A DNA stretch of 64,000 nucleotides, from assembly GCA_964559225.1 (NCBI GenBank), contig CAZLGA010000005.1, forward strand, positions 185-64,184, written 5' to 3'. The notes beneath the pieces were generated by a model. The model saw only the letters and a list, made by a program, of their open reading frames with translations. It did not search any database and was not told where the DNA came from. Positions 1 to 64,000 of the stretch are shown here, in pieces. Numbering within the stretch: position 1 is the first letter of the stretch; every line of letters starts with the position of its first letter. The DNA comes from an uncultured bacterium (lineage in GTDB: Bacteria > Hydrothermota > Tepidihabitantia > SM23-42 > JAOAFX01). Position numbers and translations under genes: made by a program.

Positions 1-5
1 GTGTC

Positions 6-34
6 TTGATTAAATCAATTAATTGTATATAATC
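6..34 (+). promoter_or_regulatory. sigma70-like promoter (TTGATT-17-TATAAT) upstream of the DUF3467 gene
   Basis: TTGATT at 6-11, 17-nt spacer, TATAAT at 29-34. An AAGGAG RBS sits 5 nt before the ATG at 50. Confidence 0.45.
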
Positions 35-49
35 TACAAAGGAGTGAAA

Positions 50-340
50 ATGGAAGAAGAGAAAAGACCACCCATAAATGTTGAACTAAGCCCTGAACAT
101 TCAGACGGGGTATATTCAAATTTTGTCCTGATTGCACACTCACCTTCTGAATTCATCCTTGACTTTGCAAGGATGTTGCCAGGACTACAAAAGGCAAAGG
201 TATTCTCAAGAATAATAATGACTCCACAGAATGCGTTTTTATTAAAAGAGGCACTTGAAGAAAATTTAAAAAAGTATGAAGAACGATTTGGAAAAATTAA
301 AATCTTTGGTAAAGAAGAGAAAGAAATCGGTTTTAAGTAA
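50..340 (+). CDS. DUF3467 family protein
   Basis: ORF 23..340, with the likely start at ATG 50 (MEEEKR) preceded by AAGGAG. The motif VYSNFVLIAHSPSEFILDF is typical of DUF3467. Confidence 0.55.
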   Translation: MEEEKRPPINVELSPEHSDGVYSNFVLIAHSPSEFILDFARMLPGLQKAKVFSRIIMTPQNAFLLKEALEENLKKYEERFGKIKIFGKEEKEIGFK

Positions 341-1442
341 GGTTGTAAATTTCTTTCTCAATTCTGAATATAAGGCATATCTCGTGGGTGGTATCCTGAG
401 GGATACATTGCTTGATAGAAAGACAAGGGATATTGATATCTCGGTCTGTGGTGACGCAATCAAGGCCGCATATCAATTAAATAGAATCCTTAAAGGCAAA
501 ATTGAAGTCCATAATGATTTTAAAACCACAACGATACTTACCGGAAGAACAAGGATTGATATTGCTATGACAAGGGATGAAACATATCCTAAACCCGGGG
601 CGCTACCAGTTGTATTCGAATCTGATATCTACGGTGATTTAAGACGGAGGGATTTTACAATAAACTCAATGGGACTTTTGATTTCAAAGACAAATCCCCG
701 ATTGATTGACTCTTTTTTTGGTCTCAAGCATCTTGAGAATAAATGGATAAAGGTTATACACCCGAAGAGTTTTATGGATGACCCGACAAGGATGTTTCGG
801 GCACTCAGATATAAGAACCGATTAAATTTCAAACTTGAAAGAAGGACTGAAAAATTATTGATTGAGGCCTCATGGCTCAGGGTATTAAAAAAGGTATCAA
901 AACAAAGGATTCTCAATGAACTCAAACTGATATTTGAAGAAGATACATATTTAAGGACACTAAAAGACCTTCACAAATACGAGATTTTTACATTTGATAT
1001 AAAAAAATTGAATACCCTCAAAAAAATACCTCCTGATTTGAAATATTATCATTTTTTAAGCCTTCTTGAAGACAATTTTCCTCTGAGCAATGAAGAGGCA
1101 AAGATCGTGAGCAATTTTAGAAATTTTGAGCGCATAAAACAGAGTCTGAAAAGGGCAAAATCAAATAGTGAGATCTATTATTCCTTGCATAATGTAGACA
1201 AAAGTTTGATAAGAACCATATTTCTTTTATATAAAAGTCTCAGAACCAAAATCCGCAAATTCTATGCACTTAATAACATAAAACCATTGCTAAATGGTGA
1301 TGATTTAAAAGATTTAAAAATCAAACCCGGTCCGATTTTCCGTGAAATCCTTACTGGGATTCATAAAATGCAACTTGATAAAAAAATAAAAACCAAAAAA
1401 GAGGCAAAAGAGGTGGTGAAAAAATGGCTGAACGTGGATTAG
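276..1442 (+). CDS. tRNA nucleotidyltransferase (CCA-adding enzyme) / poly(A) polymerase family protein
   Basis: AYLVGGILRDTLL, a DIDISV-type PolB head motif and RRDFTINSM. There is no RBS at 276 and the ORF overlaps the upstream gene by 65 nt. An alternative GTG at 384 has an AAGG 8 nt upstream. Confidence 0.7.
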   Translation: MKNDLEKLKSLVKKRKKSVLSKVVNFFLNSEYKAYLVGGILRDTLLDRKTRDIDISVCGDAIKAAYQLNRILKGKIEVHNDFKTTTILTGRTRIDIAMTRDETYPKPGALPVVFESDIYGDLRRRDFTINSMGLLISKTNPRLIDSFFGLKHLENKWIKVIHPKSFMDDPTRMFRALRYKNRLNFKLERRTEKLLIEASWLRVLKKVSKQRILNELKLIFEEDTYLRTLKDLHKYEIFTFDIKKLNTLKKIPPDLKYYHFLSLLEDNFPLSNEEAKIVSNFRNFERIKQSLKRAKSNSEIYYSLHNVDKSLIRTIFLLYKSLRTKIRKFYALNNIKPLLNGDDLKDLKIKPGPIFREILTGIHKMQLDKKIKTKKEAKEVVKKWLNVD

Positions 1443-2062
1443 AATTGTTGTTATCATTACCCCCGTTATTACTAGCACTAACGGTCCATGAATATTTTCA
1501 TGGCTATGTGGCATACCGAATGGGAGACCCGACTGCAAAATTCGCAGGAAGGCTCACTTTCAATCCATTAAAACATATTGAGCCGATTGGTTTTATTTCT
1601 TTTTTGCTTTTCAGGTTTGGCTGGGCAAAACCCGTGCCAGTAAATCCTTACAATTTCTACAACTATAAAAAGGGAATGATTCTCACATCGATTGCCGGAC
1701 CAGGCTCCAACCTTGCCCTGGCATTCATTTCCGGTATTATAATAAGATTAATGAATTCATCTTTTACTGCAGAGTCAATCCTACCATTATACATTATGCT
1801 CAGATTAAGCCTATATTTCAATCTTGTCCTTTGTGCATTCAATCTTATCCCTGTGCCACCACTTGATGGTTCAAAGGTTTTTTTCCATTTATTGCCGGAT
1901 AGATACAGCTATATCCACCATCAACTTGAAAGGTATGGTTTTCTTATTCTTATAGGACTTATCTTCATTAATAATATGGGAATACCGATACTCTGGGGAT
2001 GGATAGGACCATTTGTATCCTTCTTCAGCAGGATCTTTGCCGGGACAGGATTATTTATGTAA
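1424..2062 (+). CDS. site-2 protease family (M50) membrane zinc metallopeptidase
   Basis: HEYFHGY (HExxH) in a TM helix and NLIPVPPLDGSKV (LDG motif). The protein is multi-TM. Confidence 0.7.
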   Translation: MAERGLELLLSLPPLLLALTVHEYFHGYVAYRMGDPTAKFAGRLTFNPLKHIEPIGFISFLLFRFGWAKPVPVNPYNFYNYKKGMILTSIAGPGSNLALAFISGIIIRLMNSSFTAESILPLYIMLRLSLYFNLVLCAFNLIPVPPLDGSKVFFHLLPDRYSYIHHQLERYGFLILIGLIFINNMGIPILWGWIGPFVSFFSRIFAGTGLFM

Positions 2063-2075
2063 AAAGGAGGGCAGT

Positions 2076-4349
2076 ATGAAGAAACTATTGAAAACCCTTG
2101 GTATAGTAATCGGTATACTGGTGTTAATTTTTGTGATTGGATATATTGTAATAAGTTCTTTCCTCACGCCAGCATACATCCGCAGCACTGTGGAAAAAAT
2201 ATCATCCCAGGCAATAAACTATCCGGTTGGGGTTGGAAATGTATCGTTAAAATTAGGGTTTAAAATCGCAATAGGCATTGATAAACTTTCATTAAAAAAT
2301 CCACCGGGTTTTACAGACAGGAACATGGTGGATATTGAAAAGATCAACCTAAATCTGAAACTCTTTCCCCTGCTCAGAAGGCAGATTGTGATAAGCAGTA
2401 TCACAATAAATGGTGCAGTCGTAAATATTGAAAGGAACAGAGACAATTATTATAACATTGCCGTTCCAAAACTGCAAAAAATGGAAGGACCCGATTTTAA
2501 GGTTGCGGTTGATAAAATAGAAATCTCAAAAACCGAAATCAATTATAGCGATGCAATCACAAAGACCGAATTCAAGATTAAAAATGTGAACCAGACATTA
2601 GATTTCCGGCAGAGTTTGATTTCAATAAATGGCAAACAGACGATAGATATAGCAAAGACCAAAGACCTTCCTGCATTGACACTGAACATTGAAAACAGGG
2701 TTGTTTATGACACACTGACAACAAATGTTAACATAGAAGAAATAAATGTGGAATATGGAACGGCAAAGGTAAAGGTATCAGGGAATCTGGAAAAATCTGA
2801 ATTGTTAAATGTCAGTGCAAATCTGAACATATATGATTTGTCAAAAATGATAAATTTCATACCGGAAAAATCAAGACCCGAAAAACTATCTGGTTCAATA
2901 AAGGCTGATGCTACAATCTTAGGGACAACAAAAGAACCAAAGGTAAATGGTAAATGTGAACTCGTAAATATTACTATAAAACCCAAAGGCGTTACCCAGG
3001 AAATTCAAAAAATCAATGGCAGTTTTAGTTTTGATTTAAATTCAATCAAAAATGTGATTATCCAGGGTATATTCGGGACTTCAAGGTTTGATATAAGCGG
3101 TGGAGTGAACAATCTCAAATCGCCACTGCTTGACCTGGTTGTAAAGGCGTCATTAAATCTGAAAGATATAGAACAAATCTCTGCCCAGACAGGAGGAATG
3201 AAACTGTCAGGAAGTGCAAATTTAAATATTGCAGTAAAAGGAAATTTGGAAAAACCAAACTATTTTGGTGATTATACGGTCGTGGATGCAACGATAGATG
3301 GTATTGGACTTGTAAAACCCATAACTAATCTCAGGGTAAAAGGAACACTCCAGAAAGACGGAGCAAAGATATCTGAATGCACAGGACATATTGGAAGGTC
3401 TGATTTCTCATTCAGTGGTTATTTATCAAACTTTGACAAACCTGTGATTCAGATAAACAATTCTTCAAATCTCATTGACCTTGATGAGTTATTTCCCAAG
3501 ACAAGAACCGAAAAAAAGGTAGAGCAGAAAGGAATTCCAGTAACGATACAGGGGAATGTAAGGATAAACAAACTCACAGGAATGGATATGGAATTCAAAA
3601 ATATAAACACTTCATTTAAATACGAAAATGGTATTGTTGATATAAATGATTGCAGGGCAGAGACATTTGATGGACAGGTTGAATTTGACTTTTATTACAA
3701 CACGAATAGTCCTGAACCATATCGGATAAAAACAAGGATGACAAACATAAATGTCCAGAAATTCTTCAAAAGGTTTTTGAAATTTGAAAATCTGCAGGGA
3801 ACATTATCCGGTGTAAATAATTTTCAGGGAAGGGGATTTGGGCAGAAACAGGTGATAGCAAATCTCACGGCAAGCGGGAATGTGAAACTCACAAATGGTG
3901 TATTCAACAACTTTGAATTCCTGAACAAACTCTGTGACTGGCTTGGATTGAAGGATAAAAAACTAATTCCCGTGAATGACCTTGTATGTTCATTCAAGAT
4001 TGAAAATGGAAGGTCAAATATTGAAGACTGGTCTATGGAGAGTGGGATAGGAAACTTTCTTGTAAATGGTTGGATAAAACTTGATGGAATGATAAATCTC
4101 GTGATAACACTCACTCTCAATAAAAAAGAATCAGATATACTGAAGAATTATCGTGGCGATTGGGTATTGTATTACGACCCGCAGGGAAGGGCAACGATTG
4201 ATATAATTGCAAGCGGGAAATTATTATCGCCACAATTCAAACTTGATACAAACAAGATAAAAGAAAGACTCAAAGGCAAGATAAAAGATGAGTATGATAA
4301 AAAGAAAAAGGACCTTGAGAATAAATTGAAAGACCTGTTTAAAAAATAA
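2076..4349 (+). CDS. AsmA-like / DUF748-like large envelope biogenesis protein (N-terminal TM anchor)
   Basis: Start ATG 2076 (MKKLLKTLGIVIG) after an AAAGGAGG RBS. There is a single N-terminal TM, then a long beta-rich repetitive region, and the C-terminus is K/E-rich. Confidence 0.45.
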   Translation: MKKLLKTLGIVIGILVLIFVIGYIVISSFLTPAYIRSTVEKISSQAINYPVGVGNVSLKLGFKIAIGIDKLSLKNPPGFTDRNMVDIEKINLNLKLFPLLRRQIVISSITINGAVVNIERNRDNYYNIAVPKLQKMEGPDFKVAVDKIEISKTEINYSDAITKTEFKIKNVNQTLDFRQSLISINGKQTIDIAKTKDLPALTLNIENRVVYDTLTTNVNIEEINVEYGTAKVKVSGNLEKSELLNVSANLNIYDLSKMINFIPEKSRPEKLSGSIKADATILGTTKEPKVNGKCELVNITIKPKGVTQEIQKINGSFSFDLNSIKNVIIQGIFGTSRFDISGGVNNLKSPLLDLVVKASLNLKDIEQISAQTGGMKLSGSANLNIAVKGNLEKPNYFGDYTVVDATIDGIGLVKPITNLRVKGTLQKDGAKISECTGHIGRSDFSFSGYLSNFDKPVIQINNSSNLIDLDELFPKTRTEKKVEQKGIPVTIQGNVRINKLTGMDMEFKNINTSFKYENGIVDINDCRAETFDGQVEFDFYYNTNSPEPYRIKTRMTNINVQKFFKRFLKFENLQGTLSGVNNFQGRGFGQKQVIANLTASGNVKLTNGVFNNFEFLNKLCDWLGLKDKKLIPVNDLVCSFKIENGRSNIEDWSMESGIGNFLVNGWIKLDGMINLVITLTLNKKESDILKNYRGDWVLYYDPQGRATIDIIASGKLLSPQFKLDTNKIKERLKGKIKDEYDKKKKDLENKLKDLFKK

Positions 4350-5245
4350 TGCCCGAACTACCCGAAGTAGAGACGATAAAAAGGGAATTAAGAGCAGAGA
4401 TAATAAACAAAAGAATAACTGGGTGTAAAATTCTTAGAAAAGATATCATTGGTTATCCTACACCTGAAAAATTCTGTAAAGGGGTGATGAATGAGACAAT
4501 CTTAGATATAACGAGGAGGGCAAAATATCTGATTTTTGTGCTGAACCATGAGAAAAGGCTGATATTCCATTTAAGGCTATCAGGAAGTATAATTGTATTT
4601 AGTGCCGAACAAAATCCGCCACAAACAAAATTAAATTTTAAATTCCATAATTGGGATTCCAAAATAGAAACCATACGATTCAATGAAAAAACAAAATATG
4701 TGAGATTGTTATTAGCGTTAGAAGATAATTTGCTTTTATTCTGTGAGCCGAGGGCATTAGGAAGGGTTTATCTGATAAAAGCAAACGAGAGACCACATGT
4801 TTTAAAGGGATTTTTCAATCTCAGTTATGAACCTTTATCCCCGGAATATGACTTCCAGTATTTCAAAGATAAAATAAAAAAACGCAAGGCAAAGATAAAA
4901 TCGGTATTGCTTGACCAGTCTATATGCGCAGGTGTAGGAAACATCTATGCGGATGAGGCACTTTTCCATGCGGGTATAAGACCGACGAGAAAGGCGAATA
5001 GACTAAAGACTGAAGAGATATTCAAACTCCTGATGGCACTGAAACAGGTATTAAAGAAAGGGATTGATGAATGTGGAACAACTGTATCGGATTATAAAAG
5101 AACCGATGGGAAAACAGGGAATTTCCAGAAGTTTCTCTATGTTTATGACCGCGAAGGCAAACCCTGTAAGAAGTGTGGAGAGAAAATCGTCATAACAAAG
5201 GTTGGGTCAAGGTCTGCAAGGTATTGTCCAAAGTGTCAGAACTAA
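4349..5245 (+). CDS. mutM: formamidopyrimidine-DNA glycosylase (Fpg/Nei family)
   Basis: N-terminal MPELPEVE motif and a C-terminal zinc finger CKKCG...CPKCQ. The stop/start overlap TAATG couples it to the upstream gene. Confidence 0.85.
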   Translation: MPELPEVETIKRELRAEIINKRITGCKILRKDIIGYPTPEKFCKGVMNETILDITRRAKYLIFVLNHEKRLIFHLRLSGSIIVFSAEQNPPQTKLNFKFHNWDSKIETIRFNEKTKYVRLLLALEDNLLLFCEPRALGRVYLIKANERPHVLKGFFNLSYEPLSPEYDFQYFKDKIKKRKAKIKSVLLDQSICAGVGNIYADEALFHAGIRPTRKANRLKTEEIFKLLMALKQVLKKGIDECGTTVSDYKRTDGKTGNFQKFLYVYDREGKPCKKCGEKIVITKVGSRSARYCPKCQN

Positions 5246-5316
5246 AGGTATTGTCAGTGTTGCACAGTGATGGAGTATGACTAATCCGGGTCAGGAATTT
5301 AAACCTGTAATATTTA

Positions 5317-5344
5317 TTGACTTCAAAAAAATTCTATGTATATT
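5317..5344 (+). promoter_or_regulatory. promoter TTGACT-16-TATATT placing the TSS at about the valS ATG (leaderless)
   Basis: TTGACT 5317-5322 and TATATT 5339-5344. The ATG at 5351 lies 7 nt downstream with no RBS. Confidence 0.45.
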
Positions 5345-5350
5345 TAATGT

Positions 5351-7969
5351 ATGGAAGATTTCTCTACGCGTTATGAACCGAAAGGAATAGAAGAGAGAAT
5401 ATACGATTTCTGGCTAAAAGAGAATCTATTCACGCCCGCATTGAATTCAAACAGACCATCTTATACAATAACCATTCCCCCACCCAATGTTACAGGAAGG
5501 CTCACCCTCGGGCATATACTCAATAATACGATACAGGATGTTCTGATAAGATATAAAAAATTGTGCGGCTATGAAACACTCTGGATTCCAGGAATGGACC
5601 ACGCAGGGATCGCCACCCAGGTAAAGGTTGAAGAAGAAAGACTACTGCCAAAAGGAATAAAAAAAGAAGATTTAGGACGGGAAAGGTTCCTTGAAGAGGT
5701 CTGGCAATGGAAAGAAGAATATGCAAATGTTATCAGGATGCAGTTGAAAAAAATGGGCTGTGCATTGGACTGGACAAGGGAATGTTTCACACTTTCTGAG
5801 GAATATTCAAAAAAAGTAATAAAGGTTTTTGTCGACCTTTATAAAAAAGGTTTGATTTACCGCGGTGAGAGAATAATCAACTGGTGTCCAAGGTGCCTCA
5901 CCGCATTATCTGATGAACAGGTTGAAATAGAAGATAAATCAGGAAAACTCTATTACATAAAATATCCGATAAAAAATTCTAATAGGTTTGTCACTGTAGC
6001 CACAACCAGGCCCGAAACAATGCTCGGAGATACTGCAATATGTGTAAATCCGAATGACGAAAGGTATAGAAATCTTGTCGGCAAAACTGCCATCCTGCCG
6101 ATTATGAACAGAGAGATACCAATAATCGCGGACGGATATGTTGACCTTGAATTTGGCACCGGTGCACTCAAGGTTACACCTGCCCATGACCCATTTGACT
6201 TTGAATTATCAAAGAAACATAATCTTCAGATAATAAATATTATGAATCCTGATGGCACTATAAATGAGAATGGTGGTATGTATAATGGAACCGAAAGATT
6301 TGCGGCAAGGAATAAAATAATTGAACATCTTGATAGATTAAAACTTCTGGAGAAAACTGAAAATTACACCGTTCCAATGGGGATATGCGAGCGGTGTGAG
6401 ACACCGATTGAACCAAGATTATCAAAACAATGGTTTGTAAAAATGAAGCCACTTGCTGGACCAGCCCTTGAGGTGGTTAAAAATGGAAAGGTTAAGATAT
6501 ATCCAAAGAGATGGATAAATTTATATAACCACTGGCTTGAGAATGTGAAAGACTGGTGCATTTCAAGACAGCTGTGGTGGGGACACAGGATACCGATATA
6601 CTACTGCAACAAATGTTATGACGCAGAAAATAGAAAGACCGATGAAACGACAAAAGGAATAATTGTTGCCGAAACAAAGCCGGAAAAGTGTCCGGATTGT
6701 GGTTCAAGCGATATATATCAAGATGAAGATGTCCTTGATACTTGGTTTTCATCCTGGCTCTGGCCTTTTGCAACACTGGGCTGGCCCGAGGAAGCCACAG
6801 ATTACAAAAAGTTCTACCCTACCCAGACCCTTGCCACCGGCTGGGATATCATCTATCTATGGGTCGCAAGGATGATAATGGCTGGGCTTGAATTCACAAA
6901 TAATATCCCTTTCTCCAATGTTGTATTCCACCCAATGATTAGGGATGAAAAAGGCAGGAAGATGTCAAAGAGTCTTGGGAATTCACCAGAACCAATGGAT
7001 TTGATTGACAGATATGGTGCTGATGCCTTGAGATTCGGGCTTATGCTCATAACACCCCGCGAGCAGGATGTGCTTTATAACGAAAAGTCGATTGATGTGG
7101 GAAGAAAATTTTGTAATAAACTGTGGAACGCAGCCAGACTTTTACATACATCATTCCCTGAAATATCAGAAGAACTTTCTGACGAACTCTCGGATTTTGA
7201 TATCTGGATAATAGACGAGTTTAATAAATTATTAAAAGATGGAGAATATCATTACAAAAATTTTGAATTGAATACACTGAGCAAAAAACTTTATGATTTT
7301 GTCTGGCATATATTCTGTGATTGGTATCTTGAGATAATAAAAATACCACCATATAATAAAAAGAATGTATCAAAATATCTTTTAAAGCAATTGCTGAAGG
7401 TACTCCATCCATTTCTCCCGTTTATAACTGAAGAACTCTATCAGAAATTTTTTCATAAGCAAAAGAGCATATTGCTTGATGAATATCCAAGAATAATTGA
7501 CATCCCTAAACCAGTGCCAATAATTGAAGAATTTATAAAACTGATTGAAGAATTGAGAAATATTCGTGGACTATTTTCTATCCCCCCGAACGAGACATTG
7601 AACATAGTCATATCAACGGATGAAGAAAGAAAGAAATTTTTTGACTCCAATACGCAATTATTTCAGAAACTGGCAAAGATAAATAGTGTTGTCTTTGGAA
7701 CAAAGCCCAAAACTTCTTCGGCAACAATTGTAATGCCAAAAATTTTATGTTATGTGATATTGAAAGGAATCGCTATTGATAAAGAAAAGAAACGACTTGA
7801 AAATGAGATTAACTTTTTGACAAAAAGGATTGATGAATTAAAAAACCGGCTGAATAATCCTAACTATATTGACCAGGTCAAAGCCGAAGTGCGGGAAAAA
7901 GAAGAGAAGAGGCTTGAGGAATCCCTGACCAGAATTGAATATATAAAACAGGCAATAGAGAATTTATGA
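5351..7969 (+). CDS. valS: valine--tRNA ligase
   Basis: The HIGH-region variant PPPNVTGRLTLGHILN and KMSKS (KMSKSLGN). It has a C-terminal coiled coil and is 872 aa. Confidence 0.95.
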   Translation: MEDFSTRYEPKGIEERIYDFWLKENLFTPALNSNRPSYTITIPPPNVTGRLTLGHILNNTIQDVLIRYKKLCGYETLWIPGMDHAGIATQVKVEEERLLPKGIKKEDLGRERFLEEVWQWKEEYANVIRMQLKKMGCALDWTRECFTLSEEYSKKVIKVFVDLYKKGLIYRGERIINWCPRCLTALSDEQVEIEDKSGKLYYIKYPIKNSNRFVTVATTRPETMLGDTAICVNPNDERYRNLVGKTAILPIMNREIPIIADGYVDLEFGTGALKVTPAHDPFDFELSKKHNLQIINIMNPDGTINENGGMYNGTERFAARNKIIEHLDRLKLLEKTENYTVPMGICERCETPIEPRLSKQWFVKMKPLAGPALEVVKNGKVKIYPKRWINLYNHWLENVKDWCISRQLWWGHRIPIYYCNKCYDAENRKTDETTKGIIVAETKPEKCPDCGSSDIYQDEDVLDTWFSSWLWPFATLGWPEEATDYKKFYPTQTLATGWDIIYLWVARMIMAGLEFTNNIPFSNVVFHPMIRDEKGRKMSKSLGNSPEPMDLIDRYGADALRFGLMLITPREQDVLYNEKSIDVGRKFCNKLWNAARLLHTSFPEISEELSDELSDFDIWIIDEFNKLLKDGEYHYKNFELNTLSKKLYDFVWHIFCDWYLEIIKIPPYNKKNVSKYLLKQLLKVLHPFLPFITEELYQKFFHKQKSILLDEYPRIIDIPKPVPIIEEFIKLIEELRNIRGLFSIPPNETLNIVISTDEERKKFFDSNTQLFQKLAKINSVVFGTKPKTSSATIVMPKILCYVILKGIAIDKEKKRLENEINFLTKRIDELKNRLNNPNYIDQVKAEVREKEEKRLEESLTRIEYIKQAIENL

Positions 7970-8376
7970 AATACATTTCCTGGGTAATAATCGTTATTCT
8001 TATAATCTTCGGCTATTATTTTTACAGGACACAATACCTTCCAATCAAAAATAGGACCGATAAACTGAAAGAAGAAATAAGAATGTGGGAAGAAACGATA
8101 AAGAGTGAAAAAGGTATCCGGGGTGATTTTGAACGATTACCATCCAATAAATTTTTTGAAAATGACAAACTGACACCTTATGGTGAGGTTGAGATAATGC
8201 GAAGGTTTGACCGCCATTACAAAGGAATAGAGATATACATATCGGCACCGAATGCACTGAAAAGAATGGCAGAATTAGTGAAATTCCTACAGGAACAGAG
8301 AATGGACTATATGTCAATGTATTTCACAGCAGTAATTGATTCCATTGAGAGATTTGATTACAAGTATACAAAATGA
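7966..8376 (+). CDS. hypothetical membrane-anchored protein
   Basis: N-terminal TM helix. Overlaps the valS stop by 4 nt. Confidence 0.4.
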   Translation: MKYISWVIIVILIIFGYYFYRTQYLPIKNRTDKLKEEIRMWEETIKSEKGIRGDFERLPSNKFFENDKLTPYGEVEIMRRFDRHYKGIEIYISAPNALKRMAELVKFLQEQRMDYMSMYFTAVIDSIERFDYKYTK

Positions 8377-8741
8377 TGAAAATCTCGGATAAAAGGATTC
8401 TGATTGGGATGCTGGTCATTTTATTGATAAACCACGCATTTGCAGAAAAGAAGTCAGCTGGAAAGGCAATGCTACTCTGTCTATTGCCCGGGGGTGGGCA
8501 GTTTTATACTGAACGGTATGTGCCGGGTTTTGTCATTGGTGCAGGTGAGATAACGCTCGGCTATTTTGCATATAAAAATCATATTGAAAAAAATTATGCC
8601 GCAAGGAATTCTTTTTTATGGTGGGAATTATTTTTATTCGGCTATTCTCTTGCAGATGCCTATGTCGGTGCAAAAATGTATAAATTTGATTTGGAATGTA
8701 ATATTGATAAGGTCAGCCTTGTATACAAGATAAAATTTTAG
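8373..8741 (+). CDS. hypothetical secreted/membrane protein (DUF5683-like)
   Basis: Signal-peptide-like N-terminus and a PGGGQFY motif. Confidence 0.35.
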   Translation: MMKISDKRILIGMLVILLINHAFAEKKSAGKAMLLCLLPGGGQFYTERYVPGFVIGAGEITLGYFAYKNHIEKNYAARNSFLWWELFLFGYSLADAYVGAKMYKFDLECNIDKVSLVYKIKF

Positions 8742-9007
8742 TGTCTGGGATTCTCTTTTACTTTATCAACTGCCTTTAACAATTCAACAAGAACCTGTGC
8801 CTGCAATTGGTCCTTACTCAAATTAAACATCGTCATAATGTGCCCAACTTCGCTTGATACATACATTGCAGGAAGATTATTAAGCGTGAGCGTCATTATA
8901 TCCTGATAACAGTTTGCACACCGACAAAGGTTTGGGTTCTGTTTATAAAGCATTTGTAGCTCTTCACGAACAATCTTTTCAATATAATTTTCGGGTTTTA
9001 TCTCCAT
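8738..9007 (-). CDS. comFB: ComFB family (late competence development-like) protein
   Basis: The CRCANCYQD cysteine motif and LTLNNLPAMY, which resembles the ComFB LNxLPPxY signature. About 90 aa. Confidence 0.6.
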   Translation of the reverse strand: MEIKPENYIEKIVREELQMLYKQNPNLCRCANCYQDIMTLTLNNLPAMYVSSEVGHIMTMFNLSKDQLQAQVLVELLKAVDKVKENPRH

Positions 9008-9123
9008 CAGACCTCCTTTCGGTCAGAGACATCCGGCTACGATATGATATATAAAATTTTAAACAAATTTTAAATATTTAAACAAACAAGCCCAAAGACC
9101 ATACTGACAACCATTCCCCTTAT

Positions 9124-11163
<2,040 letters not shown>

Positions 11164-11212
11164 TCACAGGTGTCAAGATTTCGCTTTAGATTGAAATTGC
11201 CATGCATCCACA

Positions 11213-11893
11213 TCAGGTATTTGCTTCTTCCATTATCTTATCACCTGAGGATGTGCCAATACGTGTTGCGCCTGCCTTTATAAAAGCAACCGCAGTCTTA
11301 TAATCCCTTATGCCACCCGAAGCCTTTATGCCGAATGTTGAACCAACCACTTTTCTCAATAACTTCACATCTTCAATCTTTGCCCCTGCCTTAGAAAAAC
11401 CGGTTGATGTCTTAACAAAATGGGCACCACTCTCTTTTATAATATTTGCCGAGGCAATCTTTTCTTCCTCGGTCAAAAGACAGGTTTCAATTATCACCTT
11501 TACTATCTTTCCCTGTGCTGATTCAACAACCGCCTTTATCTCTTTTCCTACATATTTGTAATCCCCGGACTTCAAACGTCCTATATTCATCACCATATCA
11601 ATCTCATCACATCCAAGTTTTATAAGTTCTTCTGTGGCAAAGGCCTTCGCCTTTGGCGTTGACGCACCGAGTGGAAAACCAACCACGCTGCAGACCTTTA
11701 TATCTTTCGGCAATTCTTTTCTAATGAACTCAACCCAGGACGGATTGACAACCGCACAACAAAATCTGTATTTTTTTACACCTTTAATAAATTTCAAAAT
11801 ATCATTTTTTGTAGCATCGGGTCTCAAAATTGTCTGGTCAATGTATTTATTGATTTCTTGAACAATCATATAACCCCCATTCTCTATCATCAT
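11213..11893 (-). CDS. deoC: deoxyribose-phosphate aldolase
   Basis: IDQTILRPDAT, CAVVNP and VKTSTGF Schiff-base lysine region. Confidence 0.85.
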   Translation of the reverse strand: MMIENGGYMIVQEINKYIDQTILRPDATKNDILKFIKGVKKYRFCCAVVNPSWVEFIRKELPKDIKVCSVVGFPLGASTPKAKAFATEELIKLGCDEIDMVMNIGRLKSGDYKYVGKEIKAVVESAQGKIVKVIIETCLLTEEEKIASANIIKESGAHFVKTSTGFSKAGAKIEDVKLLRKVVGSTFGIKASGGIRDYKTAVAFIKAGATRIGTSSGDKIMEEANT

Positions 11894-11997
11894 ATCCTAC
11901 CTTGGTAAGATACCAAGATAAAAATAGAATCGCTATGGTCAGACACTAATTCCCTTTTAAAAGGACGATTTTTTGTTTAAACATCAACCTCTTATCG

Positions 11998-13710
11998 CTA
12001 TGGATAATAAATATCATCAAATCTCTGTTTGAGTGTCCAGTAGAGATAGATTGAGAAGAAATCGGATTGAATTTGTTTTTTCTCTACCAATCTTCTGCCT
12101 TCTTTTATCTTTTTGATGTTGAATAGATATATACCTGACCTTGTCTCAAAAATTTTTCTTTCGCCTTTCTTCGCTTCAAAAACAGATTTTGAAAGAGGAA
12201 CCATTGCGTCGGGATAGACTTCTTTCTTTAAACTCAATTTTTTTATTTTCTTTACCGAATCTCTAACCATTGCACTATCCTTATCCCATTTTACAAATGC
12301 ATATTCAATCACCCGGTGCGGAGGTTCAAATAATTTATCCGGAATCTTCAAAATCGTTCTGTTCAAATATTCAAATCCTGCTACATCTGATCTTATTTTT
12401 TGGAGAAAACCATCTCTGTCTAAACCCATTGTTGATAAATCTCTATCAGGATTTAACGATAATGAAAATAGGAATCTTGCAAATTCAAATTCTTCACCAT
12501 ATTTTATATATACTCTGCCTTTCTCAATCCATTCTGGTTTTGCTAATTCTTTAAAGAATCCATTCGTATCTTGATTTTGGATAATTCCTGGTGTGGAATC
12601 CAACAAAATCATTGTGCTATCTAAAAGAATACCCAAATCTGCCATTGTATCAAGCGCAGCGAAATCAAAATAGGATATTCCTTTTCCTCCTGCCTGACGA
12701 ACATAACTAATTTCGGTATTTGCCTGGAGTTCCATCCCTTTCCACAGAAATCCTATACCCATTATTGCTGAAGGAAAATTATACAAAGAAAAATCCAAAA
12801 AATCCTTAAAAAGTTTTGTGTCTGTGGTATACGACATCACAACTGGATAATCGATCAAATCCTTCCATTCCCACCAGTTCTGTGCATACTGATATGCTGC
12901 CCTTGATGGGCTTGAAAAGACCGCACAGGAAATGATACAGTCTTTATTGATATTTTTGATTACAGGTCTAACCTGTTCCAAAAAATTATAAATTGTTCTC
13001 TGTCGTTTTTTATTCTCAAGAAAAAAATTATATACAACCCAACGATTGAAAAAATCCAATTGGGGGTATCTCAAAAGTGTAAGCCATCGCATATCACGAC
13101 TACCCTGTCCTGAAATCAGACCTACGACAAGCGTATCTTCTATACCCCAGAAAATTCCCGGAAATCTTATGAAATCAAAATGTATGCCATCAACTTTATG
13201 TTTTATGACAATCTCTTCACATATCTTTTTCAAAAAATCCTTAACTTCTTGACTGTATGGATTTATAAAAGTTCCCTCAAGACCAAAGTCCTTTTGTTCT
13301 TCTGGTGAATAATTAATCATACTTCTGCCTTTTATATCTTTCAATAACCATTCAGGATGTGTATAATAAATGTGCCTTGTGGAGTCCGGAAAACTATCCA
13401 GAGACCAGACAAGAAATGTATTTATCCAGGCATGGACTTTCATATTTTTCTTTTTTGCATATTTGATTATGGAATCGAGAGGAAAATAATCAGGTGGGGC
13501 ATTTTTTGACAGATACTGACTCCGGGGCAGTATATCGGATTTATAATATGAAGACCCCCCAATAACGACCTGGACATAAAGGTCGGTTATAGTTAATTTT
13601 TCTGCAAGATTTATTATCTGAGGTATTGAATTAGGAGAAGCAATGGATATTGCCCTAACCCAGAGACCCCTTTGAAAACCAAACAGAAATGTCAATAATA
13701 AAAGCGCCAT
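11998..13710 (-). CDS. glycoside hydrolase-like family 10 (GHL10/DUF187) lipoprotein with C-terminal ~200 aa extension
   Basis: Signal peptide, then a GLWV...N.VF.QV..GG..YY.S N-terminal pattern and the VHAWINTF motif. The stop abuts the mutL start. Confidence 0.5.
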   Translation of the reverse strand: MALLLLTFLFGFQRGLWVRAISIASPNSIPQIINLAEKLTITDLYVQVVIGGSSYYKSDILPRSQYLSKNAPPDYFPLDSIIKYAKKKNMKVHAWINTFLVWSLDSFPDSTRHIYYTHPEWLLKDIKGRSMINYSPEEQKDFGLEGTFINPYSQEVKDFLKKICEEIVIKHKVDGIHFDFIRFPGIFWGIEDTLVVGLISGQGSRDMRWLTLLRYPQLDFFNRWVVYNFFLENKKRQRTIYNFLEQVRPVIKNINKDCIISCAVFSSPSRAAYQYAQNWWEWKDLIDYPVVMSYTTDTKLFKDFLDFSLYNFPSAIMGIGFLWKGMELQANTEISYVRQAGGKGISYFDFAALDTMADLGILLDSTMILLDSTPGIIQNQDTNGFFKELAKPEWIEKGRVYIKYGEEFEFARFLFSLSLNPDRDLSTMGLDRDGFLQKIRSDVAGFEYLNRTILKIPDKLFEPPHRVIEYAFVKWDKDSAMVRDSVKKIKKLSLKKEVYPDAMVPLSKSVFEAKKGERKIFETRSGIYLFNIKKIKEGRRLVEKKQIQSDFFSIYLYWTLKQRFDDIYYP

Positions 13711-15402
13711 TTATCTTCCAAATCTCTGCCCTAAATCATCAAGGCTCATCTTTATGACGATAGGCCTTCCATGAGGACAGATAAATGGATTCTCACATGC
13801 AAATAAACGGTCAATGAGATTCTGCATTTCTGCAACCGAAAGCCTCTGCCCTGCCTTTATTGCCATCCGGCAGGCAATGACCTTTGCCAGTTCACTTTTC
13901 TGATTCATCACTTTACCAAGACTTCCAATCTCGCTAAAAAATCCCTTGAGGTCTTCCCTTGTAATCCTGGTATCCGAAGGGAGTGAGTCAATGACAAGGG
14001 TGCGGGCAGAAAACTCCTTGAATTCTATACCAAGTGCCTTCAAACTTTCTTTTGTCATCTGGTATATCCGGTACTCTTCAGGTGTGAGTTCAATGGTAAT
14101 CGGAAATAGTAAATGCTGTGAAGAACCCCGATTATTCATAATAGACTCATATAATATCCTTTCGTGTGCCGCATGCTGATCAATGATTATCAATCCTGTG
14201 CTGGTCTGGGCAAAGATATATGTGTTGTGTAACTGCCAGAAATCTCCAGTCTCACCTGTAGCGGTTGCAGTCTTGGTTGGTATCTCAGAATATGGAATAA
14301 GTGATTCCTGCACCAACCTAACATCCGCAGAAGAGACAGAACCGATCTCAGATGGATATTCTTTAACCGGAATCACAGGAAAAATTTTACTCTTTATCCC
14401 CTGGGTAAGGAGGTCCGTCACATACCTTTCTTCTTTTATCTTGACTTCATTCTTTGTGGGATGGATATTGACATCGAGCATCTGTGGCGGAATTTTTATA
14501 TTCAAAACATAATGGGGTGGTTCTTTTGGATTTTGATAGATTTCAGAAATCACCCTTGTAATACGTGGATATCTTACGGGTCTTGAGTTCACATAGAGCA
14601 GGCTTAAATTGAGTTTTTCACCCATATTAAAAGGAGATAAAAAGCCATAAAAATTTATCTCACCCACATCCAATTCAAAAGTTATGAATTTTTCTATCAG
14701 CCGGGCAGGATAGATTTGCAACAATCTAAACCTCAAGTCTTTTACTGATGGCAAATTCAAGATAGTCCTCTGTTCCTCAGCCAAAACGAAATGCACTTCA
14801 GGAGAAATAATGGCATATGTCTTTACTAAATCTATTATGAGACGTCGCTCATATTCGTCTGACTTCAAAAATTTTTTTCGCGCCGGCAGGTTGTAAAAAA
14901 GATTTGATACCCTTACCCTTGTTCCTTTTTCCCTGAAAATATCAATAACCTGTTTTATTTTTCCATCTTCAACTATTATCTTTGTTCCTTCCTTGCCATC
15001 AAAGGTCTCGATTTCAAAATGAGACACCTGGGCAATACTGGCAAGCGCTTCACCGCGAAATCCAAATGTCTTTATATTTTCCATATCTTCAACTTTCTCA
15101 ATCTTGCTCGTTGCATATCTTTCAACTGATAAAAGTGTATCTTCGCGGGACATTCCTGTCCCATCGTCATTCACAAGACATTTAGACTTGCCACCTGATT
15201 CAATCTCAATCTCTATCCTTTTTGCACCTGCATCAAGGGAATTTTCAATTAATTCCTTTATGACCGAAGAAGGTCGGATTATAACTTCACCAGCTGCAAT
15301 CTTGGAACGGACTTCTTCTGAAAGCAATCTAATCTTTGGCACAACATATTTTATTGAGACAAAGACCAAAGTCAAGGAGCACAGGAGATGGGTCCTCATC
15401 AT
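13711..15402 (-). CDS. mutL: DNA mismatch repair protein MutL
   Basis: IAAGEVIIRPSSVIKELIENSLDAGA (GHKL ATPase) and a C-terminal dimerisation domain. The true start is probably downstream of 15402, near the PKIRLL motif. Confidence 0.9.
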   Translation of the reverse strand: MMRTHLLCSLTLVFVSIKYVVPKIRLLSEEVRSKIAAGEVIIRPSSVIKELIENSLDAGAKRIEIEIESGGKSKCLVNDDGTGMSREDTLLSVERYATSKIEKVEDMENIKTFGFRGEALASIAQVSHFEIETFDGKEGTKIIVEDGKIKQVIDIFREKGTRVRVSNLFYNLPARKKFLKSDEYERRLIIDLVKTYAIISPEVHFVLAEEQRTILNLPSVKDLRFRLLQIYPARLIEKFITFELDVGEINFYGFLSPFNMGEKLNLSLLYVNSRPVRYPRITRVISEIYQNPKEPPHYVLNIKIPPQMLDVNIHPTKNEVKIKEERYVTDLLTQGIKSKIFPVIPVKEYPSEIGSVSSADVRLVQESLIPYSEIPTKTATATGETGDFWQLHNTYIFAQTSTGLIIIDQHAAHERILYESIMNNRGSSQHLLFPITIELTPEEYRIYQMTKESLKALGIEFKEFSARTLVIDSLPSDTRITREDLKGFFSEIGSLGKVMNQKSELAKVIACRMAIKAGQRLSVAEMQNLIDRLFACENPFICPHGRPIVIKMSLDDLGQRFGR

Positions 15403-15554
15403 TTTTTCCTATCCTTTTGATGGTGGAGGAAAAAGGTGGGGGTGATAACGAGCAATCCCCTCTTTTGCGTGTGGCTGATTATCTTGTTGATGAGGCTGGG
15501 CAGAATACCATTGAGCAGGAGTGTCTGAAGGCATTCATCTCAACTTTACTTTTA

Positions 15555-15835
15555 TTCTTCGACAGGAAGTAGACAAAAATCACATTTCCACCTACGAAGT
15601 GTATACCTACTGTCTCACCTGAACAATGACACACTGAACTCGTTTCAGCATCTCAATAGGTTGAATAGGTTGTTAAACATCTTTTTAGATTCCGAAACAA
15701 GTTCGGAATGACAGTAAGTGATAGTTCGGAATGACAGTAAGTAACGGTTCGAAACGACAATAAGGGATGGTTCGGTATAGCAATAAGTACAATAAGTAAT
15801 GATTCGGAATGACAATGATAAAACGAAAAGTGAGG
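15555..15835 (+). repeat. composite repeat element copy 1: conserved ~130 bp head, inverted repeat TTCCGAA-5-TTCGGAA, then 5 degenerate 23-bp tandem repeats (core GTTCGGAATGACA)
   Basis: About 85% identical to 20565-20920. The tandem units begin at 15701, 15724, 15747, 15770 and 15803. Confidence 0.85.
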
Positions 15836-16083
15836 AGGACTCAGGCAAAGGAGGGAACGACTGAGATCGGAATTAAGAAGTAAGAAACTACAAGCAAGAA
15901 GTGAAAAAAATGGTGGATGATAAAGAAAAGAGGTGGATATTGCAAACTGGGGTTTTCTGTGAATGATAATTTTGATTAAGCAGTGCCTAATTTTTTGAAT
16001 CGAACTTCACGAAATAGAGACCCGGAACAAAATCAGTGAGATTAAAATCAAATACACCCTGAATTTAGGCGAAACAAGTTGCC

Positions 16084-16111
16084 TTGACTTCTGTCTTAAA
16101 ATCAGTATAAT
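16084..16111 (+). promoter_or_regulatory. sigma70-like promoter TTGACT-16-TATAAT for sucCD-rbr
   Basis: TTGACT 16084-16089 and TATAAT 16106-16111. AAGGAGG sits 5 nt before the TTG start. Confidence 0.6.
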
Positions 16112-16135
16112 AAATTGCTAACTTAAGGAGGTAAT

Positions 16136-17266
16136 TTGAAAATCCATGAATATCAAGCAAAGGAATTTTTCAAAAAATATGGCATTCCAGTGCCGAAAGA
16201 AAAAGTCTGTTTCAATCTTAATGAAGTAATTCAGGCATCAAAGGAAATAGGGCTTCCCTGTGTAATAAAGGCACAGGTGATGGTCGGAGGCCGGGGTAAG
16301 GCTGGTGGAATAAAAGTTGCCAAGACAGAAGAAGAAGCAAAAAATTATGGTGCCCAGATACTCGGTATGGAGATAAAAGGAATACCGGTAAAGAAAGTTC
16401 TGGTTTCAGAAGCAGTAGGCATCGCCTCAGAAGCCTATCTCGGCATCATCATTGACCGCAATGAAAAAAAGACTGTTTTAATGGCATGCAAAGAAGGCGG
16501 TGTGGAGATTGAAGAAGTCGCAAAACAGAAACCCGAGGCGATATATAAGGTTTATGCTGACCCATTGCTCGGTCTGCTCGAACATAAGGCAAGGGAAATT
16601 GGTTTATTCTTATACGGAAGTTCCAAAACCGCGTTTGATTGTGCTTTAATTGCTGATAAACTTTACAAACTCTTTGTTGAAAATGATGCATCCCTGGCTG
16701 AAATAAACCCACTTGTAGTTGATAAAGCAGGAAATTTAATCGCACTTGATGCTAAAATAAATTTTGATGACAACGGTCTTTACCGCCATCCCGAGATTGA
16801 GGCGATAAGAGACAGAGAAAGTGAAGATGAAAACGAACTCCTTGCAAGAGAAAGGGATCTATCGTATGTCAAGCTCAACGGTAATATAGGTTGTGTGGTA
16901 AATGGTGCGGGACTGGCAATGGCAACAATGGACCTGGTAAAACATTTTGGCGGCGAACCGGCAAACTTCCTTGATATTGGCGGTTCATCGTCACCTGAAA
17001 AAGTAAAAAATGCATTGGAGATTCTTCTGCGTGACAAGAATGTAAAAGTGATATTCTTCAATATTTTTGGTGGTATTACGCGGTGCGATGATGTAGCACT
17101 GGGAATCCTTGAGGCAAAAAAATCATTAAATATTAAACAACCGATTGTCGCAAGGCTCACCGGGACAAATGAAGATAAGGCAATGGATATTCTCAAAGAG
17201 GCAGGATTGATATTTGCTAAGACAATGGATGAAGGCGCAAAAAAGTCAATCGAACTATTAAAATAG
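16136..17266 (+). CDS. sucC: succinate--CoA ligase (ADP-forming) beta subunit
   Basis: TTG start (MKIHEYQAKEFF). ATP-grasp and CoA-ligase domains are present. Confidence 0.95.
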   Translation: MKIHEYQAKEFFKKYGIPVPKEKVCFNLNEVIQASKEIGLPCVIKAQVMVGGRGKAGGIKVAKTEEEAKNYGAQILGMEIKGIPVKKVLVSEAVGIASEAYLGIIIDRNEKKTVLMACKEGGVEIEEVAKQKPEAIYKVYADPLLGLLEHKAREIGLFLYGSSKTAFDCALIADKLYKLFVENDASLAEINPLVVDKAGNLIALDAKINFDDNGLYRHPEIEAIRDRESEDENELLARERDLSYVKLNGNIGCVVNGAGLAMATMDLVKHFGGEPANFLDIGGSSSPEKVKNALEILLRDKNVKVIFFNIFGGITRCDDVALGILEAKKSLNIKQPIVARLTGTNEDKAMDILKEAGLIFAKTMDEGAKKSIELLK

Positions 17267-17278
17267 AAAGGAGCCTAA

Positions 17279-18148
17279 ATGAGTATTTTAGTAAATAAGA
17301 ATACAAGACTTGTGGTCCAGGGAATAACAGGACGAGATGGCAGCTTCCATACCCGTCAGATGTTAAATTATGGCACGAATGTTGTTGCTGGTGTAACACC
17401 AGGTAAAGGTGGAATCGAGGTTGAAGGTGTACCAGTATTCAACTCTGTGGCTGAGGCTGTAAAAACGACTGATGCGAATACATCGGTGATATTTGTGCCA
17501 GCAAAATTTGCACCGAGTGCAATGTATGAGGCAATTGATGCAGGTATAGAATTGGTTGTATGTATTTCTGAAGGAATCCCCACAATTGAAATGGTGAAAA
17601 TTATGGCATACTTAAAAGATAAAAAATGCAGGCTTATTGGACCGAACTCACCAGGACTTGTATCCGCAGGCGAGGCAAAAGTAGGTATTTTACCCGGGCA
17701 CATATTCAAGAAAGGCAAAATAGGCGTGGTCTCGCGCAGTGGAACCCTGACTTATGAAATTGTTGACCATATAACAAAGATTGGACTTGGAGAATCAACC
17801 TGTATTGGTATTGGTGGCGACCCCATAATCGGAACAAAATTCATTGATTGTCTTGAATTATTTGCCAATGACCCTGAGACCGAAGCAGTTGTAATTGTTG
17901 GTGAGATTGGCGGTAGGGATGAACAAGATGCTGCCGAATATATCAAAAAATATTTTAAAAAACCGGTCTTTAGTTTCATTGCCGGAAAGACTGCACCACC
18001 GGATAAAAGAATGGGTCATGCCGGTGCCATAATCTCAGGAACTGCTGGAACTGCCGCAGAAAAGGTGAAGGCGTTTGAGTCCGCAGGTGTGAAAGTTGGT
18101 GAAACCCCAGCAGAGGTAGCAGAATTGATAAAATCAACGATTAAATAA
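17279..18148 (+). CDS. sucD: succinate--CoA ligase alpha subunit
   Basis: The [10 protein letters not shown] phosphohistidine region is conserved. AGGAG RBS. Confidence 0.95.
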
Positions 18149-18157
18149 GGAGAAGAT

Positions 18158-18736
18158 ATGGGAAAGTCATTAAAAGGGACAAAGACTGAAAAAAACTTAT
18201 TAATCTCTTTTGCTGGTGAAAGTCAAGCAAGGAATCGTTATACATATTTTGCATCTGCAGCAAGAAAAGAAGGATTTGAACAAATTTCCGCGATATTCCT
18301 TGAGACCGCGGATAATGAAAAAGAACATGCCAAGGTATTTTTCAAATATCTTGAAGGTGGAGAACTTGAAATCACTGCGGAGTATCCTGCGGGTATGATA
18401 AAAGATACGCTGACAAATCTCCAATCAGCGGCAGATGGTGAAAGACTTGAATGGTCAAAATTGTACGCAGACTTTGCAAAAATTGCTGATGAAGAAGGAT
18501 TTTTAGAGATTGCAAAATCATTCAAAGAGATAGCAAAGGTTGAACAATTCCATGAATCACGGTATAGAAGTTTGATCGATAATATCAAAAACGGGACTGT
18601 TTTCAAAAAAGAAAAAACAGCAAAATGGCATTGCAGGAATTGTGGATATATTTATGAAGGGACCGAGGCACCGAAGGAATGCCCGGCGTGCAGGCATCCA
18701 CAATCTTTTTACGAAATCCTTGCAGAGAATTATTAA
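18158..18736 (+). CDS. rubrerythrin
   Basis: Ferritin-like diiron domain with ExxH motifs and a C-terminal rubredoxin-like CRNCG...CPAC. Lies 10 nt after sucD, so it is cotranscribed. Confidence 0.9.
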   Translation: MGKSLKGTKTEKNLLISFAGESQARNRYTYFASAARKEGFEQISAIFLETADNEKEHAKVFFKYLEGGELEITAEYPAGMIKDTLTNLQSAADGERLEWSKLYADFAKIADEEGFLEIAKSFKEIAKVEQFHESRYRSLIDNIKNGTVFKKEKTAKWHCRNCGYIYEGTEAPKECPACRHPQSFYEILAENY

Positions 18737-18751
18737 AAGATGTGTTCAAAT

Positions 18752-19771
18752 CTACTTTAACCCACCAGCAAGCTGACCACAGCCTGCAAGAATTTCTTTA
18801 CCCTTTGATTTACGAAGGGTAACAGGATGGTCAGAATTAAATAATATCTCTTGGAATTTTGCAACCGTATCAGAGGTAGGAGTTTCATAAGGTAAGTCGG
18901 GATAGGGATTATAAGGAATTAAGTTTATCTTTGAAGGAATACCTTTTATTAATGTCAAGAGTTGATGTGCATCTTTTGCAGAATCATTCAAACCTCTAAT
19001 CAATACATATTCAAATGTAACCATTTGTTTTTTTTCTGAATATAATCGTGCAATTTTCAAAATTTCTTTTAATGGATTGTTTTTTGCTAACGGCATATAT
19101 TTTTCACGCATTGTCTGTTCTGCAAAATTTAGAGAGATTGCGAGTTTAACCTTCCATTTTGAATTTAAAAGTTTTTCAATACCTTCAATTATTCCGGCAG
19201 TTGAGATTGTAATATGGCGTTGACCTATACCGAGTCCTATTGAAGATGTGATAATTTCAAGTGAAATAAAGACATTTTCTATATTCAAAAGTGGTTCACC
19301 CATACCCATAAATACGATATTGGTTAACTTATCGTTAATTGATTTCTGGACAAGTTGAACCTGATTGGCAATCTCAAATCCTTTTAAATTTCTTTTAAAA
19401 CCGCCAACCCCAGTTGCACAGAATAAACATCCCAGAGGACAGCCGACCTGGGTTGATATACAGACGGTCCTTCTTGGCAACTCCGGGATAAAGACTGTTT
19501 CAATAAAATTTTTATCACTCAATTCCCATAAATACTTTTCTGTGCTGTCAGATGCCTTTATTGTTTTTACAAGCTTGATATCTTCAATTGTGAATTTGTC
19601 AAAAAGCAATCTTCTTAAATCAAGCGAAAGGTTCGTCATCTGATTAAAATCATTGACACCTTTCTGCCATAACCACTGAAAAATCTGACGGCCGCGATAT
19701 GCTTCAAGATTCATATCTTTGAATAAATTCTCAAGCTCGGAAAGGGCAAATTCTTTTATATTTTGCCTCAT
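18752..19771 (-). CDS. rlmN: 23S rRNA (adenine2503-C2)-methyltransferase RlmN
   Basis: Radical SAM CPLGCLFCATG and typical RlmN N-terminal region. Confidence 0.9.
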   Translation of the reverse strand: MRQNIKEFALSELENLFKDMNLEAYRGRQIFQWLWQKGVNDFNQMTNLSLDLRRLLFDKFTIEDIKLVKTIKASDSTEKYLWELSDKNFIETVFIPELPRRTVCISTQVGCPLGCLFCATGVGGFKRNLKGFEIANQVQLVQKSINDKLTNIVFMGMGEPLLNIENVFISLEIITSSIGLGIGQRHITISTAGIIEGIEKLLNSKWKVKLAISLNFAEQTMREKYMPLAKNNPLKEILKIARLYSEKKQMVTFEYVLIRGLNDSAKDAHQLLTLIKGIPSKINLIPYNPYPDLPYETPTSDTVAKFQEILFNSDHPVTLRKSKGKEILAGCGQLAGGLK

Positions 19772-19798
19772 ATAAATTCTGTGTGGAATTCCAAATGT

Positions 19799-20505
19799 TT
19801 ATATTATCCTGCCGATACGCTCAATTCTAATTTCTTTCCATCTCCAGAATTGTAATATATCCAAAAGGCTTGATGCCTCACGACCCGGATTAAAAGAAAA
19901 GTAAATAAATAATGGCTTGCCCTTCAGGTATTTTTTATGCAATGGTCCCCAGAATCTGGAATCCATTGAATTATCCCGATTATCACCCATTGCAAAAACA
20001 CAATCTTCAGGGACAACAACAGGACCAAAATTATCTCTTATGTAGATTCCATACAGGTCAGCAAACTTTGAATTCTCCCAGTTTTTTTGATAATTTGCAC
20101 CATCATTCATATAGCCCGGCAGGGTGCGCGGGTCGCGATGGATTTTATAAGGTTCATCTACAGGTTTGCCGTTTATATATAAGACCTTATTTACAATTTT
20201 TACTGTATCACCTGCTACTGCCACACATCTTTTGACATAATCACGATTCTCAAATGGATATTTAAAAACTATTATCTCTCCCCTGTTTGGCATTCTGCCT
20301 GGTATCATCTGTAATTGAGTATATGGAAATTTTATTCCATAAATAAAACGATTAACAAGGAGTGCATCTCCGATAAGAAGGGTCTTTTCCATTGAACCCG
20401 TAGGTATGACATACGCTTCAACAAAAACTGCCCTGAGAATTAGAACAACGAGTATCACAATAGTCCAGGAATAAATCTCTCTTTTTAATTTTTCCATAGA
20501 TTTAA
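19799..20505 (-). CDS. lepB: signal peptidase I
   Basis: S26 motifs GSMEKTLLIGD and GDNRDNSMDSRFWG. The annotated start at 20602 would lie inside repeat copy 2, so a start at 20505 or 20486 is more likely. Confidence 0.85.
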
Positions 20506-20564
20506 TTATATGCATCAGACAGTGAAAGTCAATAATGAAACGTGCTGAGTCCTCCTCATTTTTT

Positions 20565-20920
20565 AACTCTACAGGAAACAGACAAAAATACCCTATTTCC
20601 ACTTACGAGATGGATGCCTACCGCCGTTTCTCACTGAACTATCTCCTTCTGAACAATGTTATGCTGAACCCGTTTCAGCATCTCAATAGGTTGGGTAGGT
20701 TGTTAAACATCTCTTTAGATTCCGAAACAAGTTCGGAATGACAGTGAGTGATAGTTCGGAATGACAGTAAATGTTAGTTCGGAATGACAATAAGTGATAA
20801 TCCGAAATGACTTAAGTGATGGTTCGGAATGAAATGAGAATATGAATGGCTCGGAATGACAAAGAATATAGTATTGGAATGATAAAAGGGGATATAACCC
20901 TATTTCCACTTACGAAGTGT
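20565..20920 (+). repeat. composite repeat element copy 2: same head, TTCCGAA/TTCGGAA inverted repeat, 7-8 degenerate 23-bp tandem repeats, flanked by direct repeat CCCTATTTCCACTTACGA
   Basis: The direct repeat occurs at 20591-20608 and 20898-20915. Tandem units start at 20731. The sequence aligns with copy 1. Confidence 0.85.
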
Positions 20921-21069
20921 TATAGGTATGGGGCAAATAAATTATTTTTAATTTTAACAAGTGAAAAGTGGAGATGACTCAGTGAAACGTGTAATAGTGG
21001 TTAACCAAGCAATAAATAGACTGGTAGTCAGTAACCCCGTAGCCGGTTAAATGAAGTGAATAAAGACCC

Positions 21070-21097
21070 TTGACAGCATAATAGAATTAAGTATACT
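21070..21097 (+). promoter_or_regulatory. sigma70-like promoter TTGACA-16-TATACT for the S8 peptidase gene
   Basis: TTGACA 21070-21075 and TATACT 21092-21097. A GGAGG RBS precedes the ATG at 21134. Confidence 0.55.
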
Positions 21098-21133
21098 CTT
21101 TATTATAGAGTCAGACTCTTGAAAGGAGGTATT

Positions 21134-23485
21134 ATGAAGTGGTTGACTCTTATACTTTTCCTCTCTATGGTCTTCGGGGTTGATATCCACACCCCGTCTC
21201 CAGTTCAGCCTTATACCCCGCTACCCGACGAAAATCCCACGATTATCTCATTCTCAAATGGAATCGTCTTTGATACACGCTCGGGTGAACCCGAACTGCC
21301 TGCAAATCTGCGGATTGATTCATACCGTGGTTCTGGTTACTATCTAATCCAGATAGATGGTCCGGTCTATTCCCATTATCTTGAACAGATAAAGGAACTT
21401 GGTATTGATGTTGTGGGTTATATTCCCAAATATGCGCTGATATCATACGCAACCCCAGAGCAAATTGCCCTTGTGAATCTGAAGCCATTTGTGCGCTGGA
21501 CCGGAATCTTCCAGCCTGCATATAAACTTCAGAAGGAAGTAATGGAAGGAACAGGAATAGCACGTGTTACAATTCAATTATTCCCGGATGAAAATACCAA
21601 TTCTATTGCCGGTATAATCCAATCCTTCGGCTTTGATGTAGTTGAAGTCATTGACCATAAACTATGCAAGACGATTGATGCAGTTGTTGATTTGAGCAGG
21701 ATTGATGAAATCGCAAGAATAACAGGCGTGCATTGGATACAATTGTGGACTGAACCAACATTATGCAATGATAATTGCCAGTGGGTTACACAGACCGGCT
21801 GGCGCTCGAGTGTTCCACCTGACCCGGGTGCAAGAAGGATATGGTATGCAGGAATAAGGGGGGCTGGAACAATCTTAAGCACAACCGACTCAGGAATATA
21901 TATGTCCCACCAGCAATATAATGACCCTGCCAATCCCATCACTGCCCCGGGTGTATTTCCGAATCATAGAAAGGTAGTAGCCTATAAATTATATTCAGGT
22001 GCAGCATTCGGCGATGTCTCTGCGGTCTCTTGGCATGGCACCCATGTGAATTGCACGGTTGCAGGAAATGATACAACATTTGGAACGAGTGCCATGGATG
22101 GAATGGCAAAGGAAGGAAAGATTTACTTTGTTGATATTGCTAATGCAAGTGGTGGACTCGTCGTACCAACGAATCTCGCTCCAATGTATGATACTATCTT
22201 CCTGGGCCGTGGACTCGGATATAATATCTTACAGCATTCGGGCAGTTGGGGATGGACTAACTCCAGTGGCACATATCTAACTCAAGATGCCTCAACCGAT
22301 GCCTATATCTACGCCTATGCTAATTTCTTAAATCTCTATGCCGCAGGAAATGAATTCAGTGCACGAACGATTCGTAATCCTGGAATCGCCAAAAATGTCC
22401 TGACCGTTGGCGCGCTCCAGAATGGCACTTCATCCAATGCTATTGCCTCATTCTCAAGCAGAGGTTATACACAAGATAGAAGAATAAAACCGAATGTGAT
22501 GGCACCGGGTCAAAATATTTATTCTGCCCAGGGTGGGACAACGAGTTCATACTTTCCATTGTCGGGAACGAGCATGGCAACACCAGCAACAAATGGTTCA
22601 ATCGGACTGATTCGTCAGTATCTACTGGCAGGATACTATCCCTCAGGTGCAGCAAAGCCTGCAGATTCAATAAAATACCAGAGCGCAGCATTATTGAGGG
22701 CAATGATAATAGTCTCCTGCGACCCCAATATTACCGGCTTCACTGTCCCTGACTCTAATATTGGCTGGGGCAGGATTGATGTGGATAGTGTGCTCTATTT
22801 TACGGGTGATACGAGAGGCTTAATCATTAAAGATGATACAATTGGCGTTGGAACCGGACAGTCAAAGACCGATTCTTTCGCTGTAACCAGCTCAACAATA
22901 CCACTCCGCGTTGCTGTTGCCTGGACCGATACCGCAGCGGCAGCAAATGCCAATCCCACACTCGTAAACGATTTAAACGTCACCCTGACTGCACCCAATG
23001 GAACATATTATCGTGGAAATCAGTATTCAGGTGGACAGTCCATTGCCAATCCCACAACCTGGGATAACAGGAATGTTGAGGAATGTTTCAGGGTAAATAA
23101 CCCTGTTACCGGAGTCTGGAGACTGACCATTGGAGGACAGAATGTACCAAATGCACCGATGGGATTTGCCTATGCCATTACAGGTGGCATCGGTGTTGTC
23201 GGAATAGAAGAAAGGACAAGCAAGACTGCGGTTAAAGAAGACTTCAGCTGCAATACCATCACAAATAGATTGTTGAATGTGAAATTCACAATCAATGCCC
23301 AGAAATTGGTAACGATTCAGGTCTATGACCTAACAGGCAGAATGGTTGAGCAAATTCTGAATCAAAAATTCAATCCCGGCGAACATCATATCAAACACCG
23401 GCTCAATCTACCAAATGGTGTCTATTTTGTAGAACTAAAAACCGATAATTCTAAACAATTGAGCAAGGTTGTGACGATTCACTAA
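21134..23485 (+). CDS. subtilisin-like serine peptidase (S8) with T9SS C-terminal sorting domain
   Basis: Signal peptide MKWLTLILFLSMVFG. The catalytic motifs HGTHV and GTSMATP are present. The C-terminal ~80 aa match the T9SS Por tail (VYDLTGRMV...GVYFVELKT). Confidence 0.85.
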   Translation: MKWLTLILFLSMVFGVDIHTPSPVQPYTPLPDENPTIISFSNGIVFDTRSGEPELPANLRIDSYRGSGYYLIQIDGPVYSHYLEQIKELGIDVVGYIPKYALISYATPEQIALVNLKPFVRWTGIFQPAYKLQKEVMEGTGIARVTIQLFPDENTNSIAGIIQSFGFDVVEVIDHKLCKTIDAVVDLSRIDEIARITGVHWIQLWTEPTLCNDNCQWVTQTGWRSSVPPDPGARRIWYAGIRGAGTILSTTDSGIYMSHQQYNDPANPITAPGVFPNHRKVVAYKLYSGAAFGDVSAVSWHGTHVNCTVAGNDTTFGTSAMDGMAKEGKIYFVDIANASGGLVVPTNLAPMYDTIFLGRGLGYNILQHSGSWGWTNSSGTYLTQDASTDAYIYAYANFLNLYAAGNEFSARTIRNPGIAKNVLTVGALQNGTSSNAIASFSSRGYTQDRRIKPNVMAPGQNIYSAQGGTTSSYFPLSGTSMATPATNGSIGLIRQYLLAGYYPSGAAKPADSIKYQSAALLRAMIIVSCDPNITGFTVPDSNIGWGRIDVDSVLYFTGDTRGLIIKDDTIGVGTGQSKTDSFAVTSSTIPLRVAVAWTDTAAAANANPTLVNDLNVTLTAPNGTYYRGNQYSGGQSIANPTTWDNRNVEECFRVNNPVTGVWRLTIGGQNVPNAPMGFAYAITGGIGVVGIEERTSKTAVKEDFSCNTITNRLLNVKFTINAQKLVTIQVYDLTGRMVEQILNQKFNPGEHHIKHRLNLPNGVYFVELKTDNSKQLSKVVTIH

Positions 23486-23502
23486 TCTAATGCATTAAAG
23501 AA

Positions 23503-23531
23503 GAAGGGGCACTCCTGGTGCCCCTTCTTTG
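23503..23531. terminator. bidirectional intrinsic terminator between the S8 peptidase gene and hisS
   Basis: A perfect 10-bp GC-rich stem GAAGGGGCAC/GTGCCCCTTC with loop TCCTG. It is followed by a T-run on both strands. Confidence 0.75.
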
Positions 23532-23560
23532 TTAGCATCCCTCAATAATTTGTGCTAATA

Positions 23561-24799
23561 TTAAAAATTAAGAAAATTTTCTAATTCAATTTTGGCAATC
23601 TCTTTTTGTTCTCCAGTTAGCATATTCTTTACTGCATATACATTTTTCTTTGCTTCATCTTCACCATAAATAATAACATAATCAGCCCGGTAATGGTTTG
23701 CATCCTTTAATTGTGTCTTAATCTTATCAAGGGGATTGCCAATAATGCAAATACCACCTTTATTTATAATAATATCTCTTAATTTAACACCATCATCAAA
23801 TAGCGATTCACCCATCACTGCGATGAAAAATGTTTTGCACTTTTTTATCTCCGGGATATCATCTGGTAGCGCAAGCAACATCCTCTCCACACCCATGGCC
23901 CAGCCCACGCACGGGGTGTCTCTACCCCCGAGTTCCCTCATCAATAAATCATATCGTCCTCCCGCAACAATGGTATCCTGAGCACCCAATCCTTTCAATT
24001 TAAATTCAAATACGGTCCTTGTATAATAGTCAAGTCCCCGCACAAGTTTTTTATTCTCAATAAATTCAATATTCAGTCTTTTAAGAAATTCTTTTGTCTT
24101 TGAATAATGAATATCACAATCAGCACATAGGTTATCAGTAATCTTTGGTGACTCATCATAAATCTTCTGGCAGATATTGTTTTTACAATCAAATATCCGC
24201 AAAAAATTCTTTTCAAACCGGCGCTGACAATCAACGCAGAGCACATCTTTCTCTGATGCTAAAAAATCACTGAGAATTTTCTTATATTCCTCTCTGCATA
24301 CTGGACATCCGATAGCATTCAATTCAATCAGGAAATTTAGAGCACCTATTGAATTCAAAAAATTCTTTGCCAGGTGTATACATTCAGCATCATAGAATGG
24401 AGCGGATTCACCAATCAGCTCAATGCCAATCTGAAGAAACTCACGATATCTTCCTTTCTGAGGTTTTTCTTTACGAAACATCTGACCAATATAAAGAAAT
24501 CGGCAGGGTAGATTTATACCATTTTCCAAAACAGCGCGCAAGACCGAGGCGGTTCCTTCGGGTCTGAGCACAAATAGCTTTTCGTCGTGCTCAAATGTAT
24601 ACATCTCTTTTTCTACAATATCGGTATGCTCACCAATGGAACGAACAAAGAGTTCAATTGATTCAAAGGTGGGTGTCTTTATCTCTATAAACCCATTGAG
24701 TTTAAAAAAGATCCTTGCCTTATGATTTATAAGTTCAATCCGCTCTAATTCCTGACCGTAAATATCCCTTGTTCCTTTGGGCTTCTGATATTTTGTCAT
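23561..24799 (-). CDS. hisS: histidine--tRNA ligase
   Basis: Class II aaRS motifs, the HisRS core and an anticodon-binding domain. 412 aa. Confidence 0.95.
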   Translation of the reverse strand: MTKYQKPKGTRDIYGQELERIELINHKARIFFKLNGFIEIKTPTFESIELFVRSIGEHTDIVEKEMYTFEHDEKLFVLRPEGTASVLRAVLENGINLPCRFLYIGQMFRKEKPQKGRYREFLQIGIELIGESAPFYDAECIHLAKNFLNSIGALNFLIELNAIGCPVCREEYKKILSDFLASEKDVLCVDCQRRFEKNFLRIFDCKNNICQKIYDESPKITDNLCADCDIHYSKTKEFLKRLNIEFIENKKLVRGLDYYTRTVFEFKLKGLGAQDTIVAGGRYDLLMRELGGRDTPCVGWAMGVERMLLALPDDIPEIKKCKTFFIAVMGESLFDDGVKLRDIIINKGGICIIGNPLDKIKTQLKDANHYRADYVIIYGEDEAKKNVYAVKNMLTGEQKEIAKIELENFLNF

Positions 24800-25119
24800 T
24801 TATTCCTTCTCTTTATTAAATAAAAGAATAAAAGACCCATTGCTCCTGCAATTATATCCAATAATTCAAAATCCCGTCCCGGAATGAAAATCTGCTGGAC
24901 TTCTGCCACAATTACAACAATCAAACCTGATAAGAAATAGACCTCTGCATCAAGAACCTTTAAGCCCAATAATCCATAGACAAAAAAAAGTAAGAAGTGA
25001 TAAAATTTGTCTACAGGTACTTCTTTTATCTTAGGTGCCTCAAGACCGGGATAACCAGTTAGAAAAAATATCATAACAATCCAGATAATGAGCAATAATA
25101 TATCTATGCTCCGCTTCAC
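24796..25119 (-). CDS. VanZ-like family membrane protein
   Basis: Multi-TM. The PGRDFELLDIIAGAMG motif resembles the VanZ signature. Confidence 0.5.
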   Translation of the reverse strand: MKRSIDILLLIIWIVMIFFLTGYPGLEAPKIKEVPVDKFYHFLLFFVYGLLGLKVLDAEVYFLSGLIVVIVAEVQQIFIPGRDFELLDIIAGAMGLLFFYLIKRRNK

Positions 25120-25131
25120 TTAGAAATACCT

Positions 25132-25320
25132 TTAATACATTCCAAAATCATCTCCCCCTTCACCGCAGGGTTCAAATAATTCCTTTTCGGCACCGCAATC
25201 TGGACAACCCCAGGAATCCGGCAGTTCTTCAAAAAATATTCCCGGGGCAATTCCACTTTCTGGGTCGCCAATCTCTGGATTGTAAATATATCCACAGACT
25301 GCACAGCGCCATTTTTCCAA
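25132..25320 (-). CDS. rubredoxin
   Basis: CAVCGYIY...CPDCG, two CxxC pairs and the aromatic core. Confidence 0.85.
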
Positions 25321-25339
25321 TTTTTACCTCCTGTTTAGA

Positions 25340-26056
25340 TTAATCAAGAACATAACACACTTCTAATACAAAGACAATCAGCTTCTCCATACCCTGTTTT
25401 AGCTCTTCATCTGTGACATATTTTGTGAACTCCTCACCCCTTCCCACCACATCGGAAACAAGCAAGAACGAAGCAGTCTCCAGATTACTTCTATTACAGA
25501 GATAATAAATTAAACTCGTCTCCATTTCAACCGCAAGTATTCCTTTTTTCTGGAGTTTTGGAACATAATCCGGATCTGGACTATAGAATACATCAACACT
25601 TGCAATACCCCCGAAATACAAATTCAATCCCATCTTTTCTGCAATATTATCTGCAGTCTTTAAAATCTTGAATGTTGCATAAGGTGCAACAGGTTCTCCA
25701 TAGAGATAAGAATTCGTCGTTCCATCATATGGCGCAGAGGTCAATGCACATATCATATCCAGAGACTTTATATGACTGGCAATTCCACCGCAAGTTCCAA
25801 TACGAATTATTCTTTTTGTATCAAGTTGGATCAATTCTTCAACCACAATCGCTGCAGATGGACAACCCATTCCCGTTGTCTGGACAGAAATCCTTTTACC
25901 CTTATAAGATCCGGTATAACCAAGCAGACCACGATTTTTGTTCACCAACTTCGCATCACTCAATTTCTGGCTGATAACCTCTGCCCTTCCTGGGTCTCCA
26001 ACGACCAGAACCGTATCTGCATAATCACCTTTTTTTGCCCTTAAATGTATTGGCAT
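25340..26056 (-). CDS. purine nucleoside phosphorylase, DeoD type (PNP/UDP family)
   Basis: GDPGRAE and TTGMGCPSAAIVVEEL motifs. 238 aa. Confidence 0.8.
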   Translation of the reverse strand: MPIHLRAKKGDYADTVLVVGDPGRAEVISQKLSDAKLVNKNRGLLGYTGSYKGKRISVQTTGMGCPSAAIVVEELIQLDTKRIIRIGTCGGIASHIKSLDMICALTSAPYDGTTNSYLYGEPVAPYATFKILKTADNIAEKMGLNLYFGGIASVDVFYSPDPDYVPKLQKKGILAVEMETSLIYYLCNRSNLETASFLLVSDVVGRGEEFTKYVTDEELKQGMEKLIVFVLEVCYVLD

Positions 26057-26173
26057 CTAACCTCTCTTATAATTAAAATTCTTAATAACAAAAACCAAAT
26101 CCCAATAGATTAAATTCCCAACCACCATTTTTTACAATTCATTGCGCAATGCTTTAGAATCTGAATTTTAGAT

Positions 26174-27382
26174 TTAACGGGTTTGCGTGCTGTCATTTTT
26201 TAATGCAGATTCATTTTGTGTAAGCGCATACAACAATGAATCGCGCACACGTTCAAATTCTTTGAGATACTCTTTCTTAACAGCAGGAGCCCTTGGTAGT
26301 TTAACAGTCAAAGGATTTATTGGTACACCGTCTTTATGTAATTCAAAATGTAAGTGTGGACCGGTAGACAGACCGGTGGACCCAACATAACCAATCAACT
26401 CACCCATCTTGACATGTTTCCCCTGATAAATCCCCTTTGCAAATCTTGATAAATGTCCATACCGTGACTTGAAATTGTTCTTGTGTCTTATTTCAATGAG
26501 ATTGCCATAACCACCTTTCCAGCCTTTAAAATTTACATAGCCGTCACCGATTGAAGAAACTGGCGTTCCCACCGGTGCCGAATAATCAAGCCCATGGTGG
26601 GGACGCCAAACTCGCAAAATCGGATGATACCTTCGCTTTGAAAAATACGAACTTATCGAACTATATTTTAATGGTGATTTGAGCAATGCCTTACGCAAAG
26701 ATTCACCTTTTAAGTTGTAGTAATCATCATAGCCTGTGGGGTCATTAAAATAAATACCATAGAATTCACCAACCTTTCCCTTATATTTAACAAGAGTAAT
26801 ATTTGCGTAATCTACAAATTGAGAATCACAAAATACCTTATCAAATACAATTATAAATGAATCACCATTCTGGGTTTCGGTCGTAAAATCAATTTCCCAG
26901 GCAAAGATATCAGCGAATTTATAAACGAGCATCGGTGTCTCTCCCTTTTTTAGCATTGATTCATAAAGTGTAGAATTTATACAACCCTTCAAGGAAGATT
27001 TTACACGCGTTATATAAGGAAATTTCATCGCCAAACTCATAAAATCACCATTATTTATTACATAGTAAACATTCATTGGATTTTGAAAGTAGGTGAATTT
27101 TTTAAATATATTATTTTCTTTCAAAACAATCAAGGAATCACCAGGTAAACATCTGCGGAATGGAAAATCACACTTTTTTAAAAGTTTGATAATATCCTCG
27201 GCAAGTTTCTGATCATTAAGAAGTCCAACAAGTGCAGGTTGTAAGACCTCATTTTTTTTAAGAGTCTTTTTGACCTCAGTAAAAATTGATTCGACCTTTT
27301 TTGCAATTTCCTTCTTTTCTCTCCGACATTCAACATTAAAAAAAATTAAAAAGAAGATAAGGGACAAAATGCATCTTTTCAT
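26174..27382 (-). CDS. M23 family metallopeptidase
   Basis: Signal peptide. The C-terminal LytM motifs HHGLDYSAP and GSTGLSTGPHLHFEL are present. Confidence 0.8.
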   Translation of the reverse strand: MKRCILSLIFFLIFFNVECRREKKEIAKKVESIFTEVKKTLKKNEVLQPALVGLLNDQKLAEDIIKLLKKCDFPFRRCLPGDSLIVLKENNIFKKFTYFQNPMNVYYVINNGDFMSLAMKFPYITRVKSSLKGCINSTLYESMLKKGETPMLVYKFADIFAWEIDFTTETQNGDSFIIVFDKVFCDSQFVDYANITLVKYKGKVGEFYGIYFNDPTGYDDYYNLKGESLRKALLKSPLKYSSISSYFSKRRYHPILRVWRPHHGLDYSAPVGTPVSSIGDGYVNFKGWKGGYGNLIEIRHKNNFKSRYGHLSRFAKGIYQGKHVKMGELIGYVGSTGLSTGPHLHFELHKDGVPINPLTVKLPRAPAVKKEYLKEFERVRDSLLYALTQNESALKNDSTQTR

Positions 27383-27385
27383 AGT

Positions 27386-28288
27386 TCAAAGTGCCTTTTC
27401 TTTTAAAAAACTTTTGTTCCAGTCATCACAGATTTCATTACGATTAGCAATAGAAATACCATGGATTGTAATTCGCATTTCTCTTTTTATCTGTTCTAAT
27501 ATTTTAATCATATCGGAAAACCCCCACAGATCAAATTCTAACTGGATATATTTCTTTTTGAATTTACTGAAAATATCCGCGGGAATCACATACTTTTTTA
27601 ATAATCTCTTCAATTCATTGGGTCGCATACGCGTTGTAATTGCGAGATGAATATGAGCAAAATTTTTTATTAGACGCCAGTTGATATTAGGGAAAATTGA
27701 AAATACACCCTGTCTATTTTTGCGATTCTGCATTAATCTCGCCAGTTGAACATCCGCATTGTTTGAGGGATTTTCAATTATCTCATAGATTCTTGGAAAA
27801 TTAATCTTTGAACGTAGCAGATGATAAATCAATTGCCATTCTTCCTTGGTCAATTCATAGGGCACAGGTATGTTATATTCAGCAATCTTATAAATTTCTA
27901 CATACTTAACACCAAAAGTTTTATTCAACAATCGGTAGCAGTGTTTCAAATCTCTTGCATAGAAAAAATATGAATAGGATGGGAGTATACCGTGCGGGAT
28001 TGTTGTATTGACAATCACCTCTTCGGTAAGAGGATATGTTTTTGGAATCTCTGGTTCAATATCAGCATCAACAAATGCACAGCCACGATACCATTTACCA
28101 CCCACAATCGCAGGAATGAATAATTTTATGCCGTAACCCTTTATCAATCCGTGCTCTTCAAAATTCTGGATACGAATGAAAATTTCATCCTGTCTGATGT
28201 GGAATTTTTTGATGATTTCATCAATCGGCACATAGCCCTGTGATTCAAGATGGCGTAAAATCTTTAAATCAATCGGATCAATAATCAC
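27386..28288 (-). CDS. tandem Lrp/AsnC-like winged-helix domain protein (putative regulator)
   Basis: The N-terminal DLKILRHLESQGYVPIDEIIKKFHI HTH resembles the AsnC-type. A second winged-helix-like repeat lies mid-protein. Confidence 0.35.
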   Translation of the reverse strand: MIIDPIDLKILRHLESQGYVPIDEIIKKFHIRQDEIFIRIQNFEEHGLIKGYGIKLFIPAIVGGKWYRGCAFVDADIEPEIPKTYPLTEEVIVNTTIPHGILPSYSYFFYARDLKHCYRLLNKTFGVKYVEIYKIAEYNIPVPYELTKEEWQLIYHLLRSKINFPRIYEIIENPSNNADVQLARLMQNRKNRQGVFSIFPNINWRLIKNFAHIHLAITTRMRPNELKRLLKKYVIPADIFSKFKKKYIQLEFDLWGFSDMIKILEQIKREMRITIHGISIANRNEICDDWNKSFLKEKAL

Positions 28289-28333
28289 AATCCATTATAT
28301 TCAAATTATTTAAATAGTCAATATTTTTCTTGT

Positions 28334-29083
28334 CTACGACTTAGTAATACAGTATCTTTTGCCCTTATATCTGGGCATTGAAGAATAATCATCAATACAA
28401 TCTATTATAACCCCTCCATTTGATCTAATAAAATCATTTAATACACTCTCTTTTATCCAGTACATATCCTTTATTCCCCAGGTCTGATAGCGCAATTTTT
28501 TATATAAATGCCTGAGCGGCGCAGGTATGATAAAACTTACAAACCTCCTTACCTTGTTTTTAATTCCAATGACATTAGTAGTGACCTGGAAGATAATAAC
28601 TCCATTTTTTTTAATCACTCTCAAAAAATCCTTAATATAACCCAGTGTTAATTTAGGTGGCAGATGCTGAAAAACAATATTGGAGTAGATAAAATCAAAA
28701 ACATCATTCTTGAAGATCCTTAAATCCGAAGTGCAATTTAGAATATATGAACACCTTTCTCGGTATTTATTATGTCCACGGGCGATTTGAAGCATACCCA
28801 ATGCAATATCAATGCCAATACATTCTTCAAAATATTTACACAATGCCTGCGTCAGGCGCCCAACTCCGCAACCAAAATCAAGCGCACGATTGAATTCAAT
28901 ATTTAGGTTCAGACCTTTTAGATAATTCATAACCGAATCTATCTCAGCATGGCCAGTTTGATACAAATCATCTATTTTCCAGCGATTATCTTTTTTTTCA
29001 GGAATAGGAAGAATAGCCCATAATGGGTCCTTTTTAGCAAATTCTTCCCAGTTTCTCCGTGCGTCCTTTATACATTTTTCCAT
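28334..29083 (-). CDS. class I SAM-dependent methyltransferase
   Basis: Motif I LDFGCGVGRLT. There are no DNA-MTase D/NPPY motifs. Confidence 0.7.
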   Translation of the reverse strand: MEKCIKDARRNWEEFAKKDPLWAILPIPEKKDNRWKIDDLYQTGHAEIDSVMNYLKGLNLNIEFNRALDFGCGVGRLTQALCKYFEECIGIDIALGMLQIARGHNKYRERCSYILNCTSDLRIFKNDVFDFIYSNIVFQHLPPKLTLGYIKDFLRVIKKNGVIIFQVTTNVIGIKNKVRRFVSFIIPAPLRHLYKKLRYQTWGIKDMYWIKESVLNDFIRSNGGVIIDCIDDYSSMPRYKGKRYCITKS

Positions 29084-29111
29084 CGTTTTTCAATGAATGG
29101 AATTGTGTAAA

Positions 29112-29590
29112 TTACTTTATTTCGTATTTGCCAAATTCTTCGGGTTTGGTGCTACGCAATTTGTTTTTGAGTTCTTCTTCTACACTATCACCCTTAAATA
29201 CTATTCCATTTTTTTCCATTATAGTATCTTCAACGAAGATTGTAGCATTGGAACGAAGGGCAAGGGCAATAGAATCCGAAGGCCGTGCATCAATAGTAAT
29301 CATTTTACCATCAGCTTCAAGATAAATCCGTGCATAATAGGTCTCATTCTTTAAGTCATTGATAATTATTTTTATAATCTTGCTTTCCAGTGCATCAAGT
29401 AGTATTTTCATAAGATCGTGGGTAAGGGGTCTTGCCGGTTTTATACCCTCCAGACACATTGCAATCGCCATTGCCTCATTATCGCCAATCCATATAGGTA
29501 AGGTCCTCTCTCCATATCTTTCTTTCAGTAGAACAACATAATTGTGAAACTGTTGGTCTTCAACAACACCGCTGACAAATACTTCTAAAA
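29112..29590 (-). CDS. bifunctional nuclease family protein (DUF151/BFN)
   Basis: The upstream reading frame translates VVLLKERYGERTLPIWIGDNEAMAIAM...ARPSD, the DUF151 core. No ATG, GTG or TTG start lies upstream of the ORF-track M at 29471. A possible ATT start is preceded by GGAGGA. Confidence 0.55.
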
Positions 29591-30037
29591 TTTTTCCTCC
29601 TCCACAACAACTAATTTTAATAACGCAGTTACTTGTTGTGGTAACCGGATTTTAACATCATAAATACCCGGATGCTTTATTGGTTCATCAAGCTCAATTT
29701 GTTTTTTATCTATCTCAATATTTTCTGCCTTTAATAATTCTACAATATCCCTGGGATTAATAGAACCAAACGATTTACCATCTATGCCAGTTTTGATCGT
29801 GGTCTTTACACTTAAATTGTTTATTTTCTCAGCAATCTGTTCGCTCATTTTTCTCACTTTTTCTATGCCTTGAGAGAAGTGGCGCTTGGTCTTTTCAAGA
29901 CCTCTTATATTGCCCGCAGTAGCAGGTATCGCAAGTTTATTAGGAATAAGATAATTTATTGCGTACCCATCCTTAACTTCAACAACTTCATTCTTTTTAC
30001 CTAATTTTGTAACATCCTTAGTAAGAATCACTTTCAT
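29585..30037 (-). CDS. rplI: 50S ribosomal protein L9
   Basis: MKVILTKDV..LGKKNEVVEVKDGYAINYLIP. Confidence 0.9.
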   Translation of the reverse strand: MKVILTKDVTKLGKKNEVVEVKDGYAINYLIPNKLAIPATAGNIRGLEKTKRHFSQGIEKVRKMSEQIAEKINNLSVKTTIKTGIDGKSFGSINPRDIVELLKAENIEIDKKQIELDEPIKHPGIYDVKIRLPQQVTALLKLVVVEEEKF

Positions 30038-30039
30038 TG

Positions 30040-30243
30040 TTATTTTATTTCGTATGGTAAAAGGGCAATCTCACGGGCGCGTTTGATTGCCTGAGCGAGT
30101 TTTCGTTGATGTTTGGCACATAAACCAGTCAATCGCGCGGCAAGTATCTTACCACGTTCGTTTATATAACCTTTTAAAAGTGCAGTATCTTTATAATCTA
30201 TTACCTTTACATTGGCCCCACACATCCGACATTTTCTTGCCAC
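30040..30243 (-). CDS. rpsR: 30S ribosomal protein S18
   Basis: CRMCG...[18 protein letters not shown]. Confidence 0.9.
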
Positions 30244-30261
30244 TGTTTCTCTCCTTTTTGA

Positions 30262-30696
30262 TTAAAATGGAGTATCGATATTATCTTCTTCCTTAATTTC
30301 TTCCTCGGCCTCAAACGGAGTATTACCACCTGTCTCACTATTAGATTCAGGCATATCCAGAAATTGTATCCTGTGCGCAACTACCTCAATTACTGATCTC
30401 TTCTCTTTATTATCCGTTTCCCATTGCCGTGACCTTAATCTACCTTCAATGAGAACAGCGCTACCTTTTTTAAGGAAGTCATTAACCAGTTCAGCCTGCC
30501 TTCTCCAGGCAACAATTGTCACAAAAAGTGTCTCCTCATGAAACTCTCCCGATTCCCGATTTTTAAATCTGCGCGTAGTAGCAATTCTGAATGAACAAAC
30601 CGGAGCTCCTTTCTGGGTATAACGCAGTTCAGGATCAGCAACAAGACGGCCGATGAGATGGACCGAATTAAGATATCCCAACCTTAGTTGATTCAT
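30262..30696 (-). CDS. ssb: single-stranded DNA-binding protein
   Basis: OB fold NSVHLIGRLVADPELRYT and an acidic C-terminal DTPF tail. Confidence 0.9.
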   Translation of the reverse strand: MNQLRLGYLNSVHLIGRLVADPELRYTQKGAPVCSFRIATTRRFKNRESGEFHEETLFVTIVAWRRQAELVNDFLKKGSAVLIEGRLRSRQWETDNKEKRSVIEVVAHRIQFLDMPESNSETGGNTPFEAEEEIKEEDNIDTPF

Positions 30697-30986
30697 CTTT
30701 TCTTCTCCCTAAAAATTATCATAAACCTCAACACATTACTGCGATGTTTTAATTTATCCTTAATACTTTCAATCTTATCAGGAGAAATAGAAAACTCATA
30801 ATTCACATAATAACCCTCTTTCTGTTTTTCAACCGGATAAGCAAGAACCTTTTTTCCCAGTAAGTGATGTCGGACAGTGCCAGCACCGCTTGTCTTTATA
30901 ATCTCTTCAACAGCACCGGCTTCTTTTTCTAATTGTTCATCCTTTAGTCCCGGATGAAATATGAACATTGCCTCGTAGTTTCTCAT
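30693..30986 (-). CDS. rpsF: 30S ribosomal protein S6
   Basis: MRNYEAMFIFHP. Confidence 0.9.
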   Translation of the reverse strand: MRNYEAMFIFHPGLKDEQLEKEAGAVEEIIKTSGAGTVRHHLLGKKVLAYPVEKQKEGYYVNYEFSISPDKIESIKDKLKHRSNVLRFMIIFREKKR

Positions 30987-31846
30987 AATATTTTATGTTC
31001 CTTTAATAAATTTGTGGGGGTAACCTTATTGTATTCAAGACCCCATACTTCAACTGGCAACCCAAATGCCATAGCCATTATCTGGCTGAAATAAAATACC
31101 GGAATAAACCGATGGTCGGAATGAATACCTGCAATCTTAGATTGAAAATTATCAAGATTATAATGGCAGACTGGGCATGAAGTAACAATTGCCTCAGCAC
31201 CTTTTTCCCATGCATTCTTTAAAATTTTATAAGAAGCCTCAAGGGCTGCCTCAGGCGAATTAACAATTAGGTATGAACCGCAGCATTCAACCTTTAGCGG
31301 AAAATTAACAGGCTGTGCACCCATCAATTGAACGAATTCTTCCATAATCGTCGGTGCCTCTGGATCATCAAATTCAATTTCGTCCTTTGGTCTCAATAGA
31401 TAACACCCATAATAACATCCCAATTTTAAATTTCCAAGATTCTTTTTCAAACCCTTTTTGAACTCTTCTTGATGTTCTTTAATAAATTCAAAAGGATGTA
31501 TTATCTTTTGTCCACCATTGTAATCTTCACCAAGGTGTTCATTTATAATTTTCAGGGTATCAGGGTCATTTTTGAAAATGTAGTTCGCCCTCTTCAAAGT
31601 ATTGTAGCAAATAGAACAGGGCACAAGCAAGGCGCCATTTTCTTTCTGGGCTCTGGTCAGAATCCGCAGGGGAGCAATCAAGGACATTTTGTTGTCCCGG
31701 GCAAGAGTAAATGTAGTCCCGCAGCAGTACCAGTTTGCCAGTTCCTTTAACTCCATACCCACAGCATTGAATGTTGCCTTAATAGAATCATTAAGCACCT
31801 TTGCCTTTGTATACAAATCGCAACCAGGATAATATGATATCTTCAT
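30983..31846 (-). CDS. hdrB: heterodisulfide reductase subunit B-like protein (two CCG domains)
   Basis: Two cysteine-rich CCG domains (YYPGCDL...NWYCCGT and LGCYYGCYL...VECCGSY...CPVCH). Confidence 0.8.
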   Translation of the reverse strand: MKISYYPGCDLYTKAKVLNDSIKATFNAVGMELKELANWYCCGTTFTLARDNKMSLIAPLRILTRAQKENGALLVPCSICYNTLKRANYIFKNDPDTLKIINEHLGEDYNGGQKIIHPFEFIKEHQEEFKKGLKKNLGNLKLGCYYGCYLLRPKDEIEFDDPEAPTIMEEFVQLMGAQPVNFPLKVECCGSYLIVNSPEAALEASYKILKNAWEKGAEAIVTSCPVCHYNLDNFQSKIAGIHSDHRFIPVFYFSQIMAMAFGLPVEVWGLEYNKVTPTNLLKEHKIL

Positions 31847-31848
31847 AA

Positions 31849-32244
31849 TCAGTAAGAATATTTATATAATGCGCTCATCAATACAAGGGGATGTGCATCT
31901 TTAAGCAATTCTTTATCAATTTTATCAATATCAATAAGCTGTTCCTTAGCGCGCAGGTGAATCGTCCGCACCGCCTCCATTATTCGCGGTATATCCACGC
32001 CCCGCGGGCACCTTGACTCACACACCAGACAGGCAGCACAGAACCACGGGCTCTGTGCCTTCAAAACATCTTCTTTATAACCGAGTTGAATATATCTTAT
32101 TATACGGTTTGGTGGTTCATCCATGAACTCGGCAAATGGACAACCTGCTGTGCATCGTCCACACTGATAGCAATCAGCAATACTCTGCTGACTTATTTCC
32201 TGTATTTTCAGAATAAAGTCCTTATCGCTTGAGAGTTTTCTCAT
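31849..32244 (-). CDS. hdrC: heterodisulfide reductase subunit C-like 2x[4Fe-4S] ferredoxin
   Basis: Two CxxCxxCxxxCP motifs (CYQCGRCTAGCP and CAACLVCESRCP). Confidence 0.75.
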   Translation of the reverse strand: MRKLSSDKDFILKIQEISQQSIADCYQCGRCTAGCPFAEFMDEPPNRIIRYIQLGYKEDVLKAQSPWFCAACLVCESRCPRGVDIPRIMEAVRTIHLRAKEQLIDIDKIDKELLKDAHPLVLMSALYKYSY

Positions 32245-32277
32245 AAGTATATGATTATATTTAAAAATATCTTAATG

Positions 32278-33411
32278 TCAAGTGATTTTTAGCAAATGGG
32301 AAAAACTCTTTAAACAGAAATAAAATAGGTCTGAATGAAAATCAAAATTTATCTTCGGAATCAATAATTCAACCCAGAAACGGTGACCCTTTACAAAGGT
32401 AAATAATCGCTCAATTGTGTGGTCGCTTATCTTTGAAGCAACCCGGCGAATTTTTTTACCAATATCAAGTTCTGATGATAATGCAGAACGCCAGGTTAGT
32501 TCATATTCATATAATGATTTACCATTTTTTAAAGCCTTAAAGATATAATCAACCGCAATGTCTGCACACAAAAGCCCTGTAAAAATACCACCACCGGTAG
32601 TTGTCTTAACCTGACCCGCAGCCTCACCAACCGCGAGGATTCTTCCCGAGACACTTTTTTTGATTGGACCATACGCAATCGGTTTTACACATATCTCATT
32701 CTGGTCTAATATGCTTTGTCTAAACAACAGTCTGTTTTTTAAAAATCTCATCAGGAAGGTTTTGCCTTCTTTTTCAAGAATCATTCCTATCCGCGCTTTA
32801 TTTTCATTGATTGGCACTACCCAGCCGAACGAAGCAGGGATATATTTCTGACTTATGTATATCTCAATATTATTAGGTGCAACCTTTTTGAGCAATTCTA
32901 TCTGCGAACCATAAAGGAATTGAGGCGGTACACCAAGACCGATTTTTTTCTGCAATTGATAATTTACCCCGGTCGCGATAATAACAAATTTGCCAAAACG
33001 ACTGACACCATCGGCACTTATTTTATAATATTTACGCTCTTCTTGTATCACCTTCACATTCACTCCAAGGCAAAATTCTACGCCATCTCTCTTCGCAATC
33101 TCTGAAAGTCGGTGGTCAAACAATTCCCTATCAACAACAAAGGCAAATGGTTTTGGTGTAAGATATTCAAGCTTCTGATTTTCGGGTGAAACAAAAGTGA
33201 AAGATTTTATCTCGGTTAGAATAGAATCGGTCGGAAGATGAAATCTCTTAAAAGATTCTGTGCTTATGACGCCAGTGCATATTACACCTTCCCCAATTTT
33301 TTTCTTCTGCTCAAAAACACATACTTTGAAACCCTTTTTAGCAAGCCTAAGTGCTGCATAAGAACCTACAGGTCCTCCACCTATTACAATTACATCATAT
33401 AGATTTTTCAT
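32278..33411 (-). CDS. geranylgeranyl reductase family FAD-dependent oxidoreductase
   Basis: Rossmann GxGxxG region DVIVIGGGPVGSYAALRLAKKG and a GGR-family C-terminus. The likely start is MKNLYD at 33411, which appears leaderless because the promoter -10 overlaps the upstream ATG at 33429. Confidence 0.75.
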   Translation of the reverse strand: MKNLYDVIVIGGGPVGSYAALRLAKKGFKVCVFEQKKKIGEGVICTGVISTESFKRFHLPTDSILTEIKSFTFVSPENQKLEYLTPKPFAFVVDRELFDHRLSEIAKRDGVEFCLGVNVKVIQEERKYYKISADGVSRFGKFVIIATGVNYQLQKKIGLGVPPQFLYGSQIELLKKVAPNNIEIYISQKYIPASFGWVVPINENKARIGMILEKEGKTFLMRFLKNRLLFRQSILDQNEICVKPIAYGPIKKSVSGRILAVGEAAGQVKTTTGGGIFTGLLCADIAVDYIFKALKNGKSLYEYELTWRSALSSELDIGKKIRRVASKISDHTIERLFTFVKGHRFWVELLIPKINFDFHSDLFYFCLKSFSHLLKIT

Positions 33412-33420
33412 AACCACAAA

Positions 33421-33464
33421 ATTATACACATTAGTTTGAATATGTCAATCCATCGATTTAAATC
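33421..33464 (-). promoter_or_regulatory. promoter on the minus strand (TTGACA-16-TGnTATAAT) with upstream palindromic box GATTTAAATC, for the GGR-hdrC-hdrB operon
   Basis: -10 at 33426-33421, -35 at 33448-33443, and the palindrome at 33455-33464 lying 6 nt upstream of the -35. Confidence 0.55.
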
Positions 33465-33588
33465 AAAAATTAATATAGAATAACGCGTAATCTTCTTCAG
33501 CCTCTTTTATAAAATCGTTAAAGGTTTGGCGGTTCGCTGCCCATTTCTTTATATGATTTGGGTTGTTGGTTTTTTATATTACGACGCC

Positions 33589-34581
33589 TTATTCTGAAAT
33601 CTGCTCCAGAGATTCCCGGGGAATTGCATCAATGCTGATATCAGAAGGTCCAAATTTTTTGTATCTATACTGTCCTGCCAGTGCAATCATCGCCCCGTTA
33701 TCGGTGCAAAATTGTGTATCCGGGATAAACAATTCAAAACCCATTAATTCGGCAAGGTTTAGAAATTTTTCTCGGAGTCTTTTATTAACTGAAACACCTC
33801 CAACAATTCCAAAATATTTGACTTTTGTATACTCTATTGCCCGCCTTGAAACCCGAATCAAATGCTCTAAGGCTGACTCCTGAAAAGAAGCAGATAGATC
33901 ATCTTTCTTATATCTTTTGTTATCACGGATATAATACAAAACTGCCGTCTTTAATCCTGCATAACTAAAATTAAAGCCCTTGGGTTTTGGTATAGGAAAT
34001 TTAATCTTTTCTGGATTGCCATCTTTTGCTGATTTTTCAATGTAGGGACCACCAGGGTATGGTAAATTTATCATTTTTGCAACTTTGTCAAATGCCTCGC
34101 CACAGGCGTCATCAAGTGTCCTGCCCAGTGTCTTATACCTGAATTCTTTTTCAACAAAGATAAGTTCAGTATGTCCTCCAGAAACGAGTAATACAAGATA
34201 AGGATACCTGGGAACCTTTTTATTGAAGAACAACCCGTAGATATGCCCTTCAAGATGATTCACACCAATGAATGGCCTTTTCAAACCAATTGATAAAGAC
34301 TTTGCAAAAGAAAGTCCGGTTAACAGCGAACCCAATAAACCCGGACCACGGGTTGATGAGACCAAATCAATTTCATTCAATCCAATTCCGGCAGTTTCAA
34401 ATGCAATCCTGGTCAATGGCAATAACACTTTTATATGATTTCGCGCTGCGAGTTCAGGCACAACACCTCCATATTTTGTATGTGCAATCTGAGATGCTAC
34501 AATATTTGCAAGAACCTTATTGTCTTTTATAATTCCAATTGATGTCTCATCACAAGATGTTTCTATACCGAGGGTGACCAT
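33589..34581 (-). CDS. tsaD: tRNA N6-adenosine threonylcarbamoyltransferase TsaD
   Basis: MVTLGIETSCDETSIGII, the Kae1/TsaD ASKHA fold, and the GGV(S/A)AN region. Confidence 0.9.
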   Translation of the reverse strand: MVTLGIETSCDETSIGIIKDNKVLANIVASQIAHTKYGGVVPELAARNHIKVLLPLTRIAFETAGIGLNEIDLVSSTRGPGLLGSLLTGLSFAKSLSIGLKRPFIGVNHLEGHIYGLFFNKKVPRYPYLVLLVSGGHTELIFVEKEFRYKTLGRTLDDACGEAFDKVAKMINLPYPGGPYIEKSAKDGNPEKIKFPIPKPKGFNFSYAGLKTAVLYYIRDNKRYKKDDLSASFQESALEHLIRVSRRAIEYTKVKYFGIVGGVSVNKRLREKFLNLAELMGFELFIPDTQFCTDNGAMIALAGQYRYKKFGPSDISIDAIPRESLEQISE

Positions 34582-34638
34582 ATTTATAATCGTCCATTAA
34601 AAATGGACGCTACACATTAGATAAATTGTTAAAAATTT

Positions 34639-35235
34639 CTATTTTTTCTTCTTGCCCTTTTTCTGTTTCTTTTCTTTCTTTTCTTTTTTTGCAATCTGCT
34701 TTTTCTCTTTCTTGGTCTTTTTTTCAACCTCCGGCTTTGTTTCTTTTTTGGGTAATTCTTTTTCCTTCTTTTCTTCTTTCTTCGGTTTTTCTTTTTTAGG
34801 TTTTTCTGCCTTCTTCTCTTTATCGGGCAACCAGCGATGTTCAATCAATTTTCTGCGCTGGTCAATCTTCTCGGGTTCACTCTTCTCAATCAATTCCAAT
34901 ATTGCCATTTCTGCACCATCGCCAAGCCGTGGACCAAGTCGGTAGATCCTTGTATATCCACCCTGACGATTGGCAAATTTAGGGGCAATTTCATCACAGA
35001 GAATCTTCACAAGTTTATGGTCTGGGATGAACCGATAAATAAATCTCTTTGTTGCAACTGTGTTCTTTTTTGCATATTCAATCAGGTGCTCGGCAAGTCG
35101 CCTTGCTTCCTTTGCCTTTGGCAGTGTGGTTTTAATTTTTTCAAAGATAAACAGGGCACGACATAAATTCCTTAAAAGCGCCAGACGATGTGCCTTTTTC
35201 CTCCCCAATTTTTTTACTTTTTTACCGTGTCTCAT
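34639..35235 (-). CDS. rplQ: 50S ribosomal protein L17 with ~75 aa lysine/glutamate-rich C-terminal extension
   Basis: L17 core MRHGKKVKKLGRK..HRLALLRNL. A KKEKKE low-complexity tail follows, extending to 198 aa. Confidence 0.9.
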   Translation of the reverse strand: MRHGKKVKKLGRKKAHRLALLRNLCRALFIFEKIKTTLPKAKEARRLAEHLIEYAKKNTVATKRFIYRFIPDHKLVKILCDEIAPKFANRQGGYTRIYRLGPRLGDGAEMAILELIEKSEPEKIDQRRKLIEHRWLPDKEKKAEKPKKEKPKKEEKKEKELPKKETKPEVEKKTKKEKKQIAKKEKKEKKQKKGKKKK

Positions 35236-35256
35236 CGCAACTCCATATCTTGATTA

Positions 35257-36333
35257 TTATACATCTTCTTTCAAATACCTATCAACATCCATTTCAAGGT
35301 GTAAACCCAAATTGTGCAATATTTTTTCCAATTCTTTGAGAGATTTTCTACCGAAATTATCATAGGTAAGTAATTCTTTACCACTCCTACGCACGAGGTC
35401 CCCGATCGTTTTAATATTCTCATTCTTAAGACAATTTGATGTTCTCACCGAAATTTCAAGTTCGTCAATACTCCTCTTCAGAATTTCCCTTATCCTGCGA
35501 TGTTCTGCATCAAGCTGTTCACGGGATGTTATGATGGGTTCAATATATAACTGGAGCCCTTTTTTGTTAATCGTATTTCTTATCTCATCAATCATCTTTT
35601 GGGTCGTATCATCAATAAACATAGATAGTTGTCTTTCACCCATGTCGACAAAGAACTTTAAATGATGTCTCAGGATGTTCGCTGCCTCAACCACACATTC
35701 AATCGGTGTCTTTGTGCCATCAGTCTTAACCTCAAGCACAAGGTGGTCATAATCCGTCTTTGTTCCTACTCTTGTGTTACGCACATCAAAGTTTACGGAC
35801 AAAACTGGTGAGAATATAGCATCAATATAAATCGTACCCACAGGCATATCTGCTTTTTTCAATAACTCCGCAGGAACAAATCCCCTGCCTAATTCCGCCG
35901 TCATCTCCATTGTAAAATTTACCTTCGCATCGGTCACAGACAAAATTTTCTGTTTCGGATTGACAATAAGGAAGAGTGGATTTTTTTCAATATCCTCAGC
36001 AAAGTAATCCTTCTTTCCTTTTACCTTCAAAACAAGTGTTGTAGGCTCGGTACCGAACAATTTTACACGTATCTTCTTGAGATTCAAAATTATCTCAACA
36101 ACATCTTCATATACACCAGGGATGGTTGAAAATTCTTGTGTCACATTTGATATTCTGACATTTGTAATAGCAGCACCCTGTATTGAAGAATAGAGCACAC
36201 GGCGCATTGCATTCCCCAGCGTAATGCCAAATCCCCTTTCTAGGGGTGAAATTGTAAATCTCGTAAAAACATCGGATACTGTTTCTTTATCAATTTCAAT
36301 GCCTTTAGGCGTTACAAATGGTTTCAATAGCAT
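35257..36333 (-). CDS. rpoA: DNA-directed RNA polymerase subunit alpha
   Basis: N-terminal dimerisation domain and a C-terminal alphaCTD (LELSVRTSNCLK). 358 aa. Confidence 0.95.
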   Translation of the reverse strand: MLLKPFVTPKGIEIDKETVSDVFTRFTISPLERGFGITLGNAMRRVLYSSIQGAAITNVRISNVTQEFSTIPGVYEDVVEIILNLKKIRVKLFGTEPTTLVLKVKGKKDYFAEDIEKNPLFLIVNPKQKILSVTDAKVNFTMEMTAELGRGFVPAELLKKADMPVGTIYIDAIFSPVLSVNFDVRNTRVGTKTDYDHLVLEVKTDGTKTPIECVVEAANILRHHLKFFVDMGERQLSMFIDDTTQKMIDEIRNTINKKGLQLYIEPIITSREQLDAEHRRIREILKRSIDELEISVRTSNCLKNENIKTIGDLVRRSGKELLTYDNFGRKSLKELEKILHNLGLHLEMDVDRYLKEDV

Positions 36334-36341
36334 ATTACTCC

Positions 36342-36971
36342 TTATTTAGAATACAACTCAACAATTAGATTTTCTTGTAAAGGTATCGCGATATCTTCTC
36401 TCTTTGGTAATCTGAGAATCGTTCCGGTCATATTTTCCCTGTTTAGTTTTAGCCAGCCTGTTATTTTATCCGGGTCTCTTTCTTCCAATGCCCTTTTAAC
36501 AAATGTATTGGTACGCATTTGTTCACTCAACGAAACCACCTGATTTGGTTTTACAAGATAACTTGGAATATCAACCTTTTTACCATCAATCAAAATATGA
36601 CCATGTCTAACAAGTTGTCTTGCCTGTGTTCTCGATGATGCAAAGCCAAGTTGATATATAACATTATCAAGCCTTCTTTCCAAAAGTATCAGAAGGTTTT
36701 CCCCGGTAGCACCGGGCATCCTCACTGCCTCCTGGAAAAATCTTCTGAATTGTGCCTCCAATATCCCATAAATCGACTTTACTTTTTGTTTTTCCCTTAA
36801 TTGTGTAGCATAAGATGTCAATTTCCTTCTTCCTGCCTTTCCATGCTGACCCGGTGGATACCCCCTTCGAGTAAATGCACACTTATCAGTGTAACATCTG
36901 CTTCCTCTCAAAAACAATTTCTCGCCTTCGCGGCGGCAGATCTTGCATTTCGCCCCTATATACCTTGCCAC
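36342..36971 (-). CDS. rpsD: 30S ribosomal protein S4
   Basis: MARYIGAKCKICRREG. Confidence 0.95.
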   Translation of the reverse strand: MARYIGAKCKICRREGEKLFLRGSRCYTDKCAFTRRGYPPGQHGKAGRRKLTSYATQLREKQKVKSIYGILEAQFRRFFQEAVRMPGATGENLLILLERRLDNVIYQLGFASSRTQARQLVRHGHILIDGKKVDIPSYLVKPNQVVSLSEQMRTNTFVKRALEERDPDKITGWLKLNRENMTGTILRLPKREDIAIPLQENLIVELYSK

Positions 36972-37358
36972 TTACACCCTCCTTCTTCGTGGTGGACGAC
37001 AGCCATTATGGGGTAATGGTGTAACATCCTTGATTGCAGTTATCGTCAACCCAACTGTTTGTAAGGTCCTCACTGCTGCCTCACGACCCGGTCCTGGCCC
37101 TTTTATGCGCACTTCAATCTTTTTTATGCCCATTGCCAGTGCATCTCTAGCGACTGCAGTTGCACATTGCTGTGCCGCATACGCAGTCCCTTTTTTAGTT
37201 CCTTTAAAACCAACCCTTCCGGCACTTGACCAGCATAGCGTATTACCTTGATTATCACAAATCGTAACAATTGTATTATTGAAACTGGCAAAAATATTAG
37301 CAATACCAGTTAACTCTGCCTTTTGCGTCTTCTTTTTCCTTACCGTTTTCTTTTTCAT
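36972..37358 (-). CDS. rpsK: 30S ribosomal protein S11
   Basis: [16 protein letters not shown].. Confidence 0.95.
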
Positions 37359-37738
37359 TTCTTCTCTCCTACACCTTTGCTTACCGCAACAGTTTTCCTC
37401 TTACCCTTACGCGTTCGGGCATTTGTCCGTGTTCTTTGTCCTCTAACTGGGAGTCCAATCTTGTGTCTTATTCCACGATAGCAACCAATATCAATCAACC
37501 TTTTTATGTTTGCTGCAACATCTGCTCTCAGCGCACCTTCAACCTTATATTCAGATTCAATCATCTTTCTTATCTTCGTAACCTCTTCCTCAGTAAGGTC
37601 TTTTATTTTCTTTGACCGGTCAATGCCACATTGCAGAACAATCTGCTGGGCAATTGGAATACCGATCCCATAAATTGCAGTCAAACCATATTCCACTTTT
37701 TTATTCAAAGGCAAATCAACACCAGCAATTCTCGGCAT
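37355..37738 (-). CDS. rpsM: 30S ribosomal protein S13
   Basis: [10 protein letters not shown]. Confidence 0.95.
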
Positions 37739-37759
37739 AAACCTCCTTAGCTAAAAAAT

Positions 37760-37873
37760 TTAACCCTGTCTCTGTTTGTGCCGGGGATCCTTACAGATAA
37801 TCCTGACGACACCCTTTCTTTTTATGACCCGACACTTTATGCATCGCTTTTTAATTGATGACTTCACTTTCAA
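37760..37873 (-). CDS. rpmJ: 50S ribosomal protein L36 (not in the ORF track; TTG start)
   Basis: Manual translation gives (M)[41 protein letters not shown] lies 4 nt upstream of the TTG. Confidence 0.85.
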
Positions 37874-37926
37874 TTTTTCTCCTTAAACTTAAAGATTACC
37901 AATTTTTTAAAAAAAGTCAATATTTT

Positions 37927-38145
37927 TTATTTGTAACGCCAAACAATTCTACCCCTTGATAGGTCATAGGGTGACAACTCAAGCAAAACCCTATCTCCTG
38001 GAAGAATCTTTATGTAGCTCATCCTCATTTTTCCCGAAACATGTGCCAAAACTTTATGTCCGTTATCAAGTTCAACACGAAACATTGCATTCGGCAATGT
38101 CTCAATTATCGTTCCCTCGGTCTGGATCAAATCCTTCCTTGCCAT
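37927..38145 (-). CDS. infA: translation initiation factor IF-1
   Basis: The start is likely MARKD at 38145. S1-like OB fold with [14 protein letters not shown]. Confidence 0.9.
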
Positions 38146-38146
38146 C

Positions 38147-38902
38147 TCAGTTCTCCACCACCCTTGTGGCATTCAAATTACCTTTTTTCAAAATTATAAT
38201 TGTATCCTCAAAATGACAAGATAAAGAACCATCCCTTGTTGATATCGTCCAGCCATTATTTAATGTTTTCACTTCAAAACTGCCCATATTCGTCATCGGC
38301 TCAATCGCCAGTGCCATACCCGGGATAAGTTCTGGGTCTGGTCCACCGCAAACAAAATTCGGTATCATCGGTTCTTCATGTAGAGTCTTACCAACACCAT
38401 GACCAGTAAGTTCCCTTACTACACTGTATCCATTATCTTCAACAAATTTCTGTATTGCCTGTGATATATCGGAAACATGGTTGCTGGGTTTTGCCTTTTC
38501 AATACCTTTCTTCAACGCCTCTTTGGTCAATTTAACAAATTTTAAAACATCTTCCGAAACCGTGCCTGATATAAATGTCTGTGACGCATCGGCAATATAT
38601 CCACCATAAACCACACCAATATCAATCTTTACCAAATCCCCATCTTTGATCACGCGGTCGTCAGGAATGCCATGAACAACCTCATCATTCAAAGAAATAC
38701 AGGAACTCTTGGGAAATCCACGATAATTCAAAAAGGCAGGATATCCATTGTGTTCAATTATAATTTTATGTATCATATCGTCCAATTCCCTCGTCTTCAT
38801 GCCCCGCAAATCAATCTTTTCAATTTTCTTAAAGATTTTGTTGATGATCTCTCCAGCAAGAATAACATTTTTTATCCCTTCTTCATTTAATATAACCATC
38901 AA
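38147..38902 (-). CDS. map: type I methionine aminopeptidase
   Basis: Pita-bread fold with metal ligands [16 protein letters not shown] present. Confidence 0.9.
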
Positions 38903-39533
38903 GAACCTGAGCTATCCTTTTGTAAACATCTTCTTTGTCCCCGGAAGCATCAATGCCTACAAGGACACCGAGAGATTTGTAGTAATCACAGAGGGGTCTG
39001 GTTAATTCTTCATAAACTTTAAGTCTGTTATTAATAACTTCAAGATTATCGTCCTTTCTTTTTTCAAGATAGGTACCACATTCATCACAGATATTAGGAT
39101 TTTTGGGTGGATTTGTAACTTCGTTATAAACAGCACTACATTTCGGACAATATAGACGACCCAGGATTCTTTTTATCAGTTCTTCTTTTGTTAGCTGGAG
39201 TTCGATTGCAAGTGTAATTTTTCGGTTATGACGGGCAAGGATTTTCTCTAATTCAATTGCCTGGTTTAGATTTCTTGGGAATCCATCAAATAATATTCTA
39301 TCATTTAAATTTTCAATCACAAAATCTTCTACTATCTCAAAAACTATATCATCCGGGGCAAGAATACCATTCTTCATATACTCCTCAACCTTCTTTCCTG
39401 TCAGACTACCCATCGCAACCTCTTCTCTCAAAATATCACCCATTGAGAATTTTTTAAGATTGTATCTTTCCACAAGAAGATCTGCCTGGGTGCCTTTCCC
39501 GACTCCAGGAGGTCCAAAGAGGAATATCATCAA
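38883..39533 (-). CDS. adk: adenylate kinase (zinc-lid type)
   Basis: P-loop GPPGVGKGTQ and a LID with CPKC...CDECG. Confidence 0.9.
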   Translation of the reverse strand: MMIFLFGPPGVGKGTQADLLVERYNLKKFSMGDILREEVAMGSLTGKKVEEYMKNGILAPDDIVFEIVEDFVIENLNDRILFDGFPRNLNQAIELEKILARHNRKITLAIELQLTKEELIKRILGRLYCPKCSAVYNEVTNPPKNPNICDECGTYLEKRKDDNLEVINNRLKVYEELTRPLCDYYKSLGVLVGIDASGDKEDVYKRIAQVLDGYIK

Positions 39534-40843
39534 CGACGCCCCTTTATCCTTCCTTTTTTCATAAAGCCTTCATAATGATACATTAACAATTGTGACTCAA
39601 TCTGCTGGACTGTATCAAGTGCAACCCCAACAATAATAAGCAGAGTTGTTCCACCAAAATAAAAAGGTACTTTGAGATAGTTTATCAAATACCAGGGAAC
39701 AAGGGCAATGAAACCAAGGAATAGTGCCCCGGGCAATGTAACCCTTGATAGAACCCCATCCACATAATCAGCAGTCTTCTGACCAGGTCTTATCCCCGGA
39801 ATAAAACCACCATAACGTTTCATATTTTCAGCAAGTTCTGTGGGATTAAATACGATTGAGGTATAAAAATATGTAAAGAATACAATCAAGGCAAAAAATA
39901 TAATATCGTATGCCCAGTGTCCCGGTCTAAACATTTCCGCCAAATATTTTAAAGTGGGAACATAAGCAGCAACTGTGCTCGGGAACACTACAAGCGACTG
40001 GGCGAAAATAATCGGGATAACTCCTGCGGTATTCACCCGCAATGGTAAAAATGTTGATTGTCCACCATACATTCTTCTTCCGATAACCCTTTTGGGATAT
40101 TGTACAGGAATACGCCTTGTCGCCTGGGTCATAACAATCACTGCCGCAACTATGAAAATCATTATAACAATAACAATGAGAAGATTAAAGATCGAAAGGC
40201 CTTGGGTTGCAACGAGCTGAGCAGTACGGAAAAAATATGCTGGATATTCTTCAAGACAACCAATAAATATTAAAAACGAAATACCATTTCCGATCCCTTT
40301 TTCTGTAATCTGTTCACCAATCCACATTGCAAATATTGCACCACAGGTTAGGGTCAACACTGAAGAAAGACGAAAAACCCAGCCCGGGTCATAGACAATT
40401 GGCACAACACCTGAGGCAGTACTAAATTTCTGCATTTCAAGATAAACCGCGATACCGAATCCCTGGAAGGCAGCGAGTGCAACTGTGAGATACCTTGTAT
40501 ACTGGGTTATCTTTCTTCGCCCCGCCTGGTCTCTCTGCATTTTTTCAATCTGCGGAAACACCGGACCGAGCAACTGGAATATAATTGAAGATGAAATATA
40601 TGGCATCACTCCGAGAAAAAGTATCGCCGCCCTTGATAATGCCCCCCCTACAAAGATATCATACATTCCAAATAATGAACCCTGTTGTTTTAATTGCTGC
40701 ATCAATAAGCCAAGTGCCTGTGCATTTATTCCCGGGAGTGGTATATGTGCGCCCAGCCGGTATATAAAAATTGCACCCAGGGTAAATAAGAGCTTTCTCT
40801 TTAAGTCAGGAACCTTGAAAATATTCTGAAACGTGGACATCAT
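39530..40843 (-). CDS. secY: preprotein translocase subunit SecY
   Basis: 10-TM SecY. 437 aa. Confidence 0.95.
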   Translation of the reverse strand: MMSTFQNIFKVPDLKRKLLFTLGAIFIYRLGAHIPLPGINAQALGLLMQQLKQQGSLFGMYDIFVGGALSRAAILFLGVMPYISSSIIFQLLGPVFPQIEKMQRDQAGRRKITQYTRYLTVALAAFQGFGIAVYLEMQKFSTASGVVPIVYDPGWVFRLSSVLTLTCGAIFAMWIGEQITEKGIGNGISFLIFIGCLEEYPAYFFRTAQLVATQGLSIFNLLIVIVIMIFIVAAVIVMTQATRRIPVQYPKRVIGRRMYGGQSTFLPLRVNTAGVIPIIFAQSLVVFPSTVAAYVPTLKYLAEMFRPGHWAYDIIFFALIVFFTYFYTSIVFNPTELAENMKRYGGFIPGIRPGQKTADYVDGVLSRVTLPGALFLGFIALVPWYLINYLKVPFYFGGTTLLIIVGVALDTVQQIESQLLMYHYEGFMKKGRIKGRR

Positions 40844-41283
40844 AGAATCAATTCCACCTTGCCACCCGCAGAAATAATCTTTTCTGCTGCCTTCTTAGAA
40901 ATAGCGTGCGCCTTCACAAATAGTGGTTTATCAACGGTTCCTTGACTTAGAATTTTTAATTTTAAATCACCCTTAATCAAACCCTTGTTCCTCAAAAATT
41001 CAGGTGTAATTTCGGTATTATTAAGTGCAAATTTGGCTAATTGGAATAGATTTACTACTTCAAATTCTTTCTTTGTATAATTTTTGAAACCACGCTTTGG
41101 GATACGCCTTGTCAATGGCATCTGACCACCTTCAAATCCCATTTTCACCCGATATCCGGAACGTGCTTTATGACCTTTATGCCCCCTGCAAGAAGTCTTT
41201 CCATGGCCTGAACCAGGACCGCATCCCCTTCGCTTCTTTTTGTGTGTTGTTCCAATTTTAGGTCTGATCTCACTGAGTTTCAT
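40840..41283 (-). CDS. rplO: 50S ribosomal protein L15
   Basis: Gly/Arg-rich N-terminus GCGPGSGHGKTSCRGHKG. Confidence 0.9.
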   Translation of the reverse strand: MKLSEIRPKIGTTHKKKRRGCGPGSGHGKTSCRGHKGHKARSGYRVKMGFEGGQMPLTRRIPKRGFKNYTKKEFEVVNLFQLAKFALNNTEITPEFLRNKGLIKGDLKLKILSQGTVDKPLFVKAHAISKKAAEKIISAGGKVELIL

Positions 41284-41465
41284 TGGATATTCTCCTCCAC
41301 TTCAACCATGTATGAAATCTTCTCAATCATTCCCCTCACAGCCTTGTTGTCGGGCAAAACTCTTGATTGTCCAATTCTTCTCAATCCCAGTGCCCTGAGG
41401 GTCAGCTTATGTTTTTTTACCTTATCAATCGGACTCTTTTTTAATATCACTTTTATCTTTTTCAT
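41280..41465 (-). CDS. rpmD: 50S ribosomal protein L30
   Basis: MKKIKVILKKSPIDKVKKHKLTLRALGL. Confidence 0.85.
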   Translation of the reverse strand: MKKIKVILKKSPIDKVKKHKLTLRALGLRRIGQSRVLPDNKAVRGMIEKISYMVEVEENIQ

Positions 41466-41961
41466 ATCTTTTCCTTAAAAAATAATCAACTGGTTTATTT
41501 CTTAATTCCGCAACCATCTGAAGCGATCTAATAGATTTGAGTGCCTTTATTGTTGCCATTGCAAGATTAGTTGAATTCCTTGAACCAAATGCCTTGGAAA
41601 GGATATCCCTTATTCCTGCAGCCTGACAAACAGCCCTCACTGCGTTTGATGCAATAATGCCACTGCCTGGAAGGGCAGGTTTTAGTATCACCTTACTTGC
41701 TGAAAATTTACCCCAGACCGGGTGCAAAATTGTTCCGTCAACGACATCAACCTTAATCATATTCTTCTTTGCTATCTCTGTTGCTTTCTTTATTGCTGGT
41801 GCCACTTCAGCTGATTTGGCGTGTCCAATCCCGACTTTTCCCGCACCATCCCCTACAACAACACAGGCATAAAGTTTCAACCGTTTGCCACCTTTTATCA
41901 CCTTTGATACTCTCTTTAATTCAACGAGTCTTTCAATTAATTCAATACTATTCTCCTGCAT
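41425..41961 (-). CDS. rpsE: 30S ribosomal protein S5
   Basis: dsRBD and S5 C-domain. The 3' end overlaps rpmD by 41 nt because of a short K/D-rich C-terminal tail. Confidence 0.9.
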   Translation of the reverse strand: MQENSIELIERLVELKRVSKVIKGGKRLKLYACVVVGDGAGKVGIGHAKSAEVAPAIKKATEIAKKNMIKVDVVDGTILHPVWGKFSASKVILKPALPGSGIIASNAVRAVCQAAGIRDILSKAFGSRNSTNLAMATIKALKSIRSLQMVAELRNKPVDYFLRKRYEKDKSDIKKESD

Positions 41962-41973
41962 TTAATATTCCCC

Positions 41974-42315
41974 CTAAAACTTTAATCCAGCCTGCCTTGC
42001 GCCTTCAGCAAGGGCCTTGATTCGACCATGATATCTATAACCTCCACGGTCAAAACACACAAACTCAATTCCCTTTGACCTTGCAATCTCTCCGATTTTT
42101 TTACCTATTTCAAAGGCAATCTCGGTCTTTTTCTTCCCCTTAAATTCTTCAGAGACAGATGATACACCACATAAAACAATACCCATTGTATCATCAATTA
42201 ACTGAGCGGATATGTGTCTATTGCTTCTGAAAACACAGAGCCTTGGCCTGTTTTGAGAACCTACGACCTTCTTTCTTATTCTTTTATGCCTTCTTAATCT
42301 GCCTGTTAATTTCAT
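41974..42315 (-). CDS. rplR: 50S ribosomal protein L18
   Basis: Typical L18. 113 aa. Confidence 0.9.
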
Positions 42316-42328
42316 ATCTATTCACCTG

Positions 42329-42901
42329 TTATGCAGTCTGACCAACTGCTCGTTTACCCACCTTCTTACGCAATACTTCATCTGCATATCTTATCCCTTT
42401 ATGTTTATATGGGTCTGGTGGGCGAATTCTTTTTATCTTTGCTGCAAAATCACCAAGTAATTGCTTATCAATACTCTTGAGTGTAATATAAGTGAGGTCC
42501 CCTTTGTCCGCGCTTTTAACCGTCTGTATTTCACACTTTATCTCTGGCGGAAGTTGAACAGTCACTGGTTTTGTAAAACCTAAAAATAGCTGGATGCCAC
42601 CGCTTGTAAGCTGGGCACGATAGCCAGTGCCTTGGATAATGAGCGTCTTTGAATACCCCTCGGTTACGCCTTTTATAATATTAAGAATGAGTGTCCGCGT
42701 TGTTCCCTGGATACCCTGGGCTAATTTTGATTCATCTTTAGCTATAACCCTTATCGACCTGTCCTTCAACTCAATCTGAACATGATTTGAAGCAGTCATC
42801 TTCATTTCGCCAAGGGGTCCCTTAACCTTTAGTTCCTGTCCATTGACTTCTAAATACACTTTATCAGGAATTACTATTGGTTTGGTTCTCAATTTTGCCA
42901 T
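42329..42901 (-). CDS. rplF: 50S ribosomal protein L6
   Basis: Typical L6. 190 aa. Confidence 0.9.
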   Translation of the reverse strand: MAKLRTKPIVIPDKVYLEVNGQELKVKGPLGEMKMTASNHVQIELKDRSIRVIAKDESKLAQGIQGTTRTLILNIIKGVTEGYSKTLIIQGTGYRAQLTSGGIQLFLGFTKPVTVQLPPEIKCEIQTVKSADKGDLTYITLKSIDKQLLGDFAAKIKRIRPPDPYKHKGIRYADEVLRKKVGKRAVGQTA

Positions 42902-42916
42902 AATCTACCCTTTTTA

Positions 42917-43309
42917 TTAATAAACATAACCTATGACTTCACCACCGACTTTTTTACGTCTCGCCTCACGGTCAGTCATCACACCCCTTGAAGTAGTCAA
43001 AATCGCAATGCCTAATCCGTTTAAAACCGAAGGAATCTCGTCTTTTGAAACATATACCCGTCGGGAGCAACGGGATACCCTCTGGATATCGCGAATAACA
43101 GAATCACCTTCTTTTGAATACTTCAACATTACTGTTATCTTACGCGGCTTCCGTTCTGAATCAACCGTAAAATTATTAATAAACCCTTCTTCAAGTAATA
43201 TCCTCAAGATCTCCACGTGCAATTTTGAATACGGGACAACAACTTCTGTCTTACTGACACGACAACCATTCCTAATAATAGAAAACATATTAGCAATTGG
43301 GTCAACCAC
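42917..43309 (-). CDS. rpsH: 30S ribosomal protein S8
   Basis: MVDPIANMFSIIRNG. Confidence 0.9.
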   Translation of the reverse strand: MVDPIANMFSIIRNGCRVSKTEVVVPYSKLHVEILRILLEEGFINNFTVDSERKPRKITVMLKYSKEGDSVIRDIQRVSRCSRRVYVSKDEIPSVLNGLGIAILTTSRGVMTDREARRKKVGGEVIGYVY

Positions 43310-43378
43310 CGATGCCTCCTAATACTAAATAATTTTCAAGTATGTTGCTATAAATAATATTCGTAAACATAGACTTAT

Positions 43379-43406
43379 AGTATAATCATTTTTTTAAAAA
43401 AGTCAA
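43379..43406 (-). promoter_or_regulatory. minus-strand promoter TTGACT-16-TATACT starting the rpsH...rplQ operon
   Basis: Reverse complement of 43401-43406 (AGTCAA) and 43379-43384 (AGTATA). No S14, L5 or L24 genes lie upstream. Confidence 0.5.
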
Positions 43407-43426
43407 GATACTAAATGCATTAATTT

Positions 43427-43639
43427 CTATTTACGAAAAATCAGATTGAAAATAATGGTTAAAATTATTGATAAAACAATACTTGACACAACTGGGAAAT
43501 AGAAAATAAAATTGTCTTTTTTTATAACAATATCTCCGGGCAATCTGAAAATTGAAACCTTTGGAAAAATTAAAAACAAAAAGCCTGTAAAAATAAAAAT
43601 AATGCCCAAAAATATAAGAGCCTTTCCAATATTGAACAT
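43427..43639 (-). CDS. DUF2905 family small membrane protein
   Basis: 70 aa, two TM segments and the RLPGDIVIKKDNFIFYFP motif. Confidence 0.5.
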   Translation of the reverse strand: MFNIGKALIFLGIIFIFTGFLFLIFPKVSIFRLPGDIVIKKDNFIFYFPVVSSIVLSIILTIIFNLIFRK

Positions 43640-43647
43640 TTAAATTT

Positions 43648-43911
43648 TTATTCGTCTTTTTTGTGGGTTATGGCTGGCTTTTCTTCGGGTTTTTTCAATT
43701 CAGATTTTTTCTCTTCCTTAGGCAGGCTCACTTTTTTATAATCAGTGATATAAAACCCACTCCCCTTGAAAATCAAACCTGCACCACCTGAAATCAACCT
43801 TCTCACACTCCCATCACATTTTGGACATTTTTCAATCTTTGGTTCATTAATACCCTGAAACACTTCAAACATATATCTGCATTGATTACATTCGTATTCG
43901 TAGGTAGGCAT
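43648..43911 (-). CDS. FmdB family zinc-ribbon protein
   Basis: MPTYEYECNQC...CPKCDGSVRR. Confidence 0.65.
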   Translation of the reverse strand: MPTYEYECNQCRYMFEVFQGINEPKIEKCPKCDGSVRRLISGGAGLIFKGSGFYITDYKKVSLPKEEKKSELKKPEEKPAITHKKDE

Positions 43912-43929
43912 AAGATTGGATGGTCATCA

Positions 43930-43971
43930 GGTTGGGGTTGAAAAGATAGTTCAAACTTTTCAACCCCAACC
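43930..43971. other. perfect 16-bp stem-loop (GGTTGGGGTTGAAAAG / CTTTTCAACCCCAACC, 10-nt loop) between the groEL 3' end and the fmdB-like gene
   Basis: Read directly from the sequence. No U-tract follows it on the minus strand. Confidence 0.6.
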
Positions 43972-43984
43972 ATCATACTATCTA

Positions 43985-45610
<1,626 letters not shown>

Positions 45611-45624
45611 TCACGCTCCTTTCT

Positions 45625-45912
45625 TTACTTTTGAATAATGCCTAATACATCATCTTCACGGATTATCAAATACTCCTTATCCTCAATCTTCACCTCAGAG
45701 CCCGCATATTTACCGAAGAGTATGATATCACCCTTCTTAACATCCAGAGGAATGCGATTACCTTTTTCATCTCTACGGCCCTCACCGACTTCAATCACCC
45801 TCCCCTGCTGGGGTTTTTCTTTAGCCGTATCAGGTATTATTATGCCACCCTTTTTAACTTCTTCTTCAACCCTTTCTACAAGGATATGGTCATGGAGTGG
45901 TTTTATTGTCAT
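45625..45912 (-). CDS. groS: co-chaperonin GroES
   Basis: [14 protein letters not shown]. Confidence 0.95.
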
Positions 45913-45984
45913 AAGCGTACCTCCTTTCTTTGCAATTATATATAATTATAAAAAATCCTCTATTATTAACTTAAAACACTAATC

Positions 45985-46058
45985 TGGGCGAAACCCGATT
46001 TGAACGGGTGACCTTCTGCTTGTAAGGCAGACGCTCTCACCATCTGAGCTATTCGCCC
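45985..46058 (-). tRNA. tRNA-Val (anticodon TAC)
   Basis: Reverse complement GGGCGAATAGCTCAGATGGTGAGAGCG-TCTGC-CTTACAA-GCAGA...GGTTCAAATCC..TTCGCCCA forms a cloverleaf with a 7-bp acceptor stem. Confidence 0.85.
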
Positions 46059-46071
46059 TTTAGACTTACTA

Positions 46072-46115
46072 TTATAATCAAAAGTTTATTTTTGTCAATG
46101 TGCCGATTTAAATCA
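46072..46115 (-). promoter_or_regulatory. minus-strand promoter TTGACA-16-TATAAT for tRNA-Val with upstream palindromic box GATTTAAATC
   Basis: -10 is the reverse complement of 46072-46077, -35 the reverse complement of 46094-46099, and the palindrome lies at 46106-46115, 6 nt upstream of the -35. Confidence 0.6.
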
Positions 46116-46407
46116 AAAATAATCTTATCCGCCACACTGTTTGGTGGATTATTTAATCAGAACACAATCGGGTGTTAAATTCGCCTTATGTTTCGGAAGC
46201 GAAGAAGCAAGAATTGCGTGAACGCAAAGTATCTCTTTCTTATCTTAAACTCTTACCCAAAATTCTCAAGTTACAAAAGAAACTTGACAGAACCTATCAA
46301 AATAAATACAATCCGAAGCTATAGTAAAGATAAGTTGAACAAATCTTTCTACTGCGATTTATTGAGATTGTTAACTTGGGCAAATTTTATTTTGATAAAA
46401 GATGTGT

Positions 46408-46436
46408 TTGACTTTTTTTAAAATTTTGAGTATAAT
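46408..46436 (+). promoter_or_regulatory. sigma70-like promoter TTGACT-17-TATAAT driving a candidate sRNA
   Basis: TTGACT 46408-46413 and TATAAT 46431-46436, with the TSS at about 46443. Confidence 0.55.
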
Positions 46437-46441
46437 ATAAT

Positions 46442-46540
46442 GGCTCTGTTAGAACCGCTGTATCCTATTAAAAAAAACCCGTACTCCCTCCTACGGGCTA
46501 AAGATACAGCCGGGAATTCTAATGGAGCCACATATTTTTA
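46442..46540 (+). ncRNA. candidate ~90-100 nt structured sRNA: long imperfect hairpin (13-bp basal stem with two G.U pairs, 8-bp stem, 6-bp apical stem, loop CUCCCUCC) followed by a U-rich tract
   Basis: Pairings 46442-46454/46518-46530, 46457-46464/46504-46511 and 46478-46483/46492-46497. The wobble pairs are only valid on the plus-strand transcript. U-run at 46535-46540. Confidence 0.45.
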
Positions 46541-46649
46541 AACACCAAATTCCCAAATCACTTTTTCACCCAACATCAAAAACCGTATCTCGTTATGCAA
46601 TTTCGGTTGACATTTAGGCATTTTGTCTTTTTTTTTTTTTACATTGTAT

Positions 46650-46677
46650 TGACAAACCTTAAATGTTGAATATAATA
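46650..46677 (+). promoter_or_regulatory. promoter TTGACA-16-TATAAT upstream of tRNA-Met, preceded by a T14 tract
   Basis: TTGACA 46650-46655 and TATAAT 46672-46677. Confidence 0.55.
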
Positions 46678-46709
46678 TTCGTGGTTAATAAAACGGTGAA
46701 ATTAAGGGG

Positions 46710-46783
46710 GCCCGTAGCTCAGGTGGTTAGAGCAGCTGACTCATAATCAGCGGGTCGTGGGTTCAAGTCCTACCGGGCCCATT
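46710..46783 (+). tRNA. tRNA-Met (anticodon CAT; elongator Met or Ile2/lysidine type)
   Basis: GGGCCCGTAGCTCAGGTGGTTAGAGCA-GCTGA-CTCATAA-TCAGC-GGGTC-GTGGGTTCAAGTCCTAC-CGGGCCCA cloverleaf. Confidence 0.85.
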
Positions 46784-46788
46784 TTTAA

Positions 46789-47190
46789 TTGATAATGAAA
46801 TGGAAAATACATCCAGCAAAAGAAAATATGACAAAGACAGTCCTGAGTGCCTTATTTATAGTTGTTTTTATCATCTTCATTGCCTTTTCCTATAATCCAT
46901 ACTGGGCATTGCTCGGTCTAATCTTTCTCGTTGCTTCGCTACATTCTTATTATTTCCCCACGACATATGAGTTCACTGAAGAAGAAATAATCATAAAGAC
47001 AATCTTCTCCACCCATAAAAGAAAACTCAAGGAATTCAAAAAGATTTATATAGGAAAAAATGGCGTCCTTTTAAGTCCTTTTAGGTATAAAACATTTTTA
47101 AATAATTTTCGTGGGGTATTCCTTTTATTGCCCAAGGAACGCGATGAAATAATAGATTTTATCAAAAACAAACTTAATGAAGAGAATTGA
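46789..47190 (+). CDS. hypothetical membrane protein (two TM helices, bPH/YdbT-like C-terminal region)
   Basis: Hydrophobic segments at residues ~17-60 and a charged C-terminal half. Confidence 0.35.
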   Translation: MIMKWKIHPAKENMTKTVLSALFIVVFIIFIAFSYNPYWALLGLIFLVASLHSYYFPTTYEFTEEEIIIKTIFSTHKRKLKEFKKIYIGKNGVLLSPFRYKTFLNNFRGVFLLLPKERDEIIDFIKNKLNEEN

Positions 47191-48673
47191 CGATATTTTG
47201 CCCCAGAAATATGCAAATGATTTCAATATTCCTGTGGAGCTTGCCTGTATAATCAGCAAAAGATTTCCTGATTATGACGAAGCAAGAAGATTTTTGTTCC
47301 CAAAAATAGAACAGTTAAACAATCCCTTAGAATTACCCGATATAGAAAAGGCAATTGAAATATTAATAGAGGGGATAAAAAATAATGAAGATATTCTTAT
47401 CTATGCCCACGATGACCCGGATGGATATACATCTGCAACAATCTTATATCAAACACTTGTAGACATAAGACGCAAAGGAAAACCTGAGATATTTATATAT
47501 CCCATCAATCGTGAAAAAGATGGGTATGTTTTAAATCCGCTTGTGCTAAAAGAATATGTTGGCAAAGGTGTGAAAATTCTTGTTAGTGTAGATTTTGGCA
47601 TAAGCAATCCCCAAAATTTTGAAATCGCCCGGGAAATGGGACTGAAATTAATAATATGTGACCACCACGAAACTGAAATGAATGAATTTCCGGTGCCTGC
47701 CGTGGACCCGAAGCGGAAAGATTCAAAATATCCATTCCGTGAACTCGCGGGTGTTGGTGTTACCCTTAAATTGTGTCAGGCGATTTATAAGACTGCATTT
47801 GGGATCAATGACAGTAATTTTTTCAAACTGAAAAAAGAATTCATTGCCATAGCAATGATTGGAACGCTTGCGGACAGGGTGCTACCTCTTGATGAGAATC
47901 GTATTCTTTGTTATGAGGGTATAAAGACATTGAGGGAAATAGAAAAACCCTGGGCACGGTATTTTTTGATTGATAATACAATTACCATCCCCCAGATTTT
48001 TAATACAATAATCCCATTATTACAATCCGCAGCACTGGAAGATTCACGCCTGGGCGTTGGTTTTTTTATTGCCCCTGACTTTTCAAAAATCGTTGAAAAA
48101 CTAAAATCAATAGAAAATGCACGAAAAGAAAACATTGAATATTTATTCCAGATTGCTTTAAATGTTGCGAAAGTTTATCCAAATGTAGTGATATCTATAA
48201 TCCCTTACGAAATTATAAATGAAACACAAAAAACAAAGATAAATAACCTTGGTGCTGTGGTTTCAAAATTGCGGGACTATTTCCATAAGACTGCAGTGGC
48301 AATGATAACAAAAGAAGAGAAATGTTATGCAGAATTAAGGTCTCACGATATCAATCTTTTTGAATTCCTTAATAAATCAAAGGAGCTCTTTATTGATTTT
48401 GGTGGCCACAAACGGGCCGCAGGCTTTTCTATGTTAGAAAAAAATCTTGATAAATTTATTGATTATGCTACAAAAATTCTGCCTGAACCCGAAATAGAAA
48501 AAAGAAAAAAGATAGAACCTGAGGCAAATATTGATAAATCAAAAATTAAACTCCTTGAACCCTTATTACCATTTGGGGAAGGGAACCCCTCCCCACTATT
48601 GACTGATGGCATTGATTTATATACAATAGATAACAGGATGAATATTATTGAGCTCGGGTTATGTCAAACTTAA
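47177..48673 (+). CDS. RecJ-like DHH/DHHA1 family phosphoesterase
   Basis: RecJ-type N-terminus (PVELACIISKRF...LNNPLELPDIEKAIEIL), DHH motifs IYAHDDPDGYTSA, VDFGIS and ICDHH, and DHHA1 GGHKRAAGF. No OB-fold tail. 498 aa. Confidence 0.7.
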   Translation: MKRIDDILPQKYANDFNIPVELACIISKRFPDYDEARRFLFPKIEQLNNPLELPDIEKAIEILIEGIKNNEDILIYAHDDPDGYTSATILYQTLVDIRRKGKPEIFIYPINREKDGYVLNPLVLKEYVGKGVKILVSVDFGISNPQNFEIAREMGLKLIICDHHETEMNEFPVPAVDPKRKDSKYPFRELAGVGVTLKLCQAIYKTAFGINDSNFFKLKKEFIAIAMIGTLADRVLPLDENRILCYEGIKTLREIEKPWARYFLIDNTITIPQIFNTIIPLLQSAALEDSRLGVGFFIAPDFSKIVEKLKSIENARKENIEYLFQIALNVAKVYPNVVISIIPYEIINETQKTKINNLGAVVSKLRDYFHKTAVAMITKEEKCYAELRSHDINLFEFLNKSKELFIDFGGHKRAAGFSMLEKNLDKFIDYATKILPEPEIEKRKKIEPEANIDKSKIKLLEPLLPFGEGNPSPLLTDGIDLYTIDNRMNIIELGLCQT

Positions 48674-49257
48674 ACTATAACTTAAAAGAGTTGAATTTGA
48701 AAATAGTCTATTACGGGACTGGTTTATGCGGTAAGACAACAAATCTTCGTTCAATATACGCAGCATTCCCCCAGGAAAGAAAAGGGAAAATGATGAGCCT
48801 TGCCACCGAGCTTGACCAAACGCTGTTCTTTGACCTCTTGCCCCTTGATATGGGCAGTGTAAAGGGATGGAAAATCAGATTTCATTTATTTACTGTACCT
48901 GGGCAGGTATATTATAATGTTTCAAGGAAACTCGTCTTAAGAGGTGTTGATGGGCTTGTTTTTGTTGTTGATTCCCAGGAAGAAAGATTGGAAGAGAATA
49001 TTGAAAGTTTCAATAACCTTAAAGATAATTTACAATCTTATGGCTTGGAGTTAAAGGATATCCCTATGGTAATTCAGTACAACAAAAGGGACCTACCCAA
49101 CATAATGCCCATTGGTGACCTTCAGATGTATATCAATAGAGATGGTTATACCTATTTTGAAGCGGTCGCCCTGAGGGGCATTGGTGTGTTTGATACCCTG
49201 AAATCAATCTGTCAAAAGACGATTCTAAAACAGATTGATAATATCCCGAAAGTATAG
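48661..49257 (+). CDS. mglA: MglA-like Ras-superfamily small GTPase
   Basis: N-terminus MS.LNY...L..KIVYYGTGLCGKTTNL closely resembles MglA. The TVPGQ switch II and NKRD motifs are present. The ATG overlaps the upstream gene by 13 nt. Confidence 0.7.
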   Translation: MSNLNYNLKELNLKIVYYGTGLCGKTTNLRSIYAAFPQERKGKMMSLATELDQTLFFDLLPLDMGSVKGWKIRFHLFTVPGQVYYNVSRKLVLRGVDGLVFVVDSQEERLEENIESFNNLKDNLQSYGLELKDIPMVIQYNKRDLPNIMPIGDLQMYINRDGYTYFEAVALRGIGVFDTLKSICQKTILKQIDNIPKV

Positions 49258-49281
49258 CTGAATTAAATCCCTATATTATTC

Positions 49282-49309
49282 TTGACTTTTATGGAATTTT
49301 CAATAGAAT
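49282..49309 (+). promoter_or_regulatory. promoter TTGACT-16-TAGAAT positioned so the TSS falls at about the ribBA ATG (leaderless)
   Basis: TTGACT 49282-49287 and TAGAAT 49304-49309. The ATG at 49316 has no RBS. Confidence 0.45.
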
Positions 49310-49315
49310 ATTTGT

Positions 49316-50548
49316 ATGCTTAATACAATTGAAGAAGCGATCAGAGAGGTAAAGAAGGGTAAACCTGTTATCGTTGTTGACGATGAGGATCGCGAGAATG
49401 AAGGGGATTTTATCGCTGCGGCAGAGAAGATTACTCCGAAACTTGTAAATTTTATGGCTAAGTACGGACGCGGTCTTATTTGTGTCGCCCTTCCTGCCGA
49501 ACGACTTGAACAACTTGATATACCAATAATGGTAAATAACAATACCGCAAAATTTCAGACCCCCTTTACTGTGAGCGTTGATTATAAAATAGGAACAACA
49601 ACAGGAATATCTGCCTTTGACCGTGCAAAAACGATTAAGGCACTCATAAACAAAGATACAAAACCCGAAGACCTTGCCCGTCCTGGACATATATTCCCAT
49701 TAAGGGCAATGGATGGTGGGGTATTAAGGCGTGCAGGGCATACCGAAGCAAGCATAGACCTATCCCGGCTTGCTGGACTTTATCCGGGTGGTGTTTTATG
49801 TGAAATAATGGACAGCGACGGTAGAATGGCAAAACTACCCAAATTGAAAAAACTTGCGAAAAGGTTTAATCTTGTCATAATAACAATAAAAGACCTGATT
49901 GAATATCGCCGGAGAAGAGAAAAACTTATAGAAAAGATTCTTGAAACAAAATTTCCAACCAAATATGGGAACTTCAGGCTTTTGTTATATGAAGACAAAA
50001 TAAACTATGAACATCACATCGCCCTTGTAATGGGTAATGTCGCCGGGAAAAAAGAAGTCCTTGTAAGGGTTCATTCCCAGTGTCTAACCGGTGATGTATT
50101 TCATTCTTTAAGATGCGATTGTGGAGAACAGCTTGAGAAGGCACTCCAGATGATTGCGCGAAATAAATTGGGAGTATTTCTTTATATTAGGCAGGAAGGA
50201 AGAGGTATTGGACTGGTGAATAAATTAAGGGCGTATAATCTCCAGGACCAAGGTCTGGATACTGTGCAGGCAAATATCAAGCTCGGTTTTCCACCGGATT
50301 TGAGAGATTACGGAATTGGTGCCCAAATCCTTGCAGACCTCGGACTCTCTACGGTCAAGCTTTTAACCAATAACCCCAAAAAGATAATAGGGCTTGAGGG
50401 TTATGGCTTAAAAGTGATAGAACAAATTCCGATATTTGCACCGAACAAATGTAATATAAACTATTTGAAGACAAAAAGAAAAAAACTTGGGCATTTAATA
50501 CCAGATGCTGTAATAAATGAACCCAGTCTTAAAGGAGGCAGTATATGA
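49316..50548 (+). CDS. ribBA: bifunctional 3,4-dihydroxy-2-butanone-4-phosphate synthase / GTP cyclohydrolase II
   Basis: DHBP synthase motifs RENEGDF and HTEAS. The GCHII zinc site is [15 protein letters not shown]. Confidence 0.95.
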
Positions 50549-51012
50549 AGGAAATAAAGGGGAATCTCATTGGTACAGGTAAGAAATTCGCCATTGTCGT
50601 ATCCCGGTTTAATGAGTTCATCGCGCAAAAACTTCTTGATGGTGCAATTGACTGCCTGTTGCGACACAATGTCAGTGAAAAAGATATAATTATTTACTGG
50701 GTGCCTGGAAGTTTTGAAATTCCAGGATTAGTAAGGAGATTGGTTAACAAAAAGATTGATTGTATATTATGCCTTGGTGCAATCATAAGGGGTGATACAC
50801 CCCATTTTGATTACATCGCCAGTGAAGTTACCAAAGGCATAGCGCAGCTAAATCTTGAACCTGGACCCCCAGTAGTGTATGGCATAATTACTGCTGATTC
50901 AACAGACCAAGCGATTGAACGAGCAGGAACGAAGATGGGAAATAAAGGATGGGATGCGGCGTTGACTGGTCTTGAACTTGTTGACCTATATTCACAATTA
51001 AAATCTTTATAA
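50545..51012 (+). CDS. ribH: 6,7-dimethyl-8-ribityllumazine synthase
   Basis: [12 protein letters not shown] and WVPGSFEIP. Confidence 0.95.
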
Positions 51013-51068
51013 TGGTTCGTCAAATAACGGACAAACAGTTTTTATGAAATTTAACCATTTAACCAGAT

Positions 51069-51500
51069 ATGGGTCGCCGTCTTGCTCGTGAACTCGCACT
51101 CAAAATTCTTTATGCTCATGAAAGTGGAAGAAACGAGACACAAAAGGTAATAAATGAAATCTTTAGTAAAAAAAAATATCATACTTCAGACAAAAACTTT
51201 GCGTTAGCACTGACAATGCTTACTATAGAAAACACAACTAAAATAGATGATTACATAAAAGGCGCTTTGCAGAACTGGGAATTTGAAAGAATTGGGACGA
51301 TTGATAAATTAATCCTGAGAATGGGAATCTGTGAATTTCTTTTCTTTGATGATATCCCTTTTGAGGTATCAATAAATGAAGCGATTGAACTTGCCAAAAA
51401 GTTTGGCACAGAGGAATCAAATAAATTTATAAATGGCATTCTTGACGCCATTGTGAAAAAAGTAAAGATTAACAAAAATGAAAGCAGCGATAATAAGTGA
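51069..51500 (+). CDS. nusB: transcription antitermination factor NusB
   Basis: GRRLARELALKILYAHE. Confidence 0.9.
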   Translation: MGRRLARELALKILYAHESGRNETQKVINEIFSKKKYHTSDKNFALALTMLTIENTTKIDDYIKGALQNWEFERIGTIDKLILRMGICEFLFFDDIPFEVSINEAIELAKKFGTEESNKFINGILDAIVKKVKINKNESSDNK

Positions 51501-52206
51501 CATTCACTCAAATCTGGAAGCAGTTCAGGCTGTCATTAAAGATATAAAAAAAAGAAGAATAAAAAATATATTTTGTCTTGGTGATGTTGTCGGTTATGGT
51601 GCGAATCCTAACGAATGTGCCGATATATGTTTTAAAGAATCTGATGTGATAATCGCAGGTAATCATGACTGGGCAGCTACGGATAAAACACCTACATCAA
51701 ATTTCAATAAGGTTGCGGCTATCGCAGTAAAATGGACTAAAGAACATATCAAACCAGAATATTACAAGAAATTGCAGGAACTGCCACTTACGAAAAAAAT
51801 TGATAATTTACTTTTGGTTCATTCCACACCGGAAAATCCTGAGGAATGGAATTATCTCTTCAACCTTGAAGAATTTGAAAAACAATTCAATTTTTTCAGT
51901 GAACAGATATGTTTTATTGGACATTCTCATATTCCGAGTGCAGCTTTTCAAGATGATAATGGATACATCGATTTTCTCCACGAGAATCCATTCCCGATTA
52001 TAAAAAAGCGAAGGTATATAATTAATGTGGGAAGTGTAGGTCAACCCCGTGACCTTGACCCCCGTGCGTGTTATGTAATCTACGATGGAAATAAAAATGG
52101 TATTGAATTTGTAAGGTTAGAATATAATATCCCACTTGCCGGGCAAAAAATTTTAGAAGCTGGACTACCTGAGATTCTATCAGAAAGACTGCTTATTGGA
52201 AAATAA
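51478..52206 (+). CDS. metallophosphoesterase (calcineurin-like phosphodiesterase family)
   Basis: Motifs ISDIHSN, GDVVGYG and GNHD. Confidence 0.75.
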   Translation: MKAAIISDIHSNLEAVQAVIKDIKKRRIKNIFCLGDVVGYGANPNECADICFKESDVIIAGNHDWAATDKTPTSNFNKVAAIAVKWTKEHIKPEYYKKLQELPLTKKIDNLLLVHSTPENPEEWNYLFNLEEFEKQFNFFSEQICFIGHSHIPSAAFQDDNGYIDFLHENPFPIIKKRRYIINVGSVGQPRDLDPRACYVIYDGNKNGIEFVRLEYNIPLAGQKILEAGLPEILSERLLIGK

Positions 52207-52271
52207 TTTACCTGTTGCTAAACCTCTTTTAATAGGGGCTGTCTAAATTTTGGAAAAGGAGAATTTATAAA

Positions 52272-52796
52272 ATGGTGAGAAAAGGACCTGTTAGTTTAAT
52301 GAAAGAGGAACTCGACAAAAAAGAATCTGAAGTCAAGCAACTGCGTGATAGTTATATAAGAGCTCTTGCTGATTGGGATAATTATCGTAAACGAATGGAA
52401 AGTGAGTTTGCGGAATTTAAAAAATATGCGAAGGTTGATTTTCTTTCTAAAATACTTCCGGTGCTTGATAATTTTGATCGTGCGCTTGCTGGCGCAGAAT
52501 TGAATCCAAATTTTGAAAGTTTCTTTAAAGGTATTGAAATTATTGAAAGGCAATTAAGAGAAATTTTAAAATCAATGGGTTTAATTGAATACTCTGGATT
52601 GGGCGACCAATTTGACCCGATACTACATGAAGCAGTTGGTGTAGTTGCTACAAACGACCATCCAGAGAACACAATTGTAGAAGAAATTAGCAAGGGTTAT
52701 AAAGTTGGAGACCGGGTGATCAAACCAGCAAAGGTTCTAGTTTCTAAACCTAATGAAAAAGGAGGTCAAGAAAATGTCGAAGATAATCGGAATTGA
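52272..52796 (+). CDS. grpE: nucleotide exchange factor GrpE
   Basis: [13 protein letters not shown] and a C-terminal beta domain. GGAGA RBS. Confidence 0.9.
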
Positions 52797-54690
52797 TTTA
52801 GGAACAACTAATTCTTGTGTTGCAGTTTTAGAAGGTGGACAACCAGTGGTCATCCCTAACCCTGAGGGTGGAAGGACGACACCATCTTTTGTCGCATTTA
52901 CCAAAACTGGTGAAAGGCTTGTAGGACCCCTGGCAAAAAGACAGGCAATCACCAATCCGCAAAATACTGTCTATTCAATAAAGAGATTTATGGGTCGTCG
53001 TTACTCCGAGGTTCCGCAGGAGATTGCACGCGTTCCCTATAAAGTTGTAGAACATACCAATGGCGATGCCTGGGTTGAGGTAATGGGGAAACAATATTCT
53101 CCACCTGAGATCTCTGCAATGATACTGCAATATTTAAAACAGGCGGCGGAGTCATACCTTGGAGAAAAAATCACCAAGGCAGTGATAACAGTTCCTGCGT
53201 ATTTTAATGATTCACAGAGACAGGCAACAAAAGATGCCGGCAGCATTGCGGGTCTTGATGTTCTAAGGATAATCAACGAACCCACCGCATCTTCATTGGC
53301 TTATGGACTCGACAAAAAGAAACAAGAAAAGATCGCAGTATACGATTTTGGAGGCGGAACATTTGATATTTCCATTCTTGAGATAGGTGAAGGTGTTTTT
53401 GAAGTCCTTTCTACAAATGGTGATACCCATCTCGGTGGTGATGATATTGATGAAAGAATTATGCACTACATTGCGGATGAGTTTATGCGCGAACATGGCA
53501 TTGATCTAAGAAAGGATGTAACCGCATTACAGCGTTTAAAAGAGGCAGCAGAAAAGGCAAAATGCGAACTATCAACAGTAATGGAAACAACCATCAGTCT
53601 TCCATTCATCGCCTCAGACAAAGACCGGACACCGCTCCATTTAGAAATGAAACTCACCCGCGCAAAGTTGGAGAGCCTTGTAGAAGATTTGATCCAGCGT
53701 TCAATACCACCAATTAAACAGGCGCTACTTGATGCCAATCTAAATATTCACGATATAAATGAAGTTGTGTTTGTCGGTGGACAGACGAGAATGCCGAGGA
53801 TACAACAGATTGTCAAAGATTTCTTTGGTAAAGAACCCCATAAAGGTATCAATCCCGATGAAGTCGTTGCAATAGGTGCAGCAATTCAAGGTGCGGTCCT
53901 TTCTGGTGAGAAAAAAGATATCTTATTACTTGATGTTACACCACTAACATTGGGTATTGAAACCCTCGGCGGGGTTATGACCTCAATAATTCCGCGCAAT
54001 ACCACCATACCCACGAAAAAATCTCAGATATTTACGACCGCCGAAGACAATCAGACTGCAGTAACTGTTCATGTCTTACAAGGCGAAAGGCCTATGGCAA
54101 GTCAGAACCGAACCCTTGGTAAATTTGATCTTTACGGCATTCCTCCCGCCCCAAGGGGTATCCCACAGATTGAGGTAACCTTTGACATTGATGCAGATGG
54201 TATTCTCCATGTCTCGGCAAAAGACCTTGGAACCGGCAAAGAACAGAAGATTAGAATCACTGCATCGAGTGGACTTTCAAAAGAAGAAATTGACAGAATG
54301 ATGAAAGAAGCTGAAGCACATGCAGCGGAAGACCGTCGTCAGCGTGAGTTGATTGAAGCGAGAAATAAGGCAGATTCAGTGATATATAGTGTTGAGAAAA
54401 CGCTTAAGGAATATGGCGAAAAAATTTCATTTGAAGAACGGAGTGAAATCGGCAAAAAACTTGAAACCTTGAAACAGAAAAAGGATGGCACAGATATTAA
54501 TGCTATTAACCAAGCAATTGATGACTTACAACAAGCGGTTTATAAACTTTCTGAGGCTGTTTATCGTGAAGCAGCAAGTAGAGCTCAACGGTCCGGGCCA
54601 TCTGAACCACCCCCACAGGGATCCAAACCAGAGGAAGGACAACCAGGTAGTACGGATTATCGGGTGGTTGACGACGAGGGAAATAAATAG
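52774..54690 (+). CDS. dnaK: molecular chaperone DnaK (Hsp70)
   Basis: The true start is [14 protein letters not shown] at 52774, after a GGAGG RBS. Overlaps grpE by 23 nt. Confidence 0.97.
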
Positions 54691-54748
54691 CGAATATCAG
54701 GATATTGGAGTTCAAAATTATCAGGCAAGATTTGTTTTAAATTAAGTT

Positions 54749-55849
54749 ATGAAAAAGGATTACTACGAAATCCTCGGCGTTGCAAAGAACGCAAGCCCCG
54801 AAGAAATCAAAAAGGCATACCGGGAACTCGCAAAGAAATGGCATCCGGATATGAATCCAAACAATAAAAAGGCAGCCGAGGAAAAATTCAAAGAAATATC
54901 CGAAGCCTATGAAGTGTTGATGGATCCACAAAAAAGACAATTATATGATAACTATGGTCACGACGGAGTATCCCAAACCTTCCGCGGTGGAGGATTTACC
55001 TGGGATGATTTCACGCACTTTGATGACCTCCAAGATATTCTTGGTAATCTCTTCGGTGGTTCAATATTTGAAGACTTCTTTGGCACAACAACCCGAACCC
55101 GCACAGCCCGGCAGAGGGGTGGAGATATAAAGGTCTTATTAAAGGTTTCTCTTGAAGAGATAGCAAACTCAGCAAAAAAACAATTCAAGGTAAATCGTTA
55201 TGAATTTTGTTCTACCTGTTCAGGAAAAGGTGGCTTTGATTTTATTGCCTGTCCACAATGTGGTGGCAGAGGACAGATAAGAACCCAAACAAGAAGTTTT
55301 TTCGGTACCCTAACAAGTGTATCAACCTGTCCCAGATGTCAGGGAAGTGGTGAGATAGTAAAGACACCTTGTGCAAAGTGCGATGGTAATGGAAGGATAA
55401 AAATTTCAAGGACTGTTGAAATAAAAGTTCCGCGTGGGGTGAGCAATGGACAATACATAGTCCTGCGGGGAGAGGGACATTATGGACCTGGTGGCAAGGG
55501 AAATATAATCGTAGAATTTGAAGAAAAACCCCACGAATATTTTGAACGGCACGGAGATGATCTCTTAATTAAAATAGCTGTTCCATATTCTACCCTTATC
55601 ACTGGAGGGACAATTGACATCCCGGGATTAAATGGCACACGAGATGTTGTTAAAATTCCTCGGGGTTGTGGAGCACCTGAAATTATAAAAATAAAAGATA
55701 AAGGGATGCCCCGGATAAATGGCGGTTATGGCAACCTTTACATTGAAATAGGATTGAAACCACTTCAATCTTCAGACCGCCACCTCAACAAAATAATTGA
55801 TGAACTTAAAAAATATGAGGGTGAACCATTAATTAAAAAACGAGTTTAA
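54749..55849 (+). CDS. dnaJ: molecular chaperone DnaJ
   Basis: J domain with HPD, a G/F region and four CxxCxGxG repeats. Confidence 0.95.
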
Positions 55850-55850
55850 T

Positions 55851-56561
55851 ATGGATAATGCCCCCCACAATCTCTTTTTTATAAAGGACGAACAGATTCA
55901 AAACAACCAAGTTTTATTTACCGGTCCCGAGTTTCATCATATAAAAAATGTTCTCAGAAAAAAACCCGGTGAAATAATTTATTTTACAAATGGAAAAGGG
56001 AAAAGGTATAAAGCGCTTATTGAGCAGATGCTCCACAACGCAATGATGATAAAAATCATTGAAGAAGAAATAATGCCAAGCCATAACAAAATAAGTATCG
56101 ACCTTGGAATTGTTCCATTGAAGAGTGGGAGGACCGATTTTATTATTGAAAAAGGGACCGAACTCGGTGTTAACAAATTCATATTTTTTATATCAAAGTT
56201 TTCAGTAATAAAAAATTTGACTCCGCCAAGAATAGAACATTTCAAAAAAATTGCCCTGTCAGCAATGTTACAATCACAGCAATACTATCTGCCGGAAATA
56301 AGAATTGTTGAAGATATAAAAAAGGAATTCGTAAATTATGACCTCATCATTGTTGGAGACAGAGAAGGCAGAGATAAGATTATGCCCGGTGTACAAAAGA
56401 TTTTTTTAATGATAGGTCCAGAAGGAGGTTTTGCACCCGAAGAAGTAGAAACGTTTTTAAACAATAATGCGAAGTTTATCCAATTCAGTACAAACCGCCT
56501 GCGTAGTGAAACCGCAGCCCTTGCCGGCATAGTTAGTATCACTGCTTATTACTCACTATAA
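55851..56561 (+). CDS. rsmE: 16S rRNA (uracil1498-N3)-methyltransferase RsmE
   Basis: PUA-like N-terminus and a SPOUT C-terminus (MIGPEGGF). Confidence 0.8.
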   Translation: MDNAPHNLFFIKDEQIQNNQVLFTGPEFHHIKNVLRKKPGEIIYFTNGKGKRYKALIEQMLHNAMMIKIIEEEIMPSHNKISIDLGIVPLKSGRTDFIIEKGTELGVNKFIFFISKFSVIKNLTPPRIEHFKKIALSAMLQSQQYYLPEIRIVEDIKKEFVNYDLIIVGDREGRDKIMPGVQKIFLMIGPEGGFAPEEVETFLNNNAKFIQFSTNRLRSETAALAGIVSITAYYSL

Positions 56562-57081
56562 TAAAAATTTTAACAGAAGTAAATTTTTGATTAAACTTAA
56601 ACGTGTTTTTTGATTGAGGGAAAACCACGGATACAATACTTTCCGGTGCCGCATTAAATAAAATCTTTGCCAAAACCATTGGGACAAACTCGAAGATTGT
56701 CATTGATAATCAAATTGAGAAGCGGGTGATAAGAGCGGACAGGGCTGATATACATGAAGTACAATCTATCACAAGTAAATAAGTCCAGAAAAAAGAAGAT
56801 GCCGTTATCTTTGAAAATATGTCCTTAAACATCGAGGTGCAACCGCTCGAAATTGAAGAAATACAAATGCCCAAATACTGGAACCGAATTTAGGAATCTA
56901 CCCCAATCCATTTTAGGATAAACTGGATATCCGATGCAGGATACGGTATGGAAAGAGATGTAGTTTGTACTCCTTTGCCTTCCAGAGCCTATTTTGTGCA
57001 ATTAGAAGACAATAATTTTACAAGGATTGGAAAGTTAGTATTATTGAGATAAAAGGATTAGACTGAAATCGCTCCCACACT

Positions 57082-57744
57082 CTATTTTTTCATTTCTTCA
57101 ATTTTTTTCTCAAGTTCTCTAACTTTTTTCTGGAGTTTCTCCTGCTCCTTCATCACAAACTGCAATGCATCTGCAATCGGGTCTGGAAGTTTGCCGTGTT
57201 CAAGTCGGCGTATCTCTTCTGGACTGAATCCAAGTCCAATCCTTCCTGGAACACCAATAACAGTTGCATTATCAGGAACATCTTTTACAACAACCGAGCC
57301 AGCAGCAATTCTTACATTATTTCCTATTCTTATTGGTCCGAGGACAATTGCGCCAGCACCAATTTCTACATTATTTCCTATCGTAGGATGACGTTTTTTC
57401 TTTTCCAGACTCGTTCCACCAAGTGTAACGCCCTGATAAATTAAAACATCATCTCCAATCTCAGTAGTTTCTCCAATTACAATCCCTGCGCCATGGTCTA
57501 TAAAAAATCTTCTTCCAATCTTTGCTCCCGGATGGATTTCTATTCCGGTAAACAATCTATTTATATGAGATAATAATCTTGCAAGAAATTTTAAATTTTT
57601 ACACCATAAAAAATGGGCAATTCTATGAATCCAAACCGCATGGAGACCAGGATAGCAAATGATAACCTCAAGAACATTTCTTGCTGCAGGGTCGCGCTCA
57701 AATACTGTAACAATATCCTCTCTGAGTCTTTTGAACATAGTCAA
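57082..57744 (-). CDS. cysE: serine O-acetyltransferase
   Basis: SATase N-domain and hexapeptide-repeat left-handed beta-helix. Confidence 0.85.
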
Positions 57745-57796
57745 ATATAATCATAAACTATCCGAGGTCAAGATTAAATTAACTTAATCGGCTTTT

Positions 57797-58486
57797 TTAC
57801 ACCTTTTTTAAAATCACCACATCTCCATTTTGAAAAGGTGCCTTTGCAACCATTTCGTATTTAGGTAGTCTTCTGATTATATCATCCAGCGTCCAGTATT
57901 TTACATAAAAATTATGCTTTTTTGTTTTTTCCAAAACTGCACCCACGACAAATAGGCCATCTTTAATCAAAGAATTATCAACATTTATCAAGGCCTTTGT
58001 AAATTTTTTCTCATTCACAATATGTTCTATAACATTCAGCATCAATACAATATCAAACCTTTCCTGTAAGCTGGCGCTGGTTATGTCTCCTCTGATAAAT
58101 TTATAAGAAGGGAATTGATGTCTAAGCTTTGAAAACAAAGCATCTGTTATGTCCAGTCCAGTATAATCAAGCACCCCAATTTCAGATACCAATTTTGTAT
58201 AAAACCCTGTCCCACAACCAATCTCAAGCACTCTTTTATCTTTTAGTACGATTCCATAATTTTTAAATAAATCTAATATCGTTCTACCCGATTTTTCGTA
58301 CATTTTCATATTCTCTTGCTCGGTGAGATTAACATTTCCTGCCGCCCTCAAGGATGTGCCATACCTTTTAAAACGTTCCGACCAAAATTTTTGTGCATCA
58401 TATCCATTCCCTGCTTTGTATCGTAATGGACCAATAATCTTGGTATAAATCAATCCCTTTAAATTTTTTATCTGGAACATCTTCAT
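57797..58486 (-). CDS. class I SAM-dependent methyltransferase
   Basis: Motif I VLEIGCGTGFYT. Confidence 0.7.
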   Translation of the reverse strand: MKMFQIKNLKGLIYTKIIGPLRYKAGNGYDAQKFWSERFKRYGTSLRAAGNVNLTEQENMKMYEKSGRTILDLFKNYGIVLKDKRVLEIGCGTGFYTKLVSEIGVLDYTGLDITDALFSKLRHQFPSYKFIRGDITSASLQERFDIVLMLNVIEHIVNEKKFTKALINVDNSLIKDGLFVVGAVLEKTKKHNFYVKYWTLDDIIRRLPKYEMVAKAPFQNGDVVILKKV

Positions 58487-58565
58487 AACTCTCTAATATT
58501 CCTTTCCAAATGTTAATTGTAAATATAAAAAAATCTAAGTCAAGGGTCCCATAAATGATTACAAA

Positions 58566-59588
58566 TTATCTATCGAGTCTCCTATCCCTACGAAAATCCA
58601 ATCTTATACCTGAGTCCGGTTCAATTACACTACTCTCGCTTGGGAAAAAGTCCATATGCACAACGACATTTTCATAGACCAGTGCCGAACCCTTTCCAGA
58701 ATCAGCATTTATCGTCAATAAATCGCCTAAACCCGGTGTGCCCACGGAAACAAATTTTGCATCATCGATCAAATCAATGAATTGTCTTACCTGTTCTTCT
58801 GTCACGCCACTCTTTTTGCCACCAATCGCATCCATTGCATAGGATTTTATCAACTTCTTCCAGAGCCGATTTAACAGACTGTTACTGGCAAAAAGATCAA
58901 AACAGATAATCTTGTCGCCTGTGGTAACAACAACACCGATTGTTGATTTCGATAATTTAGGGATATTTCCGAATTTTTTAGTATATTCGTCAACCGTTTG
59001 CTGGGCATCTTTATCTTCGTAATTTGCCCGGACCGTCCCTGTTCCTGTAGAAATACCAAGTTTATCCTGTGTCCGCGCAACTTCTGCCCAGACCTCGGTC
59101 TGGCTTTCGCTCAATTTTGCCCTATGCCTCACTGTATTCGGAACAACCAGACCGCTGCTCTTAAACTCCTTTGACACCTCAACCCACCTACCGTGTTCTA
59201 CACAAAAAACCTCTACCTTTATCCATCCACTGTTTGCTGGCAACAAAACATCTGCTTTTATCATTCTGTCCTGCTTTGCACCAGTAATCATTTCACCCGT
59301 TAGAATAAATATCGGTTCATCACCATTATTCTTTATCTCCACCTGATTTACATTTCCTGAGCCAACTTCCCTTATCTTGAGCCATCCTTTATCCATTGCC
59401 TCATCAAGGGTTAGAAAATCCTTGGTACTAATATTCATTACCATCTCCAGCGGGTAAATTTTGAGATTTTTATATTCAACAGGAACGCCAATTTTTAACC
59501 GCTCCATATAATTTTTTACAACCTGTTCTGGTCTCTTTGCAAAAAGCATCATCATTGAAACAATAAGGATTAAAATTCCTTTTTTCAT
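58566..59588 (-). CDS. hypothetical secreted protein (signal peptide, no recognised domain)
   Basis: N-terminal MKKGILILIVSMMMLFA, 340 aa. Confidence 0.4.
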   Translation of the reverse strand: MKKGILILIVSMMMLFAKRPEQVVKNYMERLKIGVPVEYKNLKIYPLEMVMNISTKDFLTLDEAMDKGWLKIREVGSGNVNQVEIKNNGDEPIFILTGEMITGAKQDRMIKADVLLPANSGWIKVEVFCVEHGRWVEVSKEFKSSGLVVPNTVRHRAKLSESQTEVWAEVARTQDKLGISTGTGTVRANYEDKDAQQTVDEYTKKFGNIPKLSKSTIGVVVTTGDKIICFDLFASNSLLNRLWKKLIKSYAMDAIGGKKSGVTEEQVRQFIDLIDDAKFVSVGTPGLGDLLTINADSGKGSALVYENVVVHMDFFPSESSVIEPDSGIRLDFRRDRRLDR

Positions 59589-59769
59589 TTTAGCCTCCTT
59601 CTAATTTTAGATACAATTTTTTAATGAAAATATTCCATATCAAACAATTACTAGCAACTGATCTTAGATACTTTACATTCTTTAATGAAGAATTTTTTTC
59701 TGTAGTTGTGCAAATTAATAGGTATAATACTCAATAAGGAAATTTGCATCCGCAACAGAGGGTTCTACC

Positions 59770-59797
59770 TTGACATCAGCGATTTTGCTCCTATAAT
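59770..59797 (+). promoter_or_regulatory. canonical promoter TTGACA-16-TATAAT with AGGAGG RBS for the GH-A/T9SS gene
   Basis: TTGACA 59770-59775, TATAAT 59792-59797, RBS 59805-59811. Confidence 0.6.
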
Positions 59798-59815
59798 ATA
59801 CTATCAGGAGGTCTT

Positions 59816-62620
59816 ATGAAAATTCGCCTGGCCTTTGTATTTATCATTATAAACCTACTTTATGCCCAATATGTAACCCCGAAGCAGGGCTGGTTCAATT
59901 TTACAACACCCTTTCCTGATACGATCAATAACCTAACACATATTGGCAAATTCATACTCCAACCGCCTGCAGGAATCCATGGACGGGTGATTGTTCAATC
60001 TGATGGACATCTATATTTTGCTAATGGACACAGGGCAAGATTCTTTGGGACTAATTTCTGCTTCTCTGCGACCTATCCATCACAGAGTATGAGCCAGAAT
60101 GTAGCACCACATATTGCAAAACAGGGGTTCAATATGGTTCGTTTCCACCATATTGATGGTGCGCTGACAAATGCTCCGGGTTCAAATACAACAAGAAGAT
60201 TAAATCATGAAGTTCTGAATAAATTTGACTATCTGTTCTATCAACTGAAACAAAGAGGTATATATTCTGCAATCGACCTCTATAGCATAAGATATTTCAA
60301 ATCCGGGGATGGCATACCTTATTATGATAGTGTAAATCGCTCAATGGATGTAGTAAAAAGGGTGTATATGTTTTATGAACCTGCTTATGCCCTATTTCGC
60401 GATTATCCTGATAGCCTGCTCAATCATATCAATCCATATACCGGTATAGATTACAAGAACGACCCTGCATTAGTATTTATAACTCCGATGAACGAAGGGA
60501 CTTTAATTGACCATTATTTCTGGGATAACTGGGATAATACCCAATCCAGTTATTACTTACCAAGATTCTACAAAAATGAACTTAAGAACCAGTGGAATGA
60601 CTGGCTTTATAACAAATACCACTGGGATTCCACACTGATTCGGGTCTGGTCTGGTGGTGACACAACCACCGGTCCGAATAAGATAATTAATGGTGAATTT
60701 TCGGATACCCTGAATGGTGTTCCAAGATACTGGTGGCGCAATCAATTCAGCGGCAATTCAGCCTGGGGTGTACAGAATGCGGGATTGAGCATTGAACCCG
60801 CGGTCTTTGTCCATGTCTATTCACCCGGACAGTATTCCTGGCATATCCAATTATTACAATCAGGTTTTACAATCAATCAAGACTCCACCTATCGCCTTAG
60901 TTTCAAGGCAAAATCAAGCAGGAATCGAAGTATGGACATTGTCATACAAAGAAACAGAACACCCTGGACTGTCTATTATTCTCATTCAGTCAATCTTACA
61001 ACCTCAGGGCAGAGCTTTATATTACCATTTTATGCTGGAACCACGGACACGGTCCAGTTGACATTCAATCTCGGACTTGATACCGGTAGGATATGGATTG
61101 ATGATGTCCAGTTGAGAAGGACTCCATTTTCAAATGTCCTGGACCCTGGGGAGAGCCTTGCAACAAGGACGATAAAACTTGTGCGCTGGAGTAATCGCTA
61201 TGATTATTCTCCATACCGTTATTTTGACCAGATTAGATTCTTTTATGAAAAAGAAACAAAGTTCTATCAAAGGATTTCTGCTCTGTTAAATGATACACTC
61301 CATTGCCAGTCGCTTATTACTTCTTCATATTTCTGGGCAAACCAACTCCATCAGTACGCCTGGGCAAATCTGGTGCCGGTGATGGACGCCCATCCATATT
61401 TTGATCATCCTAATTTTCCCAATCAACCCTGGGATACCCTCGATTTCAGGATAACGAATGCGTATTTTGGAGAAGGAAGTAATGGTGAATGGTTTTTTAC
61501 CTATATGAACCAATGCGCTGCGTCACAGAAGCCGATGATTATAACCGAATGGCAGCATCCTGCACCCTGTGAATCACGATATGTCACAATTTTACCATTT
61601 GCCAGTTATGCCCGCTTAAGAGACTATGATGCAATCATAAACTTTGCCTTTGCCCATTCTGAAGGTGGTTTCTCAAATAACCGGATACGACCATTTTTTG
61701 ATGCCGCAGGACAACCAATACACTTTGCTTTTTTAAGAATGGCGGCACTTGCCTTTTTAAGGGATTTACAACCCGAAGATTTGGAGCGCACACCCTGGAC
61801 GAGCTTTAATCTTGACCAGATAATCCGTGACATTTATAGTGGGAATTACTGGAATCGGGCAATACCGAGTTCACCCCGTGACCGTGTATTCAATCAATTT
61901 AACTGGAATTCACAGAAAGGAATATTCATAATTAATAATTCAGGAACAAAGACATTCTCGGGTAAGACGGCCGGTGATACAGTGATCTTAGGTGGGATAA
62001 AAATAATCGGCAATACCGATGGCATAATTGCATTTACAAAGATAGATAGCACCCCAATACAGAAGACTTTTCTTGTTGCATCCCTTGCCCGTACCGAAAA
62101 TACAAATATGGTTTGGGTTGAACAGACCAAAACCCAGGGAATGTCGAACTGGGGAACTTCACCCTGTCAGATAGAGAGCGTTTCTTATTTTACCCAGTGG
62201 CACGCGGACTCATTACTTGTCAGTAAATTGAATCCATCAGGAAATATAATAAGTTCAATCAAAATAATCGGTTCAAATCATACAACGAACTGGCTTATCA
62301 GAACCGGTATTGATTCTGTCTTCTGGTATTGTGTCATCGCCTATGGTTATTCTGATACGCTCGTAGGAATTCTTGATACGAAAGCAATTGATAATAAAAC
62401 AATATGGACTCCAACTATTCAGAAAGAATTAACATTTAAAGACCTTCCTGAGAATACAGAGATTAAATTGTATGCATTGGATGGACGACTAATATACCAT
62501 CAGAAGTCTGTTCAAACCCCAAACGGTTTGGTTATTAAAAATCTCCCCAGCGCGGTATACTTCTACTTCCTTAAAAACAAAAACTTTGAGCAGAAAGGAA
62601 AGATTATTATTATTGATTAG
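59816..62620 (+). CDS. secreted clan GH-A (GH5-like TIM-barrel) glycoside hydrolase with beta-sandwich domains and T9SS C-terminal sorting domain
   Basis: Signal peptide. The GH-A acid/base region is PMNEG and the nucleophile region is ITEW. The C-terminus KLYALDGRLIYHQ...AVYFYFLK matches the Por tail. Confidence 0.6.
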   Translation: MKIRLAFVFIIINLLYAQYVTPKQGWFNFTTPFPDTINNLTHIGKFILQPPAGIHGRVIVQSDGHLYFANGHRARFFGTNFCFSATYPSQSMSQNVAPHIAKQGFNMVRFHHIDGALTNAPGSNTTRRLNHEVLNKFDYLFYQLKQRGIYSAIDLYSIRYFKSGDGIPYYDSVNRSMDVVKRVYMFYEPAYALFRDYPDSLLNHINPYTGIDYKNDPALVFITPMNEGTLIDHYFWDNWDNTQSSYYLPRFYKNELKNQWNDWLYNKYHWDSTLIRVWSGGDTTTGPNKIINGEFSDTLNGVPRYWWRNQFSGNSAWGVQNAGLSIEPAVFVHVYSPGQYSWHIQLLQSGFTINQDSTYRLSFKAKSSRNRSMDIVIQRNRTPWTVYYSHSVNLTTSGQSFILPFYAGTTDTVQLTFNLGLDTGRIWIDDVQLRRTPFSNVLDPGESLATRTIKLVRWSNRYDYSPYRYFDQIRFFYEKETKFYQRISALLNDTLHCQSLITSSYFWANQLHQYAWANLVPVMDAHPYFDHPNFPNQPWDTLDFRITNAYFGEGSNGEWFFTYMNQCAASQKPMIITEWQHPAPCESRYVTILPFASYARLRDYDAIINFAFAHSEGGFSNNRIRPFFDAAGQPIHFAFLRMAALAFLRDLQPEDLERTPWTSFNLDQIIRDIYSGNYWNRAIPSSPRDRVFNQFNWNSQKGIFIINNSGTKTFSGKTAGDTVILGGIKIIGNTDGIIAFTKIDSTPIQKTFLVASLARTENTNMVWVEQTKTQGMSNWGTSPCQIESVSYFTQWHADSLLVSKLNPSGNIISSIKIIGSNHTTNWLIRTGIDSVFWYCVIAYGYSDTLVGILDTKAIDNKTIWTPTIQKELTFKDLPENTEIKLYALDGRLIYHQKSVQTPNGLVIKNLPSAVYFYFLKNKNFEQKGKIIIID

Positions 62621-63966
62621 CGAATCAAAATTACCCTGCGAACTATCGTTATATCATCTTTTGTAAAGCCAACAAAATATACACCTGCAGGCAAAGAATT
62701 ACCTGCGTCATCGGTTCCATCCCATATCACATTTTTATTATCAATAGTCAAATGCCGAACAACCTGTCCAAGAGGATTGTATACTTTTATCTTCTGTATA
62801 TTTTTATTTTGATTTTGAATTACAAACCGGCTTCCTATTGAAGGTGAAAGTAAAATATTATCATCTGCGATTTCCTTCTGTTCCTTGACTCCCACAATAT
62901 GAATCGGGACCGCAAGCTTGGCTAATACTGCAACCCCGGTCTTTATCACCTGGGTGGCAAATGGCAGATGGTTCACACCACAGTTAGTATAGAGATGCGG
63001 ACCAACTGTATCCCCTGTAGTATGATATGCTGGTGTCAATGAGCGCTCAATCCCGAGCATCGCCTTATATCCCCTTCTCCAAAAACTCGCATGGTCAGAA
63101 GCACCACTGGTCCCGGTATTTCGGACCATTCTTATCTTCAACTGGGTATAGGTATCTGCAACTGCCTTGAAAAATTGAGTTACAAATACACTGCAGTTCG
63201 GCACTGCTGTCGTATAGTGGGCATTCATCGTATCGCGGTTAGGATTTGACGGTGTCACATAGCCAATCATATCAAAATTCAGCACCCCAAGGATTGTATC
63301 TCCATTACGATAAGCACGGGCCGCAAAAGAATCACTTCCTATCAATCCCTGTTCTTCAGCATTAAATGCTACAAAATAGATCGTATGCTCAAACATAAAA
63401 TTCCTCATTACCCTTGCTGCTTCTAATACTGCTGCAGTACCCGAAGCATTATCATCAGCACCTGGAGCATAACCACTGCTTGGCACATCATCCAGATGCC
63501 CACCAATCAAGCAGTATTTTTTGAGACTTGGATATACTTTACCTCGTTCTATTCCAACTACATTTGGACCATAAGTATTTGAAAAACTTTGAAAATAAAC
63601 GGAGTCGCAACCATATGCCAGAAGTCTATTTCTTATATAATTAACTGCCACTACCCTGTTCGAATCGTGGGTTGCATAACGTGTGTACATTCTCTGTAGA
63701 CGCAGGATTGAAGCCTGAATACTATCCTGTGAAACTGCGGCTACCATCTTCTGGATGAGCGTATCTGGGGCGAATGACCTAATCTGCTGTGGATAAAGCT
63801 CTTCATCCACAAACCTGACCGGGTCAAAAGTCAGCCTTTTCAGTTCAACCTTTAATTTGTTTAATTCAAAGATATTATCTTCAGTGGTACGGAGTAATAA
63901 ACAATCTTCATACTGGTCAATAATATCCCCATATTGTGCCACCACAGAAGGGTCTACGGACCCCAA
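62617..63966 (-). CDS. M28 family aminopeptidase with T9SS C-terminal sorting domain
   Basis: M28 zinc ligands in HLDD...ADDNASG and FNAEEQGLIGS. The C-terminus VYNPLGQVV...GVYFVGF matches the Por tail. The 5' end may extend beyond the window. Confidence 0.75.
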   Translation of the reverse strand: MGSVDPSVVAQYGDIIDQYEDCLLLRTTEDNIFELNKLKVELKRLTFDPVRFVDEELYPQQIRSFAPDTLIQKMVAAVSQDSIQASILRLQRMYTRYATHDSNRVVAVNYIRNRLLAYGCDSVYFQSFSNTYGPNVVGIERGKVYPSLKKYCLIGGHLDDVPSSGYAPGADDNASGTAAVLEAARVMRNFMFEHTIYFVAFNAEEQGLIGSDSFAARAYRNGDTILGVLNFDMIGYVTPSNPNRDTMNAHYTTAVPNCSVFVTQFFKAVADTYTQLKIRMVRNTGTSGASDHASFWRRGYKAMLGIERSLTPAYHTTGDTVGPHLYTNCGVNHLPFATQVIKTGVAVLAKLAVPIHIVGVKEQKEIADDNILLSPSIGSRFVIQNQNKNIQKIKVYNPLGQVVRHLTIDNKNVIWDGTDDAGNSLPAGVYFVGFTKDDITIVRRVILIR

Positions 63967-64000
63967 ATAGACAATCTGATAGTATTTGTCTCTTGGATTC

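Follow-up and report, generated by a model that had tools for sequence, protein, structure and literature searches.

Hairpin-bearing repeats in a candidate division WOR-3 bacterium as probable old copies of a MITE

Tn10/IS10 and Tn5/IS50 duplicate 9 bp of their target, and MITEs of the IS4 family are short elements without an open reading frame, bounded by imperfect terminal inverted repeats (TIRs) beginning with CTGAG (IS10 outer end CTGAGAGATCCCCTCATAATTT, with a 37/37 match beside an 'IS4-like' transposase in R100), flanked by 9-bp target duplications and variably present among relatives. REPIN/BIME repeats, which go with RAYT (IS200/IS605-like Y1), are inverted pairs of short tagged palindromes, intergenic, present in many copies and thought to act as single-strand hairpins. 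The published class of CGTC-tagged REPs, which includes Neisseria dRS3 and Rickettsia RPE-4/6, combines an unpaired CGTC or TGTC tag with an 8-bp stem beginning AT, a 5-nt loop and a 3-nt tail, forms inverted dimers that fold singly or as one long stem, and has no transposase gene attached (Di Nocera et al. 2013; PMC3733652). In the NTS/SRM hairpins of the Ssn nucleases, the upstream GTC is important for cleavage, the C right after the palindrome is crucial for binding and the features are strand-specific; these hairpins also flank the nuclease gene as NTS-ssnA-NTS (Nat Commun 2025; PMC11893778). The element described here (~450 bp) has the listed traits of the IS4-family MITEs, and its interior has those of the three hairpin systems, the flanking of a nuclease gene being seen at other loci of its family.

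The window, a 64-kb stretch of DNA from a candidate division WOR-3 bacterium, had been reported in a first-pass annotation to hold a composite repeat twice, each time with a 23-bp array, and Tandem Repeats Finder, a repeat search and alignment of the copies all recovered it. The extents given there were too narrow: copy 1 starts ~170 bp further left, and copy 2 ends ~60 bp further right. Both repeats are probably old copies of one non-autonomous DNA transposon, a MITE of ~440-460 bp with a hairpin module as cargo, which is the best explanation of the locus as a whole. The copies are delimited by the following features:

15388-15844: copy 1, with two imperfect TIRs and 9-bp target duplications outside them
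15379..15387, no strand: left target-site duplication of copy 1, GCACAGGAG, directly outside the TIR, 8/9 against GCAAAGGAG
15388..15406, plus strand: left TIR of copy 1, ATGGGTCCTCATCATTTTT, with a degenerate tip (ATGGG, not CTGAG); pairs with 15826-15843 at 83% complementarity (inverted-repeat search; 15389-15406)
15826..15844, minus strand: right TIR of copy 1, reverse complement CTGAGTCCTCCTCACTTTT (inverted-repeat search and end alignment)
15845..15853, no strand: right target-site duplication of copy 1, GCAAAGGAG, 8/9 against GCACAGGAG
20545-20982: copy 2, with two imperfect TIRs and 9-bp target duplications outside them
20536..20544, no strand: left target-site duplication of copy 2, TGAAACGTG, with the same 9-mer at 20983-20991 (9/9)
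20545..20563, plus strand: left TIR of copy 2, CTGAGTCCTCCTCATTTTT, pairing with 20964-20982 (inverted-repeat search; end alignment)
20964..20982, minus strand: right TIR of copy 2, reverse complement CTGAGTCATCTCCACTTTT (inverted-repeat search and end alignment)
20983..20991, no strand: right target-site duplication of copy 2, TGAAACGTG, 9/9 against 20536..20544

Both copies carry a 19-bp imperfect TIR at each end (CTGAGTCCTCCTCAYTTTT), with CTGAG as its 5' start; element ends (n=5) align to CTG(A/G)GTC(C/A)TC..TCAYTTTT, and the only sites of this type in the window are those of copies 1 and 2. Over their full length the copies are 80.5% identical (298 shared positions), with a 150-nt direct repeat (15619-15768 against 20649-20798) at 89% identity in the repeat search; since they are only ~80% alike, the activity of the element is not recent.

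The search for further copies and flanking duplications proposed in the first-pass annotation yielded, besides the 9/9 and 8/9 duplications, a third copy upstream of yfhO in an rpoN/yfhO spacer (loci L121/L135), on a separate contig (FMJZ01076476.1) from a metagenome that also holds the host organism. This copy shares the tail of copy 2 at 84% identity and lacks its left end, where the contig stops; all three, the only copies known, share the same outer plan of inverted repeat, head, hairpins, array and tail. Relatives provide empty counterparts. L122, whose SucC is 96% identical and whose synteny is the same, has element-free mutL/sucC (104 bp) and lepB/S8 (326 bp) spacers with flanks that align across the insertion point; the lepB/S8 spacer of L124/L125 measures 115 bp, and the rpoN/yfhO spacer of L136/L137 is empty at 100 bp. 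The element was absent from the ~150 kb of eight relatives searched. The relatives' spacers have diverged and the mutL/sucC empty site is not clean, the window having 230 bp more in this region outside the element. With TIRs on five ends, 9-bp duplications, empty orthologous sites in relatives and a third copy at an unrelated locus, the MITE-like reading is well supported, and as a kind the element is an ordinary MITE, which can be accounted for without any host function.

The window copies lie in the mutL/sucC and lepB/S8 spacers, and Pfam annotation agrees with the genes named earlier: MutL, SucCD-rubrerythrin, LepB (Peptidase_S26) and an S8 peptidase with Por_Secre_tail. Placement between divergent promoters was also correctly recognized, and proves more precise than claimed. 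Two native promoter-like sites fix it:

15348..15375, minus strand: mutL site TTGACT-16-TAAAAT (promoter scan), with hexamers kept in element-free L122
20505..20532, minus strand: lepB site TTGACT-16-TATAAT (promoter scan, 11/12), kept in L122 and L124

The -35 hexamers of mutL (15370-15375) and lepB (20527-20532) each lie 3 nt from the adjacent target duplication, and in 3/3 known copies, all in spacers between back-to-back divergent promoters, one tip is separated from a native TTGACT -35 hexamer by exactly 12 bp, made up of the 9-bp duplication and 3 nt more. This fixed offset would reflect target choice, perhaps through the likeness of the hexamer region AAGTCAA to the element tip CTGAGTCA; an insertion at such sites would easily survive, since neither promoter is broken.

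Movement would have depended on a DDE transposase supplied in trans and making 9-bp staggered cuts. The CTGAG tips together with the 9-bp duplication point to an IS4/IS10-type enzyme, and the IS4 family (IS10/IS50) is probably the closest known transposase type. The assignment draws on ends and duplication length only: no transposase with such ends came to light, gene scan and Pfam annotation agreeing with the first-pass annotation that none adjoins either copy and finding none in the window, nor was one seen near other family members. The element also differs from IS4-family MITEs in that its interior is not a deleted IS but a hairpin-repeat module common to many phyla, and in that its position follows the -35 hexamer rather than the IS10 target consensus.

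The interior of the two copies comprises the following parts:

15409..15556, no strand: extra 148-bp segment of copy 1, absent from copy 2 (two-copy alignment) and unique in the window
15563..15600, plus strand: head of copy 1, ACAGGAAGTAGACAAAAAT..ATTTCCACCTACGA, kept in both copies
15627..15654, plus strand: degenerate hairpin H1 of copy 1, TGAC/ACACTGAA/CTCGT/TTCAGCAT/CTC, retaining only 3/5 outer pairs (anchored hairpin scan)
15686..15713, minus strand: hairpin H2 of copy 1, tag strand, TGTC/ATTCCGAA/CTTGT/TTCGGAAT/CTA, with 8/8 pairs, a TGTC tag and C right after the palindrome
15701..15814, plus strand: array of copy 1, five units of GTTCGGAATGACA plus ~10 nt (Tandem Repeats Finder); unit 1 is the 3' arm of H2
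20571..20609, plus strand: head of copy 2, including the first internal 19-bp direct repeat (20590-20608; sequence and two-copy alignment)
20628..20669, plus strand: short left array of copy 2, three pyrimidine-rich 15-16-nt units read off the sequence, each ending in CTGAAC, the outer arm of H1; copy 1 is one unit shorter here (two-copy alignment)
20657..20684, plus strand: hairpin H1 of copy 2, TGTT/ATGCTGAA/CCCGT/TTCAGCAT/CTC, with an 8-bp stem, folding on its own or joined to H2 as one long stem
20716..20743, minus strand: hairpin H2 of copy 2, tag strand, TGTC/ATTCCGAA/CTTGT/TTCGGAAT/CTA (anchored hairpin scan)
20731..20884, plus strand: array of copy 2, seven units with periods 23, 23, 23, 22, 27 and 23 (Tandem Repeats Finder)
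20897..20963, plus strand: second internal direct repeat of copy 2, then the tail GGGGCAAAT..ATTTTAACAAGTG, common to the third copy

Head, CTGAAC..GTTTCAG hairpin and unit counts (5 in copy 1, 7 in copy 2) are as first described. The inverted repeat TTCCGAA-ACAAG-TTCGGAA exists with arms of 8 bp (ATTCCGAA/TTCGGAAT), not 7, and the 18-bp direct repeat taken to bound copy 2 is real (18/19 bp, 20590-20608 and 20897-20915) but internal. Tandem Repeats Finder scored two arrays of 23-bp period, with 96 for 15700-15775 and 136 for 20730-20832, the repeat search returned 8 in-register unit copies, and 7/8 exact TTCGGAATGA sites in the window fall inside the two arrays. Mismatches to the unit consensus run, in order, 0, 0, 2, 3, 1 in copy 1 and 0, 0, 0, 4, 1, 1, 4 in copy 2.

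The core consists of two GTC-tagged 8-bp hairpins in inverted orientation, of the CGTC-REP/dRS3/NTS type. In both, the tag is (C/T)GTC, the 8-bp stem begins with AT and encloses a 5-nt loop, and a C follows the stem immediately; the 23-bp units lie beyond the hairpins and echo the outer arm and its tag in tandem. The same module recurs in 94 of 119 loci, with at least 12 phyla represented, the complementary arm upstream in 302/354 arrays and an array period that varies within the family from 19 to 30 bp. In an anchored test, 19/23 hairpins were fully paired, with four different stems, and 17/20 tags were CGTC or TGTC. Arrays are polar: the first unit has 0.42 mismatches and the last 2.08 (p = 4e-15), the first being the better in 95 arrays and the worse in 9. 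This pattern suggests that the array may grow by local duplication beside the hairpin while older units decay outward. In most relatives the palindrome arms differ in a fixed, strand-specific way, so that the tag strand forms GNA loops and has G.A pairs in tandem. The claim of novelty holds in part, the tandem 'half-hairpin' array being apparently undescribed and the hairpins belonging to a published class (PMC3733652, PMC11893778). From the CGTC-tagged REPs of PMC3733652 the module differs in its CTA/CTC tail (CCA there), in the AT-rich stems of the window, in a host phylum, WOR-3, outside the five reported there, in its position between divergent genes (mostly unidirectional or convergent there), and in the tandem echoes of outer arm and tag, unmentioned there.

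GIY-YIG proteins of the Ssn kind are a recently described family of ssDNA nucleases. In three loci (L067, L082 and L100), all in other genomes, a small GIY-YIG gene (PF01541) encoding a single-domain protein of this kind (94-97 aa) lies between H1 and H2, L067 having hairpins nearly identical to the window's. We infer that the window core represents an 'Ssn-related motif' pair without its gene, whose tag strand an Ssn-type nuclease would read in single-stranded form. The degenerate SRM pattern, as published, did not match the hairpins of the window or of L067/L082, the available host DNA and ~250 kb of WOR-3 relatives showed no GIY-YIG gene, and none of the best 120 homologues of the Treponema nuclease was labelled WOR-3 by source, most being without a name. 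Two further differences from the NTS/SRM system are the half-site arrays, not described in PMC11893778, and the place of the window module inside a transposon that ends in inverted repeats and is flanked by target duplications.

The hairpin module might itself be the mobile unit, REP/REPIN-like and spread by a RAYT-type Y1 transposase or an Ssn nuclease, with the CTGAG repeats and 9-bp repeats incidental. Many phyla have the module without these inverted repeats, often in tandem, its arrangement on either side of GIY-YIG genes is IS-like, and PMC11893778 raised the idea of NTS-ssnA-NTS as a mobile element. Even so, we regard this as unlikely. The full outer structure is common to 3/3 copies in this lineage, and the 9/9 and 8/9 repeats sit exactly outside the tips (chance ~4e-6 and 1e-4 per fixed position). 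Single-strand hairpin transposition (IS200/IS605, RAYT) is not known to make a target duplication, so the duplications seen here set the element apart from such movement, as from REPIN/BIME repeats in general; the tag is GTC rather than their GTAG, no RAYT lies nearby, and no Y1 transposase was seen near family members.

Slightly less probable still, and not supported, is the idea, also raised in the first-pass annotation, of a phased array of regulator sites. On this view a transcription factor would co-regulate the divergent operons by binding the palindrome as its operator and the direct repeats as accessory sites. Four predicted promoters do have the element upstream of their -35 boxes, direct repeats of a single half-site trailing a palindrome recall an operator-plus-iteron layout, and 23 bp is near two helical turns. 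The same promoters work without the element in close relatives, however; identical 13-mer arrays adjoin unrelated genes in the many phyla of the family, whose variable period does not keep helical phasing, and their units decay outward from the hairpin. Tag-strand G.A pairs and GNA loops fit a single-strand hairpin rather than a duplex operator, and the whole unit bears transposon ends and target duplications.

Not much can be said either for a small-RNA gene, whether a protein sponge with repeated GGA motifs like CsrB/RsmZ or another structured ncRNA, which is not supported and which we hold to be improbable. GGA does occur in the units (UUCGGAAUGA), and in the RNA folding suggested earlier H1-spacer-H2 on the minus strand folded better than shuffles (z -3.5 and -2.0) and the whole element no better (z -1.3 and -1.7). 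The GGA motifs are not displayed in hairpin loops, no Rfam family was found at gathering threshold or E <= 10, the promoter/terminator scan predicted neither for the element, close relatives do without it, and the nuclease published for such hairpins does not bind them as RNA (PMC11893778).

Although ~22-bp direct repeats beside an inverted repeat that shares their sequence are the classic iteron/operator layout, which the element matches, a relic iteron-type replication origin left behind by an integrated plasmid or phage, with Rep-binding repeats and the palindrome as rep operator, is very improbable, given surroundings that lack rep, par and integrase genes, no related element in pattern searches of viral contigs, two copies 5 kb apart in core housekeeping neighbourhoods syntenic with relatives, and transposon ends with target duplications.

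Direct reading of both regions confirmed the repeat pair described in the first-pass annotation, with a similarity far beyond chance. A repeat search aligned 150 nt as a direct repeat (15619-15768 versus 20649-20798, 89% identity) containing eight in-register unit copies, and Tandem Repeats Finder identified 23-bp arrays at 15700-15775 and 20730-20832 (hereafter "echo" arrays) with the common consensus AGTTCGGAATGACAGTAAGTGAT; the window contains eight exact TTCGGAATGA sites, all but one of them inside these two arrays. The gene calls of that annotation were correct, with Pfam analysis of identical or near-identical contigs returning MutL, SucC, SucD, rubrerythrin, Peptidase_S26 (LepB) and Peptidase_S8, and additionally RlmN and a Por_Secre_tail on Peptidase_S8. 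Both window copies are located between divergent genes, as it had stated, in spacers of 733 and 516 bp that rank among the four longest ORF-free gaps of the window (733, 570, 520 and 516 bp). The boundaries it had assigned were wrong: comparison of occupied and empty sites revealed that the element reaches past them, to imperfect 19-bp terminal inverted repeats.

15388-15844, forward-strand numbering: copy 1 (457 bp)
15388-15406 and 15826-15844: terminal inverted repeats of copy 1
20545-20982, forward-strand numbering: copy 2 (438 bp)
20545-20563 and 20964-20982: terminal inverted repeats of copy 2

These repeats are present at both ends of both copies and at the right end of a third copy, found upstream of yfhO on metagenome contig FMJZ01076476.1. 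The five aligned ends yield the consensus CTG(A/G)GTC(C/A)TC..TCAYTTTT, which has no further sites elsewhere in the window. Adjoining the tips are 9-bp target duplications, TGAAACGTG/TGAAACGTG in copy 2 (9/9 match) and GCACAGGAG/GCAAAGGAG in copy 1 (8/9 match). The 18-bp direct repeat of copy 2 was rejected as a target duplication, as the same motif trails the array in the third copy, at a different locus. The element encodes no transposase, and the only ORFs crossing the array are spurious ones of 64-78 aa, the 23-bp period being unable to hold a reading frame.

The closest relatives were located via SucC, the named matches being mostly candidate division WOR-3. In GCA_965649105.1 (SucC 96% identical, same gene order), the mutL-sucC spacer measures 104 bp and is empty, and the 326-bp lepB-S8 peptidase spacer is devoid of any trace of the element. 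In L124/L125 (SucC 90%) the lepB-S8 spacer spans 115 bp without the element, which is likewise absent from four more loci of relatives. Subtracting the element and one duplicate from the copy 2 site produces a sequence that aligns with GCA_965649105.1 on both sides. The assembly holding the third copy also has contigs encoding window-identical proteins, and in relatives with an 86% identical YfhO (L136/L137) the rpoN-yfhO spacer is 100 bp long and empty. Because it combines inverted ends, fixed-length target duplications, small size, lack of an ORF and empty sites in relatives, the element is a MITE, and the MITE-like reading offered in the first-pass annotation was right. Two copies are known from the 64 kb and a third from a contig of the metagenome assembly just mentioned; a metagenome scan with a lineage-specific 25-mer detected one extra locus only, and no related element was found in viral contigs. 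A composite repeat thereby becomes a mobile element with exact ends, which should aid WOR-3 annotation and assembly, since short-read contigs break at its copies.

In two independent short-read assemblies of this organism, Logan SRR7473445 and FMJZ01, contigs stop at or within each of the two copies, with breaks at about 15445-15455, 15815, 20608, 20855 and 20932, for which the internal tandem repeats alone could account. The break at ~15450 is inside an extra 148-bp segment of copy 1 (15409-15556), directly after the left inverted repeat; this segment is unique in the window, has T-rich borders, overlaps a 78-aa ORF (15336-15572, + strand) that may be spurious, and could be a nested insertion. 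Copy 2 contains an internal 19-bp direct repeat (20590-20608 and 20897-20915) that is similar in sequence to the inner portion of the terminal inverted repeat (ATTTCCACTTACGAAGTG compared with ATCTCCACTTTTCACTTG) and could represent subterminal transposase sites. A 230-bp purine-rich stretch between copy 1 and the sucC promoter (15854-16083), lacking in the closest relative, harbors unit-like scraps (GATCGGAATTAAG and GAAAAGAGGTGGAT) and may be an older relic, its similarity to the element not being significant. Of two other long gaps in the crude ORF call, 56562-57081 looks like decayed coding sequence, and 1443-2012 reads as a membrane protease gene split by the caller.

In all three copies, the gap between one tip and a native TTGACT hexamer consists of the 9-bp duplication and exactly 3 further nt, giving the order AGTCAA (the opposite-strand -35 hexamer), 3 nt, 9-bp duplication and tip, at the following positions.

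Window 15370-15387: hexamer, 3 nt and duplication at the left tip of copy 1
Window 20527-20544: the same layout at the left tip of copy 2
L135 340-372: the same layout in the third copy (rpoN-yfhO spacer)

Each hexamer forms the -35 box of a promoter-like site, identified by promoter scan for mutL and lepB and by sequence reading for yfhO, and the hexamers are not part of the element, because element-free relatives have them too. The window holds 42 TTGACT hexamers on its two strands, so having the hexamer is not enough to specify a target. Selection alone can hardly explain the same offset in three independent insertions, and we infer that the fixed offset reflects target choice. The hexamer sequence AAGTCAA is similar to the tip CTGAGTC(A/C), and one may speculate that this likeness is how the site is found. 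The promoter of the opposite gene is predicted outside the element in both window copies (sucC, 16084-16111; S8 peptidase, 21070-21097), and neither promoter is broken. Such a constant spacing suggests that the transposon is drawn to promoters yet leaves them intact, with a bearing on intergenic growth in compact genomes; no description of promoter-keyed insertion or of echo arrays was found in the searched literature. At 15340-15375, the promoter-like site of mutL (TTGACT-16-TAAAAT) is followed about 5 nt on by a likely GTG start (protein VPKIRLL...), in place of which gene callers picked an upstream TTG; this arrangement suggests that the mutL message may be leaderless or nearly so.

No transposase was detected in the window, including by Pfam annotation, or at the other loci examined. 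A 9-bp target duplication together with CTGAG tips characterizes the IS10/IS50 group within the IS4 family, and the MITE tips start with CTGAG and adjoin 9-bp duplications. The IS10 outer end (CTGAGAGATCCCCTCATAATTT...), which matches plasmid R100 at 37/37 positions next to a gene labelled "IS4-like element ISVsa5 family transposase", has CTGAG and a CCTCAT..TTT stretch in common with the MITE end. The element thus probably works like IS10/IS50-group elements, in the sense of likeness and not of membership.

The core of the element contains an inverted pair of GTC-tagged hairpins, H1 and H2, made up as follows.

H2, tag strand: tag TGTC, arm ATTCCGAA, loop CTTGT, arm TTCGGAAT, tail CTA
H1 of copy 2: tag TGTT, arm ATGCTGAA, loop CCCGT, arm TTCAGCAT, tail CTC

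The H2 tag-strand sequence is TGTCATTCCGAACTTGTTTCGGAATCTA. The TGTC tag of H2 is present in both copies, the H1 tag is degenerate (TGTT in copy 2, TGAC in copy 1), and a C directly follows the palindrome of H1 and H2 in both. This layout is that of the CGTC-tagged REPs, a class that takes in Neisseria dRS3; its published definition (PMC3733652) calls for a tag that is unpaired, a stem of 8-9 bp with AT at its start, a loop of 4-5 nt and a tail of 3 nt, in units that form inverted dimers. The agreement includes the tag of H2 (CGTC, with TGTC and CCTC allowed), the AT start of the stem and the loop length, whereas the published tail consensus is CCA (PMC3733652) and the window tails, also of 3 nt and starting with C, are CTA and CTC. 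CGTC-tagged REPs number tens to thousands of copies per genome and are mostly located between unidirectional or convergent genes, in contrast to the two window copies, both between divergent genes. REPIN/RAYT systems differ in their GTAG tag and Y1 (IS200-like) transposase, the window tag being GTC.

Hairpins of this kind might be thought sufficient for mobility without inverted ends, an explanation that cannot account for the 9-bp duplications. An RNA gene would be another reading of a structured intergenic element, and the H1-spacer-H2 segment does fold better than shuffled sequences; this is expected of an inverted hairpin pair, however, and the whole element folds unremarkably, no promoter or terminator is predicted, and neither the gathering threshold nor E <= 10 returned a relevant Rfam match in the window and three related loci. 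The element unites two known kinds, a MITE and a nuclease-associated GTC-tagged hairpin module. The complete novelty claimed for it at first does not stand, both components being of known kinds, but their combination, the polar echo arrays and the constant spacing from -35 boxes seem new.

A collection comprising one genome per species was scanned for two adjacent units with a 10-mer pattern, resulting in at least 119 loci. Among the matches listed, 94 of 119 present the window layout (an array with a complementary arm upstream of its first unit) and 25 lack a hairpin-plus-array module, those inspected corresponding to integrase C-termini, a coding Gly/Met repeat and other iterons. The module hosts span at least 12 phyla, encompassing Chloroflexota, Spirochaetota, Bacteroidota, Acidobacteriota, Nitrospirota, Bacillota, Planctomycetota, Armatimonadota, Patescibacteria and others; the host genome of the window is not among the matches listed. 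No recurrent transposase lies near the 119 loci, among the matches listed, and recurrent neighboring genes are limited to housekeeping clusters. A crude count of gene context over the family gave more divergent (48) than convergent (20) arrangements.

A Treponema locus (L054) has a 28/28 match to ATTCCGAAACAAGTTCGGAATGACA and, in addition, the GCTGAACTCGTTTCAGCATC hairpin. In a search of all DNA examined that was anchored on the inner 11 nt only, all five outer pairs were present in 19 of 23 hairpins, on four different stems, and 17 of 20 carried a CGTC or TGTC tag. In most other lineages two stem positions are mismatched, in a fixed and strand-specific manner that on the tag strand creates tandem G.A pairs and GNA loops, a pattern more in keeping with a hairpin of single-stranded DNA than with an operator in duplex form.

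Neisseria dRS3 is part of a 28-nt hairpin, NTS, which the 94-aa single-domain GIY-YIG nuclease SsnA binds and cuts only as ssDNA and on one strand only (PMC11893778). SsnA binding depends critically on the C that follows the palindrome, the three bases preceding the palindrome matter for cutting, the loop is dispensable, two half-sites in trans suffice, and hairpins of the NTS type typically flank ssnA genes (PMC11893778). This work surfaced in a literature search with stem variants, other sequence strings returning primers only. As in SRM and NTS, the nuclease's hairpin motifs, H2 has GTC upstream of the palindrome and C after it in both window copies. A phmmer search revealed three small GIY-YIG genes in the 119 loci, among the matches listed, each of them assigned to PF01541 by Pfam, with PDB and NCBIfam adding nothing beyond Pfam GIY-YIG.

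Treponema L067, 4334-4615: GIY-YIG gene between H1-type and H2-type hairpins, arrays outside
Scalindua L082, 1594-1887: GIY-YIG gene between H1-type and H2-type hairpins, arrays outside
Dehalococcoidia L100, 6292-6576: GIY-YIG gene between H1-type and H2-type hairpins, arrays outside

Their products are single-domain proteins of 94-97 aa. The L067 hairpins, CGTCATGCTGAACTTGTTTCAGCATC and TGTCATCCCGAACTTGATTCGGGATCTA, nearly equal those of the window, and because hairpins of this type bracket GIY-YIG genes and resemble its own, the window core looks like a gene-less version of the hairpin-GIY-YIG-hairpin unit. No GIY-YIG gene was seen in the host DNA examined. The published SRM pattern, HGTCWYN(0-2)YYVSBRHN(0-5)WNVSBRGN(0-2)RNCYNB, has no match in the window; it matches NTS and the L100 hairpins, and not the L067 or L082 hairpins that flank GIY-YIG genes. 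The same hairpin class joins three literatures, those on CGTC-tagged REPs, Neisseria dRS3/NTS and Ssn nucleases, and is extended to AT-rich stems missed by the published pattern and to WOR-3, Spirochaetota and Chloroflexota. Every named protein among the best 120 homologues of the L067 product is from Treponema or Spirochaetaceae, and most of the 120 are unnamed. Up to 371 contigs carry each close homologue of the L067 gene, an indication that the small GIY-YIG genes are themselves multi-copy or mobile.

Each echo consists of the outer arm of the hairpin and its tag (GTTCGGAAT-GACA) followed by ~10 nt. These 10-nt stretches are copies of each other, which points to an array built up by tandemly duplicating entire units. 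A CRISPR or guide array was rejected on the same grounds, diverse spacers being absent; no cas genes were found, and the sole Rfam CRISPR match is located elsewhere and below threshold. By sequence reading alone, there was no fit to guide arrays, to attC sites or to ribozyme motifs of the hammerhead or any other type. Arrays of the family comprise 2-13 units with a period of 19-30 bp (mode 22-23), so helical phasing is not conserved. Mean mismatches to the consensus rise from 0.42 in the first unit to 0.78 in the second and 1.77 in the third, the unit nearest the hairpin being the best; compared with the last unit, the first matches more closely in 95 arrays and less closely in 9 (Wilcoxon p = 4e-15), and this polarity is unchanged without the genome giving most loci, a Dehalococcoidia MAG. 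H1 has its own shorter echo array on the opposite side, and a sister hairpin type in another WOR-3 genome displays the same arrangement. Ends of Tn7/Mu/Tn402-like multi-site transposons were rejected as a model for the arrays, the best-kept unit being the innermost and not the tip, as were excision footprints with a target duplication for each unit, the inter-unit stretches being family-specific and not locus-specific.

The first-pass annotation had also considered a phased array of regulator-binding sites. This reading is contradicted by the absence of the element from the same promoters in relatives, the spread of the module across phyla, the varying period and the outward decay of the units. 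A relic replication origin is at odds with the lack of a rep gene and the syntenic housekeeping DNA at the site.

On the tag strand, each echo corresponds to the "first half" of the nuclease substrate, with the cut site and a palindrome half. The polarity suggests that new units would be added beside the hairpin while older ones decay outward. Cycles of nuclease action and repair might add the hairpin-adjacent units, or the echoes might serve as alternative substrates pairing with the single inner arm. Echo arrays are not mentioned in PMC3733652 or PMC11893778, the word "tandem" having 0 matches in the latter. The joint proposal of echo arrays on GTC-tagged, Ssn-class hairpins in at least 12 phyla and of MITE targeting by a 12-bp offset from the TTGACT -35 hexamer is one in which we place low confidence. 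If either echo-array growth or promoter-keyed insertion holds generally, it would constitute a new mechanism of repeat growth or target choice, and half-site arrays with polarity provide a testable handle on how nuclease-associated repeats multiply.

At least 20 of the returned loci derive from a single genome, Dehalococcoidia OZ253489.1, in which one locus (L061, 3200-4700) displays whole modules head to tail, with eight pattern matches within ~1.3 kb, each module arranged in the following order.

L061 module: left echoes, hairpin, 70-nt structured spacer, hairpin, right echoes

Several pattern matches are unrelated to the module: 21-22-bp GATTCGGAATGAA direct repeats upstream of AAA/DUF4143 ATPase genes (L011 and L108), integrase C-termini beside tRNA genes in Alphaproteobacteria (L012, L047, L055 and L093) and a Gly/Met-rich coding repeat (L095). 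In the other WOR-3 genome (L128), long spacers at 600-1360 and 13260-14080 carry the sister hairpin TGTCATTGCGAG...GAAGCAATC with its echo arrays, together with a second palindrome family, CCCCTCACC...GGTGAGGGG.

What the first reader, a model, noticed from the sequence alone, without database searches (positions are those of the whole stretch)
30983..33470. Three-gene redox module: geranylgeranyl-reductase-family flavoprotein plus HdrC-like and HdrB-like subunits, with its own leaderless promoter
A GGR-family FAD oxidoreductase (383 aa, GxGxxG) is followed on the same strand by a 2x[4Fe-4S] HdrC-like protein and a two-CCG-domain HdrB-like protein. The stops and starts abut (33 and 2 nt gaps), so this is almost certainly an operon. 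It sits between tsaD and rpsF.

HdrB/HdrC units normally partner with HdrA, succinate/fumarate-type flavoproteins, or glycerol-3-phosphate/lactate/glycolate dehydrogenase flavoproteins. Pairing with a GGR/FixC-like flavoprotein points to an uncharacterised disulfide- or quinone-linked reductase. Possible substrates include heterodisulfide, polyprenyl or another electron-sink molecule in an anaerobe. The promoter carries the palindromic upstream box.
Basis: partly seen in the sequence, partly recalled or inferred. Interest (0 to 1): 0.6.

Follow-up and report, generated by a model that had tools for sequence, protein, structure and literature searches.

The report
Prenyl reductase gene beside hdrCB operon
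The three genes are real, but they are most likely two separate units: a reductase that saturates the lipid carrier used to build cell-surface sugars, and two leftover subunits of a heterodisulfide reductase that head a ribosomal-protein operon; they are probably not a new three-part enzyme.

Summary
On the minus strand of a candidate-division WOR-3 genome lie a geranylgeranyl-reductase-family (GGR) flavoprotein, an HdrC-like 2x[4Fe-4S] protein and an HdrB-like two-CCG protein, between tsaD and rpsF. One correction: the flavoprotein starts at ATG 33411 (377 aa), not GTG 33429.

The operon inference fails. The 33-nt GGR-hdrC gap is itself a perfect TTGACA-N16-TATAAT promoter, 9 nt before the hdrC ATG. 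The GGR stop codon sits inside its -35 box. That promoter is conserved in about 20 loci, including relatives with no GGR upstream.

In other WOR-3 lineages the orthologous hdrC-hdrB occupies the same site as hdrC-hdrB-hdrA-mvhD-rpsF. One contig carries Bac_transf-GGR-hdrC-hdrB-hdrA, so the adjacency also exists with HdrA present.

Across 89 GGR loci the downstream neighbour changes by clade (rsmI-like, lpd, hdrCB, rpsF). The recurring partner lies upstream: a polyprenyl-phosphate sugar-phosphate transferase, often 4-20 nt away.

Best reading (about 0.6): a polyprenyl-phosphate reductase gene abuts an independently promoted hdrCB-rpsF operon. A true GGR-HdrCB thiol- or quinol-driven prenyl reductase is not excluded (about 0.2).

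The parts
33455..33464 (-). Perfect 10-nt palindrome GATTTAAATC (within TTTTTGATTTAAATCG), 6 nt upstream of the -35 box of the GGR promoter
   Evidence: The same box at the same 6-nt spacing precedes the tRNA-Val promoter at 46105-46114 and the GGR promoter in L012. It is not enriched in the window when one mismatch is allowed.
33421..33448 (-). Sigma-70-type promoter of the GGR gene: TTGACA, 16 nt, TATAAT, then 9 nt to the ATG (leaderless or near-leaderless)
   Evidence: 12/12 consensus match. The same geometry is conserved in triplet-clade relatives.
32278..33411 (-). GGR-family FAD flavoprotein, 377 aa (corrected start); probable polyprenyl(-phosphate) C=C reductase
   Evidence: TIGR02032 194.6 bits, cutoff 158.8. 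The AF2 model has pLDDT 89, and the best PDB folds are 3oz2 (TM 0.80) and 3atq (TM 0.78). GxGxxG and the Cys aligned to the catalytic Cys are invariant. Subfamily members are directly preceded by Bac_transf or Glycos_transf_4 genes in 32 of 71 loci.
32254..32281 (-). Second perfect promoter filling the GGR-hdrC gap: TTGACA (containing the GGR stop codon TGA 32280-32278), 16 nt, TATAAT, then 9 nt to the hdrC ATG
   Evidence: 12/12 match, sequence. It is conserved in all triplet loci and in the hdrCBA-mvhD loci L015-L017.
31849..32244 (-). HdrC-like 2x[4Fe-4S] protein, 131 aa
   Evidence: Fer4_8/Fer4_17. TIGR03290 70.9 bits, below the cutoff of 160. Best solved relative is HdrC 8rvv_C, E 2e-16. 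All 8 Cys are invariant in 22 orthologues.
30983..31846 (-). HdrB-like protein with two CCG (non-cubane cluster) domains, 287 aa; its start is 2 nt after the hdrC stop
   Evidence: PF02754 twice. SdhE 165 bits and HdrB TIGR03288 154 bits, both below cutoff. Best solved relative is HdrB 8rvu_b, E 2e-39. All 11 Cys are invariant in 21 orthologues.
29585..30986 (-). rpsF-ssb-rpsR-rplI, same strand; the rpsF ATG overlaps the hdrB stop (ATGA), so these genes belong to the hdrC-led transcription unit
   Evidence: The same order is seen in L005-L007 and L015-L017.
33589..34581 (-). tsaD, the upstream neighbour; this neighbour is variable among relatives

Best explanation
The three genes form two functional units that are neighbours by descent.

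Unit 1 is a monocistronic GGR-family flavoprotein gene with its own leaderless promoter. It most likely reduces C=C bonds of a polyprenyl phosphate (the undecaprenyl-type glycan carrier lipid or its diphosphate precursor), giving a partly saturated, dolichol-like carrier. Its physiological electron donor is not identified.

Unit 2 starts at a separate strong promoter that fills the 33-nt gap. It comprises hdrC-hdrB, translationally coupled to rpsF-ssb-rpsR-rplI. These two genes are what remains, in this clade, of an hdrC-hdrB-hdrA-mvhD cluster that occupies the same site in other WOR-3 lineages. HdrCB keeps every cluster-binding cysteine. It most likely still works as the disulfide-reducing end of an Hdr-type complex, with an hdrA encoded elsewhere, as in methanogens where hdrA and hdrCB are unlinked.

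Shown here: gene content, both promoters and their conservation, the synteny patterns, and the family and fold assignments.

Inferred: the polyprenyl-phosphate substrate, the existence of an unlinked hdrA in this genome, and the absence of a GGR-HdrCB complex.
For: 1. A perfect promoter lies inside the GGR-hdrC gap, with the GGR stop codon inside the -35 box. It is conserved in 17 triplet loci and also in L015-L017, where the upstream gene is unrelated.

2. hdrCB orthologues (60-63% identity) sit at the same rpsF-proximal site as hdrC-hdrB-hdrA-mvhD (L015), hdrC-hdrB-mvhD (L016), or hdrC-hdrB-hdrA'/nuoEF-like/hdrA''-mvhD (L017). Eleven further HdrB orthologues share a contig with an HdrA, judged by matching contig lengths.

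3. L049 carries Bac_transf-GGR-hdrC-hdrB-hdrA. The GGR|hdrC adjacency therefore exists with HdrA present.

4. In the GGR tree the triplet loci form one clade, so a single inheritance explains them. L049 and the GGR-rpsF loci without hdr (L047/48/54) branch outside that clade.

5. The downstream neighbour of this GGR subfamily changes by clade: an rsmI-like gene (19 loci), lpd (20), hdrCB (17), rpsF (3). The upstream Bac_transf or GT4 phosphoglycosyl transferase recurs across clades (32 of 71 loci), often with gaps of 4-20 nt.

6. Standalone hdrA-ferredoxin-2-oxoacid:ferredoxin oxidoreductase loci exist in WOR-3. Their tetranucleotide composition is closest to the triplet loci (r 0.91-0.97).

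7. GGR-family enzymes are known to saturate polyprenyl or dolichyl phosphates: the Haloferax GGR and mycobacterial HepR (PMC10821996).
Against: - Within the triplet clade the GGR-hdrC junction is invariant, while the gene upstream of GGR varies (tsaD, a HEAT-repeat gene, others).
- hdrA and mvhD are never at a triplet locus. No HdrA among the 120 best hits lies on a known triplet contig, including a 293-kb one.
- HdrB and HdrC are more conserved in this clade (72-95% identity) than GGR (52-78%). They are clearly functional and need some flavoprotein partner.
- There is no terminator between GGR and hdrC, so GGR transcripts must read into hdrC.
- GGR-fold flavoproteins do dock 2x[4Fe-4S] subunits (FixC-FixX in 7koe). 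Archaeal GGRs use adjacent ferredoxins as reducers.
- The link between the standalone hdrA loci and triplet-clade genomes rests only on composition and shared datasets.
Confidence: 0.6

Rival explanations
1. The three proteins form a complex in which HdrB oxidises a thiol pair (or a quinol) at its non-cubane clusters. HdrC relays the electrons through two [4Fe-4S] clusters to the GGR FAD, which reduces isoprenoid C=C bonds. This would be a thiol(quinol):polyprenyl reductase built like thiol:fumarate reductase TfrAB or type-E fumarate reductase, with the fumarate-reducing flavoprotein swapped for a GGR. It would have been recruited after hdrA-mvhD were lost from the locus.
For: - The adjacency is conserved across a whole clade, down to 52% GGR identity, always without hdrA/mvhD.
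- HdrCB is under strong constraint, with all cluster-binding Cys retained.
- Read-through from the GGR promoter is unavoidable.
- The best NCBIfam hit of the HdrB-like protein is SdhE of methylmenaquinol:fumarate reductase (165 bits).
- CCG/NCB modules are known to feed C=C-reducing flavoproteins (TfrB, archaeal SDH).
- GGRs need an external reducer, often an adjacent Fe-S protein.
- FixC, a GGR-fold protein, binds a dicluster ferredoxin.
- In the sister clade the conserved downstream gene is another dithiol/disulfide enzyme, dihydrolipoyl dehydrogenase.
Against: - hdrC has its own conserved promoter regardless of the upstream gene.
- The adjacency also occurs with hdrA present (L049).
- Most members of the GGR subfamily have no hdrCB nearby.
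- Triplet-clade GGRs have the same length and no extra domain or clade-specific cysteine compared with lpd-linked ones.
- hdrCB is translationally coupled to ribosomal protein genes, not to GGR.
- A 33-nt junction made entirely of promoter offers almost no neutral breakpoint, so retention needs no selection for linkage.
Confidence: 0.2
2. The GGR-like flavoprotein replaces HdrA as the electron-input subunit. It oxidises NAD(P)H or another donor at its FAD and passes electrons through HdrC to HdrB, which reduces an unknown disulfide. The result would be a non-bifurcating heterodisulfide reductase.
For: - hdrA and mvhD are absent from all triplet loci.
- HdrB keeps the full set of ten catalytic-type cysteines typical of disulfide-reducing HdrB.
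- In WOR-3 and relatives the HdrCB module is plugged into varied input modules: MvhD, NuoEF-like, and a 1104-aa HdrA-GltD-like fusion.
Against: - All of those input modules still contain HdrA.
- The flavoprotein is orthologous to GGRs that sit in operons with phosphoglycosyl transferases, and it keeps the GGR catalytic Cys and cavity tryptophan. This points to a prenyl substrate, not a pure electron-input role.
- The promoter and L049 arguments above also apply.
Confidence: 0.07

Closest known systems
Archaeal geranylgeranyl reductases (digeranylgeranylglycerophospholipid reductase; Thermoplasma Ta0516m 3OZ2, Sulfolobus Saci_0986 3ATQ)
   Same: The superfamily is the same (TIGR02032 above cutoff) and so is the fold (TM 0.78-0.80). 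GxGxxG, the Cys aligned with the catalytic Cys, the cavity Trp/Pro and the GxAAxxxxxxxGGGI FAD motif are all present.
   Different: Identity is only 19-22%. It scores far below the equivalog cutoffs (NF041080 93 vs 580). The cavity motif reads PxxFxWxVP rather than PxxYxWxFP, and GD is replaced by GE. The host is bacterial, with no sign of ether-lipid genes nearby. The gene context points to polyprenyl-phosphate carriers rather than membrane lipids.
GGR-family polyprenyl/dolichyl-phosphate reductases (Haloferax volcanii GGR acting on dolichol phosphate; mycobacterial HepR acting on Z,E-heptaprenyl diphosphate)
   Same: They are GGR-family enzymes that saturate isoprene units of glycan-carrier polyprenyl phosphates (PMC10821996). 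This matches the conserved pairing of the subfamily here with phosphoglycosyl transferases.
   Different: No sequence comparison with these enzymes was run. The substrate here is inferred from gene neighbourhood only.
Methanosarcina acetivorans GGR plus its adjacent ferredoxin (arCOG00958-type 4Fe-4S reducer)
   Same: A GGR with an adjacent dicluster Fe-S protein that supplies electrons (PMC10821996). An HdrC-like protein could in principle play this role.
   Different: Here the Fe-S gene is a bona fide HdrC orthologue. It is paired with HdrB, has its own promoter, and is co-transcribed with ribosomal protein genes.
HdrABC-MvhAGD heterodisulfide reductase (5ODC, 8RVU)
   Same: HdrB and HdrC are clear homologues (E 2e-39 and 2e-16) with every cluster ligand retained. 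Orthologues in other WOR-3 lineages are clustered with hdrA and mvhD at the same locus.
   Different: There is no hdrA or mvhD in the 64-kb window. HdrC is shorter (131 vs about 185 aa). Scores fall below the equivalog cutoffs. The bacterial substrate is unknown.
Thiol:fumarate reductase TfrAB and type-E succinate/fumarate oxidoreductases (SdhE anchor)
   Same: The architecture is a CCG protein, an Fe-S relay and a C=C-reducing flavoprotein. SdhE is the top NCBIfam hit for the HdrB-like protein.
   Different: The flavoprotein here is GGR-type, not SdhA/TfrA-type. The SdhE score is 165 against a cutoff of 500. Physical association is untested and, on the present evidence, unlikely.
FixC/EtfC-FixX of EtfABCX (7KOE)
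   Same: A GGR-fold flavoprotein docked to a 2x[4Fe-4S] ferredoxin-like subunit; 7koe_C is the eighth fold hit (TM 0.69).
   Different: The FixC model scores 40.9 against a cutoff of 610. No etfAB context was seen next to the genes.

Membership tests
GGR superfamily (TIGR02032 GG-red-SF) | Profile score above the curated cutoff | tested here: met
   194.6 bits against a cutoff of 158.8.
GGR superfamily (TIGR02032 GG-red-SF) | N-terminal FAD Rossmann motif GxGxxG and a Cys aligned with the catalytic Cys47 of Sulfolobus GGR | tested here: met
   GGGPVG is present. Cys45 is invariant in 20 and in 32 homologues and aligns with the Cys of 3oz2 and 3atq.
GGR superfamily (TIGR02032 GG-red-SF) | Catalytic-cavity motif PxxYxWxFP | tested here: inconclusive
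   The motif reads P-A-S-F-G-W-V-V-P. Both Pro and the Trp are invariant, but Y is replaced by F and F by V.
GGR superfamily (TIGR02032 GG-red-SF) | GGR three-dimensional fold | tested here: met
   The AF2 model has pLDDT 89. The top PDB hits are 3oz2 (TM 0.80) and 3atq (TM 0.78).
GGR superfamily (TIGR02032 GG-red-SF) | Reduction of prenyl C=C bonds | not testable with these tools
   This needs an enzyme assay or lipidomics.
Characterised GGR equivalogs (DGGGPL reductase, BchP/ChlP, MenJ) | Score above the equivalog cutoff | tested here: not met
   NF041080 93 vs 580; TIGR02023 113.5 vs 343; NF045655 29 vs 700.
Heterodisulfide reductase subunit B | Two CCG domains, each with CX31-39CCX34-36CxxC | tested here: met
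   C9/C41C42/C77/C80 and C148/C188C189/C224/C227 are invariant in 21 orthologues.
Heterodisulfide reductase subunit B | Equivalog-level score (CoB-CoM HdrB) | tested here: not met
   TIGR03288 154 vs 345; NF041780 63 vs 450.
Heterodisulfide reductase subunit C | Two CxxCxxCxxxCP [4Fe-4S] motifs and homology to HdrC | tested here: met
   All 8 Cys are invariant. 8rvv_C matches at E 2e-16. TIGR03290 scores 70.9, below the cutoff of 160.
HdrABC complex | HdrA flavoprotein partner encoded in the genome | tested here: inconclusive
   None is present in the 64-kb window or at any triplet locus. It is present at orthologous loci in other lineages. Standalone hdrA loci exist with composition like the triplet clade. 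Whole genomes could not be scanned.
Single operon GGR-hdrC-hdrB | Same strand, short gaps and no internal promoter | tested here: not met
   The strand and short gaps are met. However, the 33-nt gap is a conserved 12/12 promoter placed 8-9 nt before the hdrC ATG at the triplet loci.
Single operon GGR-hdrC-hdrB | Gene order conserved across lineages | tested here: inconclusive
   The order is conserved in one monophyletic clade and in L049. It is absent in the lpd-linked, rsmI-linked and hdrCBA-type lineages.
TfrAB / type-E SdhABE-like C=C reductase | SdhA/TfrA-type flavoprotein, and SdhE/TfrB score above cutoff | tested here: not met
   The flavoprotein is GGR-type. SdhE scores 165 vs 500, and TfrB 27 vs 385.
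FixC/ETF-QO | FixC profile score above cutoff | tested here: not met
   NF007542 scores 40.9 vs 610. The fold similarity is secondary to that with GGRs.

The most novel reading that the evidence does not exclude
In this WOR-3 clade HdrA and MvhD were lost. The retained HdrCB pair was then recruited as the electron-input module of the neighbouring GGR. The result would be a previously undescribed thiol- or quinol-dependent polyprenyl reductase, with a TfrAB-like architecture and a GGR in place of the fumarate reductase flavoprotein. This would be the first CCG/non-cubane-cluster module found coupled to isoprenoid saturation.
Probability: 0.18. Interest if true: 0.65.

Novelty: new member of a known kind. 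Interest (0 to 1): 0.3.

Why it matters
If the main reading is right, the flagged module is not a new enzyme class. It shows that in genomes with compact leaderless promoters, a 30-40-nt gap can hold a complete promoter, so abutting genes are weak evidence of an operon.

Two by-products deserve attention:
- A large uncharacterised GGR subfamily (about 500 clusters at 50% identity) sits in operons with phosphoglycosyl transferases. This predicts partly saturated, dolichol-like glycan carrier lipids in WOR-3 and related uncultured bacteria.
- Hdr genes head the rpsF ribosomal-protein operon and are translationally coupled to it across the phylum.

If the minority reading is right, it would identify a physiological reductant system for a GGR. 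That question is still open for most GGRs. It would also add a new partner class for HdrBC-type modules.

Tried and rejected
- Whole-genome check for hdrA in triplet-clade MAGs was not possible.
- Matching 'longest contig' lengths between the HdrA and HdrB hit lists linked 11 HdrA-type loci. It gave only a weak negative for triplet contigs.
- Mining the supplement of the WOR-3 survey for per-MAG hdrA/B/C presence did not answer the question. The stored table holds only 44 subgroup-4 MAGs. In it, 23 of 25 hdrB-positive MAGs also have hdrA, but none could be mapped to the triplet clade. It did yield taxonomy (order SM23-42) for L001, L003 and L016.
- Tetranucleotide similarity suggests, but does not prove, that the standalone hdrA contigs belong to the triplet clade. 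tblastx of those contigs against the window found no shared genes.
- The palindromic box tested as a recurrent motif is not enriched with one mismatch allowed.
- The Rfam scan of 28000-36000 found nothing.
It was rerun with permitted rows.
- The idea that the flavoprotein is FixC/ETF-QO, GlpA or TfrA-like was rejected on profile scores and fold ranking.


Full report
WHAT IS THERE. On the minus strand, the ORF listing finds three consecutive ORFs:
- a flavoprotein at 32278..33429 (383 aa from GTG);
- a 131-aa protein at 31849..32244;
- a 287-aa protein at 30983..31846.

The gaps are 33 nt and 2 nt. tsaD lies upstream (33589..34581). rpsF-ssb-rpsR-rplI lie downstream, and the rpsF ATG overlaps the third ORF's stop codon (ATGA).

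FAMILY ASSIGNMENTS. Pfam and NCBIfam give the following:
- The flavoprotein belongs to the geranylgeranyl reductase superfamily (TIGR02032, 194.6 bits, cutoff 158.8). It falls far below every characterised equivalog: DGGGPL reductase, BchP/ChlP, MenJ and FixC.
- The second protein is an HdrC-like dicluster ferredoxin.
- The third is a two-CCG-domain HdrB-like protein. Its best hits are SdhE (165 bits) and CoB-CoM HdrB (154 bits), both below cutoff.

Against solved structures, the closest relatives by sequence are Thermoplasma and Sulfolobus GGRs and methanogen HdrB and HdrC. An AlphaFold model of the flavoprotein (pLDDT 89) matches those GGRs best (TM 0.80 and 0.78). FixC of EtfABCX comes next (TM 0.69). 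The homologues are almost all from candidate division WOR-3.

START CODON. All homologues begin at MK(N)xYD and are 377-379 aa. The GTG at 33429 lies immediately upstream of the -10 box of the gene's own promoter. The real start is therefore ATG 33411 (377 aa).

THE PROMOTERS CHANGE THE PICTURE. The consensus scan finds two perfect 12/12 sigma-70 promoters on the minus strand. It is leaderless and is conserved in relatives.

The second fills the 33-nt 'gap': TTGACA 32281-32276, 16 nt, TATAAT 32259-32254, then 9 nt to the hdrC ATG. The GGR stop codon TGA is part of its -35 hexamer. The TTGAC(A/T)-N16/17-TATAAT geometry is conserved in every triplet locus examined, with 8-9 nt from the -10 box to the ATG. 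A TTGAC-type -35, a TATAAT and a short spacer also occur in three loci where the gene upstream of hdrC is unrelated (L015-L017, 6-7 nt in L016/L017).

Only five such strict promoter-plus-start arrangements occur in the whole 64-kb window. The short gap is therefore a promoter, not evidence of co-transcription. By contrast, hdrB starts 2 nt after hdrC and its stop overlaps the rpsF start. The robust unit is hdrC-hdrB-rpsF-ssb-rpsR-rplI.

SYNTENY OF hdrCB. HdrB orthologues at 60-63% identity lie at the same rpsF-proximal site, but within larger clusters:
- hdrC-hdrB-hdrA-mvhD (L015);
- hdrC-hdrB-mvhD (L016);
- hdrC-hdrB plus a split HdrA interleaved with NuoE/F-like modules, then mvhD (L017).

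Comparing contig lengths between the HdrB and HdrA hit lists shows at least eleven more HdrB orthologues on the same contigs as a 650-aa HdrA or a 1104-aa HdrA fusion. The ancestral state of this locus is thus an ordinary Hdr cluster. The window's clade lacks hdrA and mvhD at that site.

SYNTENY OF THE GGR. I combined 6 genome loci, 80 metagenome loci found with a GGR alignment and the contig look-ups. This gave 89 unique GGR loci, which I classified by tblastn.

Of the 69 loci with at least 500 nt of downstream sequence:
- 17 have hdrC-hdrB;
- 20 have a dihydrolipoyl dehydrogenase (TIGR01350, 499.6 bits);
- 2 have rpsF directly.

An ORF clustering shows 19 deep-branching loci with an rsmI-like methyltransferase about 6 nt downstream.

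Upstream, 32 of the 71 loci with enough sequence have a phosphoglycosyl transferase on the same strand: Bac_transf PF02397 (19 loci) or Glycos_transf_4 PF00953 (13 loci), confirmed by Pfam. The gaps are often 4-20 nt and carry no promoter. This is the only association that crosses clades.

It points to the polyprenyl phosphate acceptor of these transferases as the substrate of the reductase. GGR-family enzymes that saturate dolichyl or polyprenyl phosphates are known in Haloferax and in mycobacteria (HepR) (PMC10821996). The subfamily is large: 502 representatives at 50% clustering with E<=1e-30.

IS THE TRIPLET A PARTNER SWAP? In a neighbour-joining tree of the GGRs, all triplet loci form one clade. 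Its sister is the lpd-linked clade, which includes genomes of order SM23-42 according to the survey's Table S2.

Outside the triplet and lpd-linked clades lie loci with Bac_transf..GGR-rpsF and no hdr genes (L047/48/54). The short contig L049 also lies there. It reads Bac_transf-GGR-hdrC-hdrB and then the first 183 residues of an HdrA, 76% identical to that of L015, before the contig ends. So a GGR gene stands next to hdrC even where HdrA is present.

The simplest history is an old arrangement [transferase-GGR][hdrC-hdrB-hdrA-mvhD-rpsF...]. Different lineages then lost or moved pieces of it. Once the GGR stop codon is embedded in the hdrC -35 box, the junction offers almost no neutral breakpoint. 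Its persistence then needs no selection for a functional link.

WHAT SPEAKS FOR A LINK. The rival cannot be dismissed, for these reasons:
- hdrA and mvhD are never at a triplet locus.
- HdrB and HdrC keep all 19 cluster-binding cysteines.
- Within the clade they are more conserved than the GGR or S6.
- GGR transcripts must read through into hdrC.
- Archaeal GGRs are served by adjacent Fe-S reducers.
- FixC, a GGR-fold protein, binds a dicluster ferredoxin.
- CCG/NCB modules feed C=C-reducing flavoproteins in TfrAB and archaeal succinate dehydrogenase.

Against this, a clade of standalone hdrA genes exists in WOR-3. Each is followed by a small ferredoxin and 2-oxoacid:ferredoxin oxidoreductase genes. 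One comes from the same metagenome assembly as two triplet contigs. The tetranucleotide composition of all three is closest to the triplet loci. Unlinked hdrA and hdrCB is also the classical arrangement in several methanogens (general knowledge of the family). I could not scan whole triplet-clade genomes, so this step remains inferred.

LITERATURE. No paper in the library combines GGR with HdrB/HdrC. The review of archaeal GGR paralogues mentions only ferredoxin and ETF neighbours. The WOR-3 genome survey reports hdrABC with mvhADG in 34 MAGs and does not mention a GGR. A 2026 preprint listing the partners of non-cubane-cluster domains does not include a GGR.

VERDICT. The genes and the leaderless GGR promoter are real. 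The 'almost certain operon' and the 'new redox module' are not supported as stated. Most likely (about 0.6) a polyprenyl-phosphate reductase gene abuts an independently promoted hdrCB-ribosomal protein operon. A genuine GGR-HdrCB reductase remains possible (about 0.2), and a GGR-for-HdrA substitution is less so (about 0.07). Each component is a new member of a known kind. Interest is modest.

Noticed in passing
window 29585-32281 (minus strand); L015 6604-11640; L016; L017: Across WOR-3, the Hdr genes (hdrC-hdrB, with or without hdrA-mvhD) sit at the head of the rpsF-ssb-rpsR-rplI operon. The last hdr gene overlaps the rpsF start codon, so redox genes are translationally coupled to ribosomal protein genes.
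   Followed up: partly
window 33455-33464 and 46105-46114; L012 2108-2120: The box TTTTTGATTTAAATCG (10-nt perfect palindrome) lies exactly 6 nt upstream of the -35 hexamer at three promoters: the GGR promoter, a tRNA-Val promoter (tRNA at 45985-46058, minus strand), and the GGR promoter of a distant relative. It may be an UP-element or a regulator site.
   Followed up: partly
L001, L003, L004, L008, L024-L027, L029, L030, L036, L039-L043, L046, L065, L071, L075, L077: In the sister clade, which includes order SM23-42 genomes, the GGR orthologue is consistently next to a dihydrolipoyl dehydrogenase gene. The gaps are variable and the orientation is sometimes inverted. This is a second dithiol/disulfide enzyme as a GGR neighbour, and its meaning is unknown.
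   Followed up: partly
L003 7364-9149; L025; L049 2-1553; L079/L082 and about 30 other loci: This GGR subfamily forms tight two-gene units (gaps 4-20 nt) with phosphoglycosyl transferases (Bac_transf or Glycos_transf_4). This predicts saturated polyprenyl-phosphate glycan carriers in uncultured bacteria.
   Followed up: yes
L017 7861-13213: An HdrA is split in two. Its N-terminal part is fused to a NuoE-like 2Fe-2S domain. Its C-terminal part is fused to a HoxU/NuoG-like N-terminus. A NuoF-like gene lies between them, and mvhD follows. This looks like an apparently NADH-linked Hdr variant. Separately, 1104-aa HdrA fusions with a GltD-like NAD(P)-binding part occur next to hdrCB in related lineages (P0263-P0289).
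   Followed up: no
L098 5001-9947; L099 5001-8016; L100 6001-12884: A conserved standalone cluster consists of hdrA, a 98-aa ferredoxin and 2-oxoacid:ferredoxin oxidoreductase subunits, with no hdrCB nearby. Its composition is closest to the triplet-clade loci.
   Followed up: partly
L099 2369-3508 (minus strand): A second, distant GGR paralogue (25-27% identity to the window's GGR). It has the canonical YxWxFP motif and a strong GGR_cat hit, and it lies 1.5 kb from the standalone hdrA.
   Followed up: no
window 34639-35235 (minus strand): Ribosomal protein L17 is 198 aa and carries a C-terminal tail of about 75 residues rich in lysine and glutamate. The extended length is conserved in relatives (196-201 aa in L005 and L006).
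   Followed up: no
L060-L094 (19 loci): In the deep-branching members of the GGR subfamily, the gene about 6 nt downstream is an rsmI-like methyltransferase. The downstream neighbour is thus a housekeeping gene that changes from clade to clade.
   Followed up: partly

What the first reader, a model, noticed from the sequence alone, without database searches (positions are those of the whole stretch)
46408..46540. Promoter-driven ~90 nt hairpin sRNA candidate with anti-Shine-Dalgarno-like apical loop CUCCCUCC
The promoter TTGACT-17-TATAAT places the TSS at about G46443. That is the first base of a long hairpin built from 13-bp, 8-bp and 6-bp stems separated by internal loops. The 13-bp basal stem contains adjacent U.G and G.U pairs that only work in the plus-strand RNA, which argues for RNA rather than a DNA palindrome. 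An AUUUUUA run follows the hairpin. The 8-nt apical loop CUCCCUCC is complementary to GGAGG Shine-Dalgarno sequences. The element lies between tRNA-Val and tRNA-Met(CAT) in a gene-free island, and the 77-aa ORF nearby is not credible. The 5' end GGCUCUGUU resembles 4.5S/SRP RNA starts, but the GNRA tetraloop and domain IV motifs are absent.
Basis: partly seen in the sequence, partly recalled or inferred. Interest (0 to 1): 0.65.

Follow-up and report, generated by a model that had tools for sequence, protein, structure and literature searches.

The report
New conserved small RNA in WOR-3
This is a real, independently transcribed ~95-nt hairpin RNA gene, conserved with its promoter across a group of uncultured candidate division WOR-3 bacteria and absent from Rfam 15; its never-changing loop CUCCCUCC could pair with ribosome-binding sites, but that function is untested.

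Summary
Window 46442-46529 (+) folds into an 88-nt hairpin of 13, 8 and 6 bp (-33.4 kcal/mol, z = -6.3). It lies behind TTGACT-17-TATAAT (46408-46436) and before ACAU-AUUUUU.

The window comes from a candidate division WOR-3 genome. The same RNA turns up in 18 aligned loci (17 distinct sequences) and several duplicate contigs, and the subclade copies share the consensus promoter. It always lies next to, and divergent from, tRNA-Val-groES-groEL.

The fold is supported by covariation: 99.3% of cells are paired and 9 pairs show compensatory changes, a level reached by 0 of 500 shuffles. G.U pairs fix the strand as plus.

The 8-nt loop is essentially invariant: 1 change in 104 cells among the 13 copies found without using the loop. 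It is unchanged in the most distant copy (L062), whose apical stem has two compensatory swaps and which carries its own terminator.

Rfam 15 gives no hit for SRP, 6S or any other family. The overlapping 33-aa ORF is not conserved.

The most likely function is a strongly expressed trans-acting sRNA whose loop pairs with GGAGG(G)-type Shine-Dalgarno sequences, as the C-rich loops of RsaE/RoxS and RNAIII do. This is inferred, not shown. A protein-binding or housekeeping RNA is the main rival.

It is a new family of a known kind, of moderate interest.

The parts
46408..46413 (+). -35 hexamer TTGACT of the sRNA promoter
   Evidence: TTGAC(T/A) is conserved in the subclade copies read. In relatives it sits back-to-back with the -35 of the divergent tRNA-Val promoter.
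46431..46436 (+). -10 hexamer TATAAT (17-nt spacer), preceded by TTTTGAG
   Evidence: It is invariant in alignment A2. The stretch from -20 to +2 matches 25 of 28 positions of the promoter upstream of 16S rRNA in L057.
46442..46454 (+). Basal stem, 5' strand GGCUCUGUUAGAA. The predicted transcription start is at G46442 or G46443.
46457..46464 (+). Middle stem, 5' strand GCUGUAUC
   Evidence: Four of its 8 pairs show compensatory changes.
46465..46477 (+). A-rich 5' side of the large internal loop (CUAUUAAAAAAAA)
   Evidence: Its length and sequence vary, but an AAAA(U/A)A run just before the apical stem is kept, including in L062.
46478..46497 (+). Apical hairpin CCCGUA-CUCCCUCC-UACGGG. The loop occupies 46484-46491.
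   Evidence: Loop: 1 change in 104 cells among 13 independently found copies. Stem: two compensatory pairs in L062.
46498..46502 (+). 3' side of the large internal loop (CUAAA)
   Evidence: An AAA(G) motif is conserved.
46503..46510 (+). Middle stem, 3' strand GAUACAGC
46511..46516 (+). Variable internal loop CGGGAA. This is the stretch that resembles E. coli 4.5S RNA.
   Evidence: It is the most variable segment, with 41% of cells differing. The 4.5S-like GCCGGGA is therefore not a conserved feature.
46517..46529 (+). Basal stem, 3' strand UUCUAAUGGAGCC
46530..46539 (+). 3' tail ACAU plus AUUUUU, the likely termination signal and 3' end
   Evidence: (A/C)CAU and a U-rich run are conserved in the subclade, and conservation stops right after them. 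In L041, L044 and L046 the next promoter starts 15-20 nt later. In L062 a separate terminator hairpin takes this place.
45985..46058 (-). tRNA-Val(TAC), the constant divergent neighbour of the sRNA. Its promoter is at 46071-46098 (-).
46708..46781 (+). tRNA-Met(CAT) with its own TTGACA-16-TATAAT promoter at 46649-46676. It is the downstream neighbour in most lineages but not all.
   Evidence: It is absent downstream of the sRNA in L040, L053 and L062.

Best explanation
Window 46442 to about 46539 (+) is the gene for a free-standing small RNA of about 95 nt that belongs to a previously uncatalogued family. The family is confined to a subclade of candidate division WOR-3.

The RNA is transcribed from its own consensus sigma-70 promoter, of the same type that drives the neighbouring tRNA genes and, in a sister lineage, 16S rRNA. 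Transcription ends at the U-run after the hairpin. The RNA folds into one long, irregular hairpin that presents an invariant 8-nt loop, CUCCCUCC, on a 6-bp stem flanked by A-rich unpaired strands.

Shown in silico: the structure, the strand, the conserved promoter, the boundaries of the transcription unit, and purifying selection on the loop sequence.

Inferred: the loop contains CCUCC, the same core as the anti-Shine-Dalgarno sequence at the 16S 3' end (CACCUCCUUU in L057). I propose that it base-pairs with purine-rich GGAGG(G) ribosome-binding sites of one or more mRNAs and blocks or modulates translation initiation. This is how the C-rich loops of RsaE/RoxS, RsaA and RNAIII act in Firmicutes.

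Existence as a functional RNA: about 0.9. The specific anti-SD pairing mechanism: about 0.4-0.45.
For: - Fold: -33.4 kcal/mol, z = -6.3.
- Spread: RNA and promoter are conserved in L002-L009. The RNA is also present in L039-L045, L046-L049 and L052, L053-L056 and L062, while the flanking intergenic DNA cannot be aligned.
- Covariation on 18 sequences: 99.3% of cells paired, 9 pairs with compensatory changes, 0 of 500 shuffles as high; slid controls give 31-42% paired.
- Strand: the G.U-compatible substitutions work only on the plus strand.
- Loop: 1 of 104 cells changed in 13 copies found without using the loop sequence, against 14-41% in the internal loops.
- L062 keeps the loop while two apical-stem pairs are swapped, and it has a canonical terminator hairpin plus U5 on the same strand.
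- The organism uses canonical AGGAGG Shine-Dalgarno sequences, and a related WOR-3 16S ends in CACCUCCUUU.
- Loop-SD duplex energies (-10.6 to -14.1 kcal/mol) are comparable to those of the 16S 3' tail (-11.2 to -13.0).
- Promoter class: it matches the L057 16S promoter at 25 of 28 positions, with 0 of 500 shuffles as good.
- C-rich loops that pair with SD sequences are an established sRNA mechanism (abstracts of PMC3961350 and PMC4409812, listed).
Against: - There are no transcript data, so the start, the end and expression itself are all predicted.
- No target was identified. Only 64 kb of this genome and short flanks of the others were available. In the window nothing beyond generic SDs matches the loop: GGAGGGAG with <=1 mismatch occurs 15 times against 29 expected. 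The nearby groES RBS shows no conserved extended complementarity.
- A 5-nt CCUCC core would pair with most SDs in the cell, so specificity is unexplained.
- The near-invariance of the apical stem and of the 5' strand within the subclade, and the location among stable-RNA genes, fit a protein-bound housekeeping RNA as well as or better than a typical fast-evolving regulatory sRNA.
- The U-run lies 4-5 nt from the stem, which is not a textbook terminator. The scan did not call one on the plus strand.
Confidence: 0.45

Rival explanations
1. The RNA is a protein-binding or housekeeping RNA. The invariant apical hairpin would be a recognition site for a protein, for example one that normally binds the pyrimidine-rich 16S 3' tail, or a global RNA-binding protein that the RNA sequesters or scaffolds. 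mRNA pairing would not be its main activity.
For: - Sequence conservation is unusually high for an sRNA. Within the subclade the apical stem is invariant, not merely complementary, and the 5' strand is nearly so.
- The gene sits among stable-RNA genes, behind a promoter of the tRNA/rRNA type.
- A-rich unpaired strands flank the hairpin.
- No specific mRNA target is apparent.
Against: - No candidate protein partner is linked to the locus. The only constant neighbours are tRNA-Val and groES-groEL.
- In L062 the apical stem sequence changes while the loop does not. This points to the single-stranded loop, rather than the helix, as the constrained read-out.
- No known protein-binding RNA family matches.
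Confidence: 0.3
2. It is a highly divergent SRP (4.5S) RNA of this lineage. The reader noticed the 4.5S-like 5' end GGCUCUGUU.
For: - It is a ~90-nt hairpin with paired 5' and 3' ends and a stable-RNA type promoter.
- It shares GGCUCUGUU and GCCGGGA with E. coli 4.5S RNA. That comparison is from my own recollection of the 4.5S sequence and was not run as a tool test.
Against: - No hit to either bacterial SRP model, even at E <= 10 with permissive filters, for the window copy or for L062.
- The loop is an invariant 8-nt CUCCCUCC, not a GNRA tetraloop.
- The internal loops are A-rich and variable rather than the conserved domain IV loops.
- The GCCGGGA stretch lies in the most variable segment of the family.
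Confidence: 0.03
3. It is not an RNA gene of the plus strand. It would instead be a DNA palindrome, or a minus-strand intrinsic terminator formed by the inner hairpin plus U8 on the minus strand.
For: - The terminator scan calls the inner hairpin plus T-run on the minus strand in the window and in L062.
- There is a weak minus-strand match to RF02278, at 23.4 bits against a gathering score of 50.
- The minus strand also folds well, z = -3.7.
Against: - The basal and middle stems carry G.U pairs, and their substitutions would be A.C mismatches on the minus strand or in a DNA cruciform.
- The minus-strand U-tract is not conserved. The equivalent stretch reads UAUUCC in L009 and CGUUUA in L040.
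- No minus-strand gene runs into it. The next minus-strand feature is the tRNA-Val promoter.
- The covariance model scores 110 bits on the plus strand and 22 on the minus strand.
- A plus-strand promoter is conserved, and L062 has a plus-sense terminator.
Confidence: 0.02
4. It encodes a small protein: ATG46440 opens a 33-codon ORF that spans the hairpin.
For: The ORF MALLEPLYPIKKNPYSLLRAKDTAGNSNGATYF* exists in the window.
Against: - In relatives the start codon is replaced by ATC, CTG or ATT contexts.
- The frame is broken by indels in the internal loop, and stops appear.
- The ATG begins only 3 nt after the -10 hexamer, and there is no Shine-Dalgarno sequence.
Confidence: 0.01
5. It is a decaying remnant of an rRNA operon (leader plus 16S ends). 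The idea arises because in a sister lineage the same slot next to tRNA-Val holds the 16S rRNA gene behind a near-identical promoter.
For: - In L057, 16S rRNA (Rfam 1446 bits) sits divergent from tRNA-Val.
- The promoters match at 25 of 28 positions.
- The loop shares CCUCC with the 16S 3' end.
Against: - The RNA body has no significant similarity to the L057 leader, 16S or trailer: local score 20 against 18.6 +/- 2.2 for shuffles, and 88 of 300 shuffles score as high.
- The RNA is under strong purifying selection with compensatory changes, so it is not decaying.
- The TTTTGAnTATAAT promoter signature is also in the tRNA-Val promoter, and a TTGAnTATAAT form is in the tRNA-Met promoter. The promoter similarity may therefore reflect a promoter class rather than orthology.
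Confidence: 0.03

Closest known systems
C-rich-loop trans-acting sRNAs of Firmicutes (RsaE/RoxS, RsaA, RNAIII hairpins)
   Same: - Small, independently transcribed RNAs.
- Unpaired C-rich motifs in hairpin loops are complementary to GGAGG/GGGG Shine-Dalgarno sequences.
- The pairing motif is the best-conserved element.
- Their known mechanism is occlusion of the ribosome-binding site (abstracts of PMC3961350 and PMC4409812, listed).
   Different: - No sequence or covariance-model similarity to any Rfam family, these included.
- A different phylum (WOR-3).
- A single loop motif, CUCCCUCC, rather than several UCCC/CCCC motifs.
- One 88-nt irregular hairpin that also serves as the terminator stem.
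- Located among tRNA genes behind a stable-RNA type promoter.
- Targets and pairing are untested.
Bacterial SRP (4.5S) RNA, Rfam RF00169
   Same: - About 90-110 nt, a single long hairpin with internal loops.
- Paired 5' and 3' ends, and a stable-RNA type gene context.
- A 5' GGCUCUGUU like E. coli 4.5S (from my recollection of that sequence).
   Different: - No GNRA tetraloop and no conserved domain IV loops.
- No covariance-model hit at E <= 10.
- The other 4.5S-like stretch lies in the family's most variable segment.
3' tail of 16S rRNA (anti-Shine-Dalgarno sequence)
   Same: - Contains the CCUCC core. A related WOR-3 16S ends in GGAUCACCUCCUUUC.
- Predicted duplex energies with this genome's SDs are similar.
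   Different: - The motif is presented in a closed 8-nt hairpin loop of a free small RNA, not at a single-stranded 3' end inside the ribosome.
- The flanking sequence differs (CUCCCUCC against CACCUCCUU).
- No overall similarity to 16S.

Membership tests
Bacterial SRP RNA (RF00169 / RF01854) | Scores at or above the Rfam gathering threshold with the SRP covariance models | tested here: not met
   No SRP hit at gathering thresholds. No SRP hit at E <= 10 with permissive filters on 46060-46710 or on the L062 homolog.
Bacterial SRP RNA (RF00169 / RF01854) | GNRA tetraloop capping helix 8 | tested here: not met
   The apical loop is 8 nt, CUCCCUCC, invariant in 17 of 18 sequences and CCCCCUCC in the other.
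Bacterial SRP RNA (RF00169 / RF01854) | Conserved symmetric and asymmetric internal loops of domain IV (the Ffh M-domain site) | tested here: not met
   There is no internal loop between the apical loop and a 6-bp perfect stem. The next internal loop is A-rich, 10-21 nt on the 5' side, and variable.
6S RNA (RF00013 and related) | About 180 nt with a large central bubble that mimics an open promoter, and a covariance-model hit | tested here: not met
   The RNA is 88-100 nt, has no central bubble and gives no 6S hit.
Trans-acting sRNA with a C-rich, anti-SD-like loop (functional class; e.g. RsaE/RoxS) | An independent transcription unit with its own promoter and terminator and no conserved ORF | tested here: met
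   The TTGAC(T/A)-17-TATAAT promoter is conserved. A U-run follows the hairpin and conservation ends there. L062 has a canonical terminator. The ORF is not conserved. All of this is sequence-based; no transcript data were available.
Trans-acting sRNA with a C-rich, anti-SD-like loop (functional class; e.g. RsaE/RoxS) | An unpaired, conserved C-rich motif complementary to the host's Shine-Dalgarno sequences | tested here: met
   The loop CUCCCUCC is invariant across covarying stems. The host uses AGGAGG SDs. Predicted duplexes are -10.6 to -14.1 kcal/mol.
Trans-acting sRNA with a C-rich, anti-SD-like loop (functional class; e.g. RsaE/RoxS) | Demonstrated base-pairing with target mRNAs and an effect on their translation or stability | not testable with these tools
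   Only 64 kb of the genome was available. No target stands out in the window. This needs whole-genome target prediction and experiments.
RsaE/RoxS family itself (sequence homology) | Homology to the Rfam model | tested here: not met
   The family is not among the matches at E <= 10.
Intrinsic terminator or toxic sRNA on the minus strand (RF02278) | Covariance-model score at or above gathering, a conserved U-tract after the hairpin on that strand, and an upstream gene to terminate | tested here: not met
   The score is 23.4 bits against a gathering score of 50. The U-tract is not conserved. G.U pairs fit only the plus strand. No convergent minus-strand gene is present.

The most novel reading that the evidence does not exclude
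The RNA is a lineage-specific housekeeping RNA rather than an ordinary stress sRNA. It would be an abundant, rRNA-promoter-type transcript acting as a free 'anti-Shine-Dalgarno in trans'. It would compete with 30S subunits for SD sequences genome-wide, or titrate a factor that recognises the 16S 3' tail, and so set global translation-initiation capacity in these thermophilic WOR-3 bacteria.
Probability: 0.1. Interest if true: 0.8.

Novelty: new member of a known kind. Interest (0 to 1): 0.45.

Why it matters
No regulatory RNA has been described for candidate division WOR-3, an uncultured phylum-level lineage; a full-text search found no paper combining 'WOR-3' with 'noncoding RNA'. This is a well-supported new RNA family with a conserved promoter, covariation, a defined strand and defined ends.

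Its single invariant element is an anti-SD-like loop. That gives a concrete, testable hypothesis for post-transcriptional control in this lineage, and a covariance model that can be used to annotate these MAGs.

If the RNA proves to be abundant and to act globally on SD sequences, it would be a new way of tuning translation. If it is an ordinary sRNA with a few targets, it extends the C-rich-loop strategy known from Firmicutes to a distant phylum.

Tried and rejected
- Rfam at gathering thresholds on the whole window, and at E <= 10 on the intergenic region and on the L062 homolog: only spurious sub-threshold hits (RF02278 on the minus strand, miRNA models, NmsRb, ROSE_3).
- SRP and 6S: rejected (see the membership tests).
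- Coding: the 33-aa ORF is not conserved. The 77-aa and 50-aa ORFs upstream have no Pfam hit and lie in a window-only insertion.
- Minus-strand terminator or DNA palindrome: rejected on G.U evidence and the non-conserved U-tract.
- Derivation from a 16S gene or rRNA leader: no similarity beyond the promoter.
- Replication origin: the GC-skew sign change at ~46 kb follows gene orientation throughout the window, and there is no DnaA-box cluster.
- Mobile or viral origin: no match to two family patterns in 2.9 million viral contigs.
- Local targets: no enrichment of GGAGGGAG-like sites, and the groES RBS shows no conserved extended complementarity. The best in-window SD matches are generic GGAGGG SDs, for an AsmA-family gene at 2076 and ribosomal protein S4 at 36971.
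- More distant homologs: covariance models R1 and R2 found nothing near RecJ-like/tRNA-Met in lineages with <=55% RecJ-like identity. They also found nothing near groES/tRNA-Val in L057, L059, L063 and L064.
- Exact-protein look-up of the 133-aa ORF: not on record.

Full report
**1. The observation**

- Promoter: TTGACT (46408-46413), a 17-nt spacer and TATAAT (46431-46436) form an 11-of-12 promoter match.
The hairpin closes with GAGCC at 46529.
- Fold: RNAfold gives a basal stem of 13 bp, a middle stem of 8 bp and an apical stem of 6 bp. The apical stem carries the 8-nt loop CUCCCUCC (46484-46491). MFE is -33.4 kcal/mol, z = -6.3, and no shuffle of 200 folds as well. The same fold is kept at 70-80 C.
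- 3' end: ACAU followed by AUUUUU (46530-46539).
- Neighbours: tRNA-Val(TAC) at 45985-46058 (-) and tRNA-Met(CAT) at 46708-46781 (+) flank the region. Each has a perfect TTGACA-16-TATAAT promoter.

Promoter-like matches are common in this AT-rich stretch (10 found, 5.6 expected). The promoter is therefore convincing only because it is conserved (section 3).

**2. Source organism and context**

- The RecJ-like DHH protein at 47177-48673 and GroEL at 43985-45607 have their closest relatives in candidate division WOR-3 MAGs.
- The window is ordinary chromosome. It holds ValRS, NAD-dependent ligase, a ribosomal-protein cluster, groESL, riboflavin genes and DnaK.
- Genes use canonical AGGAGG Shine-Dalgarno sequences.

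**3. Conservation**

I fetched loci by four routes. Three used a neighbouring protein and so were blind to the RNA sequence.

| Route | Loci with the RNA | Blind to the RNA? |
|---|---|---|
| RecJ-like protein alignment, one genome per species | L002-L009 (RecJ-like 64-82% identical) | yes |
| Further RecJ-like homologs | L046-L049, L052 | yes |
| GroEL homologs | L053-L056, L062 | yes |
| Metagenome scan for the apical hairpin pattern | 7 contigs, L039-L045 | no, biased for the apical part |

- In L002-L009 the promoter plus RNA is 82-91% identical to the window over ~140-180 nt, while the rest of the intergenic DNA does not align.
- The aligned set has 18 loci and 17 distinct sequences.
- In every case the RNA is divergent from tRNA-Val-groES-groEL. 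In the subclade the two -35 hexamers sit back-to-back (TTTGTCAATGTTTGAC).
- Linkage to tRNA-Met/RecJ-like is secondary. It is lost in L040, L053 and L062.
- The family covers lineages with GroEL >=88% identical to the window, plus one at 87% (L062).
- It was not found beside tRNA-Val/groES in other 86-87% lineages (L057, L059, L063, L064). It was also not found beside tRNA-Met/RecJ-like in lineages with <=55% RecJ-like identity.
- No copy occurs in viral contigs.

**4. Structure and strand**

- RNAalifold recovers the 12 + 8 + 6 bp hairpin.
- On 18 sequences (17 distinct), 99.3% of cells are standard pairs and 9 of 26 pairs have changes on both sides. No shuffle of 500 reaches any of the five measures. 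Sliding the 3' partners by 1-3 columns drops pairing to 31-42%. This alignment was fitted to the model, which favours the structure. The MAFFT/RNAalifold analysis was independent and agrees.
- L062 is the most informative sequence. Its apical stem is CCCACA/UGUGGG instead of CCCGUA/UACGGG, which is two compensatory pairs. Three middle-stem pairs and one basal pair are also swapped. The loop is still CUCCCUCC.
- The strand is plus. The substitutions U.G to U-A, G.U to A-U or G-C, U-A to U.G and G-C to G.U are all tolerated. Their complements would be A.C mismatches.
- Model R1 scores 110 bits on the plus strand and 22 on the minus strand.
- L062 has a strong terminator hairpin plus UUUUU directly downstream on the same strand.

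**5. Ends of the unit**

- Conservation begins at the -35 hexamer and stops after the U-run.
- The spacer to the next gene is 63-419 nt and cannot be aligned. In L041, L044 and L046 the next promoter's -35 begins 15-20 nt after (A/C)CAU.
- The hairpin plus U-run is therefore the whole gene, about 95-98 nt.
- The U-run lies 4-5 nt from the stem and was not called as a terminator. Termination there is inferred.

**6. What is constrained**

Among the 13 copies found without using the apical sequence, the share of cells that differ from the column majority is as follows.

| Segment | Cells differing |
|---|---|
| Loop | 1.0% (1 of 104; L006 has CCCCCUCC) |
| Apical stem | 2.6% |
| Basal stem | 4.5% (5' strand), 7.1% (3' strand) |
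| Middle stem | 8.7% (5' strand), 6.7% (3' strand) |
| Internal loops | 10-41% |
| 3' tail | 24% |

- The A-run before the apical stem, AAAA(U/A)A, and AAA(G) after it are also kept.
- The stretch CGGGAA (46511-46516) is the most variable segment. Together with the GC that precedes it (46509-46510), it makes up the GCCGGGA that resembles E. coli 4.5S RNA.

**7. What it is not**

- No known Rfam family: only tRNAs pass at gathering thresholds, and there is no SRP, 6S or other credible match at E <= 10.
- Not SRP RNA: no GNRA tetraloop and no domain IV loops.
- Not coding: the 33-codon ORF from ATG46440 loses its start codon, shifts frame and acquires stops in relatives.
- Not a minus-strand terminator or a DNA palindrome (section 4). 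The minus-strand U-tract is also not conserved.
- Not a relic of a 16S gene: the RNA body has no similarity to the L057 leader, 16S or trailer (score 20 against 18.6 +/- 2.2 for shuffles).
- Not an origin of replication: the GC skew tracks gene orientation along the whole window, and DnaA boxes do not cluster here.

**8. Promoter class**

- In L057, a sister lineage, the slot divergent from tRNA-Val holds TTGACA-17-TATAAT followed after ~125 nt by the 16S rRNA gene.
- From -20 to +2 that promoter matches the sRNA promoter at 25 of 28 positions, and 0 of 500 shuffles score as well.
- The same TTTTGAnTATAAT signature occurs in the tRNA-Val promoter, and a TTGAnTATAAT form occurs in the tRNA-Met promoter.
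- I read this as membership in the stable-RNA promoter class of these organisms. That implies strong expression, which is an inference. It is not proof of orthology with an rRNA promoter.

**9. Mechanism (inferred)**

- The only element held absolutely constant is an unpaired pyrimidine loop containing CCUCC. This is the core of the anti-SD sequence; a related WOR-3 16S ends in GGAUCACCUCCUUUC.
- Predicted loop-SD duplexes are -10.6 kcal/mol with AAAGGAGGUA and -13.6 to -14.1 with GGAGGG-type SDs. These are comparable to those of the 16S tail.
- The best-supported model is therefore a trans-acting RNA that pairs through its loop with purine-rich ribosome-binding sites, as the C-rich loops of RsaE/RoxS, RsaA and RNAIII do (abstracts listed).
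- Against a simple version of this model: no specific target could be identified in the 64 kb available, and a 5-nt core would match most SDs.
- The high sequence conservation and stable-RNA context fit equally well an abundant protein-bound or globally acting RNA. I give about 0.9 to 'functional structured small RNA', about 0.4-0.45 to SD pairing as its mode of action, and about 0.3 to a protein-binding or housekeeping role.

**10. Novelty and score**

- This is a new RNA family in a phylum without described sRNAs. It is absent from Rfam 15, and no paper in the searched library combines 'WOR-3' with 'noncoding RNA'.
- Its likely kind, a promoter-to-terminator sRNA with a C-rich loop, is known. 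It is not surprising to a specialist, but it is clean, well bounded and testable.
- Interest: 0.45.
- The most novel reading not excluded is a free anti-SD mimic transcribed like rRNA and acting globally on translation initiation. That would deserve about 0.8, and I give it about 0.1.

Noticed in passing
window 46102-46404: About 300 bp between the tRNA-Val promoter and the sRNA promoter exist only in this genome. In all relatives the two promoters abut. The insert is unique within the window. It holds a hairpin followed by a T-rich run (46127-46149, +), a promoter-like TTGACA-17-TACAAT (46284-46312, +), and 50- and 77-aa ORFs without Pfam hits. It could be a second, strain-specific small transcript or an insertion scar.
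   Followed up: partly
L057:116-1677 (-) and L057:1-115: In a sister WOR-3 lineage (JGI Ga0315310_10000258) the 16S rRNA gene sits divergent from tRNA-Val, where the sRNA lies in the window's clade. About 100 nt after its 3' end comes what looks like a protein-coding start, not a 23S gene. The rRNA genes therefore appear to be unlinked in that genome.
   Followed up: partly
window 46104-46127; L041:7545-7568; L046:64-96: A 24-nt A/T-rich motif, GATTTAAATCAAAAATAATCTTA, lies just upstream of the -35 hexamer of the minus-strand tRNA-Val promoter. It recurs exactly, upstream of another consensus TTGACA-17-TATAAT promoter, at an unrelated place in L041. It may be a shared UP-element-like sequence of strong promoters.
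   Followed up: partly
window 46546-46565; L005, L009/L052, L003 and L040 downstream of the sRNA: Short CA-rich repeats of the form (A)AATTCCAAA, for example AAATTCCAAATTCCAAATTCCAAAC in L005, follow the sRNA U-run in several lineages but not all. In L040 they lie ~200 nt further downstream, beyond an inserted segment. Their function is unknown.
   Followed up: no
L040:870-1045 (read on the minus strand): Directly after the sRNA, two copies of a GTATAGGAA(T)T...-type inverted repeat flank a GC-rich perfect hairpin (CCCCTCACCCCTGCCCTCTCCCCG...CGGGGAGAGG...GGTGAGGGGCGGGG). This resembles a small inserted element.
   Followed up: no
window 1-64000 (sign change near 46000): GC skew changes sign at the sRNA intergenic region, and the cumulative minimum is there. 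The skew follows gene orientation everywhere in the window, however, and no DnaA-box cluster is present. It is not evidence for an origin.
   Followed up: yes
window 45913-46098 (-): tRNA-Val lies only 72 nt upstream of groES on the same strand, behind a perfect promoter. This arrangement is conserved across WOR-3 lineages, including those without the sRNA. tRNA-Val and groESL may be co-transcribed.
   Followed up: no
L046-L049 (contig ends): Four independent assemblies carrying the same RecJ-like protein (P0015) all break 60-130 nt upstream of the sRNA, within or just before the tRNA-Val region. This suggests a repeat or coverage problem at this stable-RNA cluster.
   Followed up: no

Follow-up and report, generated by a model that had tools for sequence, protein, structure and literature searches.

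Analysis of a 64-kb stretch of DNA (hereafter the window) revealed the unvarying core of an operon that is specific to the WOR-3 phylum, Stahlbacteria and TA06 included. In this core, a tRNA(CAU) gene is followed by genes for a predicted PH-like membrane protein, a RecJ-type nuclease core and the small GTPase MglA, in that order. Throughout the WOR-3 clade, the intrinsic arginine finger of MglA, R53, is replaced by glutamine, which is a new result. MglB is not absent from the lineage; rather, its gene has been split off from mglA in the sub-lineage of the window and in another one that carries G21S in its MglA.

Layout and conservation of the WOR-3 operon

The elements of the locus, all on the forward strand, have the following window coordinates.

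46649..46676, + strand: putative sigma-70-like promoter, TTGACA-16 nt-TATAAT, matching the consensus at 12 of 12 positions; upstream of the tRNA gene and the operon
46708..46781, + strand: tRNA gene with a CAU anticodon (tRNA-Met according to ARAGORN)
46789..47190, + strand: small membrane protein ORF, 133 aa from TTG or 131 aa from the ATG at 46795
47177..48673, + strand: RecJ-core DHH/DHHA1 phosphoesterase, 498 aa
48661..49257, + strand: MglA-type small GTPase, 198 aa
48661..48673, + strand: 13-nt overlap of the DHH stop and the mglA start (ATGTCAAACTTAA)

All three ORFs lie where the original prediction had placed them, and the 13-nt overlap that it described between the mglA ATG and the end of the DHH gene was seen in the sequence. 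The packing of the genes within the block supports their translational coupling. The tRNA(CAU) does not resemble an initiator tRNA (it has a G1:C72 pair and the anticodon stem GCTGA/TCAGC), and its end lies 14 nt upstream of the small-ORF ATG; such a gene precedes the three-gene block in 11 of the 13 WOR-3 loci scanned. The window mglA is read in a different frame from the DHH gene. A fusion of DHH to MglA by programmed frameshifting was ruled out, since other loci show a spacing of 0 to +3 nt and in-frame stops.

When WOR-3/Stahlbacteria/TA06 loci were retrieved through MglA, the same three contiguous genes were found in all 25, with gaps of −23 to +28 nt. The gap between the DHH gene and mglA ranged from −14 to +3 nt, and overlapping or abutting reading frames were kept at each locus. 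The small gene lay upstream of the DHH gene in every case, as it did at 19 of 19 loci in an independent, DHH-centred metagenome sample, where mglA(Q53) was present at 15 of the 16 evaluable loci. At one clade locus (L100), the DHH gene is truncated and no mglA lies downstream. Neither the DHH gene nor the small gene adjoined mglA at MglA loci of other phyla (0/59), and neither MglA nor the small gene was encountered at canonical RecJ loci (0/61; 27 to 36% identity, mostly 558 to 848 aa). These data indicated that the linkage is far beyond chance. The flanks of the block vary, with at least 12 upstream and at least 5 downstream contexts, and the link between mglA and mglB is broken at 14 of the 25 loci. 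Thus, the three-gene block holds together more tightly than MglA does with its known partner. The original prediction had made the significance of the DHH-mglA pair depend on its conservation in relatives, and the adjacency was kept in all relatives examined. Nothing relevant was found in the literature on MglA together with DHH or RecJ, and neither MglA nor RecJ is mentioned in two papers on WOR-3 genomes and an isolate.

The RecJ core and the small membrane protein

The 498-aa protein matched the Pfam families DHH (60.6 bits) and DHHA1 (39.1 bits), and it scored 253.7 bits against the NCBIfam recJ model TIGR00644, which is below the cut-off of 396.9. Since the latter match spans model positions 8 to 470 of 546, it does not cover the OB-fold part. 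The DHH catalytic motifs, namely, HDDPDG (47408-47425), VDFGIS (47588-47605), CDHHE (47657-47671), and GGHKRAAG (48401-48424), are invariant in the 25 clade members and in 42 database homologues. After PFGEGNP (48569-48589), just 27 residues remain, which form a conserved hairpin (approximately residues 472 to 498) and a two-strand OB-fold remnant in the AF2 model, and there is no C-terminal domain; at ordinary RecJ loci, this motif is followed by about 76 to 91 or about 300 residues, within ranges of 66 to 105 and about 290 to 340. The AF2 model (pLDDT 92.3) matched bacterial RecJ structures best, with query-normalised TM scores of 0.71 to 0.77 (0.75 for 5F55 and 0.77 for 8Y30), and the matches to c-di-AMP, pGpG and pAp hydrolases of the DHH/DHHA1 type were weaker. 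The enzyme falls in with RecJ rather than with NrnA, GdpP or PggH. The Pfam hits, the span of the TIGR00644 match and the short tail agree with the RecJ-like DHH protein devoid of an OB-fold C-terminus that had been predicted, and they support a RecJ-type enzyme that lacks a functional OB fold. A 5′–3′ ssDNA exonuclease activity would be compatible with the modelled fold and the catalytic residues. For the isolated RecJ core of D. radiodurans, removal of the OB fold leaves activity and processivity much reduced (PMC4846377).

The small protein consists of an N-terminal TM hairpin (approximately residues 14 to 62), followed by a predicted cytoplasmic PH-like beta-sandwich and a C-terminal helix (AF2, pLDDT 90). 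Its top Foldseek matches were PH, PTB, and GRAM domains, with probabilities of 0.9 to 1.0 but with E values of 0.01 or weaker and TM scores of about 0.4; the hairpin and the PH/PTB-like matches, at this level of significance, fit the two-TM PH-like protein predicted to precede the DHH gene. The protein shows the conserved motif GKNGVLLSPF...FLNNFRG and belongs to a family of about 126 database members with the invariant motif NG.LLSPF...L..FRG. No Pfam family reached its threshold on the small protein, bPH_4 appeared below threshold in one homologue only, and one family member is labelled 'PH domain-containing protein' in UniRef. More distant homologues (31 to 42% identity) occur in other phyla among unrelated neighbours and not beside DHH or MglA, and a constant association of the small protein with either of them was rejected on this ground. 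The possibility that the 133-aa ORF is a disguised MglB was also discarded, since it gave no Robl_LC7 match and its model combines a TM hairpin with a PH-like sandwich; the true WOR-3 MglB proteins (~135 aa) are a different family.

Gln53 in MglA and the location of mglB

Judged by its sequence, the GTPase of the window is a true MglA and belongs to the M. xanthus/T. thermophilus type (Group 1), at roughly 55 to 60% identity. It contains KIVYYGTGLCGKTTNL at residues 14 to 29, the P-loop GTGLCGKT (48715-48738), Thr54, TVPGQ at residues 78 to 82 (48892-48906), with Thr78 instead of Asp and the catalytic Gln82, and NKRD as the G4 motif (NKxD) at residues 141 to 144 (49081-49092). In a phmmer search against PDB, residues 1 to 189 matched M. 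xanthus and T. thermophilus MglA with E values of 6e-70 to 1e-69, and the next-best matches were Arf proteins at 2e-07. The identity is 52 to 61% to MglA of other phyla and 54% to a provisional M. xanthus MglA sequence. The MglA identity, which had been proposed from the N-terminus, TVPGQ and NKRD, is borne out by these motifs and by the end-to-end match to solved MglA structures.

At residue 53, the window MglA has glutamine (CAA, 48817-48819) and not the intrinsic arginine finger. Gln53 was found at 25/25 WOR-3 clade loci and arginine at 59/59 MglA loci of other phyla, so that Q53 partitions perfectly with the operon. Arginine was also present in all 150 library representatives of MglA; in this search at 50% identity, the WOR-3 MglAs fall into clusters whose representatives carry R53, and the result therefore shows that R53 is general but cannot count Q53 lineages. 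Operon formation, R53Q, and OB-fold loss may each have been one ancestral event in one phylum. Since the traits may date from such single events, the partition of 25 versus 59 loci represents one phylogenetic observation and not 25 independent ones.

R53 has been described as absolutely conserved in MglA, and the R53A change lowers hydrolysis, both intrinsic and MglB-stimulated, to about the same extent as G21V (PMC3199381; PMC4316618). The arginine, located beside the G2 threonine, was reported in all Group 1 members (Wuichet and Sogaard-Andersen 2014). MglA groups 2 to 5 are devoid of it, and at least one of their members still hydrolyses GTP (PMC4316618); hence, Q53 need not mean a dead GTPase. 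R53Q is the most unusual sequence feature observed here and had been missed by the original prediction. One WOR-3 sub-lineage (L003, L004, L025, and L097) combines Q53 with G21S. Loss of MglB from this sub-lineage, as in Bdellovibrio, was considered and rejected, because the OEV79 genome encodes a G21S+Q53 MglA and has the MglB module elsewhere.

No Roadblock/MglB ORF was detected in the 64-kb window by tblastn, and when all its six-frame ORFs of 40 aa or longer were searched with an MglB HMM, the best E value was 0.064 (8 bits). The earlier statement that no roadblock ORF lies within several kb thus holds for the entire 64 kb. The view of this MglA as an MglB-less paralogue with no MglB partner does not, since mglB follows mglA in 11 of the 25 clade loci, 74 to 164 nt downstream, and lies on another contig in the closest relatives. 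Exact-sequence look-ups of the window MglA and DHH proteins gave no database entry. The closest relatives, which share the synteny of the window and stand in for its own genome, are GCA_039802005.1 and GCA_965649275.1; in both, the order is groEL-groES / small / DHH / mglA / ribBA-ribH-nusB. In a published survey, mglB was within four genes of mglA for 390 of 449 MglA family members (Wuichet and Sogaard-Andersen 2014), a proximity that is seen in the same 11 relatives and not in the window. The separate mglB of the window's and the G21S sub-lineages heads a conserved module in which MglB is followed by a protein that has two AAA+ domains of the DnaA type and then by a PATAN-TPR protein; CheR, CheD, and CheB usually come next. 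No second mglA was found at the MglB loci, and the window-type MglA is therefore likely the partner of this separately encoded MglB. The PATAN-TPR and CheR/CheD/CheB neighbours of MglB suggest that the switch serves polarity or chemosensing in a conventional way.

Possible functions of the operon and comparison with known systems

We propose that the operon core belongs to an MglB/PATAN-TPR/Che switch, with the RecJ core and the PH-like anchor working in the same pathway, an explanation that we regard, taken as a whole, as about evenly poised between right and wrong. MglA would still act as the nucleotide switch in a polarity pathway with MglB, PATAN-TPR and Che proteins, and this pathway would probably serve type IV pili. 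On the basis of the published R53A data, loss of R53 would render GTP hydrolysis slow or reliant on a factor in trans, so that MglA would stay in its GTP state for long. The PH-like anchor and the RecJ core are taken to act in the pathway of MglA because their genes are tightly packed, mostly overlapping, and co-made with it. In the simplest model, a membrane-tethered, 5′-phosphate-dependent ssDNA or oligonucleotide nuclease, which has neither a DNA-holding OB fold of its own nor an SSB-binding domain, would be recruited or gated by the pair of MglA-GTP and the PH-like adaptor. It is the gene linkage that suggests a functional connection between RecJ and MglA. Conserved gene order and overlapping stop/start codons are also found between functionally unrelated genes in compact genomes. 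We consider it rather unlikely that MglA(Q53), the RecJ core and the PH-like protein form a complex that gates a 5′ exonuclease at the membrane or pole, or that a partner gives the finger in trans; processing of DNA taken up through type IV pili would be one example of a role for such a complex. The sole WOR-3 isolate in culture has thin, rod-shaped cells with pili (PMC12285271).

It is also quite possible that the genes are hitch-hiking. The 498-aa protein would then be the housekeeping RecJ, a 5′–3′ exonuclease of repair and recombination with a reduced C-terminus and neither a physical nor a regulatory connection to MglA; the genes would share a strong tRNA promoter by history, and R53Q would be an unrelated, lineage-specific substitution. 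RecJ is the best family match by both sequence and fold, and the protein already bears this name in JGI and UniRef. Moreover, a tRNA gene with a perfect consensus promoter stands before the block, other strings of mixed functions are conserved in the window (ribBA-ribH-nusB, for example), and the small-protein family exists elsewhere without DHH or MglA. All three traits could stem from one ancestor, and if WOR-3 genomes are without a full-length RecJ, the DHH gene may simply be the housekeeping one. However, the block has survived repeated reshuffling of both flanks as well as the split of mglA from mglB, and its frames overlap or abut at all 25 loci. Furthermore, the RecJ core has lost exactly the parts for DNA grip and SSB contact, suggesting that it depends on other partners, and it is suggestive that three changes peculiar to the clade coincide in neighbouring genes.

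A different explanation, which we think improbable, is that the RecJ core, the PH-like protein or another operon-linked factor gives MglA(Q53) its catalytic arginine as a new GAP or co-GAP, such that hydrolysis would occur only when MglA meets this partner. Most GAPs of eukaryotic small GTPases give an arginine in trans (PMC3199381), and Q53 and the operon co-occur perfectly. In addition, MglB is retained in the G21S+Q53 sub-lineage, which indicates that the GTPase cycle is probably not simply abolished, and WOR-3 MglB shows no new conserved arginine relative to a provisional M. xanthus MglB sequence. Yet the invariant DHH arginines belong to motifs shared with canonical RecJ in the PDB alignments (for example, NREKDGY, ADRV...ENR, and ELRS) and so look like nuclease residues rather than a new finger, and a natural hydrolysis-impaired MglA is already known (S21 of Bdellovibrio). 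Very improbable, in our assessment, is the reading given in the original prediction, namely, an orphan MglA paralogue without MglB that controls second-messenger turnover or nucleic-acid processing and not motility. It draws on the lack of MglB within 64 kb and on the presence of c-di-AMP, pGpG, and pAp hydrolases among the DHH/DHHA1 enzymes; these hydrolases matched the model less well than RecJ did. Against it stand the mglB genes next to mglA in 11 relatives and elsewhere in genomes of the same synteny, the lack of a second MglA beside them, and the grouping of the enzyme with RecJ.

Among the Ras-like polarity switches of bacteria, MglA is the reference example, with a mechanism that the intrinsic arginine finger defines. 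A whole phylum in which R53 is replaced and MglB is nevertheless kept constitutes a natural experiment, which could show what MglB does when classical GAP action is impossible and how the cycle is rewired. The fixed operon with a stripped RecJ core suggests that MglA signalling has an output that has so far gone unrecognised, or at the least a partner that is co-regulated with it, and the operon is a concrete candidate for the targeting of a minimal RecJ. If the complex or the trans finger proves true, a bacterial polarity GTPase would for the first time be connected with an enzyme that processes DNA ends, and MglA might have a new type of GAP or effector; these ideas would be testable in the cultured WOR-3 isolate (PMC12285271) if it carries the operon. 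Should the link reflect inheritance of gene order alone, the "orphan MglA" reading is still corrected and a natural R53Q MglA lineage is documented.

The window MglA has the P-loop, Thr54, TVPGQ with Gln82, and NKRD in common with Group 1 MglA (PDB 3T12, 5YMX, and 6H17). The WOR-3 clade differs from that group in having Thr or Ala for Pro20, in the further clade-specific changes Q30R, F70W, and A103V, and in the RecJ-core and PH-like membrane protein genes that precede mglA. As in Group 1 systems, a Roadblock-type MglB of ~135 aa is encoded next to MglA in many relatives, and PATAN-TPR and Che genes occur near MglB, as noted for some of those systems; the WOR-3 protein is without the ~26-residue C-terminal tail of a provisional M. 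xanthus MglB sequence. Like bacterial RecJ (5F54-5F56 of D. radiodurans, 2ZXO and 1IR6 of T. thermophilus, and 8Y30 of S. aureus), the DHH protein possesses DHH motifs I to IV, the DHHA1 GGH, an N-terminal helical region, a long linker helix, and PFGEGNP, and it corresponds to the experimentally defined RecJ nuclease core. Of the five-strand OB barrel of RecJ, two strands are left; judged by position, the protein stops short of Tyr496 and Trp517, the DNA-stacking residues of D. radiodurans RecJ, and the C-terminal SSB-binding domain is absent. Unlike ordinary RecJ, its gene is fixed in an operon with mglA. In its AF2 topology, the small protein would fit the bacterial membrane-anchored PH-like (bPH) proteins, in which a TM hairpin precedes a PH-type seven-strand sandwich capped by a C-terminal helix, but it forms a distinct family, tied to the RecJ core and MglA in WOR-3 only. 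Finally, MglA of Bdellovibrio bacteriovorus (PMC3983030) carries a natural Ser21 at a position needed for GAP-stimulated hydrolysis, and the same G21S change is present in one WOR-3 sub-lineage. Bdellovibrio has kept R53 and lost mglB, whereas WOR-3 has lost R53 and kept mglB, even in the G21S sub-lineage, and no RecJ-type partner is described for the MglA of Bdellovibrio.

Gene order around mglA and its conservation

Three overlapping genes were found on one strand of the window, preceded by a tRNA gene and a promoter-like element.

46649-46676 (+), promoter-like TTGACA-16-TATAAT, perfect consensus, upstream of the tRNA
46708-46781 (+), tRNA with a CAU anticodon (called Met by ARAGORN)
46789-47190 (+), small gene, encoding a 133-aa two-TM PH-like membrane protein
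47177-48673 (+), DHH gene, encoding a 498-aa RecJ-core protein
48661-49257 (+), mglA, encoding a 198-aa GTPase

Adjacent reading frames share 14 nt at the small-DHH junction and 13 nt at the DHH-mglA junction; in databases, homologues of all three proteins carry the name candidate division WOR-3. The tRNA, which ends 14 nt before the ATG of the small ORF, is not initiator-like and could be an elongator Met or a tRNA-Ile2. Since the same tRNA is present upstream in 11 of the 13 WOR-3 relatives scanned, it was counted in the conserved block, and it probably supplies the operon promoter.

To follow this arrangement across genomes, the window MglA was searched against one genome per GTDB species, yielding 80 loci. 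Twenty-one of these, with 70-94% MglA identity, came from WOR-3, Stahlbacteria, and TA06 genomes, after which the best match fell to 61% identity in other phyla. Together with the window and three complete WOR-3 genomes, they formed a clade set of 25 loci, all of which have the order small gene, DHH gene, mglA, with spacings of -23 to +28 nt at the first junction and -14 to +3 nt at the second. The flanks vary: no fewer than 12 contexts were counted upstream and no fewer than five downstream. At the 59 MglA loci of other phyla, no adjacent DHH or small gene was found (0/59); one had an unrelated RecJ (26% identity) on the opposite strand at a distance of 3 kb.

A second, independent scan of metagenome contigs was centred on the DHH gene. 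The small gene was present in 19/19 loci at 44% identity or higher, and mglA lay directly 3' of the DHH gene in 15 of the 16 whose 3' end was complete. The exception, metagenome locus L100, has a shortened DHH gene (443 aa, 699-2030) followed by large, unrelated Cys- and Pro-rich ORFs on the opposite strand rather than by mglA, which may reflect either a genuine rearrangement or a chimeric assembly. The other 61 loci encode ordinary RecJ (27-36% identity, mostly 558-848 aa), and neither MglA nor the small gene was found near any of them. Thus, the DHH-mglA pairing pointed out in the original prediction is conserved in relatives, whether loci are found through MglA or through DHH. A literature search returned nothing linking MglA with RecJ or DHH proteins, and both MglA and RecJ go unmentioned in the two WOR-3 genome and isolate publications checked.

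Elsewhere in the window, type IX secretion C-terminal sorting domains were matched in three secreted proteins, and a strong ARPP-1 domain match was found in a fourth.

21119-23485 (+), subtilase, sorting domain at 32.7 bits, the only one above the Pfam cut-off of 27
59816-62620 (+), CBM_4_9 protein, sorting domain at 21.6 bits
62617-63966 (-), M28 peptidase, sorting domain at 21.6 bits
58566-59588 (-), 340-aa protein, ARPP-1 domain at 253.6 bits

If the sorting-domain matches are real, the organism uses T9SS. ARPP-1 denotes an ARG and Rhodanese-Phosphatase-superfamily-associated protein, of a family that has been little studied.

The RecJ core and the small membrane protein

The 498-aa protein contains the Pfam domains DHH and DHHA1. 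Its top NCBIfam family is recJ TIGR00644 (253.7 bits versus a cut-off of 396.9), with the match confined to positions 8-470 of the 546-position model. It aligns with residues 44-464 of D. radiodurans RecJ, up to PFGEGNP, and ends 27 residues beyond that motif. The D. radiodurans enzyme has an OB-fold domain at residues 425-532, where Tyr496 and Trp517 stack on DNA, as well as a C-terminal domain that binds the tail of SSB (PMC4846377). The AlphaFold model of the window protein (pLDDT 92.3) has only two short strands beyond the core; its best structural matches are bacterial RecJ (query-normalised TM 0.71-0.77), while archaeal RecJ/GAN/Cdc45, NrnA, and PggH are poorer. Compared with D. radiodurans RecJ, the WOR-3 protein is a RecJ core without the OB fold and without the C-terminal SSB-binding domain, in which sequence comparison finds every catalytic residue retained. 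The isolated D. radiodurans core shows much reduced activity and processivity (PMC4846377).

No Pfam family was found for the 133-aa protein. Its model (pLDDT 90) consists of a TM hairpin and a sandwich with a C-terminal helix, the top structural matches being PH, PTB, and GRAM domains with weak E-values. Homologues in other phyla (31-42% identity) have unrelated neighbours. On a Planctomycetes-labelled contig (L086, 5147-8541), a distant homologue lies between genes for a ParA/CbiA-type ATPase and PF13941 (MutL, actin-like ATPase), a setting unlike that in WOR-3.

Location of MglB

Neither tblastn nor an MglB HMM run against six-frame ORFs revealed a Roadblock/MglB ORF in the 64-kb window, and here as in its ORFs, MglA identity, and RecJ-like DHH protein, the original prediction was borne out throughout. 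Its further claim that this MglA has no MglB partner was not supported by comparison with relatives. In 11 of the 25 clade loci, mglA is followed after 74-164 nt by a gene for a 135-136-aa protein, which by its sequence is a real MglB homologue: it shares 26-35% identity over about 120 residues with M. xanthus MglB (tblastn E 1e-10 to 1e-14), and JGI labels several close homologues Roadblock/LC7/MglB. The three-gene block is thus kept together more tightly than the mglA-mglB pair.

A profile search with WOR-3 MglBs retrieved protein P0352 (ABIL69_06370), whose assembly also holds the small protein P0123 (ABIL69_01555). Two assemblies, GCA_039802005.1 and GCA_965649275.1, reproduce the window arrangement exactly on one contig (groEL-groES / small / DHH / mglA / ribBA-ribH-nusB; 84% DHH and 96% MglA identity) and carry mglB on a separate contig. 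There, mglB comes first in a module with a double DnaA-type AAA+ protein (608-632 aa) and a PATAN(DUF4388)-TPR protein (528 aa), followed by CheR, CheD, and CheB; no second mglA lies beside the relocated mglB. The same module directly follows mglA in the complete genome CP070664.1, so in the lineage of the window an ancestral supercluster came apart between mglA and mglB. The AAA+ and PATAN-TPR genes always follow WOR-3 mglB, and CheR/CheD/CheB usually do; the double DnaA-like ATPase is a conserved, uncharacterised neighbour. Coordinates of the AAA+/PATAN-TPR genes in individual WOR-3 loci are as follows.

L002, 8679-12158
L088-L090, 8405-11890
L091 and L092, 8405-11856

With MglB retained in relatives, the idea of an MglB-independent MglA paralogue is largely contradicted.

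The MglA switch and possible roles of the block

Alignment marks the 198-aa product as a genuine MglA, since it matches the solved M. xanthus and T. thermophilus MglAs end to end (E about 1e-70), the runners-up being Arf proteins (2e-07), and it carries GTGLCGKT, Thr54, TVPGQ, and NKRD. Position 53, however, is Gln in 25/25 clade MglAs (E/DLDQT) versus Arg in 59/59 MglAs of other phyla and in each of the 150 top-ranked representatives in a library of 1.84 billion proteins, TVPGQ being present in all 150 as well. The residue replaced, R53, serves MglA as its intrinsic arginine finger. Miertzschke et al. termed it absolutely conserved and found that its mutation lowers hydrolysis, both intrinsic and stimulated by MglB, to a degree similar to G21V (PMC3199381). 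WOR-3 MglA is Group-1-like in overall sequence and G3 motif, yet it lacks one defining feature because Gln53 replaces Arg. Further clade-specific changes include P20T/A, Q30R, F70W, and A103V. The 50%-cluster representatives of MglA (P0361-P0510) are mostly 300-800 aa, P0361 having a duplicated MglA segment; the long ones resemble gene calls that ran on or were fused rather than true multidomain MglAs.

The make-up of the block and its conservation are observed directly, while its function is inferred. MglA probably still acts as the switch of an MglB/PATAN-TPR/Che polarity pathway, whose target would probably be type IV pili; the sole WOR-3 isolate in culture has thin rod-shaped cells with pili (PMC12285271). 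Without R53, its GTP hydrolysis would be slow or would require a factor in trans. An operon partner could serve as that trans-finger or as a GAP, which we consider improbable: the arginines that never vary in the DHH protein fall within motifs alignable to canonical RecJ.

Our preferred model, with roughly even odds of being right, places the three products in one pathway, where a 5' nuclease close to the membrane would be recruited or gated by the PH-like anchor and MglA. A less probable but still serious reading is that gene order was inherited without any mechanistic link and that the DHH gene is simply the phylum's RecJ. All the linkage evidence may reflect one ancestral event.

One WOR-3 sub-lineage has G21S (GTSLGGKT, as in Bdellovibrio) on top of Q53, so two hydrolysis-linked residues are altered in the same MglA.

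L003, 7522-8118
L004, 7492-8088
L025, 10001-10597
L097, 5492-6088

This sub-lineage retains a conserved MglB at a separate site: the OEV79 MAG has the operon on a 207-kb contig and MglB (L091) on one of 72 kb. The nearest precedent comes from Bdellovibrio, whose MglA naturally has Ser21 and which has lost mglB (PMC3983030), whereas WOR-3 retains MglB.
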